64,000 nucleotides of DNA from Candidatus Omnitrophota bacterium (GTDB lineage Bacteria; Omnitrophota; Omnitrophia; Omnitrophales; JACQLI01). Position 1 is the first letter of the stretch. Each line of letters starts with the position of its first letter. The notes beneath the pieces are model-generated. The model had not been told where the DNA came from, ran no database searches, and was given only the letters and a program-made list of their open reading frames with translations. The position numbers were made by a program, and so were the translations under genes. The stretch is taken from positions 3,832 to 67,831 of the forward strand of contig JACPCP010000010.1 of NCBI GenBank assembly GCA_016179745.1. The letters are read 5' to 3'. Positions 1 through 64,000 of the stretch are shown here, piece after piece.

Positions 1-477
1 CTTCTTGTCGTTTTGGCCGGCGCAGCGGCCGGGGCCTTCAATCAATCCCAGGATCTTTTGAATTGGAATTATAATTTTGTCTCCCTGCAGAAGGAACTGC
101 GGCGGACCCTGGACGTGATGTCACGGGAGGTCCGGGAGTCGAGCCCCACAAGCCCCGGTGGAATTCTTCCCGTGACGGTGACTCCGGGAGTAAATCGTTT
201 CACATTTCAAATCCCGTCGGCCATCTCGGGAAACACTGTCACGGCCTGGACCCAAATCAGCTACGCCCTGACTGCCGACAACCGGGTCACCCGGACCGTC
301 GATAACGGGGCCCCTGTCGCCATTGGTTCCGACGTCCAAAGCCTGACGTTTGTCTACCCCTTGAACCTGCTGACAGCGCCTAGGACGGTCCAGATCCAAA
401 TCAACGGACGGAGAACGGCGCTCGAGAGGACCGTAACGGCAGCCCTGACCGGAGAGGTGACGCTCAGGAATCCCTAA
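1..477 (+). CDS. Type IV pilus minor pilin / pseudopilin-like protein (PilW/GspJ-like), 5' end outside window
   Basis: The reading frame is open from base 1 (LLVVLAGAAAGAF...), consistent with the hydrophobic N-terminal segment of a prepilin. It lies immediately upstream of a PilX-like gene. No start codon is visible in the window. Confidence 0.4.
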   Translation, partial: LLVVLAGAAAGAFNQSQDLLNWNYNFVSLQKELRRTLDVMSREVRESSPTSPGGILPVTVTPGVNRFTFQIPSAISGNTVTAWTQISYALTADNRVTRTVDNGAPVAIGSDVQSLTFVYPLNLLTAPRTVQIQINGRRTALERTVTAALTGEVTLRNP

Positions 478-488
478 AGGCAAAACCC

Positions 489-1616
489 ATGAGAACACTC
501 CCTGGCGAAAAATCTGGGATTCGGAAAAAGAAAGAAGGGGGATTTGTCCTGATTTATTTTCTTCTCCTGATTCTTGTCCTCTTGACGGGGGTCGGATCGT
601 TTTACGCCTTTGGTTTTGCGGACTTGAGGGCGTCCACCCGGACGGCGTGGCTCAGTCAGGCGCTCTACGTGGCAGAGGCGGGAATCGACCAAAAGCTAAC
701 TGAGCTTGCGACCGGCTCGACCGCCAACCTCACCGGCACGCTCAACTTTGACAATTTGGGAACCTACCAGGGCGCTTACGATGTCTTCTACGGAGAGGTG
801 GGCCCCTGCCAGAACCAGACGGGTTCGTGCGCCGTCAATCCCGACAGCGGGGCCGAGAGGCTGGTCACACAATACACGACGGGAGACGCCGTCATCTTCT
901 CCACCGGAACGATTTCTCAAAACGGGACCCTGCTCGCCCAAAAAATTGTTCGAATGACGGTCCGCCGGGACCCGCTCTTTGATCCCGACGGGGCGGTCTC
1001 CATCAACGGCGTCTCTTCCACGGCGGGGAGCATCACGGTGGACGGCCGGGAGCACGACCGGAACGGAAATCTCACCGGCGGGGCGGGAACGTTCGGGATC
1101 TCGACTTCCGGCAGCCGGTTCTCACAGGGCGGAAACTCCAAAATCGGCGGCAACGGACTGGCGCCGGCGAGGCCCGCACCGCCGGGGACCATTCAATTGA
1201 ATGCGCCCCTTCTTCCCAATACTCCCGAAGCCCTTCTCGGGTTAAGCGCCGGGGCCCTGGACCGGTTCAAGACCGACACGCCCCCTGCTGCGCCCTTCAA
1301 TGGCGTCGTCTATCTGACCCGGAGCTGGACCAGCGCCAACCTGGACCGTTCGAGCGGCATCTTGATTGTCCACGACGACGAGGGCGAAGCCAAACTTAAA
1401 AACGTGAGCGGGACTTTTAAAGGGGTCATCATCACCGACGATATTGAGCACATCAATTCCAACGCCAAATTGATCGGCGCCCTCTTCGGGCTCAAGTCGG
1501 AGGGGGTCACCCTGGGGAACGGAAACGCCGAGGTCCTCTTCAGTCCCGAAATCCTCGCCGGCCTCCCCCTCGCCAATTACAAGGTCACCTCCTGGGAAGA
1601 CTCCCAAAACGATTAA
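489..1616 (+). CDS. Type IV pilus assembly protein PilX-like minor pilin
   Basis: N-terminus has a hydrophobic helix (GGFVLIYFLLLILVLLTGVGSFYAF) typical of the PilX N-terminal domain. The rest is Gly/Thr/Asn-rich and non-enzymatic. It is adjacent to the pseudopilin-like gene. Confidence 0.5.
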   Translation: MRTLPGEKSGIRKKKEGGFVLIYFLLLILVLLTGVGSFYAFGFADLRASTRTAWLSQALYVAEAGIDQKLTELATGSTANLTGTLNFDNLGTYQGAYDVFYGEVGPCQNQTGSCAVNPDSGAERLVTQYTTGDAVIFSTGTISQNGTLLAQKIVRMTVRRDPLFDPDGAVSINGVSSTAGSITVDGREHDRNGNLTGGAGTFGISTSGSRFSQGGNSKIGGNGLAPARPAPPGTIQLNAPLLPNTPEALLGLSAGALDRFKTDTPPAAPFNGVVYLTRSWTSANLDRSSGILIVHDDEGEAKLKNVSGTFKGVIITDDIEHINSNAKLIGALFGLKSEGVTLGNGNAEVLFSPEILAGLPLANYKVTSWEDSQND

Positions 1617-1689
1617 CCCCTTTTTCGTCTGCAAGAAAGCCCTCCAGTTTTTGACGGACACTCGGCTATTCCATCATAGTAGCTAGTAA

Positions 1690-1878
1690 GGAGAAATTCT
1701 CCGGCGCTCTCGGCGCTCAGTCGCTTTGGATTCGGAAAGGTCTAAGGGCGATCTCGCTGGGGCCCCTCGCCGTTCCCCGTCCAATCTCTGCCCGGGGCCG
1801 GCGCTTCCCCCTAGCGATCTCGCCCAAGACTTTCTCGAATCCTCCGCGATTCGCGCCTCAAGCCCGGAGAATTTCTCC
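1690..1878. repeat. Two copies of a 13-bp palindrome GGAGAA(A/T)TTCTCC in a 500-bp non-coding region
   Basis: 1690-1702 GGAGAAATTCTCC and 1866-1878 GGAGAATTTCTCC. Both lie in the gene-free interval 1617-2145 upstream of the MFS transporter. Confidence 0.3.
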
Positions 1879-2145
1879 TTCTTAACGTCTCAAAGCTGGG
1901 AAGCCCCTCGCCACGGGCCGAATCGGATTCCCGGGTCTAGAAAATCTTGCGAGACGGCATGGGAAAGCCGGCGGCCCCCGTCCGGGGGAACGACGGAAGG
2001 GTTTTCCCGTGCCGGATCGCTTAGATTTTCTCCCGAGGAATCCGACTGAGGCCCGGGTGAGGGGCCTTCCCGGCTTAGGAACCGAGGCGAGAGGAGATTC
2101 TGCGGTGGGTGGGCATTTTGAGGAAAGGGGTCGATAAAGGAGTTT

Positions 2146-3330
2146 GTGAAGAGGAGATTGGCGCTCTACAGCTGGGCCTTCTATGATTTTGCCAATACGA
2201 TCTTCTCGGCCGTGGTCCTCACCTTCTATTTCCCCCTCTACCTGACCTCCATCACAGGACGGAATCTCAATCTTGGGCTGACGACCTCCTCGGCCATGGT
2301 CCTGGCCGGCCTCGTGGTGCCGTGGCTCGGGGGTTTGAGCGACCGCACCGGAAAAACCAAGACCTATTTGATTCTGACGACCCTCCTTTGCGTGACCTTC
2401 ACGGTTTACCTTTCCTTCGCCCGCTCGGTTTCATCGCTCACGATGGGCTTCCTGGCAGCGTGCTTTTTCTATCACGCCTCGCTCGTTTTCTATTGCGCCC
2501 TGCTCCCGGTCGTGGCCGGGCCGAAAAATCAGGGCTTTGCCTCGGGCCTCGGGACGGCGCTCGGCTATTTCGGGGTCCTCCTGGCTGTTCCGATTGCGCA
2601 CCTCGTGGATTATTATTGGGGGCGCCGCTATGTCTTTGTCACCGCAGGCATTCTCTTCTGGATCTCAAGCCTCCCCCTCTTTTTCTGGGTGCCGGAGCGG
2701 AAAGTTGCTCAACCGCTCAAGCCCTCCTTGAAACTTTTTCTGGAAGAGTGGTTCAAGGTTTTTGGGACCGTGGCCGCTTTGACGAAGCGCCGGGCGCTTC
2801 TTTTTTTTCTGGCGGGGAATTTTTTCGTGGTCGAGGCCCTGAATACGGTGATCTTCTGGTTTGTGGTCTACCTCTCCCGGGTCTTTAACCCTTCTCAGGT
2901 CCAGCTGCTCTCGATCTTTCTCGGCCTCAATGCCGGCGCCTTTGTCTTTGGGCTTGTGGCGGGGCGCCTCGCCGACCGCTGGGGCTCCCAAAAAACACTC
3001 CTCGCCAGCGCAGCGTCGATTTTCGGGACCTTGCTCCTCCTGAGCTTGATTCATCACCTGGGACTTTTCGTGACGCTCAGCCTGACGGGCGGGGCCTTCG
3101 GTCTGGCCGGGACCTGGACGGCGGGGCGGAAGCGGCTCGTGGAACTTTCTCCGGAAGAGGAAATCGGGAAATATTTCGGGCTCTACAACCTGACGACCAA
3201 AATTTCTGTGGTGAGCAGTTTGATCTTTTCCCTGCTGGCCGACCGCTTCGGCTTTGAGCGGGCCCTCTTGAGCCAGACCCTCCCCGCCGCCCTCGGTCTC
3301 TTCTTTCTCTGGCGCTCTTCGGAAAAATAG
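2146..3330 (+). CDS. MFS transporter (UMF1/Atg22-like family)
   Basis: 394 aa with about 12 predicted TM helices. N-terminal YSWAFYDFANTIF motif is characteristic of the UMF1/Atg22-like MFS family. GTG start. Confidence 0.65.
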   Translation: MKRRLALYSWAFYDFANTIFSAVVLTFYFPLYLTSITGRNLNLGLTTSSAMVLAGLVVPWLGGLSDRTGKTKTYLILTTLLCVTFTVYLSFARSVSSLTMGFLAACFFYHASLVFYCALLPVVAGPKNQGFASGLGTALGYFGVLLAVPIAHLVDYYWGRRYVFVTAGILFWISSLPLFFWVPERKVAQPLKPSLKLFLEEWFKVFGTVAALTKRRALLFFLAGNFFVVEALNTVIFWFVVYLSRVFNPSQVQLLSIFLGLNAGAFVFGLVAGRLADRWGSQKTLLASAASIFGTLLLLSLIHHLGLFVTLSLTGGAFGLAGTWTAGRKRLVELSPEEEIGKYFGLYNLTTKISVVSSLIFSLLADRFGFERALLSQTLPAALGLFFLWRSSEK

Positions 3331-3345
3331 CGCCCACAGTCCTCT

Positions 3346-3582
3346 TTAAGCAGGCTGATAACGGGAGGCGTAGTGGTCCAGGAGCTCCCGAATCATTCGT
3401 TGATATTTCGTGTGATGTTTCCGGGCCTGATGTTTAAAGAACTCCACGCTGGAACGGTTTAATGAAAGGGTGACTTTAAGGGTCGGTTCCGGATAGGCCA
3501 GCTCACCCGGGGGCGGCAAAAAATCTTCGACGCGCCGCAGTTTTCCCATCGGCATGTCGGGGTCACGCATTTTCTTTTTCAT
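3346..3582 (-). CDS. brnA: BrnA antitoxin (RHH-type, COG3514-like)
   Basis: C-terminal KVTLSLNRSSVEFFKHQARKHHTKYQRMIRELLDHYA matches the BrnA family. It overlaps the 3' end of the upstream BrnT-like gene. Internal start MKKKMRD chosen. Confidence 0.6.
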   Translation of the reverse strand: MKKKMRDPDMPMGKLRRVEDFLPPPGELAYPEPTLKVTLSLNRSSVEFFKHQARKHHTKYQRMIRELLDHYASRYQPA

Positions 3583-3838
3583 AGTATCTTTTCCCCTTTC
3601 TCCAATACCCGGCACCAAAAATCCTGATCTTGCCGTGGCGGTAAACAAATCTGACGGTCAGAATCTCTCCTCCCGCTTTTCCGACACAAAAGTATCTTTC
3701 TTCGCCCCTGCCATGCTTGTCATCCTCGTAGATTTTTCTTCCCGGGTCCTGAAATACCCTGGAAGCTGTTGCGAAATCCACCCCGTGCTTCCAGAGATTG
3801 ATGAGATCCTTATGAGCGTCCCAAACGAAACTGCTCAT
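3563..3838 (-). CDS. brnT: BrnT toxin (DUF497/COG2929 ribonuclease toxin)
   Basis: 91 aa. WDAHKDLINLWKHGVDF...FQDP...EERYFCVGKAGG.ILTVRFVYRHGKIRIFGAGYWRKG matches the BrnT/DUF497 consensus. Forms a toxin-then-antitoxin pair with the downstream overlapping BrnA. Confidence 0.65.
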   Translation of the reverse strand: MSSFVWDAHKDLINLWKHGVDFATASRVFQDPGRKIYEDDKHGRGEERYFCVGKAGGEILTVRFVYRHGKIRIFGAGYWRKGKRYYEKENA

Positions 3839-4077
3839 GGCCTGCCGGCCTTGCGAAGGTTAGCACAGAACCTTACATTAGTAAATACTATTTTATGTAT
3901 CGTTTTATTGCCTGTGGGCATCAAAATACCCTCCCGACGTTTTTTGTCGCATTTGGTTTGGAGGGTGAGGCGGGGTGGCCGACTTTTACGGGGGACGTTT
4001 TACGCCCATAACCCTGTTGGTTTACGGCAGATTATAACGCACGAGGTGACTCAAGAAAAGGGCTTCGCGGTTTGGAA

Positions 4078-4266
4078 CTACTCGCCCGGGGCGGCGGAGA
4101 AGTGAGTGACCTCGTTTCCTTCAAAGCGGACTTCAAATTGAATCGGACGGCAGCAAATCTCGCAATCCTGCACGAACTCCTGCTTCTGTCCGCCGCTCGC
4201 ATCCAAACGCACGCTGAGCTCCTCCCCGCAGTGCGGACACGTGAAAGAACGGTCCTGCTCAATCAT
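4078..4266 (-). CDS. CPXCG-motif cysteine-rich zinc-ribbon protein
   Basis: 62 aa with two Cys pairs (CPHCG ... CEICC), matching the CPXCG small-protein family. Confidence 0.5.
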   Translation of the reverse strand: MIEQDRSFTCPHCGEELSVRLDASGGQKQEFVQDCEICCRPIQFEVRFEGNEVTHFSAAPGE

Positions 4267-4321
4267 AAATCAAGCCTGAGCTGAAAAACCGGACGGCGTC
4301 CGGTGGGGACGGGTTAGCCAT

Positions 4322-5350
4322 TCATTCGCTGACTCGGACGGCGAGGGAGTGGCTGAGGAGTTCTTGATTGACGTAGGTCTCGTCCACCCAAACATCGGCC
4401 AAGTAGCGGTCGTATTTGTCGGATTTGACGGTGCGGATGAGAATGGGAAAGGGCCTCGCAAGGAGGGTGGTGAGGAATTCCTTGGCCTCCCGGCCTTCGG
4501 CGGTTTCGATTTCGGGGGCGTCCAGGCCACGGAGACGGAGCTTTTGAGTCGTGGTGAATCCAAACCCGAGATCGATCAAGGCATAAAAGGTGTCGCCGTC
4601 GACGATGTGCCTCACGTAGGCCCGGTAGGTGAAGAGATCCTTCCCGGCGAACTCCCGGTGATTCTTCTTAACCTTCCCCTTCTCCAGCGTGACAATCTCC
4701 CCCGGCTTAAACCTGCCGAATTTTTCCGGACGGAAGAAACTTGAAAAGCCGAGGTCCAAGGCCAGTTCCTTTTTATAAGGACCGTCCACCGCCACCACCA
4801 CACGGTAGGTGCCCGGCTTCCCGAGAGTTGCAGTCAGAATGGGTTCAGAAATATTTTCTTCGGCTTGTCCCTTCGCCCGCTTCCGCCTACGGACCTCTTC
4901 ACGAAGCCGGTTGCGACTCCAGCCCTGGCGGACCGCCTCTTTGGCCACCGCTTCTCTTTCTTCGGGATCATTGAGCGCCAAAAGGGCGTGGTAATGACTC
5001 CAACTTAATTCGTCAGCTGGCTGACGAATTGGATAAGCCCGAGCAAATTGGAGCATATATTTTAGCTCGGTCTCGTTGGTTCCCAAATCCTGGGCGAGTC
5101 TGAGGATGACCTTTTCTCCATAATCCGCCCGCTCCTTATGCTGAAGCACGTGTTCGTCGATCAGCTTGCCGATCTCCCAGGCCTCACGCACTTTCTCTTG
5201 ATTGATTGCCTGGTCAATTCTCTTCTGGCTGGCGGTTTGGACCTCACGAATTCGACGTAAAAGCTCGTCGTAGGTTTGAATCTCTGGCTGTGCCGCAAAA
5301 ACCGGGAACGAGAATTGAAGGATGAGAAAGAAGGAGAGAAAAATCTTCAT
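4322..5350 (-). CDS. Secreted fusion protein: DUF1016 (YhcG) N-terminal domain + staphylococcal-nuclease-like (SNase/thermonuclease) domain
   Basis: Signal peptide MKIFLSFFLILQFSFPVFAAQPE. Middle region WEIGKLIDEHV...YGEKVILRLAQDLG...LKYMLQFARAYP...LSWSHYHALLAL matches DUF1016_N. C-terminus HIVDGDTFYAL...LRLRGLDAPE...DRYLADVWVD carries SNase catalytic motifs. Confidence 0.6.
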   Translation of the reverse strand: MKIFLSFFLILQFSFPVFAAQPEIQTYDELLRRIREVQTASQKRIDQAINQEKVREAWEIGKLIDEHVLQHKERADYGEKVILRLAQDLGTNETELKYMLQFARAYPIRQPADELSWSHYHALLALNDPEEREAVAKEAVRQGWSRNRLREEVRRRKRAKGQAEENISEPILTATLGKPGTYRVVVAVDGPYKKELALDLGFSSFFRPEKFGRFKPGEIVTLEKGKVKKNHREFAGKDLFTYRAYVRHIVDGDTFYALIDLGFGFTTTQKLRLRGLDAPEIETAEGREAKEFLTTLLARPFPILIRTVKSDKYDRYLADVWVDETYVNQELLSHSLAVRVSE

Positions 5351-5401
5351 GAGTTCCGTTCCCCGTTTGCCTGTCCCCCCAAAGGGGACTGTCCCCTGAC
5401 C

Positions 5402-5878
5402 TCAACCGCCGTAGTGCCAGGCGGTGTCTTTCATGGTGAGCGAATCCACGTCCTGCACCAGTTCGCCGTCGATGACCTCGGCCATCACAATGTCGTGGTC
5501 GCCGCCCGGGATGATCTGCTTCGCCTGGCACTCGAGGTGACCGATGGCTTCGTCCAAGACCGGCGCCCCATTTTTCCCGACGTGAAACGGGACTTCACCG
5601 AATTTTCCGTCTTTGGCCTCGTGGGGGCGGAAGAAACGCTCGACCAGTTTTTTCTGGTCCTTGGAGGGAAAATTGATGCTGAAAAAAGGATTGTGCTCGA
5701 GCATCGTATGGGAATAGCTCCCCTTTTTGAGGCCCAGCATCAGAAGCGGCGGTTCGAAGGAGCACTGCGAAAGCCAGCTCCCGACCATCGCATGAAGTTT
5801 CTCGCCGTCCCTCAGGCCCAAAATGTAAAGCCCGTAGGGAATTTTACGCAGGATTTTTTTTCGGGTTTCCTTTTCCAT
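5402..5878 (-). CDS. Flavin reductase-like (FMN-binding split-barrel) protein
   Basis: Internal start [15 protein letters not shown]...AMVGSWLSQCSFEPPLLMLGL matches the Flavin_Reduct family. Immediately downstream of gltD, with start/stop overlap. Confidence 0.6.
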   Translation of the reverse strand: MEKETRKKILRKIPYGLYILGLRDGEKLHAMVGSWLSQCSFEPPLLMLGLKKGSYSHTMLEHNPFFSINFPSKDQKKLVERFFRPHEAKDGKFGEVPFHVGKNGAPVLDEAIGHLECQAKQIIPGGDHDIVMAEVIDGELVQDVDSLTMKDTAWHYGG

Positions 5879-7359
5879 CAGGGTAGATCGCTCCTTCCCA
5901 TTAAATATTCGTCCACCGCACGGGCGGCGAGGCGGCCTTCGTGAATGGCCCAAACAATGAGGCTTTGGCCGCGACGCATATCCCCTGCCGCAAAAACCCC
6001 TTTGAGACTGGTCGCAAATTTTCCGTATTCGGCTTTGACGTTGGAGCGCTCGTCGCGCTCAACCCCGAGCTCGGAGAGGACCGTGTCCTCGGGCCCGAGA
6101 AAGCCCATTGCAAGGAGGACCAACTGAGCCGGGAAAATTTTCTCAGAACCAAAAACTTGTTTTGGAACAAAGCGCCCCTTTTCGTCCTTCTGCCATTCGA
6201 CCTCCACAATTTCGATCCCTTTCACCTGCCCGTTTTCATCCCCGATAAAACGCTTGGCCGTGACAAGGTATTTCCGGGGGTCCCCGCCAAAAGCCGCCGC
6301 TGCCTCCTCCTGCCCGTAATCCAATTGATACACCTTCGGCCACTGGGGCCAGGGATTATCGGGAGCGCGTTCCAAGGGCGGCTTCGGAAGGATTTCAAGC
6401 TGGGTGAGGCCCTTGCAGTGATGACGCATTGCGGTCCCGACACAGTCGGTTCCGGTGTCGCCGCCGCCGATCACGATCACGTCTTTATTCTCCGCCGAAA
6501 TGTATTTTCCGTTTTTCCGGCCGTCGAGGAGCGACTTCGTGTTGGCGTGCAGGAATTCCATCGCAAAATGGACGCCCTTCAAATTGCGCCCTTCGATCGG
6601 AAGGTCCCGGGGTTTTGTGGCGCCGCACGAGAGCAGGACGGCGTCGAAGTCCTTCAAAAGTTTGGCGGCCGGGACATTTTTTCCGATCTCTGTATTCGTC
6701 ACAAATTTGACGCCCTCTTGAGCCAAAAGGTCCACCCGGCGCTGGACGATTTTTTTGTCGAGCTTGGGATTCGGAATCCCATACATCAAGAGTCCTCCAA
6801 TGCGGTCCGAGCGTTCAAAGACCGTCACCCGGTGGCCTGCCCGGTTGAGCTGGGCCGCCCCGGAAAGCCCGGCCGGCCCGGACCCCACGACCGCCACCTT
6901 TTTCCCGGTGCGCTTCTCGGGCGGCTCCGGCTTGACCCAGCCTTCGTCAAACCCTTTGTCGATGATGGCGCATTCGATATTTTTGATCGTGACGGGCGGT
7001 TCGTTGATCCCCAGAACGCAGGACCCTTCACAGGGCGCCGGGCAAACCCTTCCGGTAAATTCCGGAAAATTATTGGTCTTGTGGAGCCGCTCCAGCGCCT
7101 CCCGCCAGAGCCCCCGGTAGACGAGGTCATTCCATTCGGGGATGAGATTGTTGATGGGACAACCCGAAGCCATTCCGGCGAGGAGGGTCCCGTCGTGGCA
7201 AAAGGGAATGCCGCAATCCATACAACGCGCGCCCTGCTCCTGCAATTTCGCCTCCGGCAGGCGCAGGTGAAATTCCTGCCAATCGTTGATGCGCCCCCGG
7301 GGAGAGCGGTCTTCGGGCAGTTCGCGGGGAATTTCGAAGAATCCGGTAGGTTTGCCCAT
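5878..7359 (-). CDS. gltD: Glutamate synthase (NADPH) small subunit
   Basis: 493 aa. N-terminal Cys clusters ([19 protein letters not shown]), FAD/NAD Rossmann motif [10 protein letters not shown], and conserved GltD C-terminus. Directly downstream of gltB. Confidence 0.9.
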
Positions 7360-7381
7360 GGAAAGAGTCCGGCCTCAGACC

Positions 7382-10300
7382 TTAATTGCCGCCCACCCTT
7401 GAAAGGTCACGGGCATTTTCTTCAAAGGCGGCCATGATGGCTTCCTCTCCGCCGAGGCCCGCGCTTTTGACGCGCTCGAGTGCCTGCAGGACCCGTTTGT
7501 AATCTTTCGGAAGGACCTTCACAAATTTTGAAACCATCTCATCCCACAAATTCAAAATTTGCCGGGCCCGCCCGCTAGCCGTGGTTTGGACGTGCCGTTC
7601 AATCATGCCTCGAACAATCTCGATTTCCTCCCGGTCCTCGAGACGGCCAAGCTCCACCATCTGCTTGTTGCAAAGCGGCGGAAAAGTCCCGGCCGTGTCC
7701 AGGACATAGGCCACGCCCCCGGACATCCCGGCCGCAAAATTCCGCCCCGTGGGGCCCAGCACCACGACCCGGCCGCCGGTCATGTATTCACAGCCGTGAT
7801 CGCCCACAGCGTCAACCACGGCGTTGACGCCGCTATTCCGGACGCAGAACCGCTCGCCGGCCATTCCGTGAATGTAAGCCTCTCCCGCCGTGGCCCCGTA
7901 AAAAGCCACGTTGCCCACAATGATATTTTCCTCCGGGACAAACGTGGCGTCCTTCGAGGGGTAGACAATGATCTTCCCGCCCGAGAGCCCCTTGCCGATG
8001 TAATCGTTTGAATCGCCCTCGAGCTCAAGCGTCATCCCTTTGGGAATAAAAGCACCGAAACTCTGGCCCGCCGACCCCTTGAAACACAAATGGATCGTGT
8101 CGTCCGGAAGCCCGGCCGGCCCGTGGCGGAGCGTCAATTCACTGCCGACAATCGTTCCCACCACCCGGTTCGTGTTGCGGATGGGAAGCGAGGCTTCGAC
8201 CTTTTCACCTCTCGTGAGGGCGGATTCGCAGATTTTGAGCAGGGTCGTGTGGTCGAGCGCCTTCGCAAGCCCGTGGTCCTGGGGAATCTGGCAGTAGCGG
8301 CCCACGTCCGGCGCCGCCTTCGGCTGGTAAAGGATGGCCGAAAAATCGAGCCCCCTCGCCTTCCAATGTTCGACCGCCTTTTCCGCGTCGAGCCGGTCCG
8401 TCCGGCCGACCATCTCGTTGACCGTTCGAAAGCCGAGCTGGGCCATGAGCTCCCGTGCCTCTTGGGCGATGAACTTCATAAAATTGACCGCGTGGGCCGG
8501 GTCGCCGGTAAATTTCTTGCGAAGTTCCGGGTCCTGCGTCGCCACCCCGACCGGACAGGTGTTGAGGTGGCAGACTCGCATCATAATACAGCCCAGGGTC
8601 ACGAGGGGCGCTGTCGCAAAACCAAACTCCTCGGCGCCGAGAAGCGCCGCAATGACAACGTCCCGGCCCGTTTTGAGCTGGCCGTCCGTCTCGACCGCAA
8701 TTCGACTGCGCAAATTATTGAGGACCAGCGTTTGATGCGTTTCGGCGAGTCCCAATTCCCACGGGATGCCGGCGTGTTTGATGCTGGATTGAGGGCTCGC
8801 CCCGGTGCCGCCGTCGTGGCCGCTGATTAAAACCACATCGGCGTGGGCCTTTGCCACCCCCGCCGCAATCGTCCCGACGCCCACCTCGGCCACGAGCTTC
8901 ACACTGATCCGGGCGTTTTGATTGGAATTCTTGAGATCGTGAATCAGTTCCGCCAGGTCTTCAATGGAATAAATATCGTGGTGGGGCGGCGGTGAAATGA
9001 GTCCCACGCCCGGCGTGGAATAGCGGACCTTCGCAATCCAGGGATAAACTTTCTGCCCGGGCAATTGCCCGCCTTCGCCCGGCTTGGCGCCCTGCGCCAT
9101 TTTGATTTGGAGCTCCCTCGCATTCACGAGGTAAAGGCTTGTGACGCCGAACCGCCCGGAAGCGACTTGTTTGATGGCACTGTTCCTCGAATCGCCGTTG
9201 GGGTCAAGCTGGTAACGGTTCGGATCCTCCCCGCCTTCTCCGGTGTTGCTCTTGCCGCCGATTCGATTCATCGCAATCGCCAGGCTCTCGTGCGCCTCCT
9301 GGCTGATCGAACCATAGGACATGGCCCCGGTCTTGAAGCGTTTCACAATGGACTCCACCGGCTCCACCTCTTCGATCGGAACCGGCTTCCCGGCAAACTT
9401 AAAATCGAGCAGGCCCCGCAGCGTGCAATAGTGGGTGTTGTGGTTATTCACGGCCTCAGAGTATTCCTTGAAGACTTTGTAGTTCGCCGTGCGGGCCGCA
9501 AGCTGCAATTTGTGGACCGTCTCCGGATTGAAGAGATGGTATTCGCCGTCCCGCCGCCACTGGTATTGGCCCCCGGGGTCGAGGGTGCGCCCATTCACGG
9601 AACGCTCGGGAAAGGCATGCTCGTGCCGCTTCCGGACCTCCTCAGCCAATTCCTCGAGCCCAATCCCTTCCACCCGGGAGGCCGTCCAGGTGAAATATTT
9701 GTCAATCACGGAGTGATTCAGGCCGATCGCCTCAAAAATTTGCGCGCCCCGGTAACTTTGAATGGTGGAAATTCCCATCTTGGACATCGTTTTGACGACG
9801 CCCTTGGCGATGGCCTTGGCGTAATTTTTCACGGCGGTCTTGTGGTCGATGTCTTTCAAAATCCCCTGGCGAATCATGTCGTCCAGGGTCTCAAAGGCGA
9901 GGTAGGGGTTCACCGCCCCGCACCCGTAACCGATGAGAAGCGCAAAGTGGTGCACCTCCCGGGGCTCGCCCGACTCCAGCACAAGCCCCACCCTCGTCCG
10001 GGTCCCTTCCCGAATCAGGTGATGGTGAAGCCCTGAAACCGCAAGGAGCGCCGGAATGGCGGCGTGTTCCCGGTCAATTCCCCGGTCAGAGAGAACAATA
10101 ATGTTGGTCCCCTTTCGAATCGCCTGACTCGCCTTTTTAAAAAGCTCCTCGAGCGAGCGCTCCAATCCCTTCCCGCCCTCTGAAACCTTGTAAAGGATCG
10201 AAAGCGTCACCGATTTGAAATCCCGGTGCTGGACATGACGAAGCTTCTCGAATTCCTCGTTGGTCAGGACCGGGCTTTTCAATTTAATTTGGCGGCAGCT

Positions 10301-11980
10301 TTGGGGCGTGGGCTCGAGTAAATTCTGCTCCGAGCCGATCGTAGTCTCGGTGGACGTGATGATTTCTTCACGGATGCAGTCAATGGGCGGGTTCGTGACC
10401 TGGGCGAAGAGTTGCTTGAAGTAATTATAAAGGAGCTGCGGCTTGTTGGAGAGAACGGCGAGCGGCGTGTCCGTTCCCATGGAACCCACGGGCTCCACGC
10501 CATCCTTTCCCATGGGTGCCATGATGATCTTCAGGTCCTCAAAAGTGTAACCAAAGGCCTGCTGGCGGGCGAGCACGGTCCTGTGGTCCGGCTCGTGGAC
10601 GTGCGGGGCCTCGGGTAATTTCTCGAGCGAAACCAGATTGTCGTTCAGCCAGAGCCGGTAAGGCTCCGCCGATGAAATTTTATGTTTCAACTCCTCGTCG
10701 GCTACAATGCGCCCCTCCTCCGTATCAATCAGAAACATTCGGCCCGGCTGCAACCGTCCTTTTTGCAGGACCCGCTCCGGCGGCACGTCCAGAACGCCCA
10801 CCTCGGAAGCCATGATGACCAAACCATCCTTCGTGACGTAATAGCGGGAGGGCCGGAGGCCGTTCCGGTCGAGGACGGCGCCGATCTTGACCCCGTCCGT
10901 GAAGGCAATGGAGGCCGGCCCGTCCCAGGGTTCCATGAGCGAGCTGTGAAATTCGTAGAAGGCCTTTTTCTCGTCGCTCATGCTTTCGTGATTCGACCAC
11001 GGCTCGGGGATCATCATCATCACGGCGTGCGGGAGCGGGCGGCCGGCGAGGACGAGGAACTCCAGGCAATTGTCAAACATGGCGGAGTCGCTCCCGTCCG
11101 GTAAAATGACAGGCAGCAGCTTTTTGATATCGTCTCCGAAAAGTTCTGTTTCACACAGGGCCTGACGGGCGTGCATCCAATTGAGGTTGCCCCGGAGGGT
11201 GTTGATTTCGCCGTTGTGGGCAATGTAGCGATAGGGGTGCGCCCGGTCCCAGCTTGGGAAGGTGTTGGTGCTGAAGCGGGAGTGAACCAGGGCCAGCGCC
11301 GTTTCCACGGCCGGGTCCTCCAGCTCCCGGTAGAAGGGAACGACCTGGGCCGACATCAGCATCCCTTTGTAAACGATCGTCTTGTAGGAAAGGCTTGAGA
11401 TGTAGAAGTAACGGCCGCCCTTCATTCCCGAATAACGGATCGTGTTTTCGGCCCGTCTCCGGATGACGTAAAGTTTCCGCTCAAAGGCCGGGTCCTCCAG
11501 AATTTTCGAACTGCGGCCGATAAAAATTTGACGGACCACCGGCTCACAAGCTTTGGCGGTGTTTCCAAGAAGGGCGTCGTCCGTGGCGACCGTGCGCCAG
11601 CCGAGAAAATGCTGTCCTTCTTCTCGAATGATTTCCTCGAAAAGCTTCTCACATCCCCGGCGCTCCTCTGCGTCGGGAGGAAGGTAGACCATCCCAACCC
11701 CGTATTCTTTCGGAGAAGGAAGTTTAACGCCCGATTTCAAAGCAGCATCTTTGAGAAAAGCGTGGGGGATTTGAAGAAGAATTCCGGCGCCGTCCCCGGT
11801 GTTGGCCTCACAGCCGCAGGCGCCCCGGTGCCGGAGGTTTAAAAGGACCTCCAGGGCCTGCTGGACAATCGGGTGCGATTTTCTCCCTTGGACGTCGACG
11901 ACAAAACCGACGCCGCAGGAATCATGCTCATACCACGGGTCGTAAAGGCCCTGTTTTGCGGGGCGATTCGTGTCATTCAT
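7382..11980 (-). CDS. gltB: Glutamate synthase large subunit
   Basis: 1532 aa. N-terminal amidotransferase with catalytic Cys ([10 protein letters not shown]). Central FMN/3Fe-4S domain and C-terminal GXGXG domain are recognisable throughout. Confidence 0.95.
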
Positions 11981-12420
11981 GGAGTGCTGCCCCGGCCATA
12001 AATGTATTCCTTCAGGTAATGGATTTCGTATTCCTGGGCCTCAAGCTGCGACTTGACCACGTCGCCGATCGAGACAATCCCTTCGAGCTTCCCCTCGGCC
12101 ACGACCGGGATGTGCCTCACCCGATTCTGTGTCATCACTCCCATCAGGTAACTGACTTCATCTTCGGGAGAGCCGATAATCACGTTCGTCGTCATGAGCT
12201 CGCTCACCCGCTCCTCGCCGACCCCCTTGGCGTTGTAACACGCTCCCCTGACAATGTCCCTTTCCGAGATGATCCCGACGATCCGCTGGCTTTTGTCCAG
12301 GACCAAGAGCGCCCCGATATTCTGGTTCGCCAAAGTATGCAGCGCCTCCTGGACAGTCTGATCCTCCCGGATCGTCCACACCTTTGAACCCTTGATTTTC
12401 AGAATGTCTTTCAGTTTCAT
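11977..12420 (-). CDS. CBS-pair domain protein
   Basis: 147 aa. Two CBS motifs ([27 protein letters not shown]; [20 protein letters not shown]). ATGA-type overlap with the gltB start. Confidence 0.7.
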
Positions 12421-12436
12421 AAAAAGTTCCGGGACC

Positions 12437-12697
12437 TCAGCCCGATTTTAAATACTTGGATAATTGACCGGCGCCTTCAAGCCGAAAAAGCTCATCGGCC
12501 CCGCCAATGCATTGGTCCCCAATCACAATGATGGGGACCGTCAGCCAGCCGTAGCGCTCCTCGGCCTCCCGGCGCTTTCCGGCATTGTCTGTCACGTCGA
12601 TTTCCTGGAAGGCAATCCCCTTGCGTTTCAGGAGGTCTTTCGCCCGGACGCAATGGGGACAAGTCCGGGTGGTGTAGATCGAAACGGATTTCGCCAT
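12437..12697 (-). CDS. Glutaredoxin
   Basis: VSIYTTRTCPHCVRAKDLLKRKGI...TVPIIVIGDQCIGGADEL carries the classic CPxC Grx motif. Start assigned to the internal Met (MAKSV) to avoid a 44-nt overlap with ispH. Confidence 0.75.
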   Translation of the reverse strand: MAKSVSIYTTRTCPHCVRAKDLLKRKGIAFQEIDVTDNAGKRREAEERYGWLTVPIIVIGDQCIGGADELFRLEGAGQLSKYLKSG

Positions 12698-12701
12698 CTC
12701 G

Positions 12702-13886
12702 TCAACGGACCTGAATGAGTCGCTCGATGACTTCTTCGATGACACGGTTCGGAGTCGAGGCGCCGGCCGTCACGCCGACCTGGACGGGCCCCTTCGGGAG
12801 CCAGCCCCGGGAGCGGACCGGGTCTTTCTGGTGGACCGGTTTGTGCTCAATCTCGCTTTGGGAAATGATGCAGCTTGCGTCCTTGACGTGGTAGGCCGGA
12901 CAAAACTCCAGCGAGATTTCAACTAGGTGGCCCGTATTGCTCGAATTGTAGCCGCCGACCACGATCATGAGGTCCATCCCCTGCCGGCCTAATTTCAAAA
13001 CGGCGTCCTGCCGGTCCTGCGTGGCGGAACAAATCGTGTCGAAGTGACGGAACCGCTTTGGAAGCTCGGCCTCGCCCCACCGTTTCCGGATCGATTCCTG
13101 AAGCAGGTTGGCAATTTCCATCGATTCGCTGGAAAGCATGGTGGTCTGATTGGCGCAGCCGATCCGCTCCAAGTCCCGGTCCGGGTCGAAGCCGGTTGAA
13201 TGGGCCTCTCGAAACTTTTCCAGAAAGGCTTTTCGGTCTCCCGGTCCCTCAATGTAATCGCAGACAATCTGGGTTTCCAATTTATCCCGCACGACGAGGT
13301 ATTTCCCGCCGGCATACTGGGTCGCCCGGGAACTGGTGGCCTGCGTTTCCTCGTGATCGTATTTCCCGTGAATGACGGAGGTGAAGCCCTCCCGGGCGTA
13401 ACTTTCGACCCGCTTCCAGACGCTCATCACCGAGCCGCAGGTCGTGTCCACCAGGACACAGCCTTTTTTCTGGAGCTCGTTCAAATCCTTGGTGGTCGTG
13501 CCGAAGGCCGGGATGATCACAACATCCTCCTCGGTGACCCGCTCGACTCCCCCATCCGTTTGGTAGGGCCCGCTCAAAAACTGAACACCCATCTCGAGGA
13601 GCTTGGAATTGACCCGGGGGTTGTGGATGATTTCGTTGGTGAGGAAAATCCGCTTCTCGGGAAATTGGGCCCGGGTCTCGTAGGCGTAATCGACGGCCCG
13701 GTCCACGCCGTAGCAGAATCCAAACTCTTCGGCGAGACAAATCGTGAGATCGCCGGCTTCGAGCCGGTAGCCTTCCTGTTTGATTCGATCGATCAGGGGA
13801 CTGTGGTAACTCGCCTGAAGCTGGGGGCGGATTTGCTCCTTGAGGCCGAAACTTTTCCGAATGATGGTTTGATTTTGTTCGGGCAT
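12702..13886 (-). CDS. ispH: 4-hydroxy-3-methylbut-2-enyl diphosphate reductase (long form)
   Basis: CLAEEFGFCYGVDRAVD...NEIIHNP...HVKDASCI... matches IspH/LytB motifs including conserved Cys ligands. About 394 aa from the internal Met. The upstream extension in the ORF track would overlap the neighbouring gene. Confidence 0.85.
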   Translation of the reverse strand: MPEQNQTIIRKSFGLKEQIRPQLQASYHSPLIDRIKQEGYRLEAGDLTICLAEEFGFCYGVDRAVDYAYETRAQFPEKRIFLTNEIIHNPRVNSKLLEMGVQFLSGPYQTDGGVERVTEEDVVIIPAFGTTTKDLNELQKKGCVLVDTTCGSVMSVWKRVESYAREGFTSVIHGKYDHEETQATSSRATQYAGGKYLVVRDKLETQIVCDYIEGPGDRKAFLEKFREAHSTGFDPDRDLERIGCANQTTMLSSESMEIANLLQESIRKRWGEAELPKRFRHFDTICSATQDRQDAVLKLGRQGMDLMIVVGGYNSSNTGHLVEISLEFCPAYHVKDASCIISQSEIEHKPVHQKDPVRSRGWLPKGPVQVGVTAGASTPNRVIEEVIERLIQVR

Positions 13887-13893
13887 GACGAGG

Positions 13894-14910
13894 CTAGGCG
13901 GCCAGCGGTTGGGCGATCGCCACCTGACGGATGACAACGCCTCCTTCCTCCAGGAGCGCCTTCGCCCTTTCGGCCAGGTCGTAATCCACGTTGTAGACCA
14001 CTTCCCGAATGCCGGCATTGATGATCATCTTCGTGCAAATCAAGCAGGGCGAGTAGGTCGTGTAAAGCGTGGACTCCTTGATCGTGACTCCGTGGTAGGC
14101 GGCCTGCGTGATCGAATTTTCCTCGGCGTGGGAGCACAGGCATTCTTCCAGGTCCTTGCCGGAGGCGCTGAGGTTGTTGCAGCGGGGGCAGCCGCCTTCG
14201 CTGCAATTTTTGACCCCTCGGGGCGTGCCGTTGTAGCCCGTGGAAATAATCCTCCGGTCCTTGACGATGACGGCGGCCACCTTCCTTTTGATGCAATTCG
14301 ACCGGAGCGCCACCATTTTGGCAATTCCGATAAAGTAATCGTCCCAGTCCGGCCGCAGTTCCTTTTTGGAAAAATCGAGGAGCAGCCGTTTGATTTTCTC
14401 GTGGAGGTCCCGGAGCGGGCCGCCGTTTTCAAGCGTGGCGTCGGCCGAGGAAATCGTGCGGTCAAGCTGCTGGTGATCGGAATCCGGGCTCGCTGCTTCT
14501 TTTGCCTCGAGGGCCAGGAACTCCTCAAAAGTGCGGGGGTCATTCTCCCGGCCCCGCTGGCGGAGCCGCTCAAATCGGAGACGCTGGGGGCCCTGAACAT
14601 GGACGAGGGAGAAATCCCGGCGCCGGCGGAAGACCTGGGCCTCGGCCGGGTGACGGATCGAATCGATGATGTAATTTTTCTCGGGGTCGAGCCGGGCGAA
14701 AATCCGCTCGGCCAAAACGCCGGGTCCGGATTCCTTGCGGAGCCGGTTGCCGAGCTCCACCAAAACGTCCCGGGTCACGGGCTGGCCCGCACTGCGGGCC
14801 TCGTCCCGAAGGACATCCGAAAGGGAGAGGGGGACAAAGCCCCGCTCGGCCAGAAACTTTACGGCCTCGCCCTTCCCACCTCCATTTTTCCCGGTCAATC
14901 CGATAATCAT
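13894..14910 (-). CDS. Fusion protein: N-terminal P-loop nucleotide-kinase-like domain + C-terminal dCMP deaminase (CDA-fold) domain
   Basis: N-terminus MIIGLTGKNGGGKGE is a Walker A in a CoaE/dNMP-kinase-like context. C-terminus HAEENSITQAA...YSPCLICTKMIINAGIREVVY carries the zinc-binding motifs (HAE, PCxxC) of deoxycytidylate deaminase. Confidence 0.6.
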   Translation of the reverse strand: MIIGLTGKNGGGKGEAVKFLAERGFVPLSLSDVLRDEARSAGQPVTRDVLVELGNRLRKESGPGVLAERIFARLDPEKNYIIDSIRHPAEAQVFRRRRDFSLVHVQGPQRLRFERLRQRGRENDPRTFEEFLALEAKEAASPDSDHQQLDRTISSADATLENGGPLRDLHEKIKRLLLDFSKKELRPDWDDYFIGIAKMVALRSNCIKRKVAAVIVKDRRIISTGYNGTPRGVKNCSEGGCPRCNNLSASGKDLEECLCSHAEENSITQAAYHGVTIKESTLYTTYSPCLICTKMIINAGIREVVYNVDYDLAERAKALLEEGGVVIRQVAIAQPLAA

Positions 14911-14969
14911 AACGGCGCTTATTCTATGCCAAAACCGGGCGAACGGCGGAGAAACTTCAAACCCAGGAC

Positions 14970-15203
14970 TTAGGTTTTCTCAAGGACAAGCTGGGTGTCG
15001 GTGTCCCGCACACCTTCAGCTTTTCGAATCGTATCGACGAGGCGGGCAAAGGCATGATAGGGTTCGGCCTCGATGAAGGCAATCATGTCAAACTCCCCGG
15101 TGACTTGATAAACGGAATGGACGCCCGCCATTTGACGGACGGCCTCTTCGACGTGGTCTTCCTTGCCGGGATGGACATCGATCATCACAAAGGCTTTAGG
15201 CAT
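14970..15203 (-). CDS. Lrp/AsnC-type ligand-binding domain protein (standalone RAM domain)
   Basis: 77 aa resembling the C-terminal effector domain of AsnC/Lrp regulators, with no HTH. Start abuts the ferredoxin stop. Confidence 0.55.
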   Translation of the reverse strand: MPKAFVMIDVHPGKEDHVEEAVRQMAGVHSVYQVTGEFDMIAFIEAEPYHAFARLVDTIRKAEGVRDTDTQLVLEKT

Positions 15204-15517
15204 TACTGGACGAGCTTGTTTGTAGGCTTCCGGGGAGGCTCGTTCTTGGGCCGCTCAGGCACCTTGGGGTTGGCCTTGAATTGCGGGGACAGGTCGGCGT
15301 TGATCTTGGCGTAGGCCTGATCGTAATCTTCCGATTCCACGATGGCCCCAATAGGGCATTCCGGGAGGCAGGCGCCGCAGGTAATACAGATGGTGGGATC
15401 AATGACCATGAAAGGTTCATTCTTGTAAGGCCCGGGGTAGATGCAATCCACCGGGCAGACGGCCACGCACGACGCATACTGTTCTCCCAGGCATTTCTCA
15501 GTGATGACATAAGACAT
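15203..15517 (-). CDS. Ferredoxin (7Fe/2x[4Fe-4S]-type)
   Basis: YVITEKCLGEQYASCVAVCPVDCIY ... CITCGACLPECP matches the Azotobacter-type FdxA cysteine pattern. Confidence 0.75.
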   Translation of the reverse strand: MSYVITEKCLGEQYASCVAVCPVDCIYPGPYKNEPFMVIDPTICITCGACLPECPIGAIVESEDYDQAYAKINADLSPQFKANPKVPERPKNEPPRKPTNKLVQ

Positions 15518-15635
15518 TTTTTCCTCCTCGCCGAATCTGGTTTTGGTTCCTCGTTGTTGGGGTATAGTAGCGAACAGAGGGGGGGCTCGTCAACAGCTCT
15601 CATCGGAAATCTTGAATCTTTCGAAGACGCTTGGG

Positions 15636-16469
15636 CTAGTTGGCAGGAATACGATTAACTGTTAATTTCCCTACCTGGCGGTTTCCTTCAACAATGAAAA
15701 AGATAATCCTGACTCTCTCCAAATTCACTCCCTTGAACTCGGAGGTGGGGATCGCCCACACTTGTTCCTTTCCCCGTTTGATCCCTTCGAGAATCACGGA
15801 GGCCTTCCGGCCTTTACTGTCGACAATCTCAAGCTTGACTTCGGAGGGATCTCCTTTGAGACCAAATACCAACCGGGATCTCCCGCTTAGATCCACCGTC
15901 TCAATCTTAGAAGTCCCAAAATGGTCATAGGTAAATCCCCCGCCTGAAAAACCGCCCGTCTTTGTATCATAGCTGAAGAGCATCCCACGACTTGTCTTTT
16001 GGGCTGAAGCTTTGACATTTTGGCCCGAGGGTTTTGTCACAGCCAGAAGCGGCATCTTAAACCTCTGACCCAAGTCCTTGACGATGGTTTGGGGCAAACG
16101 AGAAATCTTGTCCGGGGTCAGGGTGGGATGCGGAGAAATCGTGGTCGAGGGAACGCTCCTGGGACGGCCAATGCTCCCCTCATCCGAATCGAAATCTTCG
16201 TTCTCAGAGGTTGCGGCCTTTGAAAGAGGGCTGTGCTTTTCACTTGCGTCAATTGCATTGAACCTTCCCCTTTCGGCATCGGACGAAGCATTGGGTGCGT
16301 TCGAAGTGGTCTCGACCTCAACGGACTTCACTGGCACGTAATGTCCCCCATCCTGAGCCTGCACTACAACGGGAGCTTCGTCTGCGAGAATGGATCCGGG
16401 AATCGCTAACCCCATTATTACGAATAGAGGAAGGACCCTGCTCAATCTGGATATTCTATTTGTAACCAT
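15636..16469 (-). CDS. Hypothetical secreted protein
   Basis: Internal start with a GGAG RBS. Signal peptide RVLPLFVIMGLAIPGSILA. Acidic, Ser/Thr-rich linker, then a C-terminal beta-rich domain. No family recognised. Confidence 0.4.
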   Translation of the reverse strand: MVTNRISRLSRVLPLFVIMGLAIPGSILADEAPVVVQAQDGGHYVPVKSVEVETTSNAPNASSDAERGRFNAIDASEKHSPLSKAATSENEDFDSDEGSIGRPRSVPSTTISPHPTLTPDKISRLPQTIVKDLGQRFKMPLLAVTKPSGQNVKASAQKTSRGMLFSYDTKTGGFSGGGFTYDHFGTSKIETVDLSGRSRLVFGLKGDPSEVKLEIVDSKGRKASVILEGIKRGKEQVWAIPTSEFKGVNLERVRIIFFIVEGNRQVGKLTVNRIPAN

Positions 16470-16682
16470 AAGCAATTTCTGTTTCTCCTTTAGCCGCCTG
16501 AAGTTAAGAATTAGTAAACTTCTTAACTGAGAGCAGTGAAATAAGCCTAGCATCTATTCGGAAAAAGTCAAATTCACCTCCGAAAGCTACCCTTTTTCCT
16601 GTGGGAAGCGTCAGGTAATGGAAAAATGCTCGGGAAATCCAAGCGACGTGTGATATACTTTCGCAGAAAAGGAGGCGGTTCC

Positions 16683-16889
16683 ATGCCCATAAGTTGTCCT
16701 GAACCTATTGATTTGACAAAAATTCTGGAACCCTACGAAGGGGAATGGGTAGCTCTTTCTTCGGATCAAAAAAGGGTGATGGGTCATGGTCCAACTCCTC
16801 ACGAAGCCCTCGAGATGGCTAAAGAAAAAGGAGAGAAAGATCCAATTCTTTTTGGTGTGCCGGACGCCTATTCCAGCCATTTCTTGTGA
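16683..16889 (+). CDS. DUF5678-like small protein
   Basis: AGGAGG RBS before MPISCPEP. EGEWVALSSDQKRVMGHGPTPHEALEMAKEKGEKDPILFGVPD resembles DUF5678 family members. The assignment is from memory and not verifiable here. Confidence 0.45.
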   Translation: MPISCPEPIDLTKILEPYEGEWVALSSDQKRVMGHGPTPHEALEMAKEKGEKDPILFGVPDAYSSHFL

Positions 16890-16942
16890 TCCAGACTTTT
16901 CACCTTCCTTAAACAAAAATCCTCACGAAGCCCTCCGAGGCC

Positions 16943-17338
16943 TTGCCTCAAAGGGCGTTGATCCTCCGACCTATGCTTTCTATCTGGCTTTCGCATGGGG
17001 AGAAGAAAATCCATACGCTTGCCCTCCTTGATTCCGGTGCGGATGACTGTCTTTTCCCGGCATTACTGGGCCGCGAAATCGGGCTTGAGGTGGAGGAAGG
17101 GAAGAAACAGTTTTTCTCCGGAGTCGGTTCCGCGGGCAATGTCTCCTACTTCCATAAGGTTAAAATAGCTTTTGAGTTGGATGAGCATCCTTTTGAATTC
17201 GAATGTTATGCCGGGTTCTCAACAGCGATGGACCTCGTCAAGTTCGGCCTCCTTGGCCGGTACGGCTTTTTTGACCTCTTCAATCGGCTCACCTTTGACA
17301 CCGAACACTCACTCATCGAGATTAATGCTGACTTGTAG
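16943..17338 (+). CDS. Retropepsin-like (clan AA) aspartic protease
   Basis: 131 aa. ALLDSGADDCLFP carries the D(S/T)G active-site motif in the hydrophobic context typical of single-domain retroviral-type aspartyl proteases. Confidence 0.6.
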   Translation: MPQRALILRPMLSIWLSHGEKKIHTLALLDSGADDCLFPALLGREIGLEVEEGKKQFFSGVGSAGNVSYFHKVKIAFELDEHPFEFECYAGFSTAMDLVKFGLLGRYGFFDLFNRLTFDTEHSLIEINADL

Positions 17339-17542
17339 CAGCGTGGGACGAGCTACCTCCGAACCATAACCTGCTCGGAGATTGGAATTCGCCCCCGTCT
17401 ATCTTAAGAACGTTTCACTGCCTAGGTAGTCGTTCTTAAAGAGAAACGAAATCCTCAAGGTCAAGGGACGACCCTGCGGGGCGGGTCCAAAGGCGCAGCA
17501 GTGCCTCGCTCGTGGGGGTTGTGCTAGAATGAGCGCCACTTT

Positions 17543-18280
17543 ATGGAAGCGCTCAAACGGATTTTACTCTCGGTTTACCTTTGGATCGCCGTCATCCTCG
17601 TGACCGTGGGGGTGACTACCCTGATTGTGATCACCTGGCCTCTGGCCCTGGTGGACCCTTCGAGGCGCCTCGCCCACTCCCTCGGGGCCGTTTGGGCCTA
17701 TCTGCTTTTGCATGTCAACCCTCTCTGGCATTTCGAAACCCTGGGAATCAAGAAGCTCAAAAAAGACCAGGCTTACGTTCTCATCTCAAACCACGCAAGT
17801 CTTTCGGACATCGTCTGCCTCTTCAGCCTTCGTCACCCTTTCCGGTGGCTCGCCAAGCGGAGCCTCTTTTACATCCCTTTTCTCGGCTGGGCGATGAAGG
17901 CAATGGGCTCGATTCCGCTTGAACGGGGCCGCCACGGAAGTATCCGTGAGAGTTACGCCCAGTCGCTTGAGTGGCTCCGGCAGGGTGTCTCGGTCCTGAT
18001 TTTTCCGGAGGGGACCCGCAGCCGGACGGGTGAAATGGGAAAATTCAAAAGCGGGGCCTTTAAGCTTGCGATCGAGTCCGGCTGTCCGATCGTGCCTATT
18101 GTCCTCACCGGAACTCAGCAAATCATCGCAAAAGGTAAATCCTCCTTCGGCAGGCCGGGACGGGCGGTGATGAATGTTCTGGATCCGATCGAAACGAGAG
18201 GACTCGACCCCAAAGAGGAAGAAGCGGTCCGTTGCCGGGTGGAAAATTTAATGCGGGCCGAGCTTCGGAGACCTGCTTAG
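17543..18280 (+). CDS. plsC: 1-acyl-sn-glycerol-3-phosphate acyltransferase
   Basis: NHASLSD (HX4D block) and FPEGTRS motifs, with an N-terminal TM helix. Confidence 0.8.
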
Positions 18281-19117
18281 ACGCTCGAGGCGTTCGATTC
18301 TTTCTTCGACCGGCGGGTGCGTGCTGAAAAGTTTCACGATCCCTCCCCCTCGAAGCGGATTCACAATAAATAAATGAGCCGTCGTGGGGTTCGCCTCAAC
18401 CATCGGAGTCCGGCGGCTTCCGGCGTCTAATTTCCTCAAAGCACTTGCCAATCCCAAGGGATTTCCGGCCAGTTGGGCGCCCCCTTCGTCTGCGCCAAAT
18501 TCCCTCGAACGGGACACGGCGAGTTGAATCAGAAGCGCCGCAAAAGGGGCGACAATGGCCGTGATCAAAAGCACCAAAGGATTCGCCCCGCCTTCCCGGT
18601 CGCTTCGCCGGCCTCCGCCGAACATCAAGGCCCACCGTGCCATCGAAGAAAGCATGCTGACAGCGCCCGCAATCGTGGCCGCCACAGAGGCAATTAAAAT
18701 ATCCCGGTGTTGAACGTGGGCCAGTTCGTGTCCCAAAACCCCTTTGAGCTCCTCCTCCTCGAGAAGCCGGAGAATCCCTTCCGTCACAGCCACCACGGCG
18801 TGACGGGGATTGCGGCCGGTCGCAAAGGCATTGGGCGCCTCGGAAGGGATCCGAAAAATGCGTGGCATGGGCATCCCGGCTTTCTCAGTCAGTTCACGAA
18901 CGATCCGGTAAACCGCCGGGGCGTCTGATTCAGAAAGCGCCTGAGCTCGATACATCGCTAACACGATCTTGTCGCTGAACCAGTAGGCGCCCAGATTCAT
19001 CACGCAGGCGAAGACAAGCGCTGTCATCATCCCCTGCTGGCCGCCGAGGGCGCCGCCCGCAAAAACCAAAAGAAGCGTCAGGGCCGTCAAAAGGAAAAGG
19101 GTCTTGAAGAAATTCAT
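18248..19117 (-). CDS. htpX: Zinc metalloprotease HtpX (M48)
   Basis: HELAHV zinc motif and four TM segments. C-terminus [14 protein letters not shown] is typical of HtpX. Confidence 0.85.
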
Positions 19118-19170
19118 TTTTTACCTCCAAAGACATTTGGTTCGGTTTCTGGTATTTTACTCGCTCTGAA

Positions 19171-20403
19171 ATGAAAAGCAAACCGGCCCTCGCAACGGTA
19201 TTTTTGGCGGTCCTGATTGACCTCATGGGCTTTGGGATCGTCCTGCCGCTCCTCCCGTTCTACGCCTCTCTTTTCAAGGCCTCGCCCGTGGCGATCGGCC
19301 TTCTTTACAGCATTTACTCCTTCGCCCAGCTTGTTTTTTCTCCCATCTGGGGAGGGCTCTCGGACCGGGTCGGGAGAAGGCCGATTATGTTGATGAGCAC
19401 GTTGGGCGCCTCTTTCGCTTACCTCCTTTTCGGCCTGGCCCACACCCTCCCGCTCCTTTTTCTCTCAAGGCTGATTGCCGGAATCATGGGCGGAAATATT
19501 TCCACGGCCCAGGCCTACGTGGCAGATGTCACCCCTCCCGAAAAAAGGGCGCAGGGGATGGGACTCATCGGAGCGGCCTTTGGAATCGGCTTCGTCCTCG
19601 GGCCCGCCATCGCCTCGGTCTTGATTCAGCCGGCCTTCCTTAATTTTTTCAAGATCCCCGTGGAGCACGAGTATGCGATCCCCGGATTTTTTGCGGCGGC
19701 CCTCTCCCTCACGAGCTTCCTCCTCGTTCTCTTTAAACTTCCCGAGACCGTGAAATCCCCGGTTAGAGAAACTGAGGGGCTCTTCAAGTCGAGCGTCTTC
19801 ACAAAAGGCTTTTGGGTTTCCATGACGGAACCGGGGGCCGCCGGGATGAAATTCCTTTTTCCGATACTGGCCGGCTGTGTCTTCCTGTTCTCTTTTGCCC
19901 AGTCCAGCCTTTACAGCTCCTTCCCCCTCTTTTGCGAATCCGAACTCGGCCTGTCGGCGGGGAAGGTCGGCATGCTGTATGCCTATCTCGGGTTGATCGC
20001 CATTTTGATTCAGGGAGGATTGATCCGGGGCCTCGTCAAAAAATTCGGGGAGGAAAAACTTTTTCTGGCCGGGAGTTTTCTTCTGGTCCTGGGATTTGCG
20101 GCCGTCCCCCTGGCCGGGTCGATCCAATTTTTGGTCATGGCGCTCGGTCTTCTGGGATTGGGGGGAGGCCTGACGGGGCCCACGCTGAACAGCCTGATTT
20201 CAAAGGAGGCCGATCCCCGCCGGGTGGGTCAGGCCATGGGGGCCTCCCAGGGAATGGCGGCCCTCGGAAGAGTGATTGGGCCTACCTGGGGAGGGCTTCT
20301 TTACGGCGTCCTTGTCTGGCTCCCCTTCGCCCTGACGGCCCTGATTCTTTCGGTCACAGTCTTAATTGGAAATAAATTACAGCGAATAAAGTCGCCACGC
20401 TGA
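19171..20403 (+). CDS. MFS transporter (TetA/drug-efflux-like)
   Basis: 410 aa with 12 TM helices. Motif A GRLSDRVGRRPIM after TM2. Confidence 0.7.
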   Translation: MKSKPALATVFLAVLIDLMGFGIVLPLLPFYASLFKASPVAIGLLYSIYSFAQLVFSPIWGGLSDRVGRRPIMLMSTLGASFAYLLFGLAHTLPLLFLSRLIAGIMGGNISTAQAYVADVTPPEKRAQGMGLIGAAFGIGFVLGPAIASVLIQPAFLNFFKIPVEHEYAIPGFFAAALSLTSFLLVLFKLPETVKSPVRETEGLFKSSVFTKGFWVSMTEPGAAGMKFLFPILAGCVFLFSFAQSSLYSSFPLFCESELGLSAGKVGMLYAYLGLIAILIQGGLIRGLVKKFGEEKLFLAGSFLLVLGFAAVPLAGSIQFLVMALGLLGLGGGLTGPTLNSLISKEADPRRVGQAMGASQGMAALGRVIGPTWGGLLYGVLVWLPFALTALILSVTVLIGNKLQRIKSPR

Positions 20404-20671
20404 AGAGAATCATCAGAAGGTCGGGCATCAGGCGATGATTTTTGTGCCAGGTGCCGAGAAACCGGGCCCCCAGTAAAAAGGCAATCCCCAAACTCGCCAG
20501 CGCTGCCGGGCGGATCCCTCTCTCCATCCCATAGGCGGAGGCGAGGAGCGCCGCTCCGGCAAGGGTTCCGGCCATCAAGGAGGCTTTGCTTTTCGCTTTG
20601 ACAAAGCCGATCACGCCTCCGACGAGATTGAAGATCCCAAACAGAGCGGTGATCCAAACGGCAGGGTTCAT
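20354..20671 (-). CDS. Small integral membrane protein (TMEM14/UPF0136-like)
   Basis: 105 aa with 3-4 hydrophobic helices rich in Gly/Ala. Weak family assignment. Confidence 0.4.
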   Translation of the reverse strand: MNPAVWITALFGIFNLVGGVIGFVKAKSKASLMAGTLAGAALLASAYGMERGIRPAALASLGIAFLLGARFLGTWHKNHRLMPDLLMILFSVATLFAVIYFQLRL

Positions 20672-20686
20672 CTCTGACCTCCTCTT

Positions 20687-21292
20687 TTAAATCCGGACTT
20701 TAAAACCCCGGAGTTCCTTTTTGAGCCGGGCGTTGGAACGAAATTGAATCGTATGGATCCCGAGCCTCTGGGCTGATTCGACAAAAGCCGGCATGTCGTC
20801 GATAAAGACAACTTCTTCCGGACGCAGCCGGGTTGTTTTCAAGACCTTCCAGAAAATCTTCGGGTCCGGTTTCCGGTGGCCCATCCGGTGCGAGGGAAAG
20901 GTCCGCTTGAAACAGCGGAAGATTCCGGGAAACCGGCGCCTGACATAATTGAAGTGGAGGGCGTTCGTGTTCGAGATGACGTAGAGGGGATAACGGCGGC
21001 TTAAGCTCTTCAGAATCGGACGAACGCCCTCATTCTCCCAAAAAATATCATTCCAGAGTTTCTCGAACTTCCGGAAGCTCACCTGGGTATGAAAGGCCCG
21101 CTGGGCGTGGCGGAAAAACTCCCGGGTTGTGATTTCGCCCCGGGTGTAGGCCTTTTCAACTTTGGAGGTAAAGAAATGCCTCCAAACTTTCTCCTCCGGC
21201 GCCCGGGTCTCCTGGGCGAAGCGCCGTGCGGCCCGCCGGGCGTCAAAATGAATCAGCACATTTCCGAGATCAAAAATAATGGCTTTAATCAT
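20687..21292 (-). CDS. HAD-superfamily hydrolase (subfamily IA)
   Basis: N-terminal MIKAIIFDLGNVL carries the DxG motif I. C-terminal VVFIDDMP (motif IV). Confidence 0.6.
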   Translation of the reverse strand: MIKAIIFDLGNVLIHFDARRAARRFAQETRAPEEKVWRHFFTSKVEKAYTRGEITTREFFRHAQRAFHTQVSFRKFEKLWNDIFWENEGVRPILKSLSRRYPLYVISNTNALHFNYVRRRFPGIFRCFKRTFPSHRMGHRKPDPKIFWKVLKTTRLRPEEVVFIDDMPAFVESAQRLGIHTIQFRSNARLKKELRGFKVRI

Positions 21293-21307
21293 CGTCCAGG
21301 GACGTGC

Positions 21308-22294
21308 TTACGTAATGCGGAGAGGGGCAAGGTCCGCTTCCGCCAGGGCCGACCCAATCTCAAGAATCCGGTTGGAACCCTCATTTTCCCATCGAATCTG
21401 AGGCGTCTCTCCGGGAAGGTGCTTTGTGTAACTTAAAATCATCCGGCCTGCCGCCTCCAGCCGTTCAAAGGTCCCGGGCCCGATCAAAAGCGCCGTGGGC
21501 CCGGCAAAGTTGACGGGTGTCATGAGCGTCGTCCCCTTCGGATGAAGGTATTCCAGATACTCGTTTTCACTCAATTCCCTTCCCAGAATGACTTTGGCCC
21601 CGGGGTCGATCCTGAGATGCCGGCCCACCTTCAAAATTTCAAACTGCCAGCGCTCCCCGTCCTGCCCGTGTTGAAAGAGGTCCCTCACCTTCTTGGCGAA
21701 CTCGGGCTCGGTCAGGGCACAGCCGGTCGAAGGCTGCGGAGGATTTTCGATACCGAACTCCTTCGCCAATTTGAGGAGCCTGGCCCGGGAGCGGCCGGCA
21801 ATGTCGTAAAGCCTTTCCCGGTCCACGATCCCCTCTTTCTCGGGAAGGGAGGGTTCGAGAAGTTTGGCCGAGAGGGGGCGCACAATCAATCCCGCAAGAC
21901 CCGTTTCCTTTTCGATGGTCTCAAAACAATCCGAGCGCTGGGACATGGGCCTTTGGCCGAGGACCTCCCCGGACACCACAAAGGAAGCGCCCACGGTTTG
22001 CATCATTTTTTTGGCGAGGCGGAACATATAAGAGCGGCAGTCGACGCAGGGGTTGATGCCTTTTCCAACACCGTGCTTGGGATTTTTGACAAGCTCGAGG
22101 TAATCCATTCCCACGGGAATCATCGTAAACCGGACCCCCAGCTCATGCGCCACCTGGCGGGCGTCGTCCTTGCAGCAGCCGAACATCGTCTGGAAATTGA
22201 TGGCCTCGAGCTCCACCCCTTGCCGCAGGAGAATTTTTGCCGCCAGCGTGCTGTCCAAACCTCCGGATAACAGGATGACGCCTTTTCGATTCAT
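21308..22294 (-). CDS. PP-loop ATP pyrophosphatase, ThiI/TtuA-like tRNA sulfurtransferase family
   Basis: ILLSGGLDSTLAAKILLRQGVELEAINF is a PP-loop SGGxDS motif in a ThiI-like context. NPCVDCRSY Cys motif. No THUMP domain. Confidence 0.45.
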   Translation of the reverse strand: MNRKGVILLSGGLDSTLAAKILLRQGVELEAINFQTMFGCCKDDARQVAHELGVRFTMIPVGMDYLELVKNPKHGVGKGINPCVDCRSYMFRLAKKMMQTVGASFVVSGEVLGQRPMSQRSDCFETIEKETGLAGLIVRPLSAKLLEPSLPEKEGIVDRERLYDIAGRSRARLLKLAKEFGIENPPQPSTGCALTEPEFAKKVRDLFQHGQDGERWQFEILKVGRHLRIDPGAKVILGRELSENEYLEYLHPKGTTLMTPVNFAGPTALLIGPGTFERLEAAGRMILSYTKHLPGETPQIRWENEGSNRILEIGSALAEADLAPLRIT

Positions 22295-22329
22295 GACGGG
22301 ATCATACCATAGAAGGCGGTAAGTGAAAA

Positions 22330-23220
22330 TCAGCCCCCGTAGCCCAGCCGTTTCAGGGCCTCGGGATCTTTTTTCCAGTTTTTGAGGGTCTTGACCCAGA
22401 GTTCGAGAAAGACCTTTTTCCCGAGAAACCGTTCGATCTCAAGGCGGGCCGCCTGGCCGATCTGCTTGATTTTGGCGCCGCCCTTTCCGATCAGGATGAC
22501 CTTCTGCGAATCTTTCTCCACCACCACCGCCGCCTTGATCACGACGAGCCCGGCTGATTTTTCCTTAAACTCTTCGATCTCGACGGCGGAACTGTAGGGC
22601 ACCTCCTCGCCCGTGAAACGGAAGACCTTCTCCCGGATAATTTCTCCGACAATCGTGCGCTCGTTTTGGTCGGTGAGGATTCCGTCGTCAAAGTAGGCCG
22701 GGTTTTCCGGCAGCGCCTGAAAGGTCTTCTCGACCAAGACGGACAAGTTTTCCCCGTGCACAGCGGAAATAGAAAGGACTTCCCGGAAAGGGTGGAGTTT
22801 CCGCCACGCCTCCAGGAGGGGCGGCCGCTTCGGCTTCACGACCCGGTCCACCTGATTGATCAAAAGAAAAAGAGGGATGGCCCCCTTTTGGAATTTCCCG
22901 GCAAGCTCCTGATCGAGCGTGTCAGGCGGCTCGGGAAAGACCACCCAGTAGATCAAATCCGAACCCTCGAGCGCCTTCCCGATCTCCCCCATCATCCAAT
23001 CCCCGAGCCGGTCGTGGGGCTCGTGAAAGCCGGGCGTGTCGAGGAAAACAGCCTGGCCCTCGGGGCGGGAGACAATGCCACGGATCACGTGGCGGGTGGT
23101 TTGGGGTTTCCGGGAGACGCCGGCCAGTTTCTCGCCGACCAGGTGATTGAGGAGCGTCGACTTTCCGACATTGGGACGGCCGACAATGGAAATGAATCCG
23201 GAACGAAAAGTTCGGGGCAC
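22330..23220 (-). CDS. era: GTPase Era
   Basis: G1 GRPNVGKST, G3 DTPG, and C-terminal KH domain (VIKAAVVVEKDSQKVILIGKGG). Confidence 0.9.
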   Translation of the reverse strand: MPRTFRSGFISIVGRPNVGKSTLLNHLVGEKLAGVSRKPQTTRHVIRGIVSRPEGQAVFLDTPGFHEPHDRLGDWMMGEIGKALEGSDLIYWVVFPEPPDTLDQELAGKFQKGAIPLFLLINQVDRVVKPKRPPLLEAWRKLHPFREVLSISAVHGENLSVLVEKTFQALPENPAYFDDGILTDQNERTIVGEIIREKVFRFTGEEVPYSSAVEIEEFKEKSAGLVVIKAAVVVEKDSQKVILIGKGGAKIKQIGQAARLEIERFLGKKVFLELWVKTLKNWKKDPEALKRLGYGG

Positions 23221-23227
23221 CTAACGC

Positions 23228-23620
23228 TCAGCGGATCTTCTGGATGATTTTATTGTAAAGCTCGTTGGCGAGTTCCAGATTGGGGATGAGCTTGTAACCC
23301 TTGCGGGCCTTGATGCGCAGCCGCACCGTGCGTTCGGTGATCTGTTTGACCCGGATCTTGACCTGGGACTTTCGGACTTCGGCCACGAGATCTCCCCGGG
23401 GCCGGTCTTCCCTGCGGATGAAACCCTCAACCCTCAAAGTCTCCCGGCTCGCCTGGTAAACCTTGTCAAAGGACTTGTCGAGATTTCCTTCAATTTCATC
23501 CTTGGAGATGGCGTAGCCGCCGGCCGCCCCGGCGCCGATCAAAAAAACCGGACAGCCGGAGAAAAGAATCAGCGAAAAGAGGAGCCCGCCTGCCGTCCAA
23601 ATTTTTCCCATTCCCTTCAT
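23228..23620 (-). CDS. Lipoprotein of unknown function (DUF3568-like)
   Basis: Lipobox LILFSGC, about 130 aa, with a basic C-terminal half. Confidence 0.45.
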   Translation of the reverse strand: MKGMGKIWTAGGLLFSLILFSGCPVFLIGAGAAGGYAISKDEIEGNLDKSFDKVYQASRETLRVEGFIRREDRPRGDLVAEVRKSQVKIRVKQITERTVRLRIKARKGYKLIPNLELANELYNKIIQKIR

Positions 23621-24303
23621 GAGAGAGGCCTCCCTGCACGAACCGGGTTTTGAACCAGTCTTAGAATTTCATTCACGAGCTTTTCGATCCCCTGCCACGC
23701 CTCAGCGACATTTTGGGCCAGCATGTAGGCCGGGGTGGTCACAATCTTATGATCGGCATCGACCCAGATTTCGTTGACCCCGCATTCGTGGTGGCGGGAG
23801 CCGAGTCTCTCCAATTGATCTGCCGTCGAGCGGTCTTTTCCGATCGTGAGCCCGACGCCGGAACCCTCAAAAATCTTGGCCACGAGGGCCGGGGCAATAC
23901 AAATGGCACCGATCGGTTTCCCGGCCTGGTGGACCTCCCGGACGAGCCGGGCAACTTCGGGGTGGACCTTGCAATCCGTCCCGTCGACGGCAAAGGTGCA
24001 GAGGTTTTTGGCGGCGCCGTAACCCCCGGGGAAAATGAGGGCATCCACATCGCCGGCCTGGACCTCTTTAATATCCCTGATCTTGCCCCGGGCAATTCGG
24101 GCGGACTCGACCAGGATGTTCCGCTTCTCTTGGGTCTCAACGCCCGTGAGATGATTGATGACGTGGAGTTGGTCCGAGTTGGGCGCCATACAAACGGCTT
24201 CGGCTTTTGCCTTCGACAAGGCGAGAAGGGTCAGAACGGACTCGTGAATCTCGGACCCGTCCATCACCCCGCACCCGGAAAGCACAACGCCGATCCTGGG
24301 CAT
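23617..24303 (-). CDS. elbB: Isoprenoid biosynthesis glyoxalase ElbB (DJ-1/PfpI family)
   Basis: MPRIGVVLSGCGVMDGSEIHE...DALIFPGGYGAAKNL...GAICIAP matches ElbB. Confidence 0.7.
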   Translation of the reverse strand: MPRIGVVLSGCGVMDGSEIHESVLTLLALSKAKAEAVCMAPNSDQLHVINHLTGVETQEKRNILVESARIARGKIRDIKEVQAGDVDALIFPGGYGAAKNLCTFAVDGTDCKVHPEVARLVREVHQAGKPIGAICIAPALVAKIFEGSGVGLTIGKDRSTADQLERLGSRHHECGVNEIWVDADHKIVTTPAYMLAQNVAEAWQGIEKLVNEILRLVQNPVRAGRPLS

Positions 24304-24305
24304 TT

Positions 24306-25454
24306 TCAGTATTTCGGGACGGACGGGTCCACCTGGCTCGACCAGGCTGAAATTCCGCCGGCCACGCTCCAAACCTTTTTAAACCCGCTCTTCAGCAACA
24401 ATTCGACGGCCCGGGAACTCCGGCCGCCCAGTTTGCAGTGGGCGACGATCTCCTTGTCCCTATAAGACTCAAGCTCGCTCAAGCGATCGGCAAGCTGGCC
24501 GACCGGAATCAATTTGGAGCCGGGGATTTTCGCAATCTGATACTCGTGGGGTTCCCGGACATCGAGGAGAAGAAAATCTTCCTTTCGGTCCAGTTTGGCC
24601 TTCAGGTCAAAAACGGAAATTTCAGGAATCATCGATTCTCCCCGGCTCTCTCCCCGTTTTACGCCGCAGAATTCTTCATAATCAATGAGCTTCGTGACCG
24701 TGGGGTGATCGCCGCACACCGGGCAATTCTTGTCCCGCCTCAGCCGGAGGGTGCGAAAACTCATTTTCAAGGCGTCGTAAAGAAGGAGCCTTCCGATCAA
24801 GGGCTCTCCGGTCCCGACAATCAATTTCACCGCCTCCGTCGCCTGAAGGACCCCGATCACGCCCGGAAGAATTCCGAGCACTCCCCCTTCGGCGCAGCTT
24901 GGGACCATCCCGGGCGGCGGCGGCTCCGGGTAAAGGCAGCGGTAGCAGGGCCCCGTTTTCGGCATGAACACGGTGGCCTGTCCTTCGAAACGAAAGATGG
25001 AACCGTAAATATTGGGCTTGTTCAAAAGAACGCAAGCATCGTTGACGAGATAACGGGTGGGAAAATTGTCTGTCCCGTCAATCACGAGGTCGTAACCCTG
25101 GATGATTTCTAAGGCATTGTCGGACGAAATTTTCACCGGGTGTTTGACGACCTTCGTGTCGGGGTTCATTCCTTTGATTCGTTTCTCGGCAGAATCGAGT
25201 TTGGATTTCCCGATGTCGTCATTCGTGTGAAGGATCTGGCGCTGGAGGTTGGAAAGATCGACCACGTCAAAATCGACAAGGCCGATCGTCCCCACGCCCG
25301 CCGCTGCCAAATAAAGACCGAGCGGCGAACCAAGACCCCCGGCTCCAATGAGAAGCACTTTGGCGGCCAGAAGCTTTTTCTGCCCCGCTTCCCCGATCTC
25401 GGGAAGTATCAGGTGACGGCTGTAACGGCTGTATTGTTCAGGGGTTAAATTCAT
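24306..25454 (-). CDS. moeZ: Sulfur-carrier-protein adenylyltransferase MoeB/MoeZ-type E1 with C-terminal rhodanese domain
   Basis: YSRHLILPEIG...VLLIGAGGLGSP (E1 nucleotide loop), CxxC pairs, and a C-terminal rhodanese domain with active Cys (AHCKLGGRS). Confidence 0.8.
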   Translation of the reverse strand: MNLTPEQYSRYSRHLILPEIGEAGQKKLLAAKVLLIGAGGLGSPLGLYLAAAGVGTIGLVDFDVVDLSNLQRQILHTNDDIGKSKLDSAEKRIKGMNPDTKVVKHPVKISSDNALEIIQGYDLVIDGTDNFPTRYLVNDACVLLNKPNIYGSIFRFEGQATVFMPKTGPCYRCLYPEPPPPGMVPSCAEGGVLGILPGVIGVLQATEAVKLIVGTGEPLIGRLLLYDALKMSFRTLRLRRDKNCPVCGDHPTVTKLIDYEEFCGVKRGESRGESMIPEISVFDLKAKLDRKEDFLLLDVREPHEYQIAKIPGSKLIPVGQLADRLSELESYRDKEIVAHCKLGGRSSRAVELLLKSGFKKVWSVAGGISAWSSQVDPSVPKY

Positions 25455-25477
25455 TTTGAGGGTTTTTCCGGCTCCTA

Positions 25478-26680
25478 TTATACAGCGTCCCAACCCCGGA
25501 TCAAACGGCGCATCAGGAGATGGCCTTTCTCCAACTGAATGCCGGTCGAGCGGGCGTCCGCCTCGGTGTAGTTTTTCCCGGAGCGGATTTTCACATCGGA
25601 GCCGGAGAAAATAAAAGGGACGGGGTCCGCAATGTGGGTTTTCTTCGCCGTCGGCGTGAAGTGGTCCGGGGCAACAAAAAGGCGGTAGGGCCCCCGCTTC
25701 CTGAGATGATCGGTGAGGGGGGCCACAATGGCTTCATCGATTCTTTCAATCGCCTTCTTCTTTTCCAGGGCAAGCCCCGAGTGGCCCGCCTCGTCCGTGG
25801 CCTCGACGTGGACGAAAATCAAATCAAGTTCCTTCAAGGCGTTGATCGCATAACGGGCCTTGGCGTCGTAATCGGTGTCAAAGTAGCCCGTGGCGCCCGG
25901 GACGTGGATCACCTTCCAGCCGAGGTAATGCCCAAGCCCCTGCAAAAGATCGACGGCTGAAATGACACCGCCCCGGACCCCTTTAAATTTTTCGTGAAAG
26001 GGTTCGATTTCGGGCCGGACTCCGCCGCCCCAGAGCCAAATCATATTTGCTTTCGATTTTCCTTCCTTTTCACGTTTTTGATTCACCGGATGATTCTCGA
26101 GAAGCTTCCGGGATTCGAGAATGAAATTTCTGAAAACCTCGGAGCCCTTTCCCTTGGGAAGAAAAGGTTCAAATTTTTGCCCCTGAATGTCGTGCGGTTG
26201 GGCGGTTTCGACTTCGAAGTCTTCTCCTCTCCGGCAGAGAAGGAGGTGGCGATACATCTTCCCCGGAAAAAATTGGAAATCTTTTGAGCCGAACTTTTTT
26301 TGGACGGCTTCGATCAATTCCTTCGCTTCTTCCGTCGTCACGTGGCCGGCGCTGTAATCTTCAAGGCGGTCGCCTCGGGCCGTCACGAGATTCGTGCGAA
26401 AAACTTTTTGCTTGCCCTCCACCGGAATGCCGAGGCTCGCCGCCTCCAGCGGCGCCCGGCCGGTGTAACAGGTCCGGGGGTCGTAACCCATGAGGCTCAG
26501 ACCGCACACGTCGCTTCCGGGAACCATTCCGTCGGGAACCGTTTTGAGCGTCCCCAAAATCCCTTCCTGCGCCAGCCGGTCCAGGTTCGGCGTCCGGGCG
26601 GCTTCGAGCGGGGTCTTCTCCCCCAGCTCCGGAACCGGCCAGTCACCCAACCCATCTGGAACTATCACCGCATATTTCAT
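25478..26680 (-). CDS. apgM: 2,3-bisphosphoglycerate-independent phosphoglycerate mutase, archaeal type
   Basis: MKYAVIVPDGLGDWP...TPNLDRLA... and the metal-binding C-terminal half match the ApgM family. Confidence 0.8.
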   Translation of the reverse strand: MKYAVIVPDGLGDWPVPELGEKTPLEAARTPNLDRLAQEGILGTLKTVPDGMVPGSDVCGLSLMGYDPRTCYTGRAPLEAASLGIPVEGKQKVFRTNLVTARGDRLEDYSAGHVTTEEAKELIEAVQKKFGSKDFQFFPGKMYRHLLLCRRGEDFEVETAQPHDIQGQKFEPFLPKGKGSEVFRNFILESRKLLENHPVNQKREKEGKSKANMIWLWGGGVRPEIEPFHEKFKGVRGGVISAVDLLQGLGHYLGWKVIHVPGATGYFDTDYDAKARYAINALKELDLIFVHVEATDEAGHSGLALEKKKAIERIDEAIVAPLTDHLRKRGPYRLFVAPDHFTPTAKKTHIADPVPFIFSGSDVKIRSGKNYTEADARSTGIQLEKGHLLMRRLIRGWDAV

Positions 26681-26681
26681 T

Positions 26682-27641
26682 TTAGTTTCGATAGAAACCC
26701 GTTTTGAAAATTTCGTCGCTCTCGTAAACCCGTCGGAGGACGGAGATCTCTTCGATCCGGAGCTTCGGGTCCTCGCTCGCCTTTAAATTCTGAAGGACTT
26801 GCAGCCGGGTCTTTGCGCCCGGAATCGCTGCACTCACCGCCTCAAAGCTCAAAACAAATTCCAGGGCCTCCTCAACCGGCGAAACCCGTTCTGTTTTGAG
26901 GCTGGCCCGAAGCCGGGACAGTTTTTGAAGGTCCAGCTCCTTTTTCTCCCGGGACCAGCCGTTTCGATGATCGGTCTTGGGAAAGGCGCTCACGCCCGAG
27001 TATTTCCCGGTCAGGAACCCGCAGGCCAGCGGTTCCCGGGCAATGATTCCGATATTTTTCTCCACAGCCTCCGGGAAGACCTCCAGGACCGGCCGCTGAT
27101 CAATCAGGTTAAAGATCAATTGAAGGGTGTCGGCCTTCCCGGAACGGATCACGGCCAGCGCTTCGGCCGGCGTGTGCACGGAGACGCCGTAATAACGGAC
27201 CTTCCCTTCCCTTTTTAATTCCTCCAACACCTGGAAAAGGCCCCCCTGTTCAAGGATTTCAAGCCTGGGATTGTGCAGCTGGTAAAGATCGATCCGGTCC
27301 GTCGCAAGACGCCGGAGGCTCTCCCCGCAGGCGAAGCGGATGTAATCCGGGTCAAAATTCTGCCTCGAACCGCCGTGATAGAAATCCCAGCCGGCTTTGG
27401 TGGCGATCACCGCCTGGTCACGCTTTCCTTTCAGGAAGCGGCCGATGAGCTCTTCGGAATGGCCATGCCCGTAAGTGTCGGCGGTGTCGAAAAAATTGAC
27501 GCCGTGCTCCCAAGCCGCTTCGAGGGCGTCGAGCGAATCCTCATCCCGGGTCGGGCCGTAGCTCGTCCCTCCAATGGCCCACGCCCCGAACCCGATTTCA
27601 GAGACACTCAGCCCTGTCCGTCCAAGTGTTCGGTATTTCAT
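26682..27641 (-). CDS. Aldo/keto reductase
   Basis: [25 protein letters not shown]...DTADTYGHGHSEE...IDLYQLH are AKR signature motifs. Confidence 0.8.
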   Translation of the reverse strand: MKYRTLGRTGLSVSEIGFGAWAIGGTSYGPTRDEDSLDALEAAWEHGVNFFDTADTYGHGHSEELIGRFLKGKRDQAVIATKAGWDFYHGGSRQNFDPDYIRFACGESLRRLATDRIDLYQLHNPRLEILEQGGLFQVLEELKREGKVRYYGVSVHTPAEALAVIRSGKADTLQLIFNLIDQRPVLEVFPEAVEKNIGIIAREPLACGFLTGKYSGVSAFPKTDHRNGWSREKKELDLQKLSRLRASLKTERVSPVEEALEFVLSFEAVSAAIPGAKTRLQVLQNLKASEDPKLRIEEISVLRRVYESDEIFKTGFYRN

Positions 27642-28099
27642 TGGAGGGGGAGTTCGAACTGCGGATTGACGGCTTTTGCCTTTTCCAAAACAGCATGGAT
27701 CCATTCCTCGGCATCGGTCAACGCATTTTTGGTTTCATCGTGTGTCACCAATCCGCCATATTCGTAAGTCAGCTGATTCCTCTTGCGCCGCATCGTTTCG
27801 AACTGCTCTGCGAGGGCTTTAAACCGGCTCCCGAGCAGCGTCTCACAAACTAAAATGACGGTCCGGTGCTGAGAGCCATCGGCGGGACGGAGCCCTTCCA
27901 GAAAAAGGAGGGAGCGGCCGGCTTTCAGCATGGACTGATAAGCCATCAAAAAAGGTGAACGCTCACCGACGGTGAGGACCGCCTTTGCTTCTCGAATATC
28001 CCTGAGCGCGTCCTTCAGGAGCCCCTCAATTTGCACCCATGCCACTTTCTGCTCCCGAAGTTTTCCTTCCCGTTTCAATTTTTCAATCAATTCCTTCAT
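27638..28099 (-). CDS. HEPN domain protein (toxin-like partner of MNT)
   Basis: 153 aa helical protein. Located immediately downstream of, and overlapping, a minimal nucleotidyltransferase gene. Confidence 0.6.
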   Translation of the reverse strand: MKELIEKLKREGKLREQKVAWVQIEGLLKDALRDIREAKAVLTVGERSPFLMAYQSMLKAGRSLLFLEGLRPADGSQHRTVILVCETLLGSRFKALAEQFETMRRKRNQLTYEYGGLVTHDETKNALTDAEEWIHAVLEKAKAVNPQFELPLQ

Positions 28100-28658
28100 C
28101 GAGCTTTCCTTTTAAAATGATCTTTTTCCCTCGAGTCACGTCCGCAAGAAAACTTCCCTTTGCCCGGAGTTTCGTTCGGAACTCCCGGTCGGGATAAAGA
28201 GTAAAATTAATCTCACGACCCAGCCGTTCTTCAAGCGCCCGGATCTGGGAGGTGAACCGCCTGCGGTCGAGCTCCCCCACCACCACGAGATCAATATCGG
28301 AAGACGCACGCTCCTCCCCTTTGGCGTAGGAGCCATAAATGAACGCCAGCCGGATTGCCGGAAACTTTTCAACACACTGCCGGAGGCTTCCTTCAATCCC
28401 CTCGGTTTTAAAGATGATTTGTTTCAGCTCCAGGTAAAGCGGGTATCTCGGATTCAGCCGGTAGAATCTGATCCTTCCTTTGGGCTCTTCCTGAAAAAGC
28501 CCCTCTTCGGTGAGGCGGCGGAGCTCTTTGGAAAGATTGCCCGGATCCAGGCTGAGGAGGGCTGCAATTTCCCGGACGTAATACTTCTCGTCAGGGTGGG
28601 TGAAGTAATGAGTCAGCAGCTTTCGCCGGAGCTTGGACGAAATCACGTAGGGGAGCAT
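28083..28658 (-). CDS. Minimal nucleotidyltransferase (MNT) with N-terminal wHTH
   Basis: FIYGSYAKGEERASSDIDLVVV is the GS...D.D NTase motif. N-terminal REIAALLSLDPGNLSKELRRLTEEGL is a wHTH. Confidence 0.7.
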   Translation of the reverse strand: MLPYVISSKLRRKLLTHYFTHPDEKYYVREIAALLSLDPGNLSKELRRLTEEGLFQEEPKGRIRFYRLNPRYPLYLELKQIIFKTEGIEGSLRQCVEKFPAIRLAFIYGSYAKGEERASSDIDLVVVGELDRRRFTSQIRALEERLGREINFTLYPDREFRTKLRAKGSFLADVTRGKKIILKGKLDEGID

Positions 28659-28659
28659 T

Positions 28660-28845
28660 TTAGGGTTCCGCTTGATGTATCAGATACATCAATTGTAGTA
28701 TCCAACTCCCCCAAACGCAAGGCCTGTTTGGGCCTTCCCGATCCCGGGTCGGGCCGTAGCTCGTGCCTCCGATGGCCCAGGCCCCGAAACCCATTTCAGA
28801 AACCCTGAGCCCCGTGCGTCCGAGTGTCCGGTATTTCATCGGCAC
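28660..28845 (-). pseudogene. Duplicated 5' fragment of the aldo/keto reductase gene (remnant)
   Basis: Encodes [33 protein letters not shown], then diverges and stops at 61 aa. About 105 bp (28740-28848) are roughly 88% identical to 27543-27650, the start of the intact AKR. Confidence 0.6.
28672..28692. promoter_or_regulatory. Palindromic candidate operator of the HEPN/MNT module
   Basis: TTGATGTATC-a-GATACATCAA, a perfect 10-bp inverted repeat 14-34 nt upstream of the MNT start codon. Confidence 0.4.
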
Positions 28846-28854
28846 GGCGGGTTG

Positions 28855-30636
28855 TCAGACGGACGGGAGATGTTCGCCCTTTCGGCTTCTCAGGCGGGCC
28901 ACCAAAAATTCCTGCTCTTTAAGAAGCTCCCCGGGAAGCCGGGTGCCGAAAAGCGAAAAGAATTCGGTTTGTTCCTCAGCGGCCTTGAGCCACTCTTCCG
29001 GGTCCACCTCAAAAAGCTGACGAAGCCCTGCGGGGTCGACTCCGACCCCTTCGAGGTCAAGGTCCTGAAGCAGCGGCAGGCGGCCAATCGGCGTCTCAAG
29101 GCAATCGACCTTGTCATGACATCGGTCCATGATCCATTTCAAGACCCGGATGTTCTCCCCAAAGCCGGGCCAGATAAATTTCCCTTTCTCGTCGGTCCGG
29201 AACCAGTTCACCCGGAAAATCCGGGGGGGCCGTTTGAGCTGCCGGCCGATCCGGAGCCAGTGGTCAAAATAATCGGCCATGTTGTAGCCGCAAAAAGGAA
29301 GCATGGCCATGGGGTCCCGCCGGACCACGCCCACCGCCCCGGCCGCCGCCGCCGTTGTTTCCGAACTCATCGTGGCACCGAGATAGACCCCGTGCTGCCA
29401 ATGGAAGGATTCGCAGATCAGCGGAACAATCGTGGAGCGCCGGCAGCCGAAAATAACCGCAGAAATGGGGACCCCCTCCGGCCGGTCCCATTCCGGGGCG
29501 TAAATCGGACACTGGCGGATCGGCGCCGTAAACCGGGCATTCGGGTGCGCCGCCTTCCAACCCAGGGTCGGGTCCCACAGCCGGCCCTGCCAGTCCAAAA
29601 TCTCCCCGTCCTTGGGGAGCTCCAGGCCCTCCCACCAAACTCTCTGATCGGAAGCCATCGCCACGTTGGTAAAGAGCGTGTTTCTCGAGATGGTCTTCAT
29701 CATATTGGGGTTTGTCTGAAAGTTCGTGCCGGGCGCCACACCGAAAAAGCCCGCCTCCGGGTTGACGGCATAAAGCTGTCCGTCCCGCCCCGGCCTCAAC
29801 CAGGCAATGTCGTCCCCCACACAAAAGATGCGGTATCCTTTGAACTTTCCGTCCGGCTGAAGCATGGCCAGATTGGTTTTCCCGCAGGCGGAAGGGAGTG
29901 CGGCGGCGATATAAATTTTTTCTCCCTGAGGGTTCTCAATGCCCATGATGAGCATGTGCTCGGCCAGCCAACTCTCTTCCCGGCCCAGCCAGCTGGCGAT
30001 CCGAAGCGCCGCACACTTCTTGCTGAGAAGGGCATTGCCCCCGTAACCGGAATTGATGCTGTAAATCGTTTTGTCCTCGGGGAAATGACAGATGTATCGT
30101 TTCTGAGGATCCAGATTGCCGGTCGAGTGGAGCCCCTTGATGAAATCTCCGGATTCGCCCAGCTCCTCCAGGGCGGCCTCCCCCATTCGGGTCATAATCC
30201 GCATATTGACGGCCACGTAAAGGCTGTCCGTCAGCTCAATCCCCACCTTGCTGAAGGGAGAATGCCGGGGCCCCAGAAGAAAAGGAATCACATAGAGCGT
30301 CCGGCCCCGCATCACCCCGTCAAAAAGCCCCTTCAAAAGGGTCTTCGCCTCGCCGGAGGGAAGCCAGTTGTTGGTCGGGCCGACGTCTTCCCGTTTCTCC
30401 GTGCAGATGAAGGTGCAATGCTCGGTCCGGGCCACATCCTGAGGGTCGGAACGGTGGAGGTAGGAGCCGGGGTGTTTCTGGGGATTGAGCGGGATCAGTT
30501 CGCCGGACTCACAAGCCTGGGCCAGCAGGCGGCGATTCTCGGCCTCGGACCCGTCGAGCCAGACGATCCGGTCCGGTTTCGTGAGGCGGGCCATCTCGTC
30601 GACCCATTCCCGGACCTTTTGATTTTGCATTGCCAT
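28855..30636 (-). CDS. pckG: Phosphoenolpyruvate carboxykinase (GTP)
   Basis: 593 aa. GTP-PEPCK motifs (GSGYGGNAL, kinase-1a CGKTN). Confidence 0.9.
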   Translation of the reverse strand: MAMQNQKVREWVDEMARLTKPDRIVWLDGSEAENRRLLAQACESGELIPLNPQKHPGSYLHRSDPQDVARTEHCTFICTEKREDVGPTNNWLPSGEAKTLLKGLFDGVMRGRTLYVIPFLLGPRHSPFSKVGIELTDSLYVAVNMRIMTRMGEAALEELGESGDFIKGLHSTGNLDPQKRYICHFPEDKTIYSINSGYGGNALLSKKCAALRIASWLGREESWLAEHMLIMGIENPQGEKIYIAAALPSACGKTNLAMLQPDGKFKGYRIFCVGDDIAWLRPGRDGQLYAVNPEAGFFGVAPGTNFQTNPNMMKTISRNTLFTNVAMASDQRVWWEGLELPKDGEILDWQGRLWDPTLGWKAAHPNARFTAPIRQCPIYAPEWDRPEGVPISAVIFGCRRSTIVPLICESFHWQHGVYLGATMSSETTAAAAGAVGVVRRDPMAMLPFCGYNMADYFDHWLRIGRQLKRPPRIFRVNWFRTDEKGKFIWPGFGENIRVLKWIMDRCHDKVDCLETPIGRLPLLQDLDLEGVGVDPAGLRQLFEVDPEEWLKAAEEQTEFFSLFGTRLPGELLKEQEFLVARLRSRKGEHLPSV

Positions 30637-30668
30637 TGGAAATCTCCCGAATGGACCTGATCAATCCT

Positions 30669-31760
30669 CTACGGCTGGCAGCAACCCTGCCTTGAAGTTT
30701 TCCCTGCCGATTTTTGGACCGGGCGCCCCGCCCGGTCGACGACCTCGATTTTTTCCCGGCCGCCATAAAGCGAAAACCACGGCTGGGCCCCCCGATTGAG
30801 AGTTTCGTTCAATGCCTTGATATTTTTAACGCCCCGGTCCCGGAGCCAGTCTTCGAGGGCCTTCACACCTTTCTGGCCGTAGACGGGGATCCCCTCTTTC
30901 CACGTGGCCCGGCCGCAGAGAACGCCGGCAAACGTCACACCGGCCTCCGCCGCAAGCTCCAAACTTTCACGGAATTCATCATCTCCCACGCCGGCGCTTA
31001 GATAGATAAAAGGTCTCTTGGCCACTTTGGCTGTCTCTTTGAAAAACTGGAGGGCCTCCTTGCGGGTGTAGGCCTTGGAACCTTTGAAGGCCTTCGTGCC
31101 TTCGGTAAACTGCATATTGACGGGGATCTCGACTTTTAAAACGTCGATCCCGTAGCGGGGCTTTGAAAATTCTTCCATGCTCTTCGAGACGACCTGGGGC
31201 TTCTGCTTCGCAAACTCCAGATCGCTCAAGGAAGAGCCGTCCAGTGGATACCCCACGAATTCGAGAAAATAGGGCACATCGTGCCAGGCGCACTCCGCTC
31301 CGATCCGCTCGACAAAGGTGTGTTTGATCGTGTTGACTTCCTTTTTTTCGAAGGGATTGTAGTAGATTAGGACTTTGATCGCATCGGCGCCGGCCTCGAT
31401 GAGCCGCCGGACGGTCCATTCGTCCAAAAGGTCGGGAATTCTCCCCGGCCGGGTGTTGTCGTAGCCGGAAGACTCGTAGGCCAGAAGCACGCCGGCCTTT
31501 TTGTCCTTCGCCTTGACGGCCTCCAGGCCGTATTCGGGATCGAGAAGAATAGCGCTGGCGTGAGGAGTCAACACCTTCGTCACCGCCACTTTGAATTCCG
31601 ACATCATGGCCGGCGTCACCTGTTTCGGGTCCACGCCTTTGGCCTTCGCAATCGATTTGGCCAGGGACCCCCGCTGGTCCATGGCCGCCGCACGGATGAT
31701 TCCCTTGGCATCTGAAACCGCTTCCAGTCCCTTCAATTTTCCTTGAGTCATTTGAATCAT
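30669..31760 (-). CDS. Class I aldolase of the LacD (tagatose/fructose-1,6-bisphosphate aldolase) family
   Basis: N-terminus GKLKGLEAVSDAKGIIRAAAMDQRGSL...ILLDPEYGL...LLAYE..GYD aligns with LacD/DeoC-fold aldolases. Confidence 0.75.
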   Translation of the reverse strand: MIQMTQGKLKGLEAVSDAKGIIRAAAMDQRGSLAKSIAKAKGVDPKQVTPAMMSEFKVAVTKVLTPHASAILLDPEYGLEAVKAKDKKAGVLLAYESSGYDNTRPGRIPDLLDEWTVRRLIEAGADAIKVLIYYNPFEKKEVNTIKHTFVERIGAECAWHDVPYFLEFVGYPLDGSSLSDLEFAKQKPQVVSKSMEEFSKPRYGIDVLKVEIPVNMQFTEGTKAFKGSKAYTRKEALQFFKETAKVAKRPFIYLSAGVGDDEFRESLELAAEAGVTFAGVLCGRATWKEGIPVYGQKGVKALEDWLRDRGVKNIKALNETLNRGAQPWFSLYGGREKIEVVDRAGRPVQKSAGKTSRQGCCQP

Positions 31761-32086
31761 TTTGCCACCACCTGTTCAACGGCCTGCTGGATCTTCACCT
31801 GAGACTGGAAACCCACCATCTGATGGGCCACCTGGCCCCCTTTAAAGAAAAGGAGCGTCGGGATGCCCTGAATCCCGAATTGCTGGGCCGTCACCGGGTT
31901 TTCATCCACATTGAGTTTTGCCACTTTGATTTTGGACTGATTGGCCTCGGCAATCTTTTCCAGGACCGGCGCCAGCGCCCGGCAGGGGCCGCACCACTCC
32001 GCCCAAAAGTCCACCAAAACGGGCGTGCCCGAGGAGAGAACCTCTTCCTTAAAATTGCCGTCTGTGACAACTACTTCCTTGCTCAT
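31757..32086 (-). CDS. trxA: Thioredoxin
   Basis: LVDFWAEWCGPCRALAP (WCGPC active site). Internal Met start (MSKEVVV). Confidence 0.85.
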   Translation of the reverse strand: MSKEVVVTDGNFKEEVLSSGTPVLVDFWAEWCGPCRALAPVLEKIAEANQSKIKVAKLNVDENPVTAQQFGIQGIPTLLFFKGGQVAHQMVGFQSQVKIQQAVEQVVAK

Positions 32087-32189
32087 CGCTGAATCCTTTC
32101 TTTTAATAGATGGAAACCGATTTCTTGCTTGGCAGGAAGGGCATACTATACAATACCGTCGAAAGGCACGCAACGGCCCATTCCAATTC

Positions 32190-34049
32190 ATGCAGACCCT
32201 GGCCCCCAAATCGATCAATCGGCTCGGAAAAGAACGAAGCCCTTACCTTCGAAGCGCCGCCCACCAGCCTGTTCACTGGTTTCCCTGGTCCCAAGAGGCC
32301 TTTGACGAGGCCGAGCGGCTCGACCGGCCGATCCTCCTCGATATCGGCGCCGTCTGGTGCCACTGGTGTCATGTCATGGACCGTGAGAGCTACGAAAGTG
32401 AGGAAATCGCCAGGGTCGTCCATGACCATTTCATCGCCATCAAGGTGGACCGGGACGAACGGCCGGAAATCGACGCCCGCTACCAGCTCGCCGTCAACGC
32501 CCTGACCGGTGTCTCCGGCTGGCCGCTTACCGCCTTCCTCACGCCCCGAGGGGAAGTCTTTTACGGCGGCGCCTACTTCCCTCCCGAGGACCGCTACGGA
32601 AAACCGGGATTCAAACGCATCCTGAAGCAAATCGCCGAACTCTACCGCAACCGAAAACAGGATATTCTGGAGGACGCCCAAAAAATTTCCGGGCTCTTCG
32701 AATCGGACCAGGCCCACGTCTCGGTCCCCGGGAAACTGGACGGCGCTCCCCTCGAATCCTGTCTCGCCCACCTCAAACAGCAATTTGATTTCGCCTACGG
32801 GGGTTTCGGCAATGCGCCCAAATTTTTCCACCCGAGCGCCCTCGAATTCGCCCTCCATCAATATTCCCGCTCCGGGCAGGCCTGGATCCGGGCCGTCATC
32901 GAGAAAACATTGGATGCCATGGGAAAAGGGGGAATCTATGACCAGCTCGGAGGCGGCTTTCACCGTTACTCTGTTGATGAGCGCTGGGTCGTCCCCCACT
33001 TTGAAAAACTGTCCCCGGACAACGCCTCCCTGCTTCTTGTTTACTCCAGGGCCTTTCAGCAATTCGGAAAGCCCTTTTACCGGGAAATCGCCCAGGGCAC
33101 CCTCCGCTGGGTCCGGGAAAACCTTTCGGACCGGGAGCGGGGAGGCTTTTACGCCAGCCAGGACGCCGATACCGACCGGCACGACGACGGGGATTACTAC
33201 ACCTGGACCCGCCGGGAGGTCTCAGGCCTCCTCAGTCCGGAAGAAGCTGCGGCAGCCCTTCCTCATTTTGATGTCGAGGCCCAGGGCGAGATGCTCCACG
33301 ATCCTTCCCGGAATGTCCTCTTCGTGGCCAAAGAGCCCGAGATCCTGGCCCGGGAACTGGAGCTGAAACCCAGCGAAGTCGCCCGACGGATTGAATCGGC
33401 CAAACACAAACTCCTCGAGGCCCGCAAGAAAAGGAGGGCCCCTTTCGTGGACCGGTCCCTTTACTCCGGCTGGAACGGTCTTTGGGTCCGGAGCGCTTTG
33501 ACGGCCTCCTCTATCCTTCAAGATCCGGAACTCAAAAAATTTGCGTTGAAGACACTGGACCGGTTCCGGGCCGAGGCCTGGGACCCCGAAACAGGAATGA
33601 CCCGGTTTCTCCCGGAAGGAGGTCCGGCCCCGGAGGGTCTTTTGGAAGACCAGGTGGAAATGCTGGCAGCGGCCTGGGAGGCTTTTCAGGCCACGAAAGA
33701 AAAATCATACCTGGATTTCGCAGAGGCCCTGGCCGGGATCCTGAGGGACCGTTTTTGGGGGACGGAGGGCGGGTTCTTTGACACGCCGGACTTTAAAGAA
33801 GAGGGGCATCTCCGGATCCGGCACCGGGGCATTCAAGACTCTTCCTCTTATTCGCCCAACGCCACGGCGGCAAGGATTTTCCTCAAGCTATTTCACTCGA
33901 CTCAAAACGGGAGATACCGGGAACAAGCGGAAACGCTGCTGCGATTCTTCTATGAGAAGGCCAAGGGGGTGGGTTACTTCGCCGCCGCCTACTGCCTGGC
34001 GCTCGATTTCTACCTCCGGGGCCCTGAAGCGCCCGGTCCGAAACAATGA
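32190..34049 (+). CDS. Thioredoxin-domain protein of the DUF255/YyaL family (alpha/alpha-toroid C-terminal domain)
   Basis: WFPWSQEAFDEAERLDRPILLDIGAVWCHWCHVMDRESYE...IAIKVDRDERPEIDARY matches DUF255. Start set at the internal Met after the antisense-overlapping N-terminal extension. Confidence 0.75.
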   Translation: MQTLAPKSINRLGKERSPYLRSAAHQPVHWFPWSQEAFDEAERLDRPILLDIGAVWCHWCHVMDRESYESEEIARVVHDHFIAIKVDRDERPEIDARYQLAVNALTGVSGWPLTAFLTPRGEVFYGGAYFPPEDRYGKPGFKRILKQIAELYRNRKQDILEDAQKISGLFESDQAHVSVPGKLDGAPLESCLAHLKQQFDFAYGGFGNAPKFFHPSALEFALHQYSRSGQAWIRAVIEKTLDAMGKGGIYDQLGGGFHRYSVDERWVVPHFEKLSPDNASLLLVYSRAFQQFGKPFYREIAQGTLRWVRENLSDRERGGFYASQDADTDRHDDGDYYTWTRREVSGLLSPEEAAAALPHFDVEAQGEMLHDPSRNVLFVAKEPEILARELELKPSEVARRIESAKHKLLEARKKRRAPFVDRSLYSGWNGLWVRSALTASSILQDPELKKFALKTLDRFRAEAWDPETGMTRFLPEGGPAPEGLLEDQVEMLAAAWEAFQATKEKSYLDFAEALAGILRDRFWGTEGGFFDTPDFKEEGHLRIRHRGIQDSSSYSPNATAARIFLKLFHSTQNGRYREQAETLLRFFYEKAKGVGYFAAAYCLALDFYLRGPEAPGPKQ

Positions 34050-34811
34050 TTAATAAACGAAGGCAGGGCTTTCGGCCGCCTTTTTAACCTGGCGGGCAAT
34101 CCGGGCAAGCCGGTTCCGGTCGATCGGCTTAACCCTGGAATCGGCGGGCGGGCGGCTCACGGTATAAACGTAGACCGCTTTGGGCCCGATCTCCCGGACG
34201 GTTTCAAGCCAGCGGTCGAGACTTTCTCCTTCCGAATTGTCCACCGGAGAAGTGATAAAAAGACTCTGGAGGGTCACCTCCGGCAAGGCCTTCAACCCCC
34301 GGACCAACGCCTCCCAATCGATCGGCACAACCGGATTGTTGATCCTGGCATAAGTCCCGGCATCTCCGGCATCGAATTTCATATACCGTTCGTCCAATTC
34401 ACCCAGGGCGTCCCGGACTCCCGAAAGATGGACCCGTGTGGAATCGGAGAGAATGGCGAGACGGGCTTTCGGGAAATAACGGTCCCGCAGGGGCTTGATC
34501 TCCCGAATCAACTTTCCCAGCTCCGGATGAAGGGTGGGCTCGCCATTGCCGGAAAAGGTGATGGAATCAACGGGGCCTCCCCGGAAGGAACGGGCCGAAA
34601 AATCCCGCTCAATTTCCTCGACGAGTTCCCGGGCAGGACGGAGCTTTGATCTTCTCATTTCGTCCCGGTCCGTCCATCCATACTGGCAATAGAGGCAGTT
34701 CGAGAGACAGAATTTTGCGTCGGTGGGCAGCAAATTGATCCCGAGGGAACTCCCGAAACGGCGGGAGGCCACCGGGCCGTAGACCACAGAACTCTGCAGA
34801 GGGATGGTCAT
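34050..34811 (-). CDS. Radical SAM protein (small, uncharacterised family)
   Basis: CLSNCLYCQ is a CX3CX2C motif preceded by GPVASRRFGSSLGINL. 253 aa. Immediately downstream of the ThiH-like gene. Confidence 0.55.
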   Translation of the reverse strand: MTIPLQSSVVYGPVASRRFGSSLGINLLPTDAKFCLSNCLYCQYGWTDRDEMRRSKLRPARELVEEIERDFSARSFRGGPVDSITFSGNGEPTLHPELGKLIREIKPLRDRYFPKARLAILSDSTRVHLSGVRDALGELDERYMKFDAGDAGTYARINNPVVPIDWEALVRGLKALPEVTLQSLFITSPVDNSEGESLDRWLETVREIGPKAVYVYTVSRPPADSRVKPIDRNRLARIARQVKKAAESPAFVY

Positions 34812-34817
34812 GTCCGG

Positions 34818-35891
34818 TCACCCCCCATGAAAGACCGACTCGTAACCCTGGGACGATACTTCCCTTTCCACTTCCCGGAGGGGCCGGTGGTCCCTCAGAT
34901 CAAACTGCCCGCCCCGTTCCTCCGGCTCGACCGTGTAACCGCCCGGCTGGGTGGAAGAGCCGGCGCTCAAGTGGGTCACGCCGATCCCGAGTTCAATCAA
35001 TCTTTTTCTCATCGCCGGGGTCTCCCGGGTGGTCAGAACGATTCCGACCGAGGGCATGGCAAGCCGGGAGACGGCAATTATTTTTTCGAAGTCCTCGTCC
35101 GAAACCGTTTCCTGGGCCGCCCAGGGAACGGAGACACCGTAAGCGGGCTGAAGCCTCGGGAAGGAAAACGTGGCCGGAAAGAACCCGAATTTTTTCTTAA
35201 ACGTCCAGGCATGCCCGACCAAACCCGCCAGATCTTCCCGAAAGGAATGAAGGCCGAGAAGGATACCGAGCCCCACCTTCCCCAGGCCGGCCAAAACCGC
35301 CCTTTCCATGGCCTCGAGACGCCAGTCAAAATTTTTCTTGGGGCCGTCGTGCACCAGGACGTAAGAGGGCCGGTGATAGGTCTCCTGAAAAAGAAGGCAC
35401 CGGTCCACGCCCAAAGCCTTAAGGGTCCGGTAGCCGGTGAAATCCAGCGGCCCCACTTCGACGGTCACCGAAAAAGCAAGGTCGGCCTTCTGAAGGACCT
35501 GCAGATACCCGGCAATCCTATCAACGCCCGCATAAACGGGGTGCTCCCCGGCGATCAAAAGGAGGGAACGATGGCCCTCCTGCCAAAGAAATTTCGCCTC
35601 TCGAAGGAACTCTTCACACGTGAGGGCCCGGCGCTTGGCGAGACGGTTTGACCGCCGGAAGCCGCAGTAAAGACAGTCGTTCACGCAGTAACTGGAAAAA
35701 TAAAGCGGCGCAAAGAACCTGATTTTCTTTTCGAATTTCTGTTCGTTAAGGACCCGGGCGCATTCGAAGACGGCGGCCCAGTCTGCGGGCGTGGCCTGAC
35801 TCCACAAGGAGAGGACCTCCCCGGGCAAAAGCCCCTCCCCCCGGCGGGCCTTCTCAAGCAGCGATGCCGGGTTCTCAAATTCTCCGATCAT
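34818..35891 (-). CDS. thiH: 2-iminoacetate synthase ThiH-like radical SAM tyrosine lyase
   Basis: APLYFSSYCVNDCLYCGFRRSN...LLLIAGEH...FQETYH...FDWRLEAMERA...SFPRLQP...TRE...STQPGGY aligns block-by-block with E. coli ThiH (from memory). Confidence 0.7.
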   Translation of the reverse strand: MIGEFENPASLLEKARRGEGLLPGEVLSLWSQATPADWAAVFECARVLNEQKFEKKIRFFAPLYFSSYCVNDCLYCGFRRSNRLAKRRALTCEEFLREAKFLWQEGHRSLLLIAGEHPVYAGVDRIAGYLQVLQKADLAFSVTVEVGPLDFTGYRTLKALGVDRCLLFQETYHRPSYVLVHDGPKKNFDWRLEAMERAVLAGLGKVGLGILLGLHSFREDLAGLVGHAWTFKKKFGFFPATFSFPRLQPAYGVSVPWAAQETVSDEDFEKIIAVSRLAMPSVGIVLTTRETPAMRKRLIELGIGVTHLSAGSSTQPGGYTVEPEERGGQFDLRDHRPLREVEREVSSQGYESVFHGG

Positions 35892-35894
35892 GCC

Positions 35895-36611
35895 TCAGAC
35901 TCCATTTCGTAACACTCGCTGAGGCCGGGCAAAGTAATATCCCTGCGCATAGGGAATGCCGGCCCGCTTGATAAAATCAAGATCCTGCCTCACCTCCACG
36001 CCCTCTGCAATCAGAAGTGTGCTGTATTCCTTTCCGAGACGGACCAGGCGCCGGATAAAGGACTGCTGGAAGCGGCTCGTGGCGACCCCTTTGACAAAAC
36101 TCATGTCGATCTTGACAAAATCCGGCCTGAGCGAAAACAGTTTGAAAAGTTTCGAACCGATCCCCGAAACATCGTCGATCGCAAAGCGGAACCCCAATCC
36201 CCGAAGAAAGGCGACGCCCTGCTTGATAAATACAAAATCCCTGCCCTTCATCCCTTCGGTCAGCTCGAAAACGATCTGGCGGCGGTCCACGGCCAGCCTC
36301 CGGACCAGGAAGGCCGCCTCCCGCTTCCTCCGGACGAGGTGACTCAAGGTCATGGGCTCCACATTGACGAAAAGCAGGTGCGTCCTCCCAAGCTTTGGGA
36401 GGATCTGGAGAGCGGTCTTAAGACACCTGAAATCCAGCTCCACCGTGGTCCCTTTTTGATAGGCCGACCGGAACAAGTCCTCCGGCAGGCGCCATTTCCC
36501 GGTCCCCCGGGTCAGGGCCTCGTAACCGATCACCTTCCTCGATTTCAACTCCACGATCGGTTGATACAAGGTATGAAGCGGACAATGAGGAAAATTTTTA
36601 GGGCTCATCAC
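35895..36611 (-). CDS. EAL-domain protein (c-di-GMP phosphodiesterase-like, no sensor domain)
   Basis: YQPIVELKSRKVIGYEALTRG...FVNVE...ELTE...DDVSGIGS... are EAL motifs. Confidence 0.7.
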   Translation of the reverse strand: MMSPKNFPHCPLHTLYQPIVELKSRKVIGYEALTRGTGKWRLPEDLFRSAYQKGTTVELDFRCLKTALQILPKLGRTHLLFVNVEPMTLSHLVRRKREAAFLVRRLAVDRRQIVFELTEGMKGRDFVFIKQGVAFLRGLGFRFAIDDVSGIGSKLFKLFSLRPDFVKIDMSFVKGVATSRFQQSFIRRLVRLGKEYSTLLIAEGVEVRQDLDFIKRAGIPYAQGYYFARPQRVLRNGV

Positions 36612-37900
36612 CGGTCCCTTTCACTTGTAAGTGGCGGATTCCCGAGGTTGGAAATCCGTTGTTTGGCTTCGTCGTGGAAACGTTCGAATTCTTCCTTGTT
36701 CGGAAATCGAAAGAGGCGGGGCAGGGCGAAAAAGAGCCAGCCCCCGCCGGCCAGAAGCCACCCGAGGGAGGCCGCCCCAAGCAGGCGAAAGTAAGCATCC
36801 GGAAAAAAAGGCGCCAGAAGCCTGAGGCCCAGGGCCGTCGAAATCCCGGCCAGAACAATCCCCAGGACAGGGAGCGGCCGGCGAAGCTTCGGGGCCTCCC
36901 CCGAATGGCTCAAAGTCACCACCGTTGCCACCGCAAAAGTCATCAGGCTAAAACCTCCGAGAAAGACAAGGTGCAACAGGGCCGTCCGATGTTTTGAAAA
37001 AACAAGCACCGCCCAATGTCCCAAGGCCGTCATCCAAAGCGAGACCCACAGGAGTTTCGCATAAAAATCGCTTACCCGGGGAGGAAAAATTAACGAGCAG
37101 GTCCAAAGCAGCTCCCCCGTCACGACAACGGCCCTCAACCCGTAACCGGCGGCAAACCTCCCGAACCCCTCCAGCCAGAAACTTGTAAAAAGAAGAAGGC
37201 CGGCCAGAAGATGAATCACGACACGGCGCTTCCGAATTTGCAGGCTTTTTTCTACGGAACAAACCTCGGAAGGTTTGATGACTTGAAAACGCCCCATCAA
37301 ACGGGGCGCCAGAAAACCTCCCACCCCGACGACAACGGCCAAAAGAAACCCCTGCTCCGCCATCGGCTTTCCCACTCCCACGGCCCAGCTCCCCATCCAT
37401 TTCAGTTCGCCCGTCATCATCAGCAGGGCCCCGACAAGGCCGTGCAAAATCGCTACGGGGATCCAGACAAATTCGGCGGGCGGAGAGGGGCTTTCCCCGT
37501 TTTTCTTCACCCGAAGGACCCGTCGAATGGCAAATCGGGCCAACCCAAGAAGCCATCCGATGAAACAAAGTTCGGAAAAAAACTGACGGCCCAAAGCGGA
37601 AAATCCGAAGATTCCGAAGGTCCAAAGAAGGAAACCGGCCAGTTCTCCCGCCGTGGCCGGAGGCGCCGAAGCAAACCGGGGCATGGCGGTCAGCAGGAAC
37701 CCAATGACAAAACAGCCGAGGTATCCCTGGGTTTGAACCGTCGAGTGGAAAAGCCCGGAATAAGCCGGGATCCAGCCCACGGAATAAAAAAACCAGTGTG
37801 TGGCCCCGACCGCACCGAATAAAATTCCCAGGGGAAAAAAGACCCGGTAGGGTTCCCCGGCAATTCGTTCGATAAACTGAGTGATGTCGTTGCGCCGAGT
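36608..37900 (-). CDS. nnrS: NnrS family haem-copper membrane protein (NO-responsive)
   Basis: About 12 TM helices with conserved His positions, typical of NnrS. The start is uncertain because the long N-terminal extension in the ORF track overlaps the upstream gene and is Arg/Gly-rich. Confidence 0.6.
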   Translation of the reverse strand, partial: TRRNDITQFIERIAGEPYRVFFPLGILFGAVGATHWFFYSVGWIPAYSGLFHSTVQTQGYLGCFVIGFLLTAMPRFASAPPATAGELAGFLLWTFGIFGFSALGRQFFSELCFIGWLLGLARFAIRRVLRVKKNGESPSPPAEFVWIPVAILHGLVGALLMMTGELKWMGSWAVGVGKPMAEQGFLLAVVVGVGGFLAPRLMGRFQVIKPSEVCSVEKSLQIRKRRVVIHLLAGLLLFTSFWLEGFGRFAAGYGLRAVVVTGELLWTCSLIFPPRVSDFYAKLLWVSLWMTALGHWAVLVFSKHRTALLHLVFLGGFSLMTFAVATVVTLSHSGEAPKLRRPLPVLGIVLAGISTALGLRLLAPFFPDAYFRLLGAASLGWLLAGGGWLFFALPRLFRFPNKEEFERFHDEAKQRISNLGNPPLTSERDR

Positions 37901-38595
37901 CAAGGTTGTTTGAGCGTCAGAGTGGCTGAAGCCGGTTCCCCCTCCTTGACGACGATCGGCTCCCGGTGCGTTCCGAGCCATTCGTGCCAGACTTCGAGTT
38001 CGTAATTCCCGGCCGGGACCCCTTCGATCGTAAAATTTCCGTCGGCGTCCGTCACGGCGAAGAAAGGCTCTGAGAGCACCGCCACGTAAGCGCTCATCCA
38101 CGTGTGGCCGGCATCGCATCGGAATTTGAGAAGACCGGCCTGGCCGAGCTTCTTTGAAATTTCCATTCCCATAATGGGCACGGCAATGTTAAAGGCCGTA
38201 GTGCCGTCTTCGAAGAAGGCGTGCGAATTGTGAAGCACGGGGTCGCTGCTCGTGATCTTCAACGTGGCGCCCATCGACAAGGCCTGCACGTGGGGAACAA
38301 ATTCGCATTTCACTTGATCGAGCTTTCCCGTTTGCGGCACGGCCGCCCCCGGAGCGCCCACAATCTTGACCACGGCATGGGCCACGCCTTGATCCTGGCC
38401 GAGAACAATTTTCTGCACTTCTTTGACAGCGCCACAGGTGGGCATGTCGCTTTTCACATCCACTTTTTCGGCGGCCGGCGCCGTCCCCTCAAAGAGGACA
38501 CGCCCCTGGACCGTCCCCTGGGCGTAGCCCCAGCGGGGCCCTGTGACAGTAATAAAGGCTGCGATCAGGAAGAGTAACTTGATTTTTTTCATCAT
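37900..38595 (-). CDS. Periplasmic blue-copper (cupredoxin) protein with C-terminal carboxypeptidase-regulatory-like beta-sandwich domain
   Basis: Signal peptide MMKKIKLLFLIAAFITVTG. Candidate type-1 Cu ligands in cupredoxin order (H in LHNSHAF ... CDAGHTWM). C-terminus TDADGNFTIEGVPAGNYELEVWHEWLG. Lies between nirK and nnrS. Confidence 0.5.
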   Translation of the reverse strand: MMKKIKLLFLIAAFITVTGPRWGYAQGTVQGRVLFEGTAPAAEKVDVKSDMPTCGAVKEVQKIVLGQDQGVAHAVVKIVGAPGAAVPQTGKLDQVKCEFVPHVQALSMGATLKITSSDPVLHNSHAFFEDGTTAFNIAVPIMGMEISKKLGQAGLLKFRCDAGHTWMSAYVAVLSEPFFAVTDADGNFTIEGVPAGNYELEVWHEWLGTHREPIVVKEGEPASATLTLKQP

Positions 38596-38614
38596 TGCTC
38601 GGCTCCTTTCAAAT

Positions 38615-39622
38615 TCATTGAATCTTGTTAAGGATTTCCGGATTTTCGGGCCCCTCGACATGAAGCGTCCCGAGGGCGCCTTTATTGATCCTGAAAATGC
38701 TATGGTCCACCAGGGTGAAATCCCCGGGGACTTCGATCTTAAACTCCACCGTGCTGGCCGCCCCTGCCGGGATCAGAGTTGTCTGCACATTACGATTGGG
38801 GTCCAGAAGCGACCCTTCCCGGTAAACCCGGTCAAAAATCTCGCCAATCACGTGGAAGGAGGAAACCAGATTGGGGCCAATGTTACCGACAAAAAGCCGG
38901 ACCGTTTCTCCGACCTTCGCTTGGAGCGCCCCGTCTCCTGAAAGGGCCGCCACCTTGCCATTGAAAACGACATAAGTCGGATTTTCATCCATTCCCTTCT
39001 GAGAAGAAAAAGCGGCCAACCCTTGGGCCCCAATGGACCCCTCCGTGTAGAACTCACTTTGCATCACGTAATACTCCCGATCTACTTTTGTCAGTCCTTC
39101 CTTCGGTTCCACCAAAATTAATCCGTAGAGACCGTTGGCAATGTGGACCGGAATCGGCGGGGCGGCGCAATGATAAACGTAAAGGCCGGGGTTGATCGCC
39201 TTGGCCTGGACCACGGACTCCTTGCCGGGTTCCGTCATGAGGATGCAGGCAGCTCCGCAAGGGCCCGTCATGGAATGAAAGTCAACGGTGTGGGTATTCT
39301 TGCTCGTTTCGGAATTCTTGAAGTGGAATTCGATCGTGTCGCCCTCCCGCACCCGGACAAAGGGGCCCGGGACGTGGCCGTTGTAGCCCCAAAAATCATA
39401 TTCCACGCCTTTTGAGAGCTCGCCCCGAAACTCCGTGGACTCAAGCCGCACAATGACCCGGGCCTCATAATTTCGATTCAGGGGCGGCGTGACACGGGGT
39501 GCAAAACCAAGCTCCGCTTCAATCACCGGCAGCTCCTGGGCGTGAAGTTTTCCCACCCAGGCAAAAAATCCGACCGCTGCCAAAAGCATGAACGCAACCG
39601 AAAACAAAGTTTTCACTTTCAT
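38615..39622 (-). CDS. nirK: Copper-containing nitrite reductase
   Basis: Signal peptide. HTVDFHSMTG, YVYHCAAPPIPVHIANGLYGLILVEP and the second cupredoxin domain match NirK type-1/type-2 Cu motifs. Confidence 0.85.
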   Translation of the reverse strand: MKVKTLFSVAFMLLAAVGFFAWVGKLHAQELPVIEAELGFAPRVTPPLNRNYEARVIVRLESTEFRGELSKGVEYDFWGYNGHVPGPFVRVREGDTIEFHFKNSETSKNTHTVDFHSMTGPCGAACILMTEPGKESVVQAKAINPGLYVYHCAAPPIPVHIANGLYGLILVEPKEGLTKVDREYYVMQSEFYTEGSIGAQGLAAFSSQKGMDENPTYVVFNGKVAALSGDGALQAKVGETVRLFVGNIGPNLVSSFHVIGEIFDRVYREGSLLDPNRNVQTTLIPAGAASTVEFKIEVPGDFTLVDHSIFRINKGALGTLHVEGPENPEILNKIQ

Positions 39623-39676
39623 CGAAACTTCCTTCTTAGCGCACCGTTCGATAAATCTGTGACTGTTCCGGTTTCT

Positions 39677-40696
39677 TCATTTCACTTGGTTAACAGGCTT
39701 GCGAGACAAAAAGGCCCGGATGTTTTCGATGGTTGTGTCCAGGATCCTTTGGACCGCCTCCCGGGAATAAAAGGCCATGTGCGGCGTGTAAACGACATTT
39801 TCCCGATGCAGGAGGACATGGTTCTTCAGGGTTGTCTGAAGTTTTTTCCAATGCTCCTCATTTTCCGTTCCCTCGAGGAGCCGTTTCTCCTCCAGAATAA
39901 ACTCTTCTTCCTCCAGCACATCCAGGCCCGCTCCGCTTAGAATCCCTTTGTCCAGCGCTTCAACCAGGGCATCCGTGTCCACCAATCCTCCCCGGGCCGT
40001 ATTGATCAGGATCGCCCCCTTCTTGATGATTCGAATGGCCTTTTTGCCGATGAGGTGCCGGGTGCCGGGAAGAAAAGGGACGTGCAGGGTAAGGATATCA
40101 GAACGCTTCAGGAGTTCTTCGAAGGAAACATAATCAAAATTAAGCGCCTCTGAAAGAATCCTTTGTTCTTTGGCATCGCTGGCAATCACTTTCATCCCGA
40201 AGGCCACGCCGATACGGATCACGTGCACGCCGATATGGCCGGTCCCCACCACCCCCAGGGTTTTTCCTTTTAAGTCGAAACCCATCAGGTTGTCGATTGA
40301 AAAATTATTTTGAAGGGTCCGAAGGTAGGCCTTTCTCAGGTTTCTGGAAAGCGAGAGGATGAGGGCAAAGGCGTGTTCGGCAACTGTGTTTTCGCCGTAA
40401 GCCGGGACATTCGAAACGACAATTCCCCTCTCTCTCGCCGCCTCCAGGTCAATGTGCTCGAAACCGGTGGATCGGGTCGCAATGAAGCGAAGCTTCGGGA
40501 GGCCGGCCAAAAGGGAACGATAGACCTTTGATTTGATGAAGACAGAAAGCACCTCCATCTCCCTCAACGCCTCCAGGGACTCCTCGACAGTTCCCTGAAA
40601 GTAGGAAAAACCGTCCTTCTCCGGAAGTTCGTTTTGGAGATAGGCTTTCTGCCATTCCTCTTCCATCTCAACAAAAGCCGCTTTCACAGCCTTCAC
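39677..40696 (-). CDS. D-isomer-specific 2-hydroxyacid dehydrogenase (D-lactate dehydrogenase-like)
   Basis: GVVGTGHIGVHVIRIGVAFGMKV (NAD Rossmann), then the catalytic R/E/H triad region (INTARGGLVD ... YTPHMAF). Confidence 0.75.
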   Translation of the reverse strand: MKAVKAAFVEMEEEWQKAYLQNELPEKDGFSYFQGTVEESLEALREMEVLSVFIKSKVYRSLLAGLPKLRFIATRSTGFEHIDLEAARERGIVVSNVPAYGENTVAEHAFALILSLSRNLRKAYLRTLQNNFSIDNLMGFDLKGKTLGVVGTGHIGVHVIRIGVAFGMKVIASDAKEQRILSEALNFDYVSFEELLKRSDILTLHVPFLPGTRHLIGKKAIRIIKKGAILINTARGGLVDTDALVEALDKGILSGAGLDVLEEEEFILEEKRLLEGTENEEHWKKLQTTLKNHVLLHRENVVYTPHMAFYSREAVQRILDTTIENIRAFLSRKPVNQVK

Positions 40697-41592
40697 ATGC
40701 CTCCTTCGGGGTCTTCGTGGATCGTCACATCCGCATTGGAAAACTTTTTTTTGATCTTCTCAATCAGAGATTCTGTCACCTCGTGGGCCGACACCAGACT
40801 TTCTTTGGGCTGTAGCACGAGATGGAAATCGATGAAGGTCTTATCGCCCGCCTTCCGGGTCCTCAATTCGTGGTAGCCCAGAATCCGCCGGTCGTGCCTT
40901 CGAATGAGGGTGCCCAGCTGATCCAGGACACCCTGGGGAAGCGAACGATCCACGAGTTCGTTCGCTGCCTGAATCAGAATCTGACCGGCGAGAAAAACAA
41001 CATAACCGCCGACAAAAATTCCGCCCACGAGGTCCCAGTTCGGCCATCCGGTCACTCGAACGAGAACCAGGGACACGACAATCACCGCATAGGAAAGAAT
41101 GTCCATGAAATAGTGGGCCTTCTCGGTCTTCACAATGAGGGACCCCGTCCTCCGCTCCGCCCTTTGCAGAATGGCGGTGATCAGGAAATTGACCCCCATT
41201 GAAAACCCGACCGCAAGAAACGCCAGCTCGGAACGGTGGATAAAACTTCCGGCCAGGGTGCGTCGGAAACTTTCTCCAAAAAGCAGAAAGGCAAAAATCA
41301 GAATCAGGACCCCTTGGGAATAAGAGGCGAGACTTTCGATCTTCTGGTGCCCGTAGGCGTGGTCCTCGTCGGGCGGTTTCGAGGCCTTGTAGACGGAGAG
41401 AAGATTCACGGAGGAAATTCCCATGTCCATCAGGGAATCCAGGGCCGAGGCCAGAAGGGCCTGAGAGGCTGTGAAAAGGGCGGCCAGCCCCTTCACGAGC
41501 GTAAGGAGAAAAGAGAGAGCGATCGCCCATCTCAAACTTCCGATCTTTTCCTTTAAAAGACCCGCTTCAGTCATTTTTAAGGCCCTCCCCAT
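40693..41592 (-). CDS. Cation diffusion facilitator (CDF) family metal efflux transporter
   Basis: TM domain with SALDSLMDMGIS...HAYGHQKIESL, and a C-terminal cytoplasmic domain. Confidence 0.75.
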   Translation of the reverse strand: MGRALKMTEAGLLKEKIGSLRWAIALSFLLTLVKGLAALFTASQALLASALDSLMDMGISSVNLLSVYKASKPPDEDHAYGHQKIESLASYSQGVLILIFAFLLFGESFRRTLAGSFIHRSELAFLAVGFSMGVNFLITAILQRAERRTGSLIVKTEKAHYFMDILSYAVIVVSLVLVRVTGWPNWDLVGGIFVGGYVVFLAGQILIQAANELVDRSLPQGVLDQLGTLIRRHDRRILGYHELRTRKAGDKTFIDFHLVLQPKESLVSAHEVTESLIEKIKKKFSNADVTIHEDPEGGM

Positions 41593-42166
41593 ATTCCGCC
41601 GGCGTGTTCAGGTTCATGAAAACCAGCGGCTCCTCTCGAGATTCCTCGTCCCAGGGGACCACTTTGATTCTCAAATCCTCCAGGGCGTCCCGGACGCTCA
41701 AAGAACCCCGCCGAATTCGAGCTTCAAAAACGCCCAGGGCGCTTTTGCGGTAAACCGCACAAAGCGGCTCCAGGCCGTAGGACGACCTCGGCAGGACGGC
41801 GTCAAAATCTTCCATGGACTCGCAGAGCCGCTTCACGACCCTCATCTTAACCTGGGGCATATCGCAGGCAAGGACAAAATTAAGTTCTGTCCGGCTGTAG
41901 AAAAGGCCCGTGGCGATCCCCACGAGAGGGGAAAAATACGGAAAGCGGTCTGCCACTAAGAGAGTTTCCCTTTCGAATTGAAACTTAAACTTCTCCTTCT
42001 CCTTGGCCACGACGATGATTTCTGAAACGTGCCCCGCCAAAGATTCGACCACCGCCTGGATCAAGGGCCTTCCCTGCCAGTCAAGGAAGGCCTTGTCCCG
42101 GCCCATGCGGCTTGACTTCCCGCCCGCCACCACAATGCCTGTTAAATCCCGGATCCTCTCTGTCAT
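41567..42166 (-). CDS. mobA: Molybdenum cofactor guanylyltransferase
   Basis: TGIVVAGGKSSRMGRDKAFLDWQGRPLI matches the MobA signature. Confidence 0.75.
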   Translation of the reverse strand: MTERIRDLTGIVVAGGKSSRMGRDKAFLDWQGRPLIQAVVESLAGHVSEIIVVAKEKEKFKFQFERETLLVADRFPYFSPLVGIATGLFYSRTELNFVLACDMPQVKMRVVKRLCESMEDFDAVLPRSSYGLEPLCAVYRKSALGVFEARIRRGSLSVRDALEDLRIKVVPWDEESREEPLVFMNLNTPAEYGEGLKND

Positions 42167-42669
42167 TTCGTCCCAAAAAATTCCCTTTCGATGAATTCGG
42201 CGAGTTCATCGATCCGGGCGCTTGAAAAAACGGGGACGCTCGTCTTGACAGCGTCTTCGGAATAAACTGCCAGCAAATCGGGGTCTTCAGCCGCCACAAG
42301 ATTCTTGCCCAATTCCTTTCGGAAGACTTCAACTTTGGGAAGACTCGATTTCTTAAATCCCTCCACCAAAACCAAATCCTGAGATTCATAAAGCTCCAAA
42401 AGTTTCACGAGCGTCAGCTCGGATTTGAATTCCCGGACGAAGACCGTCTTGGTCCTCGAAGAAATCGCCACGGCCTCGGAGCCGGCCGAGCGGTGGCGGG
42501 AGGTGTCCTTGCCCGCCACGTCGATCTCAAACCCTTCGTGGCAGGTGTGCTTGATCGTCCCCACCCGAAGACCCCGGGCCTTCAAAATTGGAATCAACTT
42601 CTCAATGAGCGTGGTCTTTCCGCTGTTGTGGACACCCACCACGGAAATCGCAACCGGTTTTCTTTTCAT
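42163..42669 (-). CDS. mobB: Molybdopterin-guanine dinucleotide biosynthesis adapter protein
   Basis: Internal Met start MKRKPVAISVVGVHNSGKTTLIEKLI (Walker A) ... GTIKH matches the MobB family. Confidence 0.75.
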   Translation of the reverse strand: MKRKPVAISVVGVHNSGKTTLIEKLIPILKARGLRVGTIKHTCHEGFEIDVAGKDTSRHRSAGSEAVAISSRTKTVFVREFKSELTLVKLLELYESQDLVLVEGFKKSSLPKVEVFRKELGKNLVAAEDPDLLAVYSEDAVKTSVPVFSSARIDELAEFIEREFFGTK

Positions 42670-43430
42670 CCCAATCCCCTTATCAGTTTGAATGAAGCGG
42701 CCGCCAAAACCAGGGCCAGGATCCTCTTCAATCCCCGGCCGGAAAAGTGACGGGCCCCCAGGCGGGACCCTGCCCAACCGCCCAAAAACGCAGCCGCCAT
42801 CATCAAGCCCAGGGCGGGAGAGAGATAGAGTTCAAAATTTTGTCTCAAGTGGCGTCCGAAGATTCCGGCGAGGGAATTGACAAAGATAAAAAGCGCTGAG
42901 GCCGCCGCCGTCTCCTTCGGAGGGGCCCACTTTGAGAGGAGAATCAAGGGACTCAGAAAGATCCCTCCCCCGACTCCCACGAGGCCTGAGAGAATTCCAA
43001 CGCCGCCCCCGACCGGAAGAGCCACTTTTAAACTCGGGGGTTTTAAAATTCCCGGGATTTTTTCCGTTTCAAAGTCGAAGGCCAAACGAAGGGCCGCATA
43101 AAAGAGAACGCCCGCCAAAAGGAGCGCATAAATCCCGGACGAAATTTCCAGAAATCCTCCCAGAAAGGCGGCCGGGACCGAGGCCGCAAGAAAGGGCCAG
43201 GTCAAACTCCACGAGAAGTAACCGGCCTTTCGATAAGTCCAAAAGGCCGTTCCTGCCACGAGTAAATTTAACCGGAGGGCGCTCATGGCCATTTCCTCGT
43301 GGGGAACGGAAAAAAAAGAAAGGAGGGCCAGATACCCCGACGCCCCTCCGTGCCCGACCGAGGAATAAATCAGGGCCACTAAAAAAATAAGAAGGAGGAC
43401 CGGGGTCATCTGAATCAAACTAAGTCCCAT
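42666..43430 (-). CDS. TauE/SafE (DUF81) family membrane permease
   Basis: About 8 TM helices with duplicated GGGxG-containing halves (SVGHGGASGY; GLVGVGGGIFLSP). Embedded in the Moco cluster. Confidence 0.6.
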   Translation of the reverse strand: MGLSLIQMTPVLLLIFLVALIYSSVGHGGASGYLALLSFFSVPHEEMAMSALRLNLLVAGTAFWTYRKAGYFSWSLTWPFLAASVPAAFLGGFLEISSGIYALLLAGVLFYAALRLAFDFETEKIPGILKPPSLKVALPVGGGVGILSGLVGVGGGIFLSPLILLSKWAPPKETAAASALFIFVNSLAGIFGRHLRQNFELYLSPALGLMMAAAFLGGWAGSRLGARHFSGRGLKRILALVLAAASFKLIRGLG

Positions 43431-43938
43431 TTTTCCGCCTCCCCTTCCTCTCATCGGTTCTGCAATCCATGACCGTCCCCCGAATCAATCCCACCGCATG
43501 CGCCAGAAGGGGCCCCAGAATCTTGAAGGCCTCTCGAACCGCTTCCGGGCTTCCCGGAAGATTCACAATAAGACTCCGCTTGCGGACGCCGGCCACTCCC
43601 CGTGAAAGGACCGCTCGGGGGGTTTGTTGCTGCCCCACCTGTCTCAGCGCCTCAGACACGCCGGGGATTTCTTTCTCCAGGATTTCGGAGGTGGCCTCCG
43701 GTGTCACATCCCGGGCAGCGATCCCGGTCCCGCCGGTCGTTAAAACCACTTCGCAGTCGAGGTCATCGACCCAGGAAATCAACACCGCCTGAATCCGGTT
43801 CTTCTCATCGGGAACCACCTGGCGGGCGACGATTTCGGCCGGAATCTTCCTGACCAGTTCCGCCAGTAACTTTCCGCTCAAATCCTCCCTCAAACCTTGC
43901 GAAGAACGGTCGCTCACGGTCACAATCCCGACTCTCAT
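43420..43938 (-). CDS. moaB: Molybdenum cofactor biosynthesis protein MoaB/MogA family
   Basis: MRVGIVTVSDRSS...VVLTTGGTGIAARDVTPEAT matches the MogA/MoaB fold. Confidence 0.75.
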   Translation of the reverse strand: MRVGIVTVSDRSSQGLREDLSGKLLAELVRKIPAEIVARQVVPDEKNRIQAVLISWVDDLDCEVVLTTGGTGIAARDVTPEATSEILEKEIPGVSEALRQVGQQQTPRAVLSRGVAGVRKRSLIVNLPGSPEAVREAFKILGPLLAHAVGLIRGTVMDCRTDERKGRRKNGT

Positions 43939-44462
43939 AGAATCTTTTCTTCTCCTTCTCTCAGGTAGGCGCCGCTCTTTCCGCCCGTTTTCTTGATTAA
44001 ACGAATATTCCCAATCACGATCCCCTTGTCCACGGCCTTGCACATATCGTAAAGCGTAAGACCCGCCACAGCGACAGCGGTCAGGGCCTCCATCTCGACC
44101 CCGGTCTTGGCGGAGGTCTTCACGGTCGATTCGATTTCAACTGTCCGGCCGTCATCGAGAAAAATAAATCGAAGGTCAATCGAATCCAGAGGGAGCGAAT
44201 GACAGAGGGGAATAAGCCCGGCGGTCCGTTTGGCCGCCAAAATTCCCGCTGTTTTGGCCACGGCCACGGCATCACCTTTCACCAGACGATTCTCTTTAAG
44301 CTGCCGAAAGGCCTCGGGTGACATCCGCACCTCACCCCGGGCAATAGCGGTTCTTTCCGTATCTTTTTTTGAACCCACATCAACCATCTTGAGTTCACCT
44401 TTGGAATCCAAATGGCTGAGTGAAACAGGAGACCCGTCCCCTGTTTCTAGTTTTTTCTTCAT
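43935..44462 (-). CDS. moaC: Cyclic pyranopterin monophosphate synthase accessory protein
   Basis: LSHLDSKGELKMVDVGSK...IPLCHSLPL...EMEALTAVAVAGLTLYDMCKA matches the MoaC signature. Confidence 0.85.
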   Translation of the reverse strand: MKKKLETGDGSPVSLSHLDSKGELKMVDVGSKKDTERTAIARGEVRMSPEAFRQLKENRLVKGDAVAVAKTAGILAAKRTAGLIPLCHSLPLDSIDLRFIFLDDGRTVEIESTVKTSAKTGVEMEALTAVAVAGLTLYDMCKAVDKGIVIGNIRLIKKTGGKSGAYLREGEEKIL

Positions 44463-45661
44463 AAAATCAGCGCCTCGACCTCCTCGCCTTTACTCCTCTT
44501 TGAAACATTTTCTCCTAACCGGAGCAAGGCATTAGCGTGGGCCAGCGAACTCAAACAATGCGAACCCTGCATGCCGCTTGAGCGGATTCCGGGGGCTCCG
44601 TGATTCCTTTCACAGACGGCCCGGATAAAATCAACTCTTCCCGGGGCGTGGGTCAGGTCCTGGGCGAGCCGGGCTTTTTCGAAGACCGGCAGCGCTTCAC
44701 GGGCCCCCATCCTCTTCCGGAGGGCGGGACGGACAAAGAGTTGAAAGGAAACAAAACTCGAGGCGGGATTTCCCGGCAGACCGAAGACCAGCGTTTTCCC
44801 TTTTTTCCCGAAAAAGAGCGGTTTGCCGGGTTTCATTCGGACCTTCCAGAAAAGTTCCTTGACGCCTTCTGCTTCAAGAATTTCCTTCACCAGATCATGG
44901 GTCCCGGCCGAAACGCCTCCGGCCACAAGCAGAAGGTCCCGGGCCAGGCCCTTTCTGATTTTTTTCCTGAGGCTGGCCCGGCTGTCTTTTGCGATCCCGA
45001 GACGGACCGGGTTCGCCCCCGCTTCCCTCAAAAGGGCTTCTAAGGTGTCAGAATTCGAATCTCGAATTTTTCCCGGAGAAAGCTTTTTTGAAACCGGCAC
45101 CAGCTCATTGCCGGTCGAAAGAAAGGCAACGCTGGGTCTTGGAAAAACAAGGGGTCGGCTGAAGCCCAGGGCCGCCAAGAGGGCCACTTGCTGGGCATGG
45201 ATAGCCGTTCCTTTCTGGAGCACGGTCTTTCCCTTTCGGACATCTTCGCCCTGATAACGGATATTTTCTCCCGTTGAGACAACCCTCTTGATTTTTATTT
45301 CGTCCCCCACGGACTCGGTCTCCTCCAACATCACCACCGCACCGGCCCCTCTCGGGAGAAGCCCCCCCGTCATGATCCGGGCGCAGGTTCTGGCTGTAAT
45401 TTTCCTTCTCGCCACTTTGCCTGCCGGCAAATCTTCAACCCTTTGAAGCCGGCAGGGAGATTCTTCGGAAGCCTGTGCCGTGTCTTCGCCCCGAAGGGCA
45501 TAGCCGTCCATGGCAGAACTCGTGAAAGGAGGAAGATCGACGGAGGCAATAACGTCTTCTGCGAGAACGAGTCCGAGCGAATCCTTAAGCGAGACCCGCC
45601 TCGGGGGATTCGGCCTCGTAGAATCGAGGATAATCATTTGTGCTTCTTCTACGGAAATCAT
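44459..45661 (-). CDS. moeA: Molybdopterin molybdenumtransferase
   Basis: MISVEEAQ...VSLKDSLGLVLAEDV...PPF..SAMDGYA, GGVS..D, and a C-terminal domain match MoeA. Confidence 0.8.
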   Translation of the reverse strand: MISVEEAQMIILDSTRPNPPRRVSLKDSLGLVLAEDVIASVDLPPFTSSAMDGYALRGEDTAQASEESPCRLQRVEDLPAGKVARRKITARTCARIMTGGLLPRGAGAVVMLEETESVGDEIKIKRVVSTGENIRYQGEDVRKGKTVLQKGTAIHAQQVALLAALGFSRPLVFPRPSVAFLSTGNELVPVSKKLSPGKIRDSNSDTLEALLREAGANPVRLGIAKDSRASLRKKIRKGLARDLLLVAGGVSAGTHDLVKEILEAEGVKELFWKVRMKPGKPLFFGKKGKTLVFGLPGNPASSFVSFQLFVRPALRKRMGAREALPVFEKARLAQDLTHAPGRVDFIRAVCERNHGAPGIRSSGMQGSHCLSSLAHANALLRLGENVSKRSKGEEVEALIL

Positions 45662-45671
45662 TGATTTCCCC

Positions 45672-46181
45672 TCACCCCAACCCCTTCCCTGTCTCGATTG
45701 AAGCAACTGAAGCAACCGGTTCCTCCCGGGTTCCTGCCCCTTCCGTGATTTTAATCCGGTCGCCCACTTGGATTTCCCCGCCCGAGAGGACCCGGGCAAA
45801 AATCCCTTCGGTCGGGAAAATGCAGTTCCCCACCTGATAGTAAATGGCGCAAGGGGTGTGGCAGACCTTTCCGATCTGAGTGATCTCGATCAGGGCCCCC
45901 TCCCCCAGGAAGAGTTTCGTTCCCACCGGAATTTCCAAAAGATCGATTCCATCGGTGGTGATATTCTCCGCAAAATCTCCCGGACCCACCCGGAGGCCCT
46001 GATCCACCATTTTTTGAATGCTCACCAAACTCATCAGACTGACTTGTCTCGTCCAATTGCCGGCGTGGGCGTCCCCCTCGATCCCGAAATTTTCAATAAG
46101 ACGGGCATTCGGAACATTGGTCTTTTTAATCCTTCGATGACGGCTGATTGAAATCGCAAGAATGCGTCCCGCCTCTTCCAC
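45672..46181 (-). CDS. MOSC-domain protein (YiiM-like)
   Basis: 169 aa. GIEGDAHAG...GDFAENITTDGIDL...GEG.LIEITQIGKVCHTPC matches the MOSC beta-barrel with conserved Cys. Confidence 0.6.
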   Translation of the reverse strand: MEEAGRILAISISRHRRIKKTNVPNARLIENFGIEGDAHAGNWTRQVSLMSLVSIQKMVDQGLRVGPGDFAENITTDGIDLLEIPVGTKLFLGEGALIEITQIGKVCHTPCAIYYQVGNCIFPTEGIFARVLSGGEIQVGDRIKITEGAGTREEPVASVASIETGKGLG

Positions 46182-46182
46182 C

Positions 46183-47163
46183 TTACCCTCCCACCTGGCA
46201 CATGTAGGTCACCGGCTCATCTTCTGGCAACCCCTTGAAGGCGTGCCCCTTCGGTTTTCCCTGGACGGCCTCGTGAATTAAATCCATCAGTTCCGGACGG
46301 GAAGCGCCCAGACGCAACGGCGTTCTTAAATCGAGAGTTTCCTCGCCGTGAAGGCAAAGCCTCAAAATTCCGTCCGAGCGAAGCCGGATCCGGTTGCAAT
46401 CGGAACAAAAAGCATTGGTGATGGAATTGATAAAACCAATCCTTCCCCTTCCGCCCCGTAACCGGTAAGTCTCGGCCACATCGCCGGGAAGCCGCTCCTC
46501 TGGAATCAATTCCGCATAGCGGCTCACTTGCTCTTTAATCTTGCTACTGGGGACAAACCGATCCCGCTCGACAAGAAAACAGTTCTTGGTCGGCATAAGC
46601 TCGATAAAGCGAAGCTCGATCGGACACCGCATGGCAAAGGCTGCAAACTTTTCGATCTCATCGTCATTCACCTCTTTGAGGGTCACCACGTTGACCTTCA
46701 CGGGATCCAATCCCGCTCGAAGGGCCGCTTGAATGCCTTCAAGAACTTTCTCGTGACAATCAAGGCCGGTGATCCAACGGAATTTTTCCCCGTCAAACGT
46801 ATCCAGGCTGATATTGATCCTTCCCAGCCCCGCCTGGCGGAGCCGGGCCGCCTGCTCGGCCAGAAAAACACCGTTGGTGGAAAGAGAGAGGTCTTTCACG
46901 CCCTGAAGCCGCCGAATACCGGAAATGAGAACGTCGAGATCCTTACGAAGGAGGGGTTCGCCTCCGGTGATACGGACCTTTTCGATGCCGAGCTCAACGA
47001 AACACTCGACAAGACGGAGGATCTCCTCATAGCTCAAGATTTCTTCCCGCTCAATCAAAGGAAATCCGCCGACCGGGACACAATACCGGCACCTTAAATT
47101 ACAACGGTCGGTCACCGAGACCCGCAAGTAATTAATGGCCCGGCCGTAACGATCTTTGAGCAT
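46183..47163 (-). CDS. moaA: GTP 3',8-cyclase (radical SAM)
   Basis: YLRVSVTDRCNLRCRYCVP, a C-terminal second cluster Cys motif, and the GG motif match MoaA. Confidence 0.9.
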   Translation of the reverse strand: MLKDRYGRAINYLRVSVTDRCNLRCRYCVPVGGFPLIEREEILSYEEILRLVECFVELGIEKVRITGGEPLLRKDLDVLISGIRRLQGVKDLSLSTNGVFLAEQAARLRQAGLGRINISLDTFDGEKFRWITGLDCHEKVLEGIQAALRAGLDPVKVNVVTLKEVNDDEIEKFAAFAMRCPIELRFIELMPTKNCFLVERDRFVPSSKIKEQVSRYAELIPEERLPGDVAETYRLRGGRGRIGFINSITNAFCSDCNRIRLRSDGILRLCLHGEETLDLRTPLRLGASRPELMDLIHEAVQGKPKGHAFKGLPEDEPVTYMCQVGG

Positions 47164-47189
47164 GGGCTTCCTCTTTAATTTTTACGCCA

Positions 47190-47232
47190 AATAAAAAAAG
47201 CCAGCCTCAAATAAATAGAGACTGGCTTTGGC
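47190..47232 (-). terminator. Rho-independent terminator-like hairpin immediately upstream of the moaA RBS
   Basis: On the minus strand: AAGCCAGTCTCTATTTATTTGAGGCTGGCTTTTTTTATTTGG. A GCCAG/CTGGC stem is followed by a U7 tract, about 30 nt before the moaA ATG. Confidence 0.5.
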
Positions 47233-47420
47233 AGCTTCTCCTTTCCAAGTCCAGCCTCGTCTGAGGCGGGTCCCACTCCTGCCCCGCCACGTTTCGTGGC
47301 AGGGCAGGGCAGGACTCGAGGAGGTGCCTTCGTTTCCTAGCGGCACCCGAAACGGCCGGCGCCGCATGTCCTCCCAAAGGGAGAGAATGAGGATTTAGCG
47401 GTCCGGCTCGGAGATTAAGT
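47233..47420 (-). ncRNA. Structured 5' leader of moaA, candidate Moco riboswitch aptamer region
   Basis: GC-rich and hairpin-rich, e.g. CCTGCCCCGCCACG-TTT-CGTGGCAGGGCAGG with a 14-bp stem. A terminator directly abuts the RBS. Moco riboswitches are known upstream of moaA operons. The consensus was not verified. Confidence 0.3.
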
Positions 47421-47541
47421 CAATAAATCTGAAAGAGCAATGTTCTGTCCGGCTTTTTTAACGGCTGACTCTACTCAGTTGCAGAATTGATGTCAGTGAC
47501 AGAGATCACACGCCGGATTTCCTGCCTTCTCAACCTCTAGC

Positions 47542-48720
47542 TCAATACGCAACCTGTATGGCGCTCAGGATTTGATTATCGTCCAAGCTACCCTGACCCT
47601 CCCGCCGGACGTAATTCAGCTGGAGCTTGGCGTGATAACTATCAAGAAAGTAATTGAGTCCAGCGGTCAAATCGTGAGCCCGGTCTTCGGAGGCCCGCTC
47701 ATTCTGGTCGAAGCTGTCGAACTTAAGCACTCCTTGCAATTTGTCTGGGAGTAAGAAATAGCCGCCCTGGGTATACCATCCCCAGAGGGGGGCAGCGGCC
47801 GTCTGTCCGTAGGCGGCTTCTCCCTTCAAGGAGTAGCGGCCGTATTCCCACCTTGCTTCGAATCCCATCCGCCGTTTCTCTGTGAACACAGAGGAATCGT
47901 TTGAATTCCGATAATATTGACTGATCCCCAACTCAACATTCTTGAGGACTTCGTGTTGGGAACTCCCTGAGCGGAATGGACGAAGAACAGCCCGCCAGGC
48001 AAGGTCTTTCTTATCATTCACATCCAGATTGTTTTGTTCTTGACCGTTGAAGACGCCCGCTTGATACATCAACCAGTCCCAGTCTCCGGTCATCATGATG
48101 CCGATATCCCGTTTGTCGCCAAAAGTGCGGGTGATGAAAGAACGTTCAATCGTCTCCAGCTTTGCCGAGGAACGGAGACCCTCCTCGGTGTGTGGAATTT
48201 TAAATTGTCCGATGTCAAACTTGTGCCTGGGAACATATCCCAGTGTGAAGTAAGCATCCTGAAGGGAGCTTCGCCTCGTGGCGTCCTCCCGGAGTTGAGA
48301 AGGATCAAACATAATGGTCCATCTAAGGTCCTTATTGACCTCGCCCGCAAATTTCAATTCTGTCCGTCGAATCCTGGCCGTATCATCCGCATCGTTGGAC
48401 ATGGAATACCAGCCCTGAAAAAGCCCTCCCACGGTGAGCTTCCCGTAGCCAACGCCCACTTTTTTCTCCAACTCTTCCTTGGTCGGGAGATAGACCGTCT
48501 CATTGGGTTTCTTCTCGGCAACAACCGACTGAAGGGCCTGGATTTGAGAAGTTTGTTCTTTGATGACCGTCTGCTGGGAAGCAATCGTTTTCTCGAGGGC
48601 CCCAATCCGCTGCTCGAGCTTGGACATATTCGCAACCTGGTCCGACGGAGTTTCAATCCCGCCGGCAAAGGCCTTCGAAGTTAAAAAAACAAAGAGCATT
48701 GTCAGCATCACTTTTTTCAT
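47542..48720 (-). CDS. Phosphate/anion-selective porin O/P family outer-membrane protein
   Basis: Signal peptide MKKVMLTMLFVFLTSKAFA. N-terminal coiled-coil, then a beta-barrel with many alternating aromatic strands. Matches the OprO/OprP family organisation. Confidence 0.6.
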   Translation of the reverse strand: MKKVMLTMLFVFLTSKAFAGGIETPSDQVANMSKLEQRIGALEKTIASQQTVIKEQTSQIQALQSVVAEKKPNETVYLPTKEELEKKVGVGYGKLTVGGLFQGWYSMSNDADDTARIRRTELKFAGEVNKDLRWTIMFDPSQLREDATRRSSLQDAYFTLGYVPRHKFDIGQFKIPHTEEGLRSSAKLETIERSFITRTFGDKRDIGIMMTGDWDWLMYQAGVFNGQEQNNLDVNDKKDLAWRAVLRPFRSGSSQHEVLKNVELGISQYYRNSNDSSVFTEKRRMGFEARWEYGRYSLKGEAAYGQTAAAPLWGWYTQGGYFLLPDKLQGVLKFDSFDQNERASEDRAHDLTAGLNYFLDSYHAKLQLNYVRREGQGSLDDNQILSAIQVAY

Positions 48721-49361
48721 TGTTGGGTCTCCTCCCTTTGGATAAATCGTTCTAGACTGAGAGCCACCTTTTGGTAAAAGTTTGAAACGGTTTGTTTCGT
48801 AAGATGATTCAGAAAAACAAAAATCCATCGCCCGAGGTGTTCCTTAAAAAAAGCCTCGGCGGCGTCCTCTTTCCCGGCTTGAAGCATTCGCCCCATAAAC
48901 TCGAGTTCGCAGGCCGCATGGTCCGGAAGTTCATGGAAGGCCGTCACCTTCCGAAATCCCTCGGCCTCATAAATCGTCTGCACCTGGACGGCTGATTCTC
49001 CGCCCAAGAAACCCTTCATTCCTTCGGGCAGGGATTCCGACCTGAAATAGCAGGAGTTTGCCGTCGACGTGTCAATGGTCAACCGATCGCAATAGTAAGA
49101 CTCATAAGGGGAGACCGCTTTCTCCCCGGGCGCCACAAAAAGTGAAGTATATTCCACAGCAATGTCGTCGACCCTCGCCGGCCAATCCGGATCTTCCAAG
49201 ATCGTAGTGTTGCCCGGAACCGCATCCCCGCTGAAACAGAAGGCAAGTGTCAGGAGTTTTTGCTCGGTAACCGATCGGAGGAGAGCGCCATCAGGCGCTT
49301 CCCGGAAAAGTCGGGAAAACAAAAAATAAACTGCGGTCTTTTCCTCAAGCTCGGCTGACAC
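48717..49361 (-). CDS. TorD/DmsD-family redox-enzyme maturation chaperone
   Basis: 214 aa helical. AVYFLFSRLFREAP...YTSLFV... matches the Nitrate_red_del/TorD family. Overlaps the Mo-subunit stop. Confidence 0.65.
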   Translation of the reverse strand: MSAELEEKTAVYFLFSRLFREAPDGALLRSVTEQKLLTLAFCFSGDAVPGNTTILEDPDWPARVDDIAVEYTSLFVAPGEKAVSPYESYYCDRLTIDTSTANSCYFRSESLPEGMKGFLGGESAVQVQTIYEAEGFRKVTAFHELPDHAACELEFMGRMLQAGKEDAAEAFFKEHLGRWIFVFLNHLTKQTVSNFYQKVALSLERFIQREETQQ

Positions 49362-51786
49362 GCACGCAGATTTCCTTATTCAGGGACTGGCCGGAGAGCG
49401 GACAGGCGATCGTCTTTGCAAGAAAGCCTGTGTGAGCGCCCCGGCCCTTGGCGATCTTTCCCATGGCCCAGTGTCCCCATCCGTGCTGTGTGCCGACAAC
49501 TTCTGGGTGGATCCCTTCAGTGAGTTCCGCCCGCATCTTGATTTTGCCATAAGGAGACTCGACCCAAACCCAATCCTTATCCTGAATTCCAAACTTTACC
49601 GCTGTCTTGGCGTTGATCCTGAGTCCGTCCGTTGCTTTGAGTTCCGCAAGAAAGGCGTTGTTCTGAGTGCGGGAATGCGTCTGCGATGCCTCTTTCCAGT
49701 TGATCAGGAAAAGGGGATATTCTTGACTTGGCTGCCACTCCCGTGGCTCGTAAACGGGAAGAGGGGCGAGATCATGTCCGGCTGCGTCTTTTTTCCCGAC
49801 ATGCTTCGCTGCGTAAAGTTCAAGCTTGCCAGAAGGCGTAAAAAAGCCATGGATTGCCGTCCCATCGGCTTTTAACATTCCCATCGGCTTGTCCTTGGTG
49901 CCATCCTTCTTCTTTGAAAAGGCAAGGTTTCCTTCGATCAAAGCATCCTTCAGCTTATCTCCCGGGACGGGATCAAGATGTTTGTGATACTTCGTCCCGT
50001 TCGGGCTAACCCACGTAGCGCCGGGGAGCGCCTTGAGCTCTTCCAGGGTGATCTTGGGTTCGCCTTCCTTAAGCTCTCGGCTCAGCCACTCCTCATACCA
50101 CCTCTTTTTGTCCTCAATCCGCTCGCCCGACGTCCGTCCGACCCAGAAAACGTCGTTGCCGTTCGCTTCCTTCAAGCCAAGCCGGCGACCGAGTTCTGAG
50201 ACAAACTCGTATTCCGCCGGCTGACCAAAAAGCGGTTTCACCACCGGTTGGCGAAGTCCCACCGCCGGCCATGTCACCCAGTGGGTATTTAAGTCGTAGC
50301 GTTCTAAATAGGTCGTCCCCGGGACCACGATATCGGCGAACTCAGCAGTTTCGCTTAACATGGTGTCCACGACGACAACGAATTCAAGATTCTTCAGGGC
50401 CTTCTCGGCATTCTTCGTGCCCGCCACCGACATCAAGAGGTTTTGGAAAACGATCATCGCCATCTTCGGCTGGTAGGGGCCCTTGCCGTCAACGAGTCGA
50501 TTGATGATCTCCATGTAAACACCCGATTTGTGGAAGTAGGGCCATTTGTCCTTGCCGCCGTCCAGGCGGGGTTCCTTCAAGGTTTTTGCCGCCACGGCGT
50601 CTGGCTCTACTTCAATGTGCTTACCGCCCTTCGCATTGGGGAGCACGAGGGTTCCCGGCTTCTCGATATTCCCCGTAATCGCAGCAAGCGCCCCAATCGC
50701 CCAACCGGCATACACTCCATTCGTATGATGGGTGCCTGACCAGACGTCGACTAAGGCGGGCTTCGTCGTGGCAAATTCTTTTGCCAGTCGTTCAATTCGC
50801 TCGGCGGGGACGGTGGTAATTACTTCAGCCCATTGAGGCGTTTTATCCTTGACGTATTCCTTAAATTGATCAAACCCCACAGTCCACTCATCAATAAAGG
50901 GTTGGTCCTGAAGATTATCACGAAGAATCACGTGCGCCAGGGCCAGCGCCAGCGCTCCATCCGTGGCCGGCCGAATCGGAACCCACTCATCGGCCCTGGA
51001 GGCCGTGTAAGAAAAGTGAGGATCTACAATCACAAGCTTGGCGCCCCGTTCCCTGCCCCGTGTGATGATCCGTGGCAAATGGGAAAATTTTGTTGCCGAC
51101 AGGGGATTCCAGCCGAAGATCAGCATGTATTTGGAGTTGAGGGCGTCGATCAGGGGGCGCTCATCTCCCATCAGGATCTTGAAGGAGGCCTTCCGCCCCG
51201 TATCACAAAGGTTGGAGTGCATGCTGTAGTTCGGCGTGCCGAAAAGTTTGCAGAAGTCGCCCTGAGGGTGGGTAAACGAGTGGTCCTCAGAGAACCAGAG
51301 AAGTTTGTGCGCCTCGCCGCCGTCCCGCAGTTTCTTGAGACGGTCGACAATTTCCGTGTAAGCCTCTTCCCAAGAGATCGCCTTCCACCGGGGATCCACA
51401 CCAATGCCTTTCTTGGAATTGGTCCGCCGCAAAGGCTGCTTCAGGCGATCAGCATCATAGAGCGCCATGATCCCGGCGTTTCCCTTCGGGCACATGACGG
51501 CCCCCTCTTTCGCTGCATTGGCAAAGAAGTCGTCCGAGATGTTGGAAAATCCAATGGGGTTGTGGGGATTGGGCTTGATCCGAAAGAGGCGCCCGCCCAC
51601 CACCTGGCACAGAATCCCCGTCTGCCCCCCGCACATGTTGCAGCAGGAAGGAATCCATTCGTCCTTATCATAAGGGCCCTTGAGCATCTCCTCTTGGGCC
51701 AAGGCCTGTGCGGTCTTGGTCAGCGTCCCGACACCCAAGAGACCCGCTCCGCTGAGTTTCAAGAATTTACGTCGATTAAGTTTCAT
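49345..51786 (-). CDS. Molybdopterin oxidoreductase catalytic subunit, DMSO-reductase family, Cys-ligand Psr/Phs/Ttr/Arr-like clade
   Basis: Tat signal MKLNRRKFLKLSGAGLLGVGTL. N-terminal FeS-cluster Cys cluster (SCCNMCGG...C). Likely Mo-ligand Cys in HSNLCDTGR. 813 aa with MGD-binding domains. Confidence 0.8.
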   Translation of the reverse strand: MKLNRRKFLKLSGAGLLGVGTLTKTAQALAQEEMLKGPYDKDEWIPSCCNMCGGQTGILCQVVGGRLFRIKPNPHNPIGFSNISDDFFANAAKEGAVMCPKGNAGIMALYDADRLKQPLRRTNSKKGIGVDPRWKAISWEEAYTEIVDRLKKLRDGGEAHKLLWFSEDHSFTHPQGDFCKLFGTPNYSMHSNLCDTGRKASFKILMGDERPLIDALNSKYMLIFGWNPLSATKFSHLPRIITRGRERGAKLVIVDPHFSYTASRADEWVPIRPATDGALALALAHVILRDNLQDQPFIDEWTVGFDQFKEYVKDKTPQWAEVITTVPAERIERLAKEFATTKPALVDVWSGTHHTNGVYAGWAIGALAAITGNIEKPGTLVLPNAKGGKHIEVEPDAVAAKTLKEPRLDGGKDKWPYFHKSGVYMEIINRLVDGKGPYQPKMAMIVFQNLLMSVAGTKNAEKALKNLEFVVVVDTMLSETAEFADIVVPGTTYLERYDLNTHWVTWPAVGLRQPVVKPLFGQPAEYEFVSELGRRLGLKEANGNDVFWVGRTSGERIEDKKRWYEEWLSRELKEGEPKITLEELKALPGATWVSPNGTKYHKHLDPVPGDKLKDALIEGNLAFSKKKDGTKDKPMGMLKADGTAIHGFFTPSGKLELYAAKHVGKKDAAGHDLAPLPVYEPREWQPSQEYPLFLINWKEASQTHSRTQNNAFLAELKATDGLRINAKTAVKFGIQDKDWVWVESPYGKIKMRAELTEGIHPEVVGTQHGWGHWAMGKIAKGRGAHTGFLAKTIACPLSGQSLNKEICVRVSRA

Positions 51787-51795
51787 GATTCGCTC

Positions 51796-52635
51796 TTACA
51801 ACAAGTAGTAGACATTCGGCTCGGTTCCAAGTTCCTCTTTCAAACGAGTCCACTTCCGATGGGTGATCAATTCGTTCAAATTGCATCCATGCCCGATACA
51901 CCGCCCTGTGAGAAAATCGCCGAAGTGAATGGCTTTTCCCATGCAGGTTTCAGCGCATGCTGTCGGACGGGTGTATTGCCCGCTGGCATCCTGGAGATGA
52001 AGGCAAAAGGTGCATTTGCGGGCATTTCCGATCGGGGCTTTCGCCTTTTCACGCAATCCATACTTGCTGTGAAATTCCGGCGAAGGAATATTCCCATATT
52101 CTGTTTCCTGGGCAGGGTAATTTTTCCCCTCATCGAAAATACGAGCTCCATAGGGACAGGCGGGGATACAGTCGCCGGCACCAATACACTTGTCATGATC
52201 GACGAGAACAATTCCGTCTTCCTCCCGTTTGTAGGTTGCACCGACCGGGCAGACATCAATACAGGGCGGTTTCTCACAATGAAAACAAGGCCGGGGGAAC
52301 CAGCGGCGTTGGACATCGGGAAATTCGCCAACCTCTTCTTCAATCACAGGATTGTAAGTAACGCCCGGGGGGGTTTTATTCTCAAGTTTACAGGCGGCGG
52401 TGCAGGCCTCGCAGTTCACACAACGTTTGAGATCAATCGTCATCCCGTAACGAAACTTCTTCTTGGTGGTGAAGTTCTCAGCGGCCTCGACGATCTCGGC
52501 TGGGAGGGCAGCGATCGCTGAGGCGACGACTCCGATACCGGCCAGCTTTAAAAAGGACCGTCGCCCCAACTCCTGGTCCACTGTCTCTTGGAGGGTTAAT
52601 CGTTTCTGGGCCATTTGCGGTTCATCTTCGGTCAC
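51796..52635 (-). CDS. 4Fe-4S ferredoxin-type electron-transfer subunit of the molybdoenzyme (DmsB/PsrB/TtrB-like)
   Basis: Own Tat signal GRRSFLKLAGIGVVASAIAA. Four ferredoxin-like CxxCxxCxxxC(P) motifs. No TM helix. Confidence 0.8.
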   Translation of the reverse strand: MTEDEPQMAQKRLTLQETVDQELGRRSFLKLAGIGVVASAIAALPAEIVEAAENFTTKKKFRYGMTIDLKRCVNCEACTAACKLENKTPPGVTYNPVIEEEVGEFPDVQRRWFPRPCFHCEKPPCIDVCPVGATYKREEDGIVLVDHDKCIGAGDCIPACPYGARIFDEGKNYPAQETEYGNIPSPEFHSKYGLREKAKAPIGNARKCTFCLHLQDASGQYTRPTACAETCMGKAIHFGDFLTGRCIGHGCNLNELITHRKWTRLKEELGTEPNVYYLL

Positions 52636-52694
52636 GGGAAACGCAAATTCAAATTGATTCTTTCCATCTAATTGATTAGAATTCCCTATCTTCC

Positions 52695-53585
52695 ATGGAA
52701 ATCCGGGAACTCAAGATCTTTAGAGACATCGCCCAGGAAAAAAACTTTGTCAAGGCAGCCAAGCTGAACTTCCTCACCCAGCCCTCCATCAGCTCTCACC
52801 TAAAACACCTCGAAGAAGAGCTTGGGGTGCGCCTTTTTGAGCGGGTCCCTCGAAAAGTTAAGCTGACCCACGAAGGCGAGCTCCTGCTGCCCCACGTCGA
52901 GGAAGTGCTCCTGAAATGCGGGAACCTGAAAACCTTGATTTCACGATTAAGCGGCATCCCCAAGGGCGATATCCGGATTGCAACGGTTTACAGCATCGGA
53001 ATGTATGAATTGGCCCCGGCCCTCAAACAATTTATCCGCACGTATCCGGACATTCATGTCCATCTTCAATACCGCCGTTCGGATATCATCTATGATCTGC
53101 TTCTTGAGGATAAAATCGACCTCGGCATGGTGGCTTACCCGGAGGACCGGGTCAAGATCAAAGTCACGCCTTTTGGCAATGACCACCTCGTTTTAATTAC
53201 CCCTCCCCATCATCCCCTTGCCAAACAGAAAAGCATCCGCCTCAAACGGATCGAGGGAGAGAACTTCATCGCCTTCGATTCGGGTATTCCGACACGAGAG
53301 ACGGTGGATCAGACGCTCGAACAGCGGGGAATCAAAGTCCAAGTCCGGATGAGCAATGAGAACATTGATACGTTGAAACGGGCCGTCGAGGTGGGACTGG
53401 GTATCTCGATTGTCCCCAGCAAGACCATCACCGAAGAGGTTCGGAAGGGAACCCTGAAGAGTGTTCATCTCAGTGATGTCAAGCTGAACCGGCCTCTCGG
53501 TATCCTCACCTTAAAAGATCGCATCCCCAGTTATCCCCTTCAGCTTTTTATGGAAGTGCTAACGGACCACGCTTCGAGAACCTAG
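52695..53585 (+). CDS. LysR-family transcriptional regulator
   Basis: N-terminal HTH (IRELKIFRDIAQEKNFVKAAKLNFLTQPSISSHLKHLEEELGVRLFER) and a C-terminal LysR substrate-binding domain. Divergent from the molybdoenzyme operon. Confidence 0.8.
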   Translation: MEIRELKIFRDIAQEKNFVKAAKLNFLTQPSISSHLKHLEEELGVRLFERVPRKVKLTHEGELLLPHVEEVLLKCGNLKTLISRLSGIPKGDIRIATVYSIGMYELAPALKQFIRTYPDIHVHLQYRRSDIIYDLLLEDKIDLGMVAYPEDRVKIKVTPFGNDHLVLITPPHHPLAKQKSIRLKRIEGENFIAFDSGIPTRETVDQTLEQRGIKVQVRMSNENIDTLKRAVEVGLGISIVPSKTITEEVRKGTLKSVHLSDVKLNRPLGILTLKDRIPSYPLQLFMEVLTDHASRT

Positions 53586-54692
53586 GACCGGCTGATAGGC
53601 ACAGCAAGGATCTTCCTCCAGATAATCCCCGGTCAGGGCATAAGCCCGGGAGCGGGAGCCCCCGCAGATTTCACGATAGGGACAAATCCCGCAGCGGCCT
53701 TTTAGGAGTGAGGCGTCTCTCAATTCCTTCAAGAGCGGGGAATTTCGATAAATTTCCTTCAGGGAATTTTCCCGAACATTTCCGGCCGCAAGCGGAAGAA
53801 AGCCGCTCGGCATCACCTCGCCCCGGTAGGAAATAAAAATAAATCCCTTGCCGGCATTGACGCCCTGCGGGGCGTGGCCAATGCTCCCCCGGGGTCCGGC
53901 ATCCCGCTTGAGAGAAGCCGGCAACGACACCTTGTCCCACTCGACCCGGTCCGAACGAATCCCCTGGCGGGCCAATTCCTTCTCAAAACAAAAACGGCGA
54001 TAGTGCGGGGCCTCGGTGATTTTAATGACCGTCTGGACCCGCTGGCTTAGGGCGTAAATTTTTTCAAAGGCCGCTTCGAATCTCTCGGCGCTCATCAGGG
54101 GCAATTCTTTCCCCCGCCCCACCGGCACTAGAAAGAAGACTTCCCAGAAGACGATGTCGAGTTTTTCAATCAAATGAATGAGTTCATCCAGCTGGGCCGT
54201 ATTGTGGACATTGACGAGGGAATTGATCTGGACGGCGAGGCCGCATTCTTTCGCCTGACGGACACACTCCAGGGTGTGATCAAAGACCCCGCTCGTTCTC
54301 CGGAAGGCGTCGTGGTCCTCCGCCTTTGCGGCGTCCAGACTGAAGGCGATTTGATCAAGGCCCGACGCTTTGAGCGCTGAAATCTTTTCGTAGGTCACCG
54401 CCGGTGTCACGGCCGGAATGGCCCCGGTCCGAAGCCCCAGTGATTTTGCCTCACGAATCAAATCGGGAAGGTCTGTGCGCTTCAGGCAGTCACCGCCGCT
54501 GAAAACGATGATCGGCGTCCCCATCTCCCGAACTTCCCTCACCAGACGAAGCGCCTCCTCAGAAGTCAGTTCGTCAGGGGCGGGGTTCGGATCCGCCGAG
54601 GCCCGGCAGTGAACACAGGCCAGGTCACACGCCCGGGTCGTCTCCCAAATGACGAGAAAGGGTCTTTCGGAAAAGTCGAAACCGTGAGTCAT
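53559..54692 (-). CDS. Radical SAM protein with C-terminal SPASM domain (AhbD/NirJ/PqqE-like)
   Basis: WETTRACDLACVHCRA is a CX3CX2C motif. C-terminus GRCGICPYREICGG...CC (SPASM). Downstream of feoA. Confidence 0.6.
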   Translation of the reverse strand: MTHGFDFSERPFLVIWETTRACDLACVHCRASADPNPAPDELTSEEALRLVREVREMGTPIIVFSGGDCLKRTDLPDLIREAKSLGLRTGAIPAVTPAVTYEKISALKASGLDQIAFSLDAAKAEDHDAFRRTSGVFDHTLECVRQAKECGLAVQINSLVNVHNTAQLDELIHLIEKLDIVFWEVFFLVPVGRGKELPLMSAERFEAAFEKIYALSQRVQTVIKITEAPHYRRFCFEKELARQGIRSDRVEWDKVSLPASLKRDAGPRGSIGHAPQGVNAGKGFIFISYRGEVMPSGFLPLAAGNVRENSLKEIYRNSPLLKELRDASLLKGRCGICPYREICGGSRSRAYALTGDYLEEDPCCAYQPVLGSRSVVR

Positions 54693-54736
54693 GCCCGGAA
54701 TGTATCACTTCTCTGAATAGCAATCAGTGATCAAGA

Positions 54737-55189
54737 TCACAACTTCACGTAAATAGCAGAGGCGAGCCCCCGATCGACGGAGAACTGGCTCCAGCCGATC
54801 TGGAAAACATAGGAAGGAAACCGCTGAAGCAGGGTGATCGGAGATCCCGGCAGAACTCCGATCGCAATCAGCTTTTTGAGCCGTTGGGGATCCTGCATTT
54901 CCAGATGGGTGACTTCGGCCTTCTGATTCACCGGGAGGGATGAAAGCGGAAGGCAGGTCACTTCTCCCGAAAAGGGGACAGGCCCCTGGGCCATTGGCGA
55001 TCCTGGACCTGTCCCCTTTTCTGTGCGAAAAAGGCCGAACAGTTTTTTCATCCATTCCGGCTGGGGCACTATTTCGTAATAACAGTAAGGGCAGCGCACC
55101 CCCTGACAGCCCTTGACGAATCCGCAGGCCGAACAGGTCTGACGCCCCTGGCTTTCCTCAAACTCCCGTTTACAAAGATCGCAAATCAT
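54737..55189 (-). CDS. feoA: FeoA-domain protein with N-terminal zinc ribbon
   Basis: Internal Met start. MICDLCKREF...CSACGF...CPYC is a 4-Cys ribbon. C-terminal SH3-like FeoA domain (AEVTHLEMQDPQRLKKLIAIGVLPGSPITLL). ATGA start/stop overlap with the feoB stop. Confidence 0.65.
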   Translation of the reverse strand: MICDLCKREFEESQGRQTCSACGFVKGCQGVRCPYCYYEIVPQPEWMKKLFGLFRTEKGTGPGSPMAQGPVPFSGEVTCLPLSSLPVNQKAEVTHLEMQDPQRLKKLIAIGVLPGSPITLLQRFPSYVFQIGWSQFSVDRGLASAIYVKL

Positions 55190-57216
55190 AACACCGCCCC
55201 CAACCGCACCAGGATTTGATTCAGCACAAAGGCAAACCCGAAAGAAAAAAAGAGGATGAAAATGGAAATCCCGACCCCGGTCTTCCATCCCCGCTCCTTG
55301 ACATTCATTAGGAATTGCGCAATGCAGGGCAGGAAAAGGGTCAGAGCCACACAGGCCACCAGCATTTGGACGCCGTCCAACCGGCCCTTCGACACGAGGT
55401 CATAGAGGCCGGCGGCCCCGTAATCCCGCCTGAAAAAGCCCATCAAAAAGATCGAGGCCGCCTCCGCCGGAAGACCGATCGCCCGGACCGGGACCGCCAG
55501 GCCTCGAATCAAAAAACCGAAAAGGCCCGTCAACTGCCCGAGCCAGATCAAGGCGCTCGCCACAATGAACAAGGGGAGAACTTCCGTGAAATACCATTTG
55601 ACCCGGACATAGGTTTTTGTAAGCACATGAGAAATTTTGGGCCAGCGGAGCGGGGGCAATTCCATGTAAAACGAGGGCCGTTCGCCCGGCAGGATCTGCG
55701 CCGTGAGAAATCCGATGAAAAGAAAGACAAGGCCCACGACGAACGCCCAAAGAAGAAGCGCCCGGTCGTGACCCGCCAAAACGGCAAAGATCACCCCGAG
55801 CTGCGCCGAACAGGGGATGGCCAGAGAAAGAAGCAGGGTCGAGATGATCCGCTCTCTCACCGTCGGCAGGGTGCGGGTCACCATCGTGGCCATCGTGTCA
55901 CAGCCGAATCCCAGAACCATCGGTATCACGGCCCGGCCGCTCAGCCCGATTTTCTTAAAGGTCCGGTCGAGGAGCATGGCGAGTCTCGGGAGGTAGCCCG
56001 TATCCTCAATGACGGCGAAGACGGCAAAGTAGAAGGTGACGATGGGGAGAATAAGGGCCACCGCATACCTCACTCCGAGTGTCAGCATTCCATACTCGCC
56101 GACAAAGAGATCCTGAAGGAGCGGCCAGGGAAGGATCCTTGAGAAGACCTTGACGAAGAAAGGGTTCAGGAACCCTTCAAAGACCGTGCCTTCGAGGAAA
56201 TCGACGACGGTCCCCGCCCCGAACACACCCACGAATTGGTAAAGTCCCCCATACAGCACAAAGAAAAGGATCGGAAATCCCGTCAGGGGATTCATTGTAA
56301 GGCGGCTTAAGAATTCCCCCCACCTCCCGGAACGGACATCGGACCTCCAGGACCGTTTTTTGGTTCGGCATACATTTTCCGAAATCCGGGCCGCCCGGCG
56401 TTTGAGGCTTGATGCGATTTCAAATTCAAGCGGGGCCTGAAGATGGTTTTTTAATTCGCTGGCAAGCGCCTCCGCAATCTCCAAAACCAGAGGTTCCTGT
56501 TTCTTAACCAGCGACCGCACCTCCTCGTCCCCTTTGAGGAGAAGCAGTGAGAGAGACCGCTTTGAAATCGGATACTCGCCCGCCAGGGACTCGCCGATCC
56601 TTGCCAGAGCGCCCTCCAGCGAGACCGGCGCCCGGCCGTCATAATTCACCGTCGTTCCACGGAGGGAGGGTGATTCCGCTTCCAATCCGGTTAAGTGACG
56701 GACAGCTGTCTTGAGCTCTTTGAGGCCCTCGCCCGTCGTCAGCACGGTCTCGAGAACTGGGATGCCCAAGTCCTGAGTCAGGGCCTTTTGATGGATTCCG
56801 ATCCTCAGGCGCCGGGCCTCATCCATCATGTTGAGGACCAGGATCGTCGGGAAGGCGGCCTCGATCAATTGAAGCGTCAAGGGAAGCAGCCGTTCCAGAT
56901 TCTTTGCATCCACCAGGTGGATCACCAGAGAGGGCTTTTCCTTAAAAAGGATTCTTCGTGCTACGCCCTCCTCCTCCGTCAGGGGCGAAAAGGAATAAAT
57001 GCCGGGCGTGTCGATCACCTCGAAAGAGACGCCGTCGATTTTCGCCTTTCCCCGGGAAACTTCCACGGTCGTGCCCGGGTAATTGGCCACGGTGACATAA
57101 CGGCCTGTAAAGTGGTTAAAGAGCAGGCTTTTCCCGACATTGGGGCTGCCGACAATCACCACCTTCTTCAATCCCGAGCTGGTTTTATCCTGTTTGTGAT
57201 CGCAGCAAGCTTCCAT
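55186..57216 (-). CDS. feoB: Ferrous iron transporter B
   Basis: N-terminal G-domain (GSPNVGKS, DTPG) plus a polytopic membrane domain with gate motifs. 676 aa. Confidence 0.9.
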   Translation of the reverse strand: MEACCDHKQDKTSSGLKKVVIVGSPNVGKSLLFNHFTGRYVTVANYPGTTVEVSRGKAKIDGVSFEVIDTPGIYSFSPLTEEEGVARRILFKEKPSLVIHLVDAKNLERLLPLTLQLIEAAFPTILVLNMMDEARRLRIGIHQKALTQDLGIPVLETVLTTGEGLKELKTAVRHLTGLEAESPSLRGTTVNYDGRAPVSLEGALARIGESLAGEYPISKRSLSLLLLKGDEEVRSLVKKQEPLVLEIAEALASELKNHLQAPLEFEIASSLKRRAARISENVCRTKKRSWRSDVRSGRWGEFLSRLTMNPLTGFPILFFVLYGGLYQFVGVFGAGTVVDFLEGTVFEGFLNPFFVKVFSRILPWPLLQDLFVGEYGMLTLGVRYAVALILPIVTFYFAVFAVIEDTGYLPRLAMLLDRTFKKIGLSGRAVIPMVLGFGCDTMATMVTRTLPTVRERIISTLLLSLAIPCSAQLGVIFAVLAGHDRALLLWAFVVGLVFLFIGFLTAQILPGERPSFYMELPPLRWPKISHVLTKTYVRVKWYFTEVLPLFIVASALIWLGQLTGLFGFLIRGLAVPVRAIGLPAEAASIFLMGFFRRDYGAAGLYDLVSKGRLDGVQMLVACVALTLFLPCIAQFLMNVKERGWKTGVGISIFILFFSFGFAFVLNQILVRLGAVL

Positions 57217-57221
57217 TGAGT

Positions 57222-58073
57222 TTATCTTTTAGCTTTCTTTTTCCAAAAGTGATCGAAACTGATCGAAAGGCCGGCAATAACGGCCTGTTCGGGCTTCTCA
57301 TTATTCGTAAGGCCGGCCCTCCAAGCCAGATCCAATAAGACGTTCGGGCTCACCTGAAAGGTCAAACCCACGAGCGGATTCAAACGGTGGTGGTTTGAGG
57401 CGTCCGCATCAAAATGCCCTCCCTTTTCTCCGTAGAGTTCTCCCGCAACCTTCCACCGGTCCGAGAGTTTGTATTCAGAGGCAACTCCATAGATCAAGTA
57501 GTCCCTTAAGGCCTCGTCTTTGTCATCTCCTACAAAGGCATACCCGGCATTACCGTGCACGGTGAGGTTTTTAATCATCTTCGATACGACCCCCACAAGT
57601 TGGACGTCTTCATCGCCGCTTCCGAGGCCCTTGGCTTCGTTCCCGTTTGCAAATTTTACCACGATCTTCAGAAGCGCAGCCGGTATAAACTCCTTCTCCG
57701 GAAAAATCTGGGTCTTTGTAATTAAACTGATATCCGACCAGCCTTCCACATTCTTCCCCTCTTCAGGCCGGAGGAAGCTTGCGGGAAAATCGGCCGAAAC
57801 CTCGAGCCGATCCGTAAGGCCCAGGATGGGGGTCGTCGTTAACGAGAATTCCTCATCTTGATTCTTGTCCGCATACTGGATTCCTTCTTCCAGCTGGAAT
57901 ACCCAGCGGCCGGCGACTCCGGCATCCTCGGTTGCGAAAGGCCGGCCGGCATACCCCGAAGGCATCTCAAGGCCTCCTTCCCCGAAAAGGAGAAAGAGCC
58001 CGGCCGCCCCCCAGCCCAGCCACCCGAGGGACCTCACCCCGCTCCAAGGCCTCAGTTTGATATTGAGAATCAT
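57222..58073 (-). CDS. Putative outer-membrane beta-barrel protein (transporter/MetA-pathway-like family)
   Basis: N-terminal signal-like hydrophobic segment. Alternating amphipathic strands rich in G/Y/D. Lies between the large barrel gene and feoB in the same strand string. Confidence 0.4.
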   Translation of the reverse strand: MILNIKLRPWSGVRSLGWLGWGAAGLFLLFGEGGLEMPSGYAGRPFATEDAGVAGRWVFQLEEGIQYADKNQDEEFSLTTTPILGLTDRLEVSADFPASFLRPEEGKNVEGWSDISLITKTQIFPEKEFIPAALLKIVVKFANGNEAKGLGSGDEDVQLVGVVSKMIKNLTVHGNAGYAFVGDDKDEALRDYLIYGVASEYKLSDRWKVAGELYGEKGGHFDADASNHHRLNPLVGLTFQVSPNVLLDLAWRAGLTNNEKPEQAVIAGLSISFDHFWKKKAKR

Positions 58074-58158
58074 TCTCAGAATGATGACTCAAGAGAGTCC
58101 CCTTGTCTAGTCGTTTCTTCGAATCAATCGAATCGGGAGAGGTGATTGATCTTCCGGC

Positions 58159-60249
58159 TTACCAGCCGAGGGTAAATTCTAACGAGAACAGGTGGGCGAG
58201 GTAATCCCCTACTTCCGCATCGGCATTCGCCTTGTAAAGGGAGTATCCATACTCGGGCGAGAGGGTCAGGCGCTCATTCACCGCCCATTGGAGGCCCAAG
58301 GTCAAGTCGACCCGGTCAAAGTCGGCCCCCATCGGGATTCCCCGATCCGAAAAATCGTCGAAGTTCCGGGCGTGGGTGAGAAGAAAGGAAGTGGTCGTCG
58401 TCAGGTTGGGCCGGGGAAAATAATTGACCGAAAAAAGCCAGGTGTTGGAGTCCGCCGTAAAACGAGGAATGGCAGTCGTGGCGTTGGAAGCGGCGGCCGG
58501 GGAAACAACCGAGAGGAGCTGCCGGGAGAAAGCGGTCGTCAAAAGAAAATCAGCAGAGGGCTGGTAGGAGAGATCCAGGGTCACTGTTTGTGAATTGGCA
58601 TCCGAATCGACAGCAACCTCATTCTCTGCCCGGGATCGGTCGTCCTCAAGGCGAAGCTGGTAGCGAAAAGAGGGGCGAACCCGGATCCAGGACGTGAGGG
58701 TGGTCCGGAAGGCATATTCCGTAATGTCGACATCCAGCTCATCGTAGAAAGCAGACCGGGCCGTGCTCCCTGTGGGATCGGTTTCACGGGTATCGTCATA
58801 ATCATTGTTACTCCAACGCTGCCTCACGTGGGTCGTCAAATCCAAGTGATCCGTGGGAAGGATCCGGGCGCCCAGGGTCCAGACTCCCCGGCCGATATGA
58901 GTGATGGTTTCACGGCTGAAAGTGTCATTGGCGCTCGCAGCGGATTGGCCCGCAAGGCTTAGCCGGTCCTCACTCAGCCAGTTTCTGGCCTGCTCAAATT
59001 CGAGCTCTCCATAAAGGGCGGTGCGGGAGATTGAGGTATTTCGGAAGGAAATACTTTCTCCGAAGCGGTAGATATTGCTGTCAGTAACGCTTCGTGCGGT
59101 GGTATTGATGATGCCGTCCGGGGCGCCCGCCGTGGTGTCATCGGGGTAAAGGGAGTTTCCGTGGCCGATGATCCTTTCGGTCTTCAGTCTCCCCACCAGA
59201 TTGGTGGATGGCCAAAGATTCCAGAGGTAACTGGCCACCCAGGTGTGGGAGTCGTAGTCATTGTCCGCACGAGCATTCCGGATCTGCTTCGGATTAGCGA
59301 AATTGGTCACCACCCGGTTCTCATTCATCTCAAAGATATTTTCCATTTCTTGATTGTTGAGATGGACATAGCGGTAGGCGACGCCGCCGAATTTCTTTTC
59401 ATCCTTGGACCAGCGTTCCGCCTCAAGCGTGGTGGACATAAACCGGGCCTGAGGTTCCTGGATCTGGTTTCGGATCTTCCGGTCAGCGGCGGCGGCCGTC
59501 GTGGAACGCCACCTTTCCTCCCGCATCAGTTCTGATTTCGAAATTTCCCACTTTTGTTCTCCCTTGACATCGAAACCCTGAATCTTTTGTTCCATGCGGA
59601 GGCCAAAAATATCCACCACCTCCTCAATCTCCTGAAAGGCCGGGGCAATGTAACGGATAATGCTGCCTTCGGTGACCCCGGCCCAGGTGAGACGGGACTT
59701 GATACCGTCCTTAAACTCTCTTTCATAAAAGAAAACCGTGTCCGGGAGCTTTCCCAGATCGAGCCCCACCTCCAGGGCCAAATGCCCGATCTCAAGCTCA
59801 AGCTCCCGGTCCACATTGGCCGATTTGAAGGTGGTGAATCGCCGGTAAGCGCCCCCCGTGTTGTCATAAAAACGGCTAAATTCCTTGTAGTCGAGATGGA
59901 GAAAGCCAAAATCTTCCTTTTCGATCTCCAGCTCCCCCTTGAGATCGTTCTCGTCAATGAAGGCGTGGCCTTCGGAAACCATGGAAATTTTCTCTTCGGG
60001 ATTGGCGGAGTAAAGTGAGAACTCTTTGATGCCCCCTACATAGTTGTCCTTGATCCAATGGTGGGCTTCGAATTTTCTCTCGTCTCCGCTCACGGAAGTG
60101 AATCGAAGAGGCGCGGGGGTGATCGAGACTTCACTTTCGGCCGCCAGGGCCTGAGAAGCCATAAGCAATGCGAGAAAGGAGGAAAATATAAAGAAAATCA
60201 CGGTGCTTCCTGCGGGCCGTATCGTGTTTTTCTTCCCGGAATTAATCAT
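58159..60249 (-). CDS. Large outer-membrane beta-barrel protein (MtrB/PioB-like by size and context)
   Basis: Signal peptide (internal Met MINSGKK...ALLMASQALA). About 697 aa, rich in alternating aromatic/polar strands. C-terminal ...FSLEFTLGW ends in an aromatic residue. No TonB plug motifs. Start overlaps the octaheme cytochrome stop. Confidence 0.45.
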   Translation of the reverse strand: MINSGKKNTIRPAGSTVIFFIFSSFLALLMASQALAAESEVSITPAPLRFTSVSGDERKFEAHHWIKDNYVGGIKEFSLYSANPEEKISMVSEGHAFIDENDLKGELEIEKEDFGFLHLDYKEFSRFYDNTGGAYRRFTTFKSANVDRELELEIGHLALEVGLDLGKLPDTVFFYEREFKDGIKSRLTWAGVTEGSIIRYIAPAFQEIEEVVDIFGLRMEQKIQGFDVKGEQKWEISKSELMREERWRSTTAAAADRKIRNQIQEPQARFMSTTLEAERWSKDEKKFGGVAYRYVHLNNQEMENIFEMNENRVVTNFANPKQIRNARADNDYDSHTWVASYLWNLWPSTNLVGRLKTERIIGHGNSLYPDDTTAGAPDGIINTTARSVTDSNIYRFGESISFRNTSISRTALYGELEFEQARNWLSEDRLSLAGQSAASANDTFSRETITHIGRGVWTLGARILPTDHLDLTTHVRQRWSNNDYDDTRETDPTGSTARSAFYDELDVDITEYAFRTTLTSWIRVRPSFRYQLRLEDDRSRAENEVAVDSDANSQTVTLDLSYQPSADFLLTTAFSRQLLSVVSPAAASNATTAIPRFTADSNTWLFSVNYFPRPNLTTTTSFLLTHARNFDDFSDRGIPMGADFDRVDLTLGLQWAVNERLTLSPEYGYSLYKANADAEVGDYLAHLFSLEFTLGW

Positions 60250-60251
60250 TT

Positions 60252-61091
60252 TTAATAGCGCAGATGTTCGTCGAAATTGGAACCGTGCATCCCCGTGTGG
60301 CACCCGGCGCTAAAGCAAGTTCCCTGCGGCAGTCGGGCGGCGTGGCTTGATTTTCCGATCGTCGGAAAATTCACTTGGGTATGGCAGCGAAGGCAGAGCG
60401 TGCTGTCCCGGGCCATCAGGAGGCTCGGATGGATGGAGCCATGGACCTTGTGGCAGGTCGTGCATCCTTCCCGGACCGCCTCATGTTCAAAGACAAAAGG
60501 GCCCCGCTGTTCTTTGTGGCACTTGAAGCAAGCTTCATTCATATCGTTCAGGGTGGTTGCCGACCAGGGACGGACCTCGGCACCGTGAGCGCTGTGACAA
60601 TCCGTGCAACTGACCTTCCCCTCCAGAACAGGATGGTGGTAAGGGAGACGAAACTCGATTTTCTTATCCAAGTGGCAGTTAAAGCAGGCGCTGGGATCCC
60701 GTTTCGGATTGATAATCGTCTGGCGTTTCCCTTTTTTGTCTGTGTCGCTCGCCTCGACGTGCAGGCTGCCCGGCCCGTGACACATTTCGCAGCCTTGGGC
60801 CTTAACTTTTTCACCCGGGACGGAAATCCGGGAATGGGTGGAGAGACGGAATTCCTTCGCCTCTTTCTCGTGGCAGAGGACACAAGTGTCCGTCCCGACA
60901 TATTCAGCGGTAACAGATTCCTTTGCCTTGATCGCCTTCGGCGCTTCGGAAGGAGGACCTCTTTCACCTTCGGATTCCGGCCAAACGGGGCTTGGGAATA
61001 GGGCCAGGAAAAGCGTCAATGAAAGAATTGAGCAAAACGGCAAGATCCAACGGCGGGACGGGAGCAGCGGAAAAGACTTTTTGGGGATCAT
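60252..61091 (-). CDS. Periplasmic multihaem (octahaem) cytochrome c
   Basis: Signal peptide after internal Met MIPKKSF. Seven CxxCH motifs (CVLCH, CEMCH, CFNCH, CTDCH, CFKCH, CTTCH, CLRCH) plus one CX4CH (CFSAGCH), in about 280 aa. Confidence 0.75.
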   Translation of the reverse strand: MIPKKSFPLLPSRRWILPFCSILSLTLFLALFPSPVWPESEGERGPPSEAPKAIKAKESVTAEYVGTDTCVLCHEKEAKEFRLSTHSRISVPGEKVKAQGCEMCHGPGSLHVEASDTDKKGKRQTIINPKRDPSACFNCHLDKKIEFRLPYHHPVLEGKVSCTDCHSAHGAEVRPWSATTLNDMNEACFKCHKEQRGPFVFEHEAVREGCTTCHKVHGSIHPSLLMARDSTLCLRCHTQVNFPTIGKSSHAARLPQGTCFSAGCHTGMHGSNFDEHLRY

Positions 61092-61258
61092 CTCGGCTAT
61101 TTTTGTTTGCTTAATATTACGGCCGGTTGCCGTTTTGCCTCTAGTGACCCGTGTCACAGATCTGACGGCCTGGTGCATTATGCCATTGGGCTAAATGCTT
61201 CGGATGAGATTATCGCAAAGGATAGTAGATTTAATAAATTGATTTTTCTTCTCTAACC

Positions 61259-61275
61259 AATCAGTTTGACTGATT
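61259..61275. promoter_or_regulatory. Palindromic candidate operator in AT-rich intergenic region upstream of the octahaem cytochrome gene
   Basis: AATCAGT-ttg-ACTGATT, a perfect 7-bp inverted repeat. It lies inside an unusually AT-rich 225-bp spacer (61092-61315) that also contains a GATAAT hexamer. Confidence 0.3.
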
Positions 61276-61315
61276 TATCTCGGGTATGAAGAACGTCTTT
61301 CAATCTCGCCACGGC

Positions 61316-62780
61316 CTAATCCGACCCGCCGGTGTGGCAATCGGTGCAGGCCATTTCCTTCCAGGTCTCGCCGATGTCTTCCGGATGTTTAAATTCAAGC
61401 CCCTCCGAAGCCCGCTCCGGCTGGGCGGCCGGCCCCTGTTCAATGATGCTGTGGCAGACGGCGCACTCGTTCCGGATCACCTTCCCCTCCTCTGTCTGAT
61501 GTAACCCATCGTGGCAGCGGAAGCAGCCCGGAAAGATAAAGTGGCCGATGTTGTTCGGGTATTCCTTCCACGAGACTTTCATATTGGGAAAAAAGTTGGT
61601 CCGGTAAATTTCCTGGACCGCCTTGACGGTCCGTTCGATCCTTTTTTCCTTCTGGGCCCAGATTTCGGGATACTTCGTTTGGTAAAAATTTTCCAGGTGA
61701 CTCCGGACCCCGGCCAGGGCCGCCTCCGGGGACGGGTAATCGCCCAAAAGCGCCTTCACCGCCTCCCGTTTGACGTAGGGAAGCGAACGGTCGATGACGC
61801 CGTAACTCATCGCTTCATTGACCGCCTTGGAAGGAGACTTGAAGATATGGCTCGGGCGGTTGTGGCAGTCCATGCAATCCATCCGGCGCAATTCGCCCTT
61901 CGGCAGATTCGTGGCTGAAAGACCCGATCCTTTCTCGACAAAAACCTCCTCTCGGCCATCCGGTCCGATCTTCTTGACCCAGGGGATGACCTGCCGCTTT
62001 TCGTCGGTGGCCACGTAATAAACCTGGTTATTGATGTTCATGTGCCAATGGATCCCCTCTTTCCTGCCGTAAGGAGGGATGCCGCCCCCGACAAACATCA
62101 GCATCCGGGTTTTCCATTCCGTATTGGTCTCGTCGGGTAAAAAGTATTCCCGGTCCTGCTCCACAGCGCCGAAAAATTGACGGGGCCAGTGACACTTCTC
62201 GCAGGTCTCCTGCGCCGGGCGAAGGTTTTTAATGGGGGTCTTGATCGGCTTCGAATATTTTTTTGTCAAGACAGAATAAATTTGATAGGACGGGTCCGAT
62301 GTGACATTCGGCGCAGGCCACCCGGGCATGGGGAGAATTGTGATACGCCACATATTCCGGCTGCATGACTTGATGGCAAAGACGGCCGCAAAAGGCCGTC
62401 GATTCCGTAAACTCGTAGGCCCGGTAGGTCCCAACCATCGTAAAGAGCAAAAAGAGGGTGCAAACCCCAATGGTGGTGAAAGCCCACTTTTGATGGATGG
62501 GATTGTTGAAATCGATTTGCGGAAACCGCCGGACGTAACCCCGCTTAAAGCGCCTCTTCCTCTCCCTCCAGGCACCGAGAGGAATGATGATGAGGCTCGT
62601 GACCAGAAACCCCGGCAAAATGAGGTAGGTGATGGCCCCCAAATAGGGGTTGGTCTCTTTGGCCCAGAAATCCAGGACAAAGAGGAAGAGGAGGACGGCA
62701 AACAGGAAAACCGAAAGAATGCCGCCGATGACACTGATCCAGTTTTGGAAATAGTTTTCCTGCTTCGGGAAAGAGTCCAT
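61316..62780 (-). CDS. Inner-membrane heptahaem cytochrome c with NapC/NirT-like N-terminus (ImcH-like), interrupted by an apparent frameshift at an A7 run
   Basis: Frame A (62229-62780) encodes 3 TM helices plus CGRLCH and CAECH, then stops 10 codons after an A7 run (62258-62264). Frame B continues from the same run with KKYSKPIK...CEKCH, CMDCH, CFRCH, CAVCH, CTDCH down to 61316. The joined product is about 487 aa with 7 haems. Confidence 0.5.
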
Positions 62781-62810
62781 CCGTCACCTTTTCTATAAAC
62801 TATCGGCATC

Positions 62811-62890
62811 CCCTAAAGAAAAGGGGACAGGCACCTTTAAGGGGACACCCATTTTTGCCTGTCCCCCTAAAGGTGCCTGTCCCCTGAACT
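62811..62890 (-). terminator. Compound palindromic terminator downstream of the tetrahaem cytochrome gene
   Basis: Minus strand: GGGGACAGGCACCTTTAGGGGGACAGGCAAAAATGGGTGTCCCCTTAAAGGTGCCTGTCCCC followed by TTTTCTTT. Preceded by three CTGAACT direct repeats at 62883-62910. Confidence 0.5.
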
Positions 62891-62909
62891 GACTGAACTG
62901 GCCTGAACT

Positions 62910-63359
62910 TTATCCCTGCGGAACCGGGTGTTTGATCTTTTCCCAGTATTCTGCGTAATTAAAACTTTTGAAGGTCGGCGCTTCCGGATTGTGACACTTC
63001 TGGCAGGTCTTTTCATCCGGCACAACCAGCCCCGCCTCAACGGCGGCCGCCTCATCTTCCATCACGCTTTTCTTCATATAATCCTTCCCCGGGCCGTGGC
63101 AGGATTCGCAGGAAACGCCTTCTTCAACAGGAATCGCTGCCGTGACGACCGCCTCGGTAAACCCATAAGCGGTGGAATGACACTTCAGGCACTTCCCGTC
63201 CGTCTGGGGATTCTCAACGCCCTTTTGAGCACCCTGCGCTTTCGCCTCCGGGGTTCCCAGGGTTTCAAAGGCCTTGGCGTGCCCGGATTCCTGCCAGATA
63301 CGGACCTGTTCCCCCTGTTCCGGTTTTTTATGGCAGATGGCGCACTTGGTGGAGCCCAC
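62910..63359 (-). CDS. Tetrahaem cytochrome c domain protein (no signal peptide of its own)
   Basis: Four CxxCH motifs (CAICH, CLKCH, CESCH, CQKCH) in 149 aa. GTG start. Begins 10 nt after the cyt b stop in a different frame. No hydrophobic N-terminus. Confidence 0.65.
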   Translation of the reverse strand: MGSTKCAICHKKPEQGEQVRIWQESGHAKAFETLGTPEAKAQGAQKGVENPQTDGKCLKCHSTAYGFTEAVVTAAIPVEEGVSCESCHGPGKDYMKKSVMEDEAAAVEAGLVVPDEKTCQKCHNPEAPTFKSFNYAEYWEKIKHPVPQG

Positions 63360-63369
63360 AAACTCATGT

Positions 63370-64000
63370 TCAAACTGGGCACGTTTTCTTTGATTCCGAC
63401 AAATAACCCATCATCCCAAGCACCAGGAGTGAAAGCACCACAAGAATCCCGATCGTCATCGCTACCGGCCGCTTGAGCGGATGACGCTCCTTGGAACGGT
63501 CGATAAAAGGCCAGATAAATAGAAAAAGGGGCGCCAGCGAGACAATAAAAATGCCCACGAGCTTCGGGAAATATTTGATCACCTGATACATGGGCAGAAA
63601 ATACCACTCGGGCTTGATGGCAAAGGGGGTCTGGAGCGGGTCGGCCTTTTCGCCCAACTCAAAAGGGGCCAGAATGGCCAGGGTGACCAGAAGACCCAGC
63701 AGGAGATAAAATACCATCCCTTCCTTCGTGACATGATGGGGAAAAAAGGGGATGCCTTCTCCGGGCTTGGGCTTTTTCTCCTGGCCGACCGGCTCCAGGG
63801 TGGCAATCCCCTGAAACCGGACAAGGACCAGATGAAACAGGACAATAAAGAAAACAGCCCACGGAAGGACGATGACGTGCACCACAAAAAACCGGGAGAG
63901 CGTCTCTCCGCTCACACTCTCTCCTCCCCTCAAAAGGGTCTTGATCCACTCACCGGCCCCGGGAATGGCGCCGGCCACCTCGGTCCCCACGGTCGTGGCC
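63370..64000 (-). CDS. Cytochrome b of a bc-type complex (C-terminal part incl. PEWY loop, b6/subunit-IV-like 7-helix type), N-terminus outside window
   Basis: IKPEWYFLPMYQ is the PEWY motif, followed by two more TM helices. The upstream part matches helix D/E of cyt b. The open frame continues past the window end. Confidence 0.7.
   Translation of the reverse strand, partial: ATTVGTEVAGAIPGAGEWIKTLLRGGESVSGETLSRFFVVHVIVLPWAVFFIVLFHLVLVRFQGIATLEPVGQEKKPKPGEGIPFFPHHVTKEGMVFYLLLGLLVTLAILAPFELGEKADPLQTPFAIKPEWYFLPMYQVIKYFPKLVGIFIVSLAPLFLFIWPFIDRSKERHPLKRPVAMTIGILVVLSLLVLGMMGYLSESKKTCPV

Follow-up and report, generated by a model that had tools for sequence, protein, structure and literature searches.

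Introduction

The inner-membrane cytochrome ImcH of Geobacter sulfurreducens (GSU3259; Levar et al. 2014, PMC4251993; Pimenta et al. 2023) is the closest described relative of the gene analysed here. Members of the ImcH family are defined by three transmembrane (TM) helices, a first haem motif of the type CX3CH, six CXXCH motifs and homology to NapC/NirT proteins (PMC4251993; PMC6295460). In GSU3259 the TM helices span residues 13–35, 45–67 and 100–122 and the haem motifs lie at 132, 156, 205, 311, 428, 448 and 486 (PMC6295460, Table S3). The distal ligand of haem 1 is Gln179, and Glu127, Lys173 and Tyr188 are conserved protonatable residues of the presumed menaquinol site (bioRxiv 10.1101/2023.05.03.539133). 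The biochemistry and genetics of menaquinol oxidation and of electron delivery for high-potential acceptors come from Geobacter only, and GSU3259 is reported to have its own transcript (PMC4251993; bioRxiv 10.1101/2023.05.03.539133). Homologues outside Geobacter are 31.5–49% identical (PMC6295460), and three of 505 aa have been described from Omnitrophica (OGX39360.1, OGX46065.1 and OGX49280.1; Zhong & Shi 2018, PMC6295460, Table S3). The family is therefore already known, and already reported in Omnitrophota.

A second point of comparison is provided by NrfH and CymA, NapC/NirT tetrahaem quinol dehydrogenases that share the membrane-proximal quinol site at haem 1 but have one TM helix and four haems, whereas the protein considered here has three TM helices and seven haems; the similarity to it is weak (2J7A chain C, E = 0.0055).

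An ImcH-family gene in an Omnitrophota genome bin

The window analysed here is a stretch of 64,000 nt from a 91,612-bp contig of a Candidatus Omnitrophica genome bin (GCA_016179745.1, contig JACPCP010000010.1). It carries a gene that we assign with high confidence to the ImcH family of inner-membrane cytochromes. In this record the gene is found in two pieces. A minus-strand ORF of 183 codons with an ATG at 62780 (62780..62229) encodes three hydrophobic helices followed by CGRLCH and CAECH, and a second minus-strand frame, open to a stop at 61316–61318, encodes five CXXCH motifs (CEKCH, CMDCH, CFRCH, CAVCH and CTDCH). Translation yields one fragment of 183 codons and, in another frame, one of 324 codons, and the window holds no single imcH gene of about 495–520 codons. 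This two-frame arrangement, with three TM helices and two haem motifs followed by five more, had been described in the initial annotation of the locus together with an A7 run at 62258–62264 beyond which the first ORF stops after ten codons; all these points are confirmed by translation. The pieces are annotated at NCBI as MBI2167027.1 (183 aa, ‘NapC/NirT family cytochrome c’) and MBI2167026.1 (317 aa, ‘hypothetical protein HYU34_02140’). The features of the split gene are listed below in the residue numbering of an intact 499-aa allele (P0123) from the same strain, described in the next section.

62292..62780, minus strand: native codons 1–163 of imcH, with three TM helices, CX3CH (C131–H136) and CAECH (C156–H160), ending ...CHIGP; identical to residues 1–163 of P0123
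62290..62291, minus strand: junction of a 35-nt deletion; 62291 is the first base of the Gly164 codon and 62290 the first base of the Ser176 codon
62229..62291, minus strand: end of the 5' fragment read out of frame, by translation 20 aberrant codons (VLSNLFCLDKKIFEADQDPH) and a stop, with no counterpart in any homologue
61316..62290, minus strand: native codons 176–499 and stop, with Gln178, Tyr187 and five CXXCH motifs (205, 314, 431, 451 and 490); identical to residues 176–499 of P0123
62258..62264, minus strand: A7 run in ACA AAA AAA TAT (Thr184-Lys185-Lys186-Tyr187), in frame with the 3' part; also A7 in the intact allele (Logan contig L002)
62267..62269, minus strand: start codon (TTG) of the 317-aa MBI2167026.1 in the NCBI annotation (N-terminus of P0122), natively Leu183

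Kyte–Doolittle analysis places the TM helices at residues 11–43, 46–72 and 98–119, all in the 5' fragment of the window. The first haem motif, CGRLCH, is of the CX3CH type and lies by the third helix at residues 131–136; it is followed in the intact allele by CXXCH motifs at 156, 205, 314, 431, 451 and 490. All six CXXCH motifs are present in the window itself, split over the two frames and with the spacing from 156 to 205 shortened. The ImcH architecture of seven haems and three TM helices that had been proposed from the two frames is thus borne out, the motif positions nearly coinciding with those of GSU3259. Both proteins have three N-terminal TM helices, a CX3CH motif by TM3 and six CXXCH motifs, and Glu127, His137, Lys173, Gln179 and Tyr188 of GSU3259 correspond to E126, H136, K172, Q178 and Y187 in the intact allele. 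Over the first 180 aa of the Geobacter protein, read by OCR from a published alignment and slightly lossy, the Omnitrophota sequence is collinear at 39% identity (E = 3e-38), which falls within the published range for homologues outside Geobacter; the C-terminal two thirds were compared with GSU3259 by published motif positions. The NrfH profile TIGR03153 matches the intact protein with E = 8e-13 over the NapC/NirT region (TM3 and the first haems). Pfam assigns the 5' piece to NapC/NirT (PF03264, 27.5 bits with a cut-off of 24.1) and the 3' piece to multihaem families of the c3/c7 type. The Omnitrophica homologues of PMC6295460, likened here by their published features, come from other genomes of the same phylum and have three TM helices and motifs at 135, 159, 208, 317, 434, 454 and 494.

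Compared with GSU3259, the gene differs in its Omnitrophota host, in the length of its intact product (499 aa versus 507 aa), in being interrupted in this record without an equivalent of Lys173, and in its position, with a bc-complex operon on one side and an MtrA/MtrB-like pair on the other. If it works like its Geobacter counterpart, the intact protein would oxidize menaquinol at haem 1 on the periplasmic face and pass the electrons through its seven haems to cytochromes of the periplasm.

The lesion is a 35-nt deletion upstream of the A7 run

Comparison by BLASTN with two Logan contigs, identical to the window over both flanks (100%), revealed that 35 nt (GGGCGAGCTGGTTCGTCCGGTCCAAGCTTGCCGGT) are missing from the window between 62291 and 62290. 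Nucleotide comparison with a 92% relative (L001) shows a 35-nt gap at the same place. The two same-strain contigs are the following.

L002, run SRR12113433, 3,336 nt: carries GGGCGAGCTGGTTCGTCCGGTCCAAGCTTGCCGGT and encodes the intact 499-aa protein
L003, run SRR12113390, 2,031 nt: carries GGGCGAGCTGGTTCGTCCGGTCCAAGCTTGCCGGT and encodes the intact 499-aa protein

The missing segment comprises the rest of codon 164 and codons 165–175, that is, residues 164–175 (12 residues), and its loss shifts the frame. The intact protein is exactly the sum of window codons 1–163, the 12 missing residues and the window 3' frame from Ser176, with zero substitutions. As the deletion amounts to 12 codons minus one base, it causes a frameshift and thereby the apparent split into two ORFs. 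That this deletion, and not an indel in the A7 run, is the lesion can be regarded as practically certain.

The initial annotation had joined the two frames at the A7 run into a protein of 487 aa and had attributed the split to a homopolymer error or to slippage, that is, phase variation, at the run. A +1 shift on AAA AAA A does formally connect the two frames, and the upstream ORF does stop ten codons past the run, but the comparison contradicts this model. The frames diverge 26 nt upstream of the first A of the run, and the nine codons ahead of it already give native sequence in the downstream frame. The run is unchanged in L002 and L003, and in the downstream frame it encodes Lys185-Lys186, a pair conserved in alignments (L001 has ACG AAA AAA TAC); no tract-length variation was found in any contig compared. 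Since the intact allele also has an A7 run, neither a homopolymer indel nor slippage or phase variation at the run can be the origin of the split, and a +1 or −1 shift there, whether by sequencing error, phase variation or programmed frameshifting, has a negligible probability. The two generic causes that had also been considered, assembly error and pseudogenizing mutation, survive this comparison; the homopolymer mechanism proposed for them does not.

The clean join at the run is likewise refuted by the homologues. A search with the 487-aa sequence retrieved thousands of homologues, almost all of about 495–510 aa, and the closest among the matches listed has 499 aa and is 92% identical (E = 0), a similarity far beyond chance. 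Alignment of the joined protein with the homologues exposed the 12 missing residues. The A7 join was rejected as a reconstruction: it lacks these 12 conserved residues, carries nine more out of frame (VLSNLFCLD), and loses the invariant G164, W167, K172 and G175 as well as the haem-1 ligand Gln178. The correct product is the 499-aa protein.

Two candidate routes to a 35-nt loss were also examined and rejected. The 35-nt segment with its flanks folds no better than shuffled sequences (DNA fold, z = −0.31), which does not favour a hairpin-mediated deletion. As for microhomology, copies of CCGG are present 33 nt apart, but the loss is of 35 nt and the junction cannot be shifted.

Conservation and predicted role of the missing segment

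We scanned the 80 closest species-level loci, which come from many phyla and include no Geobacter. All 80 have one open frame with a 20-residue CH...Q segment of fixed length, and the Lys and Gln of this segment are present in every one of them. The question of whether orthologues in relatives are uninterrupted is thus answered in the affirmative, by these 80 loci and by the two same-strain contigs. The missing segment ranks among the best-conserved stretches of the family, and G164, W167, K172 and G175 do not vary among 13 diverse homologues. When the sequence is aligned with the NrfH structure (2J7A_C, at the E value of 0.0055 given above), NrfH Lys82 falls on K172 and NrfH Asp89 on Q178. 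The intact allele of the same strain has all the haem-1 pocket residues (E126, K172, Q178 and Y187). The window has lost K172 with the 35 nt, and Q178 and Y187 are encoded in the frame of the 3' piece. If the deletion were real, the quinol-site lysine would be gone and the dihaem membrane anchor would be parted from the other five haems.

The annotation of two proteins at NCBI (MBI2167027.1 and MBI2167026.1) could suggest a functional division of the cytochrome into a membrane anchor with two haems and a soluble subunit with five, translated on its own. We consider this extremely improbable. For the 3' piece, the initial annotation had raised the possibility of a start codon and signal peptide of its own; the start is only a TTG inside a native Leu codon, no Shine–Dalgarno-like sequence was found upstream of it, and the product read from this TTG has no signal peptide and no TM helix. 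In c-type cytochrome maturation, an unexported polypeptide cannot reach the periplasmic haem-attachment machinery, and a 3' piece devoid of signal peptide and TM helix would therefore not be exported for haem attachment. Such a division is moreover absent from all 80 of the closest loci in other species and from the best 120 homologues, and it would have to operate with the conserved quinol-site Lys deleted.

A second deletion in the adjacent cytochrome genes

A larger deletion was detected 1,090 bp from the first one, in the cytochrome genes that precede imcH. Six Logan contigs from six runs (L096–L101), with flanks 100% identical to the window, all contain the same extra 145 nt at about 63381. 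Its loss from the window takes out codons 358–386 of cytochrome b and codons 1–20 of a c554-like gene, including its signal peptide. No clean microhomology was found at the 145-nt junction, which has only 1 nt of ambiguity. The features concerned are as follows.

63380..63382, minus strand: junction of the 145-nt deletion relative to the six Logan contigs L096–L101, with 1-nt positional ambiguity
62910..63359, minus strand: remnant of a c554-like tetrahaem cytochrome, 149 aa, GTG start, first haem Cys at residue 6, no signal peptide
63370..64000, minus strand: cytochrome b of a bc-type complex, running off the window, the last residues of which (CPV, then stop) are out-of-frame c554 sequence; Pfam PF00032, PF13631 and PF00033

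The intact c554-like protein of the same strain (P0218) has 176 aa, begins MKRYFLLLTAFLISTAPGALA... and is encoded in six Logan contigs from six runs; a signal peptide is also present in an Omnitrophota orthologue (contig L005). The intact cytochrome b, found in L096, has 386 aa.

Assembly defect or real allele

We consider it probable, by comparison with independent assemblies, that the split of imcH arose from a local defect in the assembly or scaffolding of the genome bin. The Omnitrophota population would then have one normal single gene, from which 35 nt have been dropped in the bin record, giving two ORFs. Both deletions are absent from every independent same-strain assembly and the genes are otherwise unchanged, which makes an assembly defect the best explanation. 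The NCBI record of the bin is the only source of the truncated products (183, 317 and 149 aa). For the exact 183-aa product no gene position is on record, and in its 90% cluster it comes only from NCBI; two other window proteins, of 1,532 and 503 aa, are not on record either, for which short contigs or another choice of start codon may account. A junction-spanning pattern allowing either allele had no match in JGI metagenome contigs. The case resembles known assembly errors and frameshifted gene calls in metagenome-assembled genomes, in which an isolated small deletion likewise leaves two adjacent ORFs matching one family, with the gene intact in independent assemblies; here, there is a second lesion close by, and the cause is deduced from the assemblies. 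The bin is suspected to originate from a groundwater study that used MEGAHIT and IDBA-UD scaffolding (PMC7906910).

The alternative is that both deletions are real and mark a strain or sub-population with recent null alleles, in which imcH, the C-terminal end of cytochrome b and the signal for export of the c554-like cytochrome have been destroyed, sister cells having kept the pathway. Several observations are in its favour. Junctions without repeats are hard for a k-mer (De Bruijn) assembler to invent, so the junction k-mers may be present in the reads; the bin is not a generally poor assembly, as Logan contigs (from at least 12 runs in one accession series) overlap the window over 23,683 bases with no further indel and only a handful of SNPs; and both deletions strike one respiratory gene cluster. 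Furthermore, the end of Logan contig L092 is only 25 nt away from the junction of the 35-nt deletion, which could reflect allele heterogeneity in that run. However, neither deletion is found in any independent assembly, and the intact alleles, with flanks 100% identical, come from two runs in one case and six in the other, all of the same series. The supposedly dead imcH carries zero substitutions over 1.46 kb, so that any real deletion event must have been extremely recent. Finally, two deletions without microhomology inside 1.1 kb, with none in the other 22 kb compared, form an unlikely pattern. We therefore regard real deletions as unlikely, although far less so than either a shift at the A7 run or a functional split. 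If both nevertheless proved true, which we doubt, a groundwater lineage of Omnitrophota would very recently have lost its quinol oxidase ImcH together with the neighbouring cytochromes of the bc complex. The population would then be segregating naturally for the loss of an electron-transfer route, extracellular or periplasmic, that is genetically linked to a divergent MtrAB-like conduit in the outer membrane, in the presence of intact sister cells of 100% identity.

The split is thus likely to be artefactual; failing that, it would be a null allele of recent origin and trivial. The main value of the analysis is one of correction: what appeared to be a phase-variable split cytochrome is a 35-nt gap in one bin record, with a 145-nt companion nearby. 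A metabolic reconstruction based on this bin would wrongly take three proteins, ImcH, cytochrome b and the c554-like cytochrome, to be truncated, and the last also to be non-exported, whereas the same-strain population has all three genes intact. The locus also illustrates that ‘repair’ of a frameshift at the nearest homopolymer can yield a wrong protein.

Gene neighbourhood

The order of genes on the minus strand is cytochrome b, the c554-like gene, an inverted repeat, imcH, a 308-aa cytochrome, a 696-aa barrel, a MetA-like outer-membrane protein, FeoB and FeoA. The intact contigs of the bc-type operon also hold a Rieske protein and a 410-aa multihaem cytochrome. The features immediately around imcH are the following.

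62822..62885: inverted repeat separating the c554-like gene from imcH, with 26-nt arms (96% complementary), a 12-nt loop and a T-rich stretch after it; Logan contigs break here
60252..61178, minus strand: eight-haem periplasmic cytochrome, 308 aa, related to DmsE/MtrA, with seven CXXCH motifs and one CX4CH (TIGR03508, E = 1e-48; the score of 166 bits falls short of the 192-bit cut-off)
58159..60249, minus strand: secreted protein of 696 aa, predicted to form a large beta-barrel (AF2 mean pLDDT 87.5)

From its sequence, the inverted repeat looks like a terminator. Preceded by this terminator-like hairpin, imcH probably has its own transcript, as reported for GSU3259.

The 696-aa protein has no Pfam match, including MtrB_PioB, and no NCBIfam match. 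The best PDB match of its model is MtrB (6R2Q chain B, E = 6.7e-12, TM scores 0.62/0.66), with TonB-dependent receptors at about 0.42, and the predicted barrel is accordingly most similar to MtrB. In MtrAB-type modules the MtrB barrel has about 26 strands; the MtrA/DmsE-like cytochrome found here differs in having eight and not ten haem motifs and in remaining below the TIGR03508 threshold. The presence of an ImcH-type gene directly beside an MtrA/MtrB-like pair in Omnitrophota is the only biological aspect of the locus that we consider mildly notable.

With regard to the genes on the other side of imcH, cytochrome b is found near imcH in 38 of the 80 closest loci and the c554-like gene in 23.

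Second deletion and genes upstream of imcH

In addition to the 35-nt deletion within imcH, the gene for the ImcH-type seven-haem inner-membrane cytochrome, the window record carries a second deletion, as 145 nt are absent at the junction 63380-63382 by comparison with six Logan contigs (L096-L101, independent assemblies of the same strain from six runs), both flanks being 100% identical. It touches two genes:

62910-63359, (-), c554-like tetrahaem cytochrome (remnant)
63370-64000, (-), cytochrome b

Cytochrome b has thereby lost its final 29 codons, and the c554-like gene its codons 1-20, which correspond to the signal peptide. Since the missing stretch includes these signal-peptide codons, the NCBI entry MBI2167028.1 (149 aa) is a shortened, non-exportable form of the 176-aa c554-like protein.

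The intact operon of this strain is found on one of these contigs:

L096 1359-4703, reaching past the window end, intact operon upstream of imcH

Its genes, whose start and stop codons overlap, code for a multihaem cytochrome of 410 aa, a Rieske protein, cytochrome b (386 aa) and the c554-like cytochrome in its 176-aa form; together they represent a bc-type complex accompanied by multihaem partners. In 38 of the 80 species-level homologue loci from other phyla, imcH also has cytochrome b beside it.

Two further features were noted at imcH:

62822-62885, inverted repeat between the c554-like gene and imcH (26-nt arms, 96% complementary, 12-nt loop)
61316-62809, (-), 497-codon ORF, ATG at 62809

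A T-rich stretch comes after the repeat; the two together resemble an intrinsic terminator, suggesting a separate transcript for imcH. All Logan contigs break off within the repeat. The ORF exists because the 3' frame of imcH is open by chance across the entire out-of-frame 5' region; its initial ~170 residues are without meaning, and naive longest-ORF calling would yield a wrong protein of plausible length.

Gene neighbourhood downstream of imcH

Immediately downstream of imcH lies an MtrA/MtrB-like pair:

60252-61178, (-), eight-haem DmsE/MtrA-like cytochrome
58159-60249, (-), 696-aa secreted protein

Searches of the latter against Pfam and NCBIfam gave no matches. Its AF2 model is a large barrel (pLDDT 87.5), whose closest structural match is MtrB (6R2Q_B; TM 0.62/0.66). 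The family is small (only ~90 members), all named members being Omnitrophica 'hypothetical proteins'. Zhong & Shi 2018 (PMC6295460) found mtrAB/mtoAB beside imcH in none of the genomes they surveyed. The cluster contains no MtrC-like outer cytochrome.

Further genes lie beyond the pair:

54737-57216 and 57222-58073, (-), FeoB/FeoA ferrous-iron uptake and MetA-pathway-like outer-membrane protein genes
49345-52635, (-), molybdopterin oxidoreductase (813 aa), 4Fe-4S subunit (279 aa), then a NarJ-like chaperone
52695-53585, (+), divergent LysR regulator adjoining the oxidoreductase genes

Because the FeoB/FeoA and outer-membrane protein genes come next after the cytochrome/barrel cluster and share its strand, their position hints that the cluster may have a role in iron redox and uptake. 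The molybdopterin oxidoreductase group looks like a further respiratory module on the same contig as imcH.
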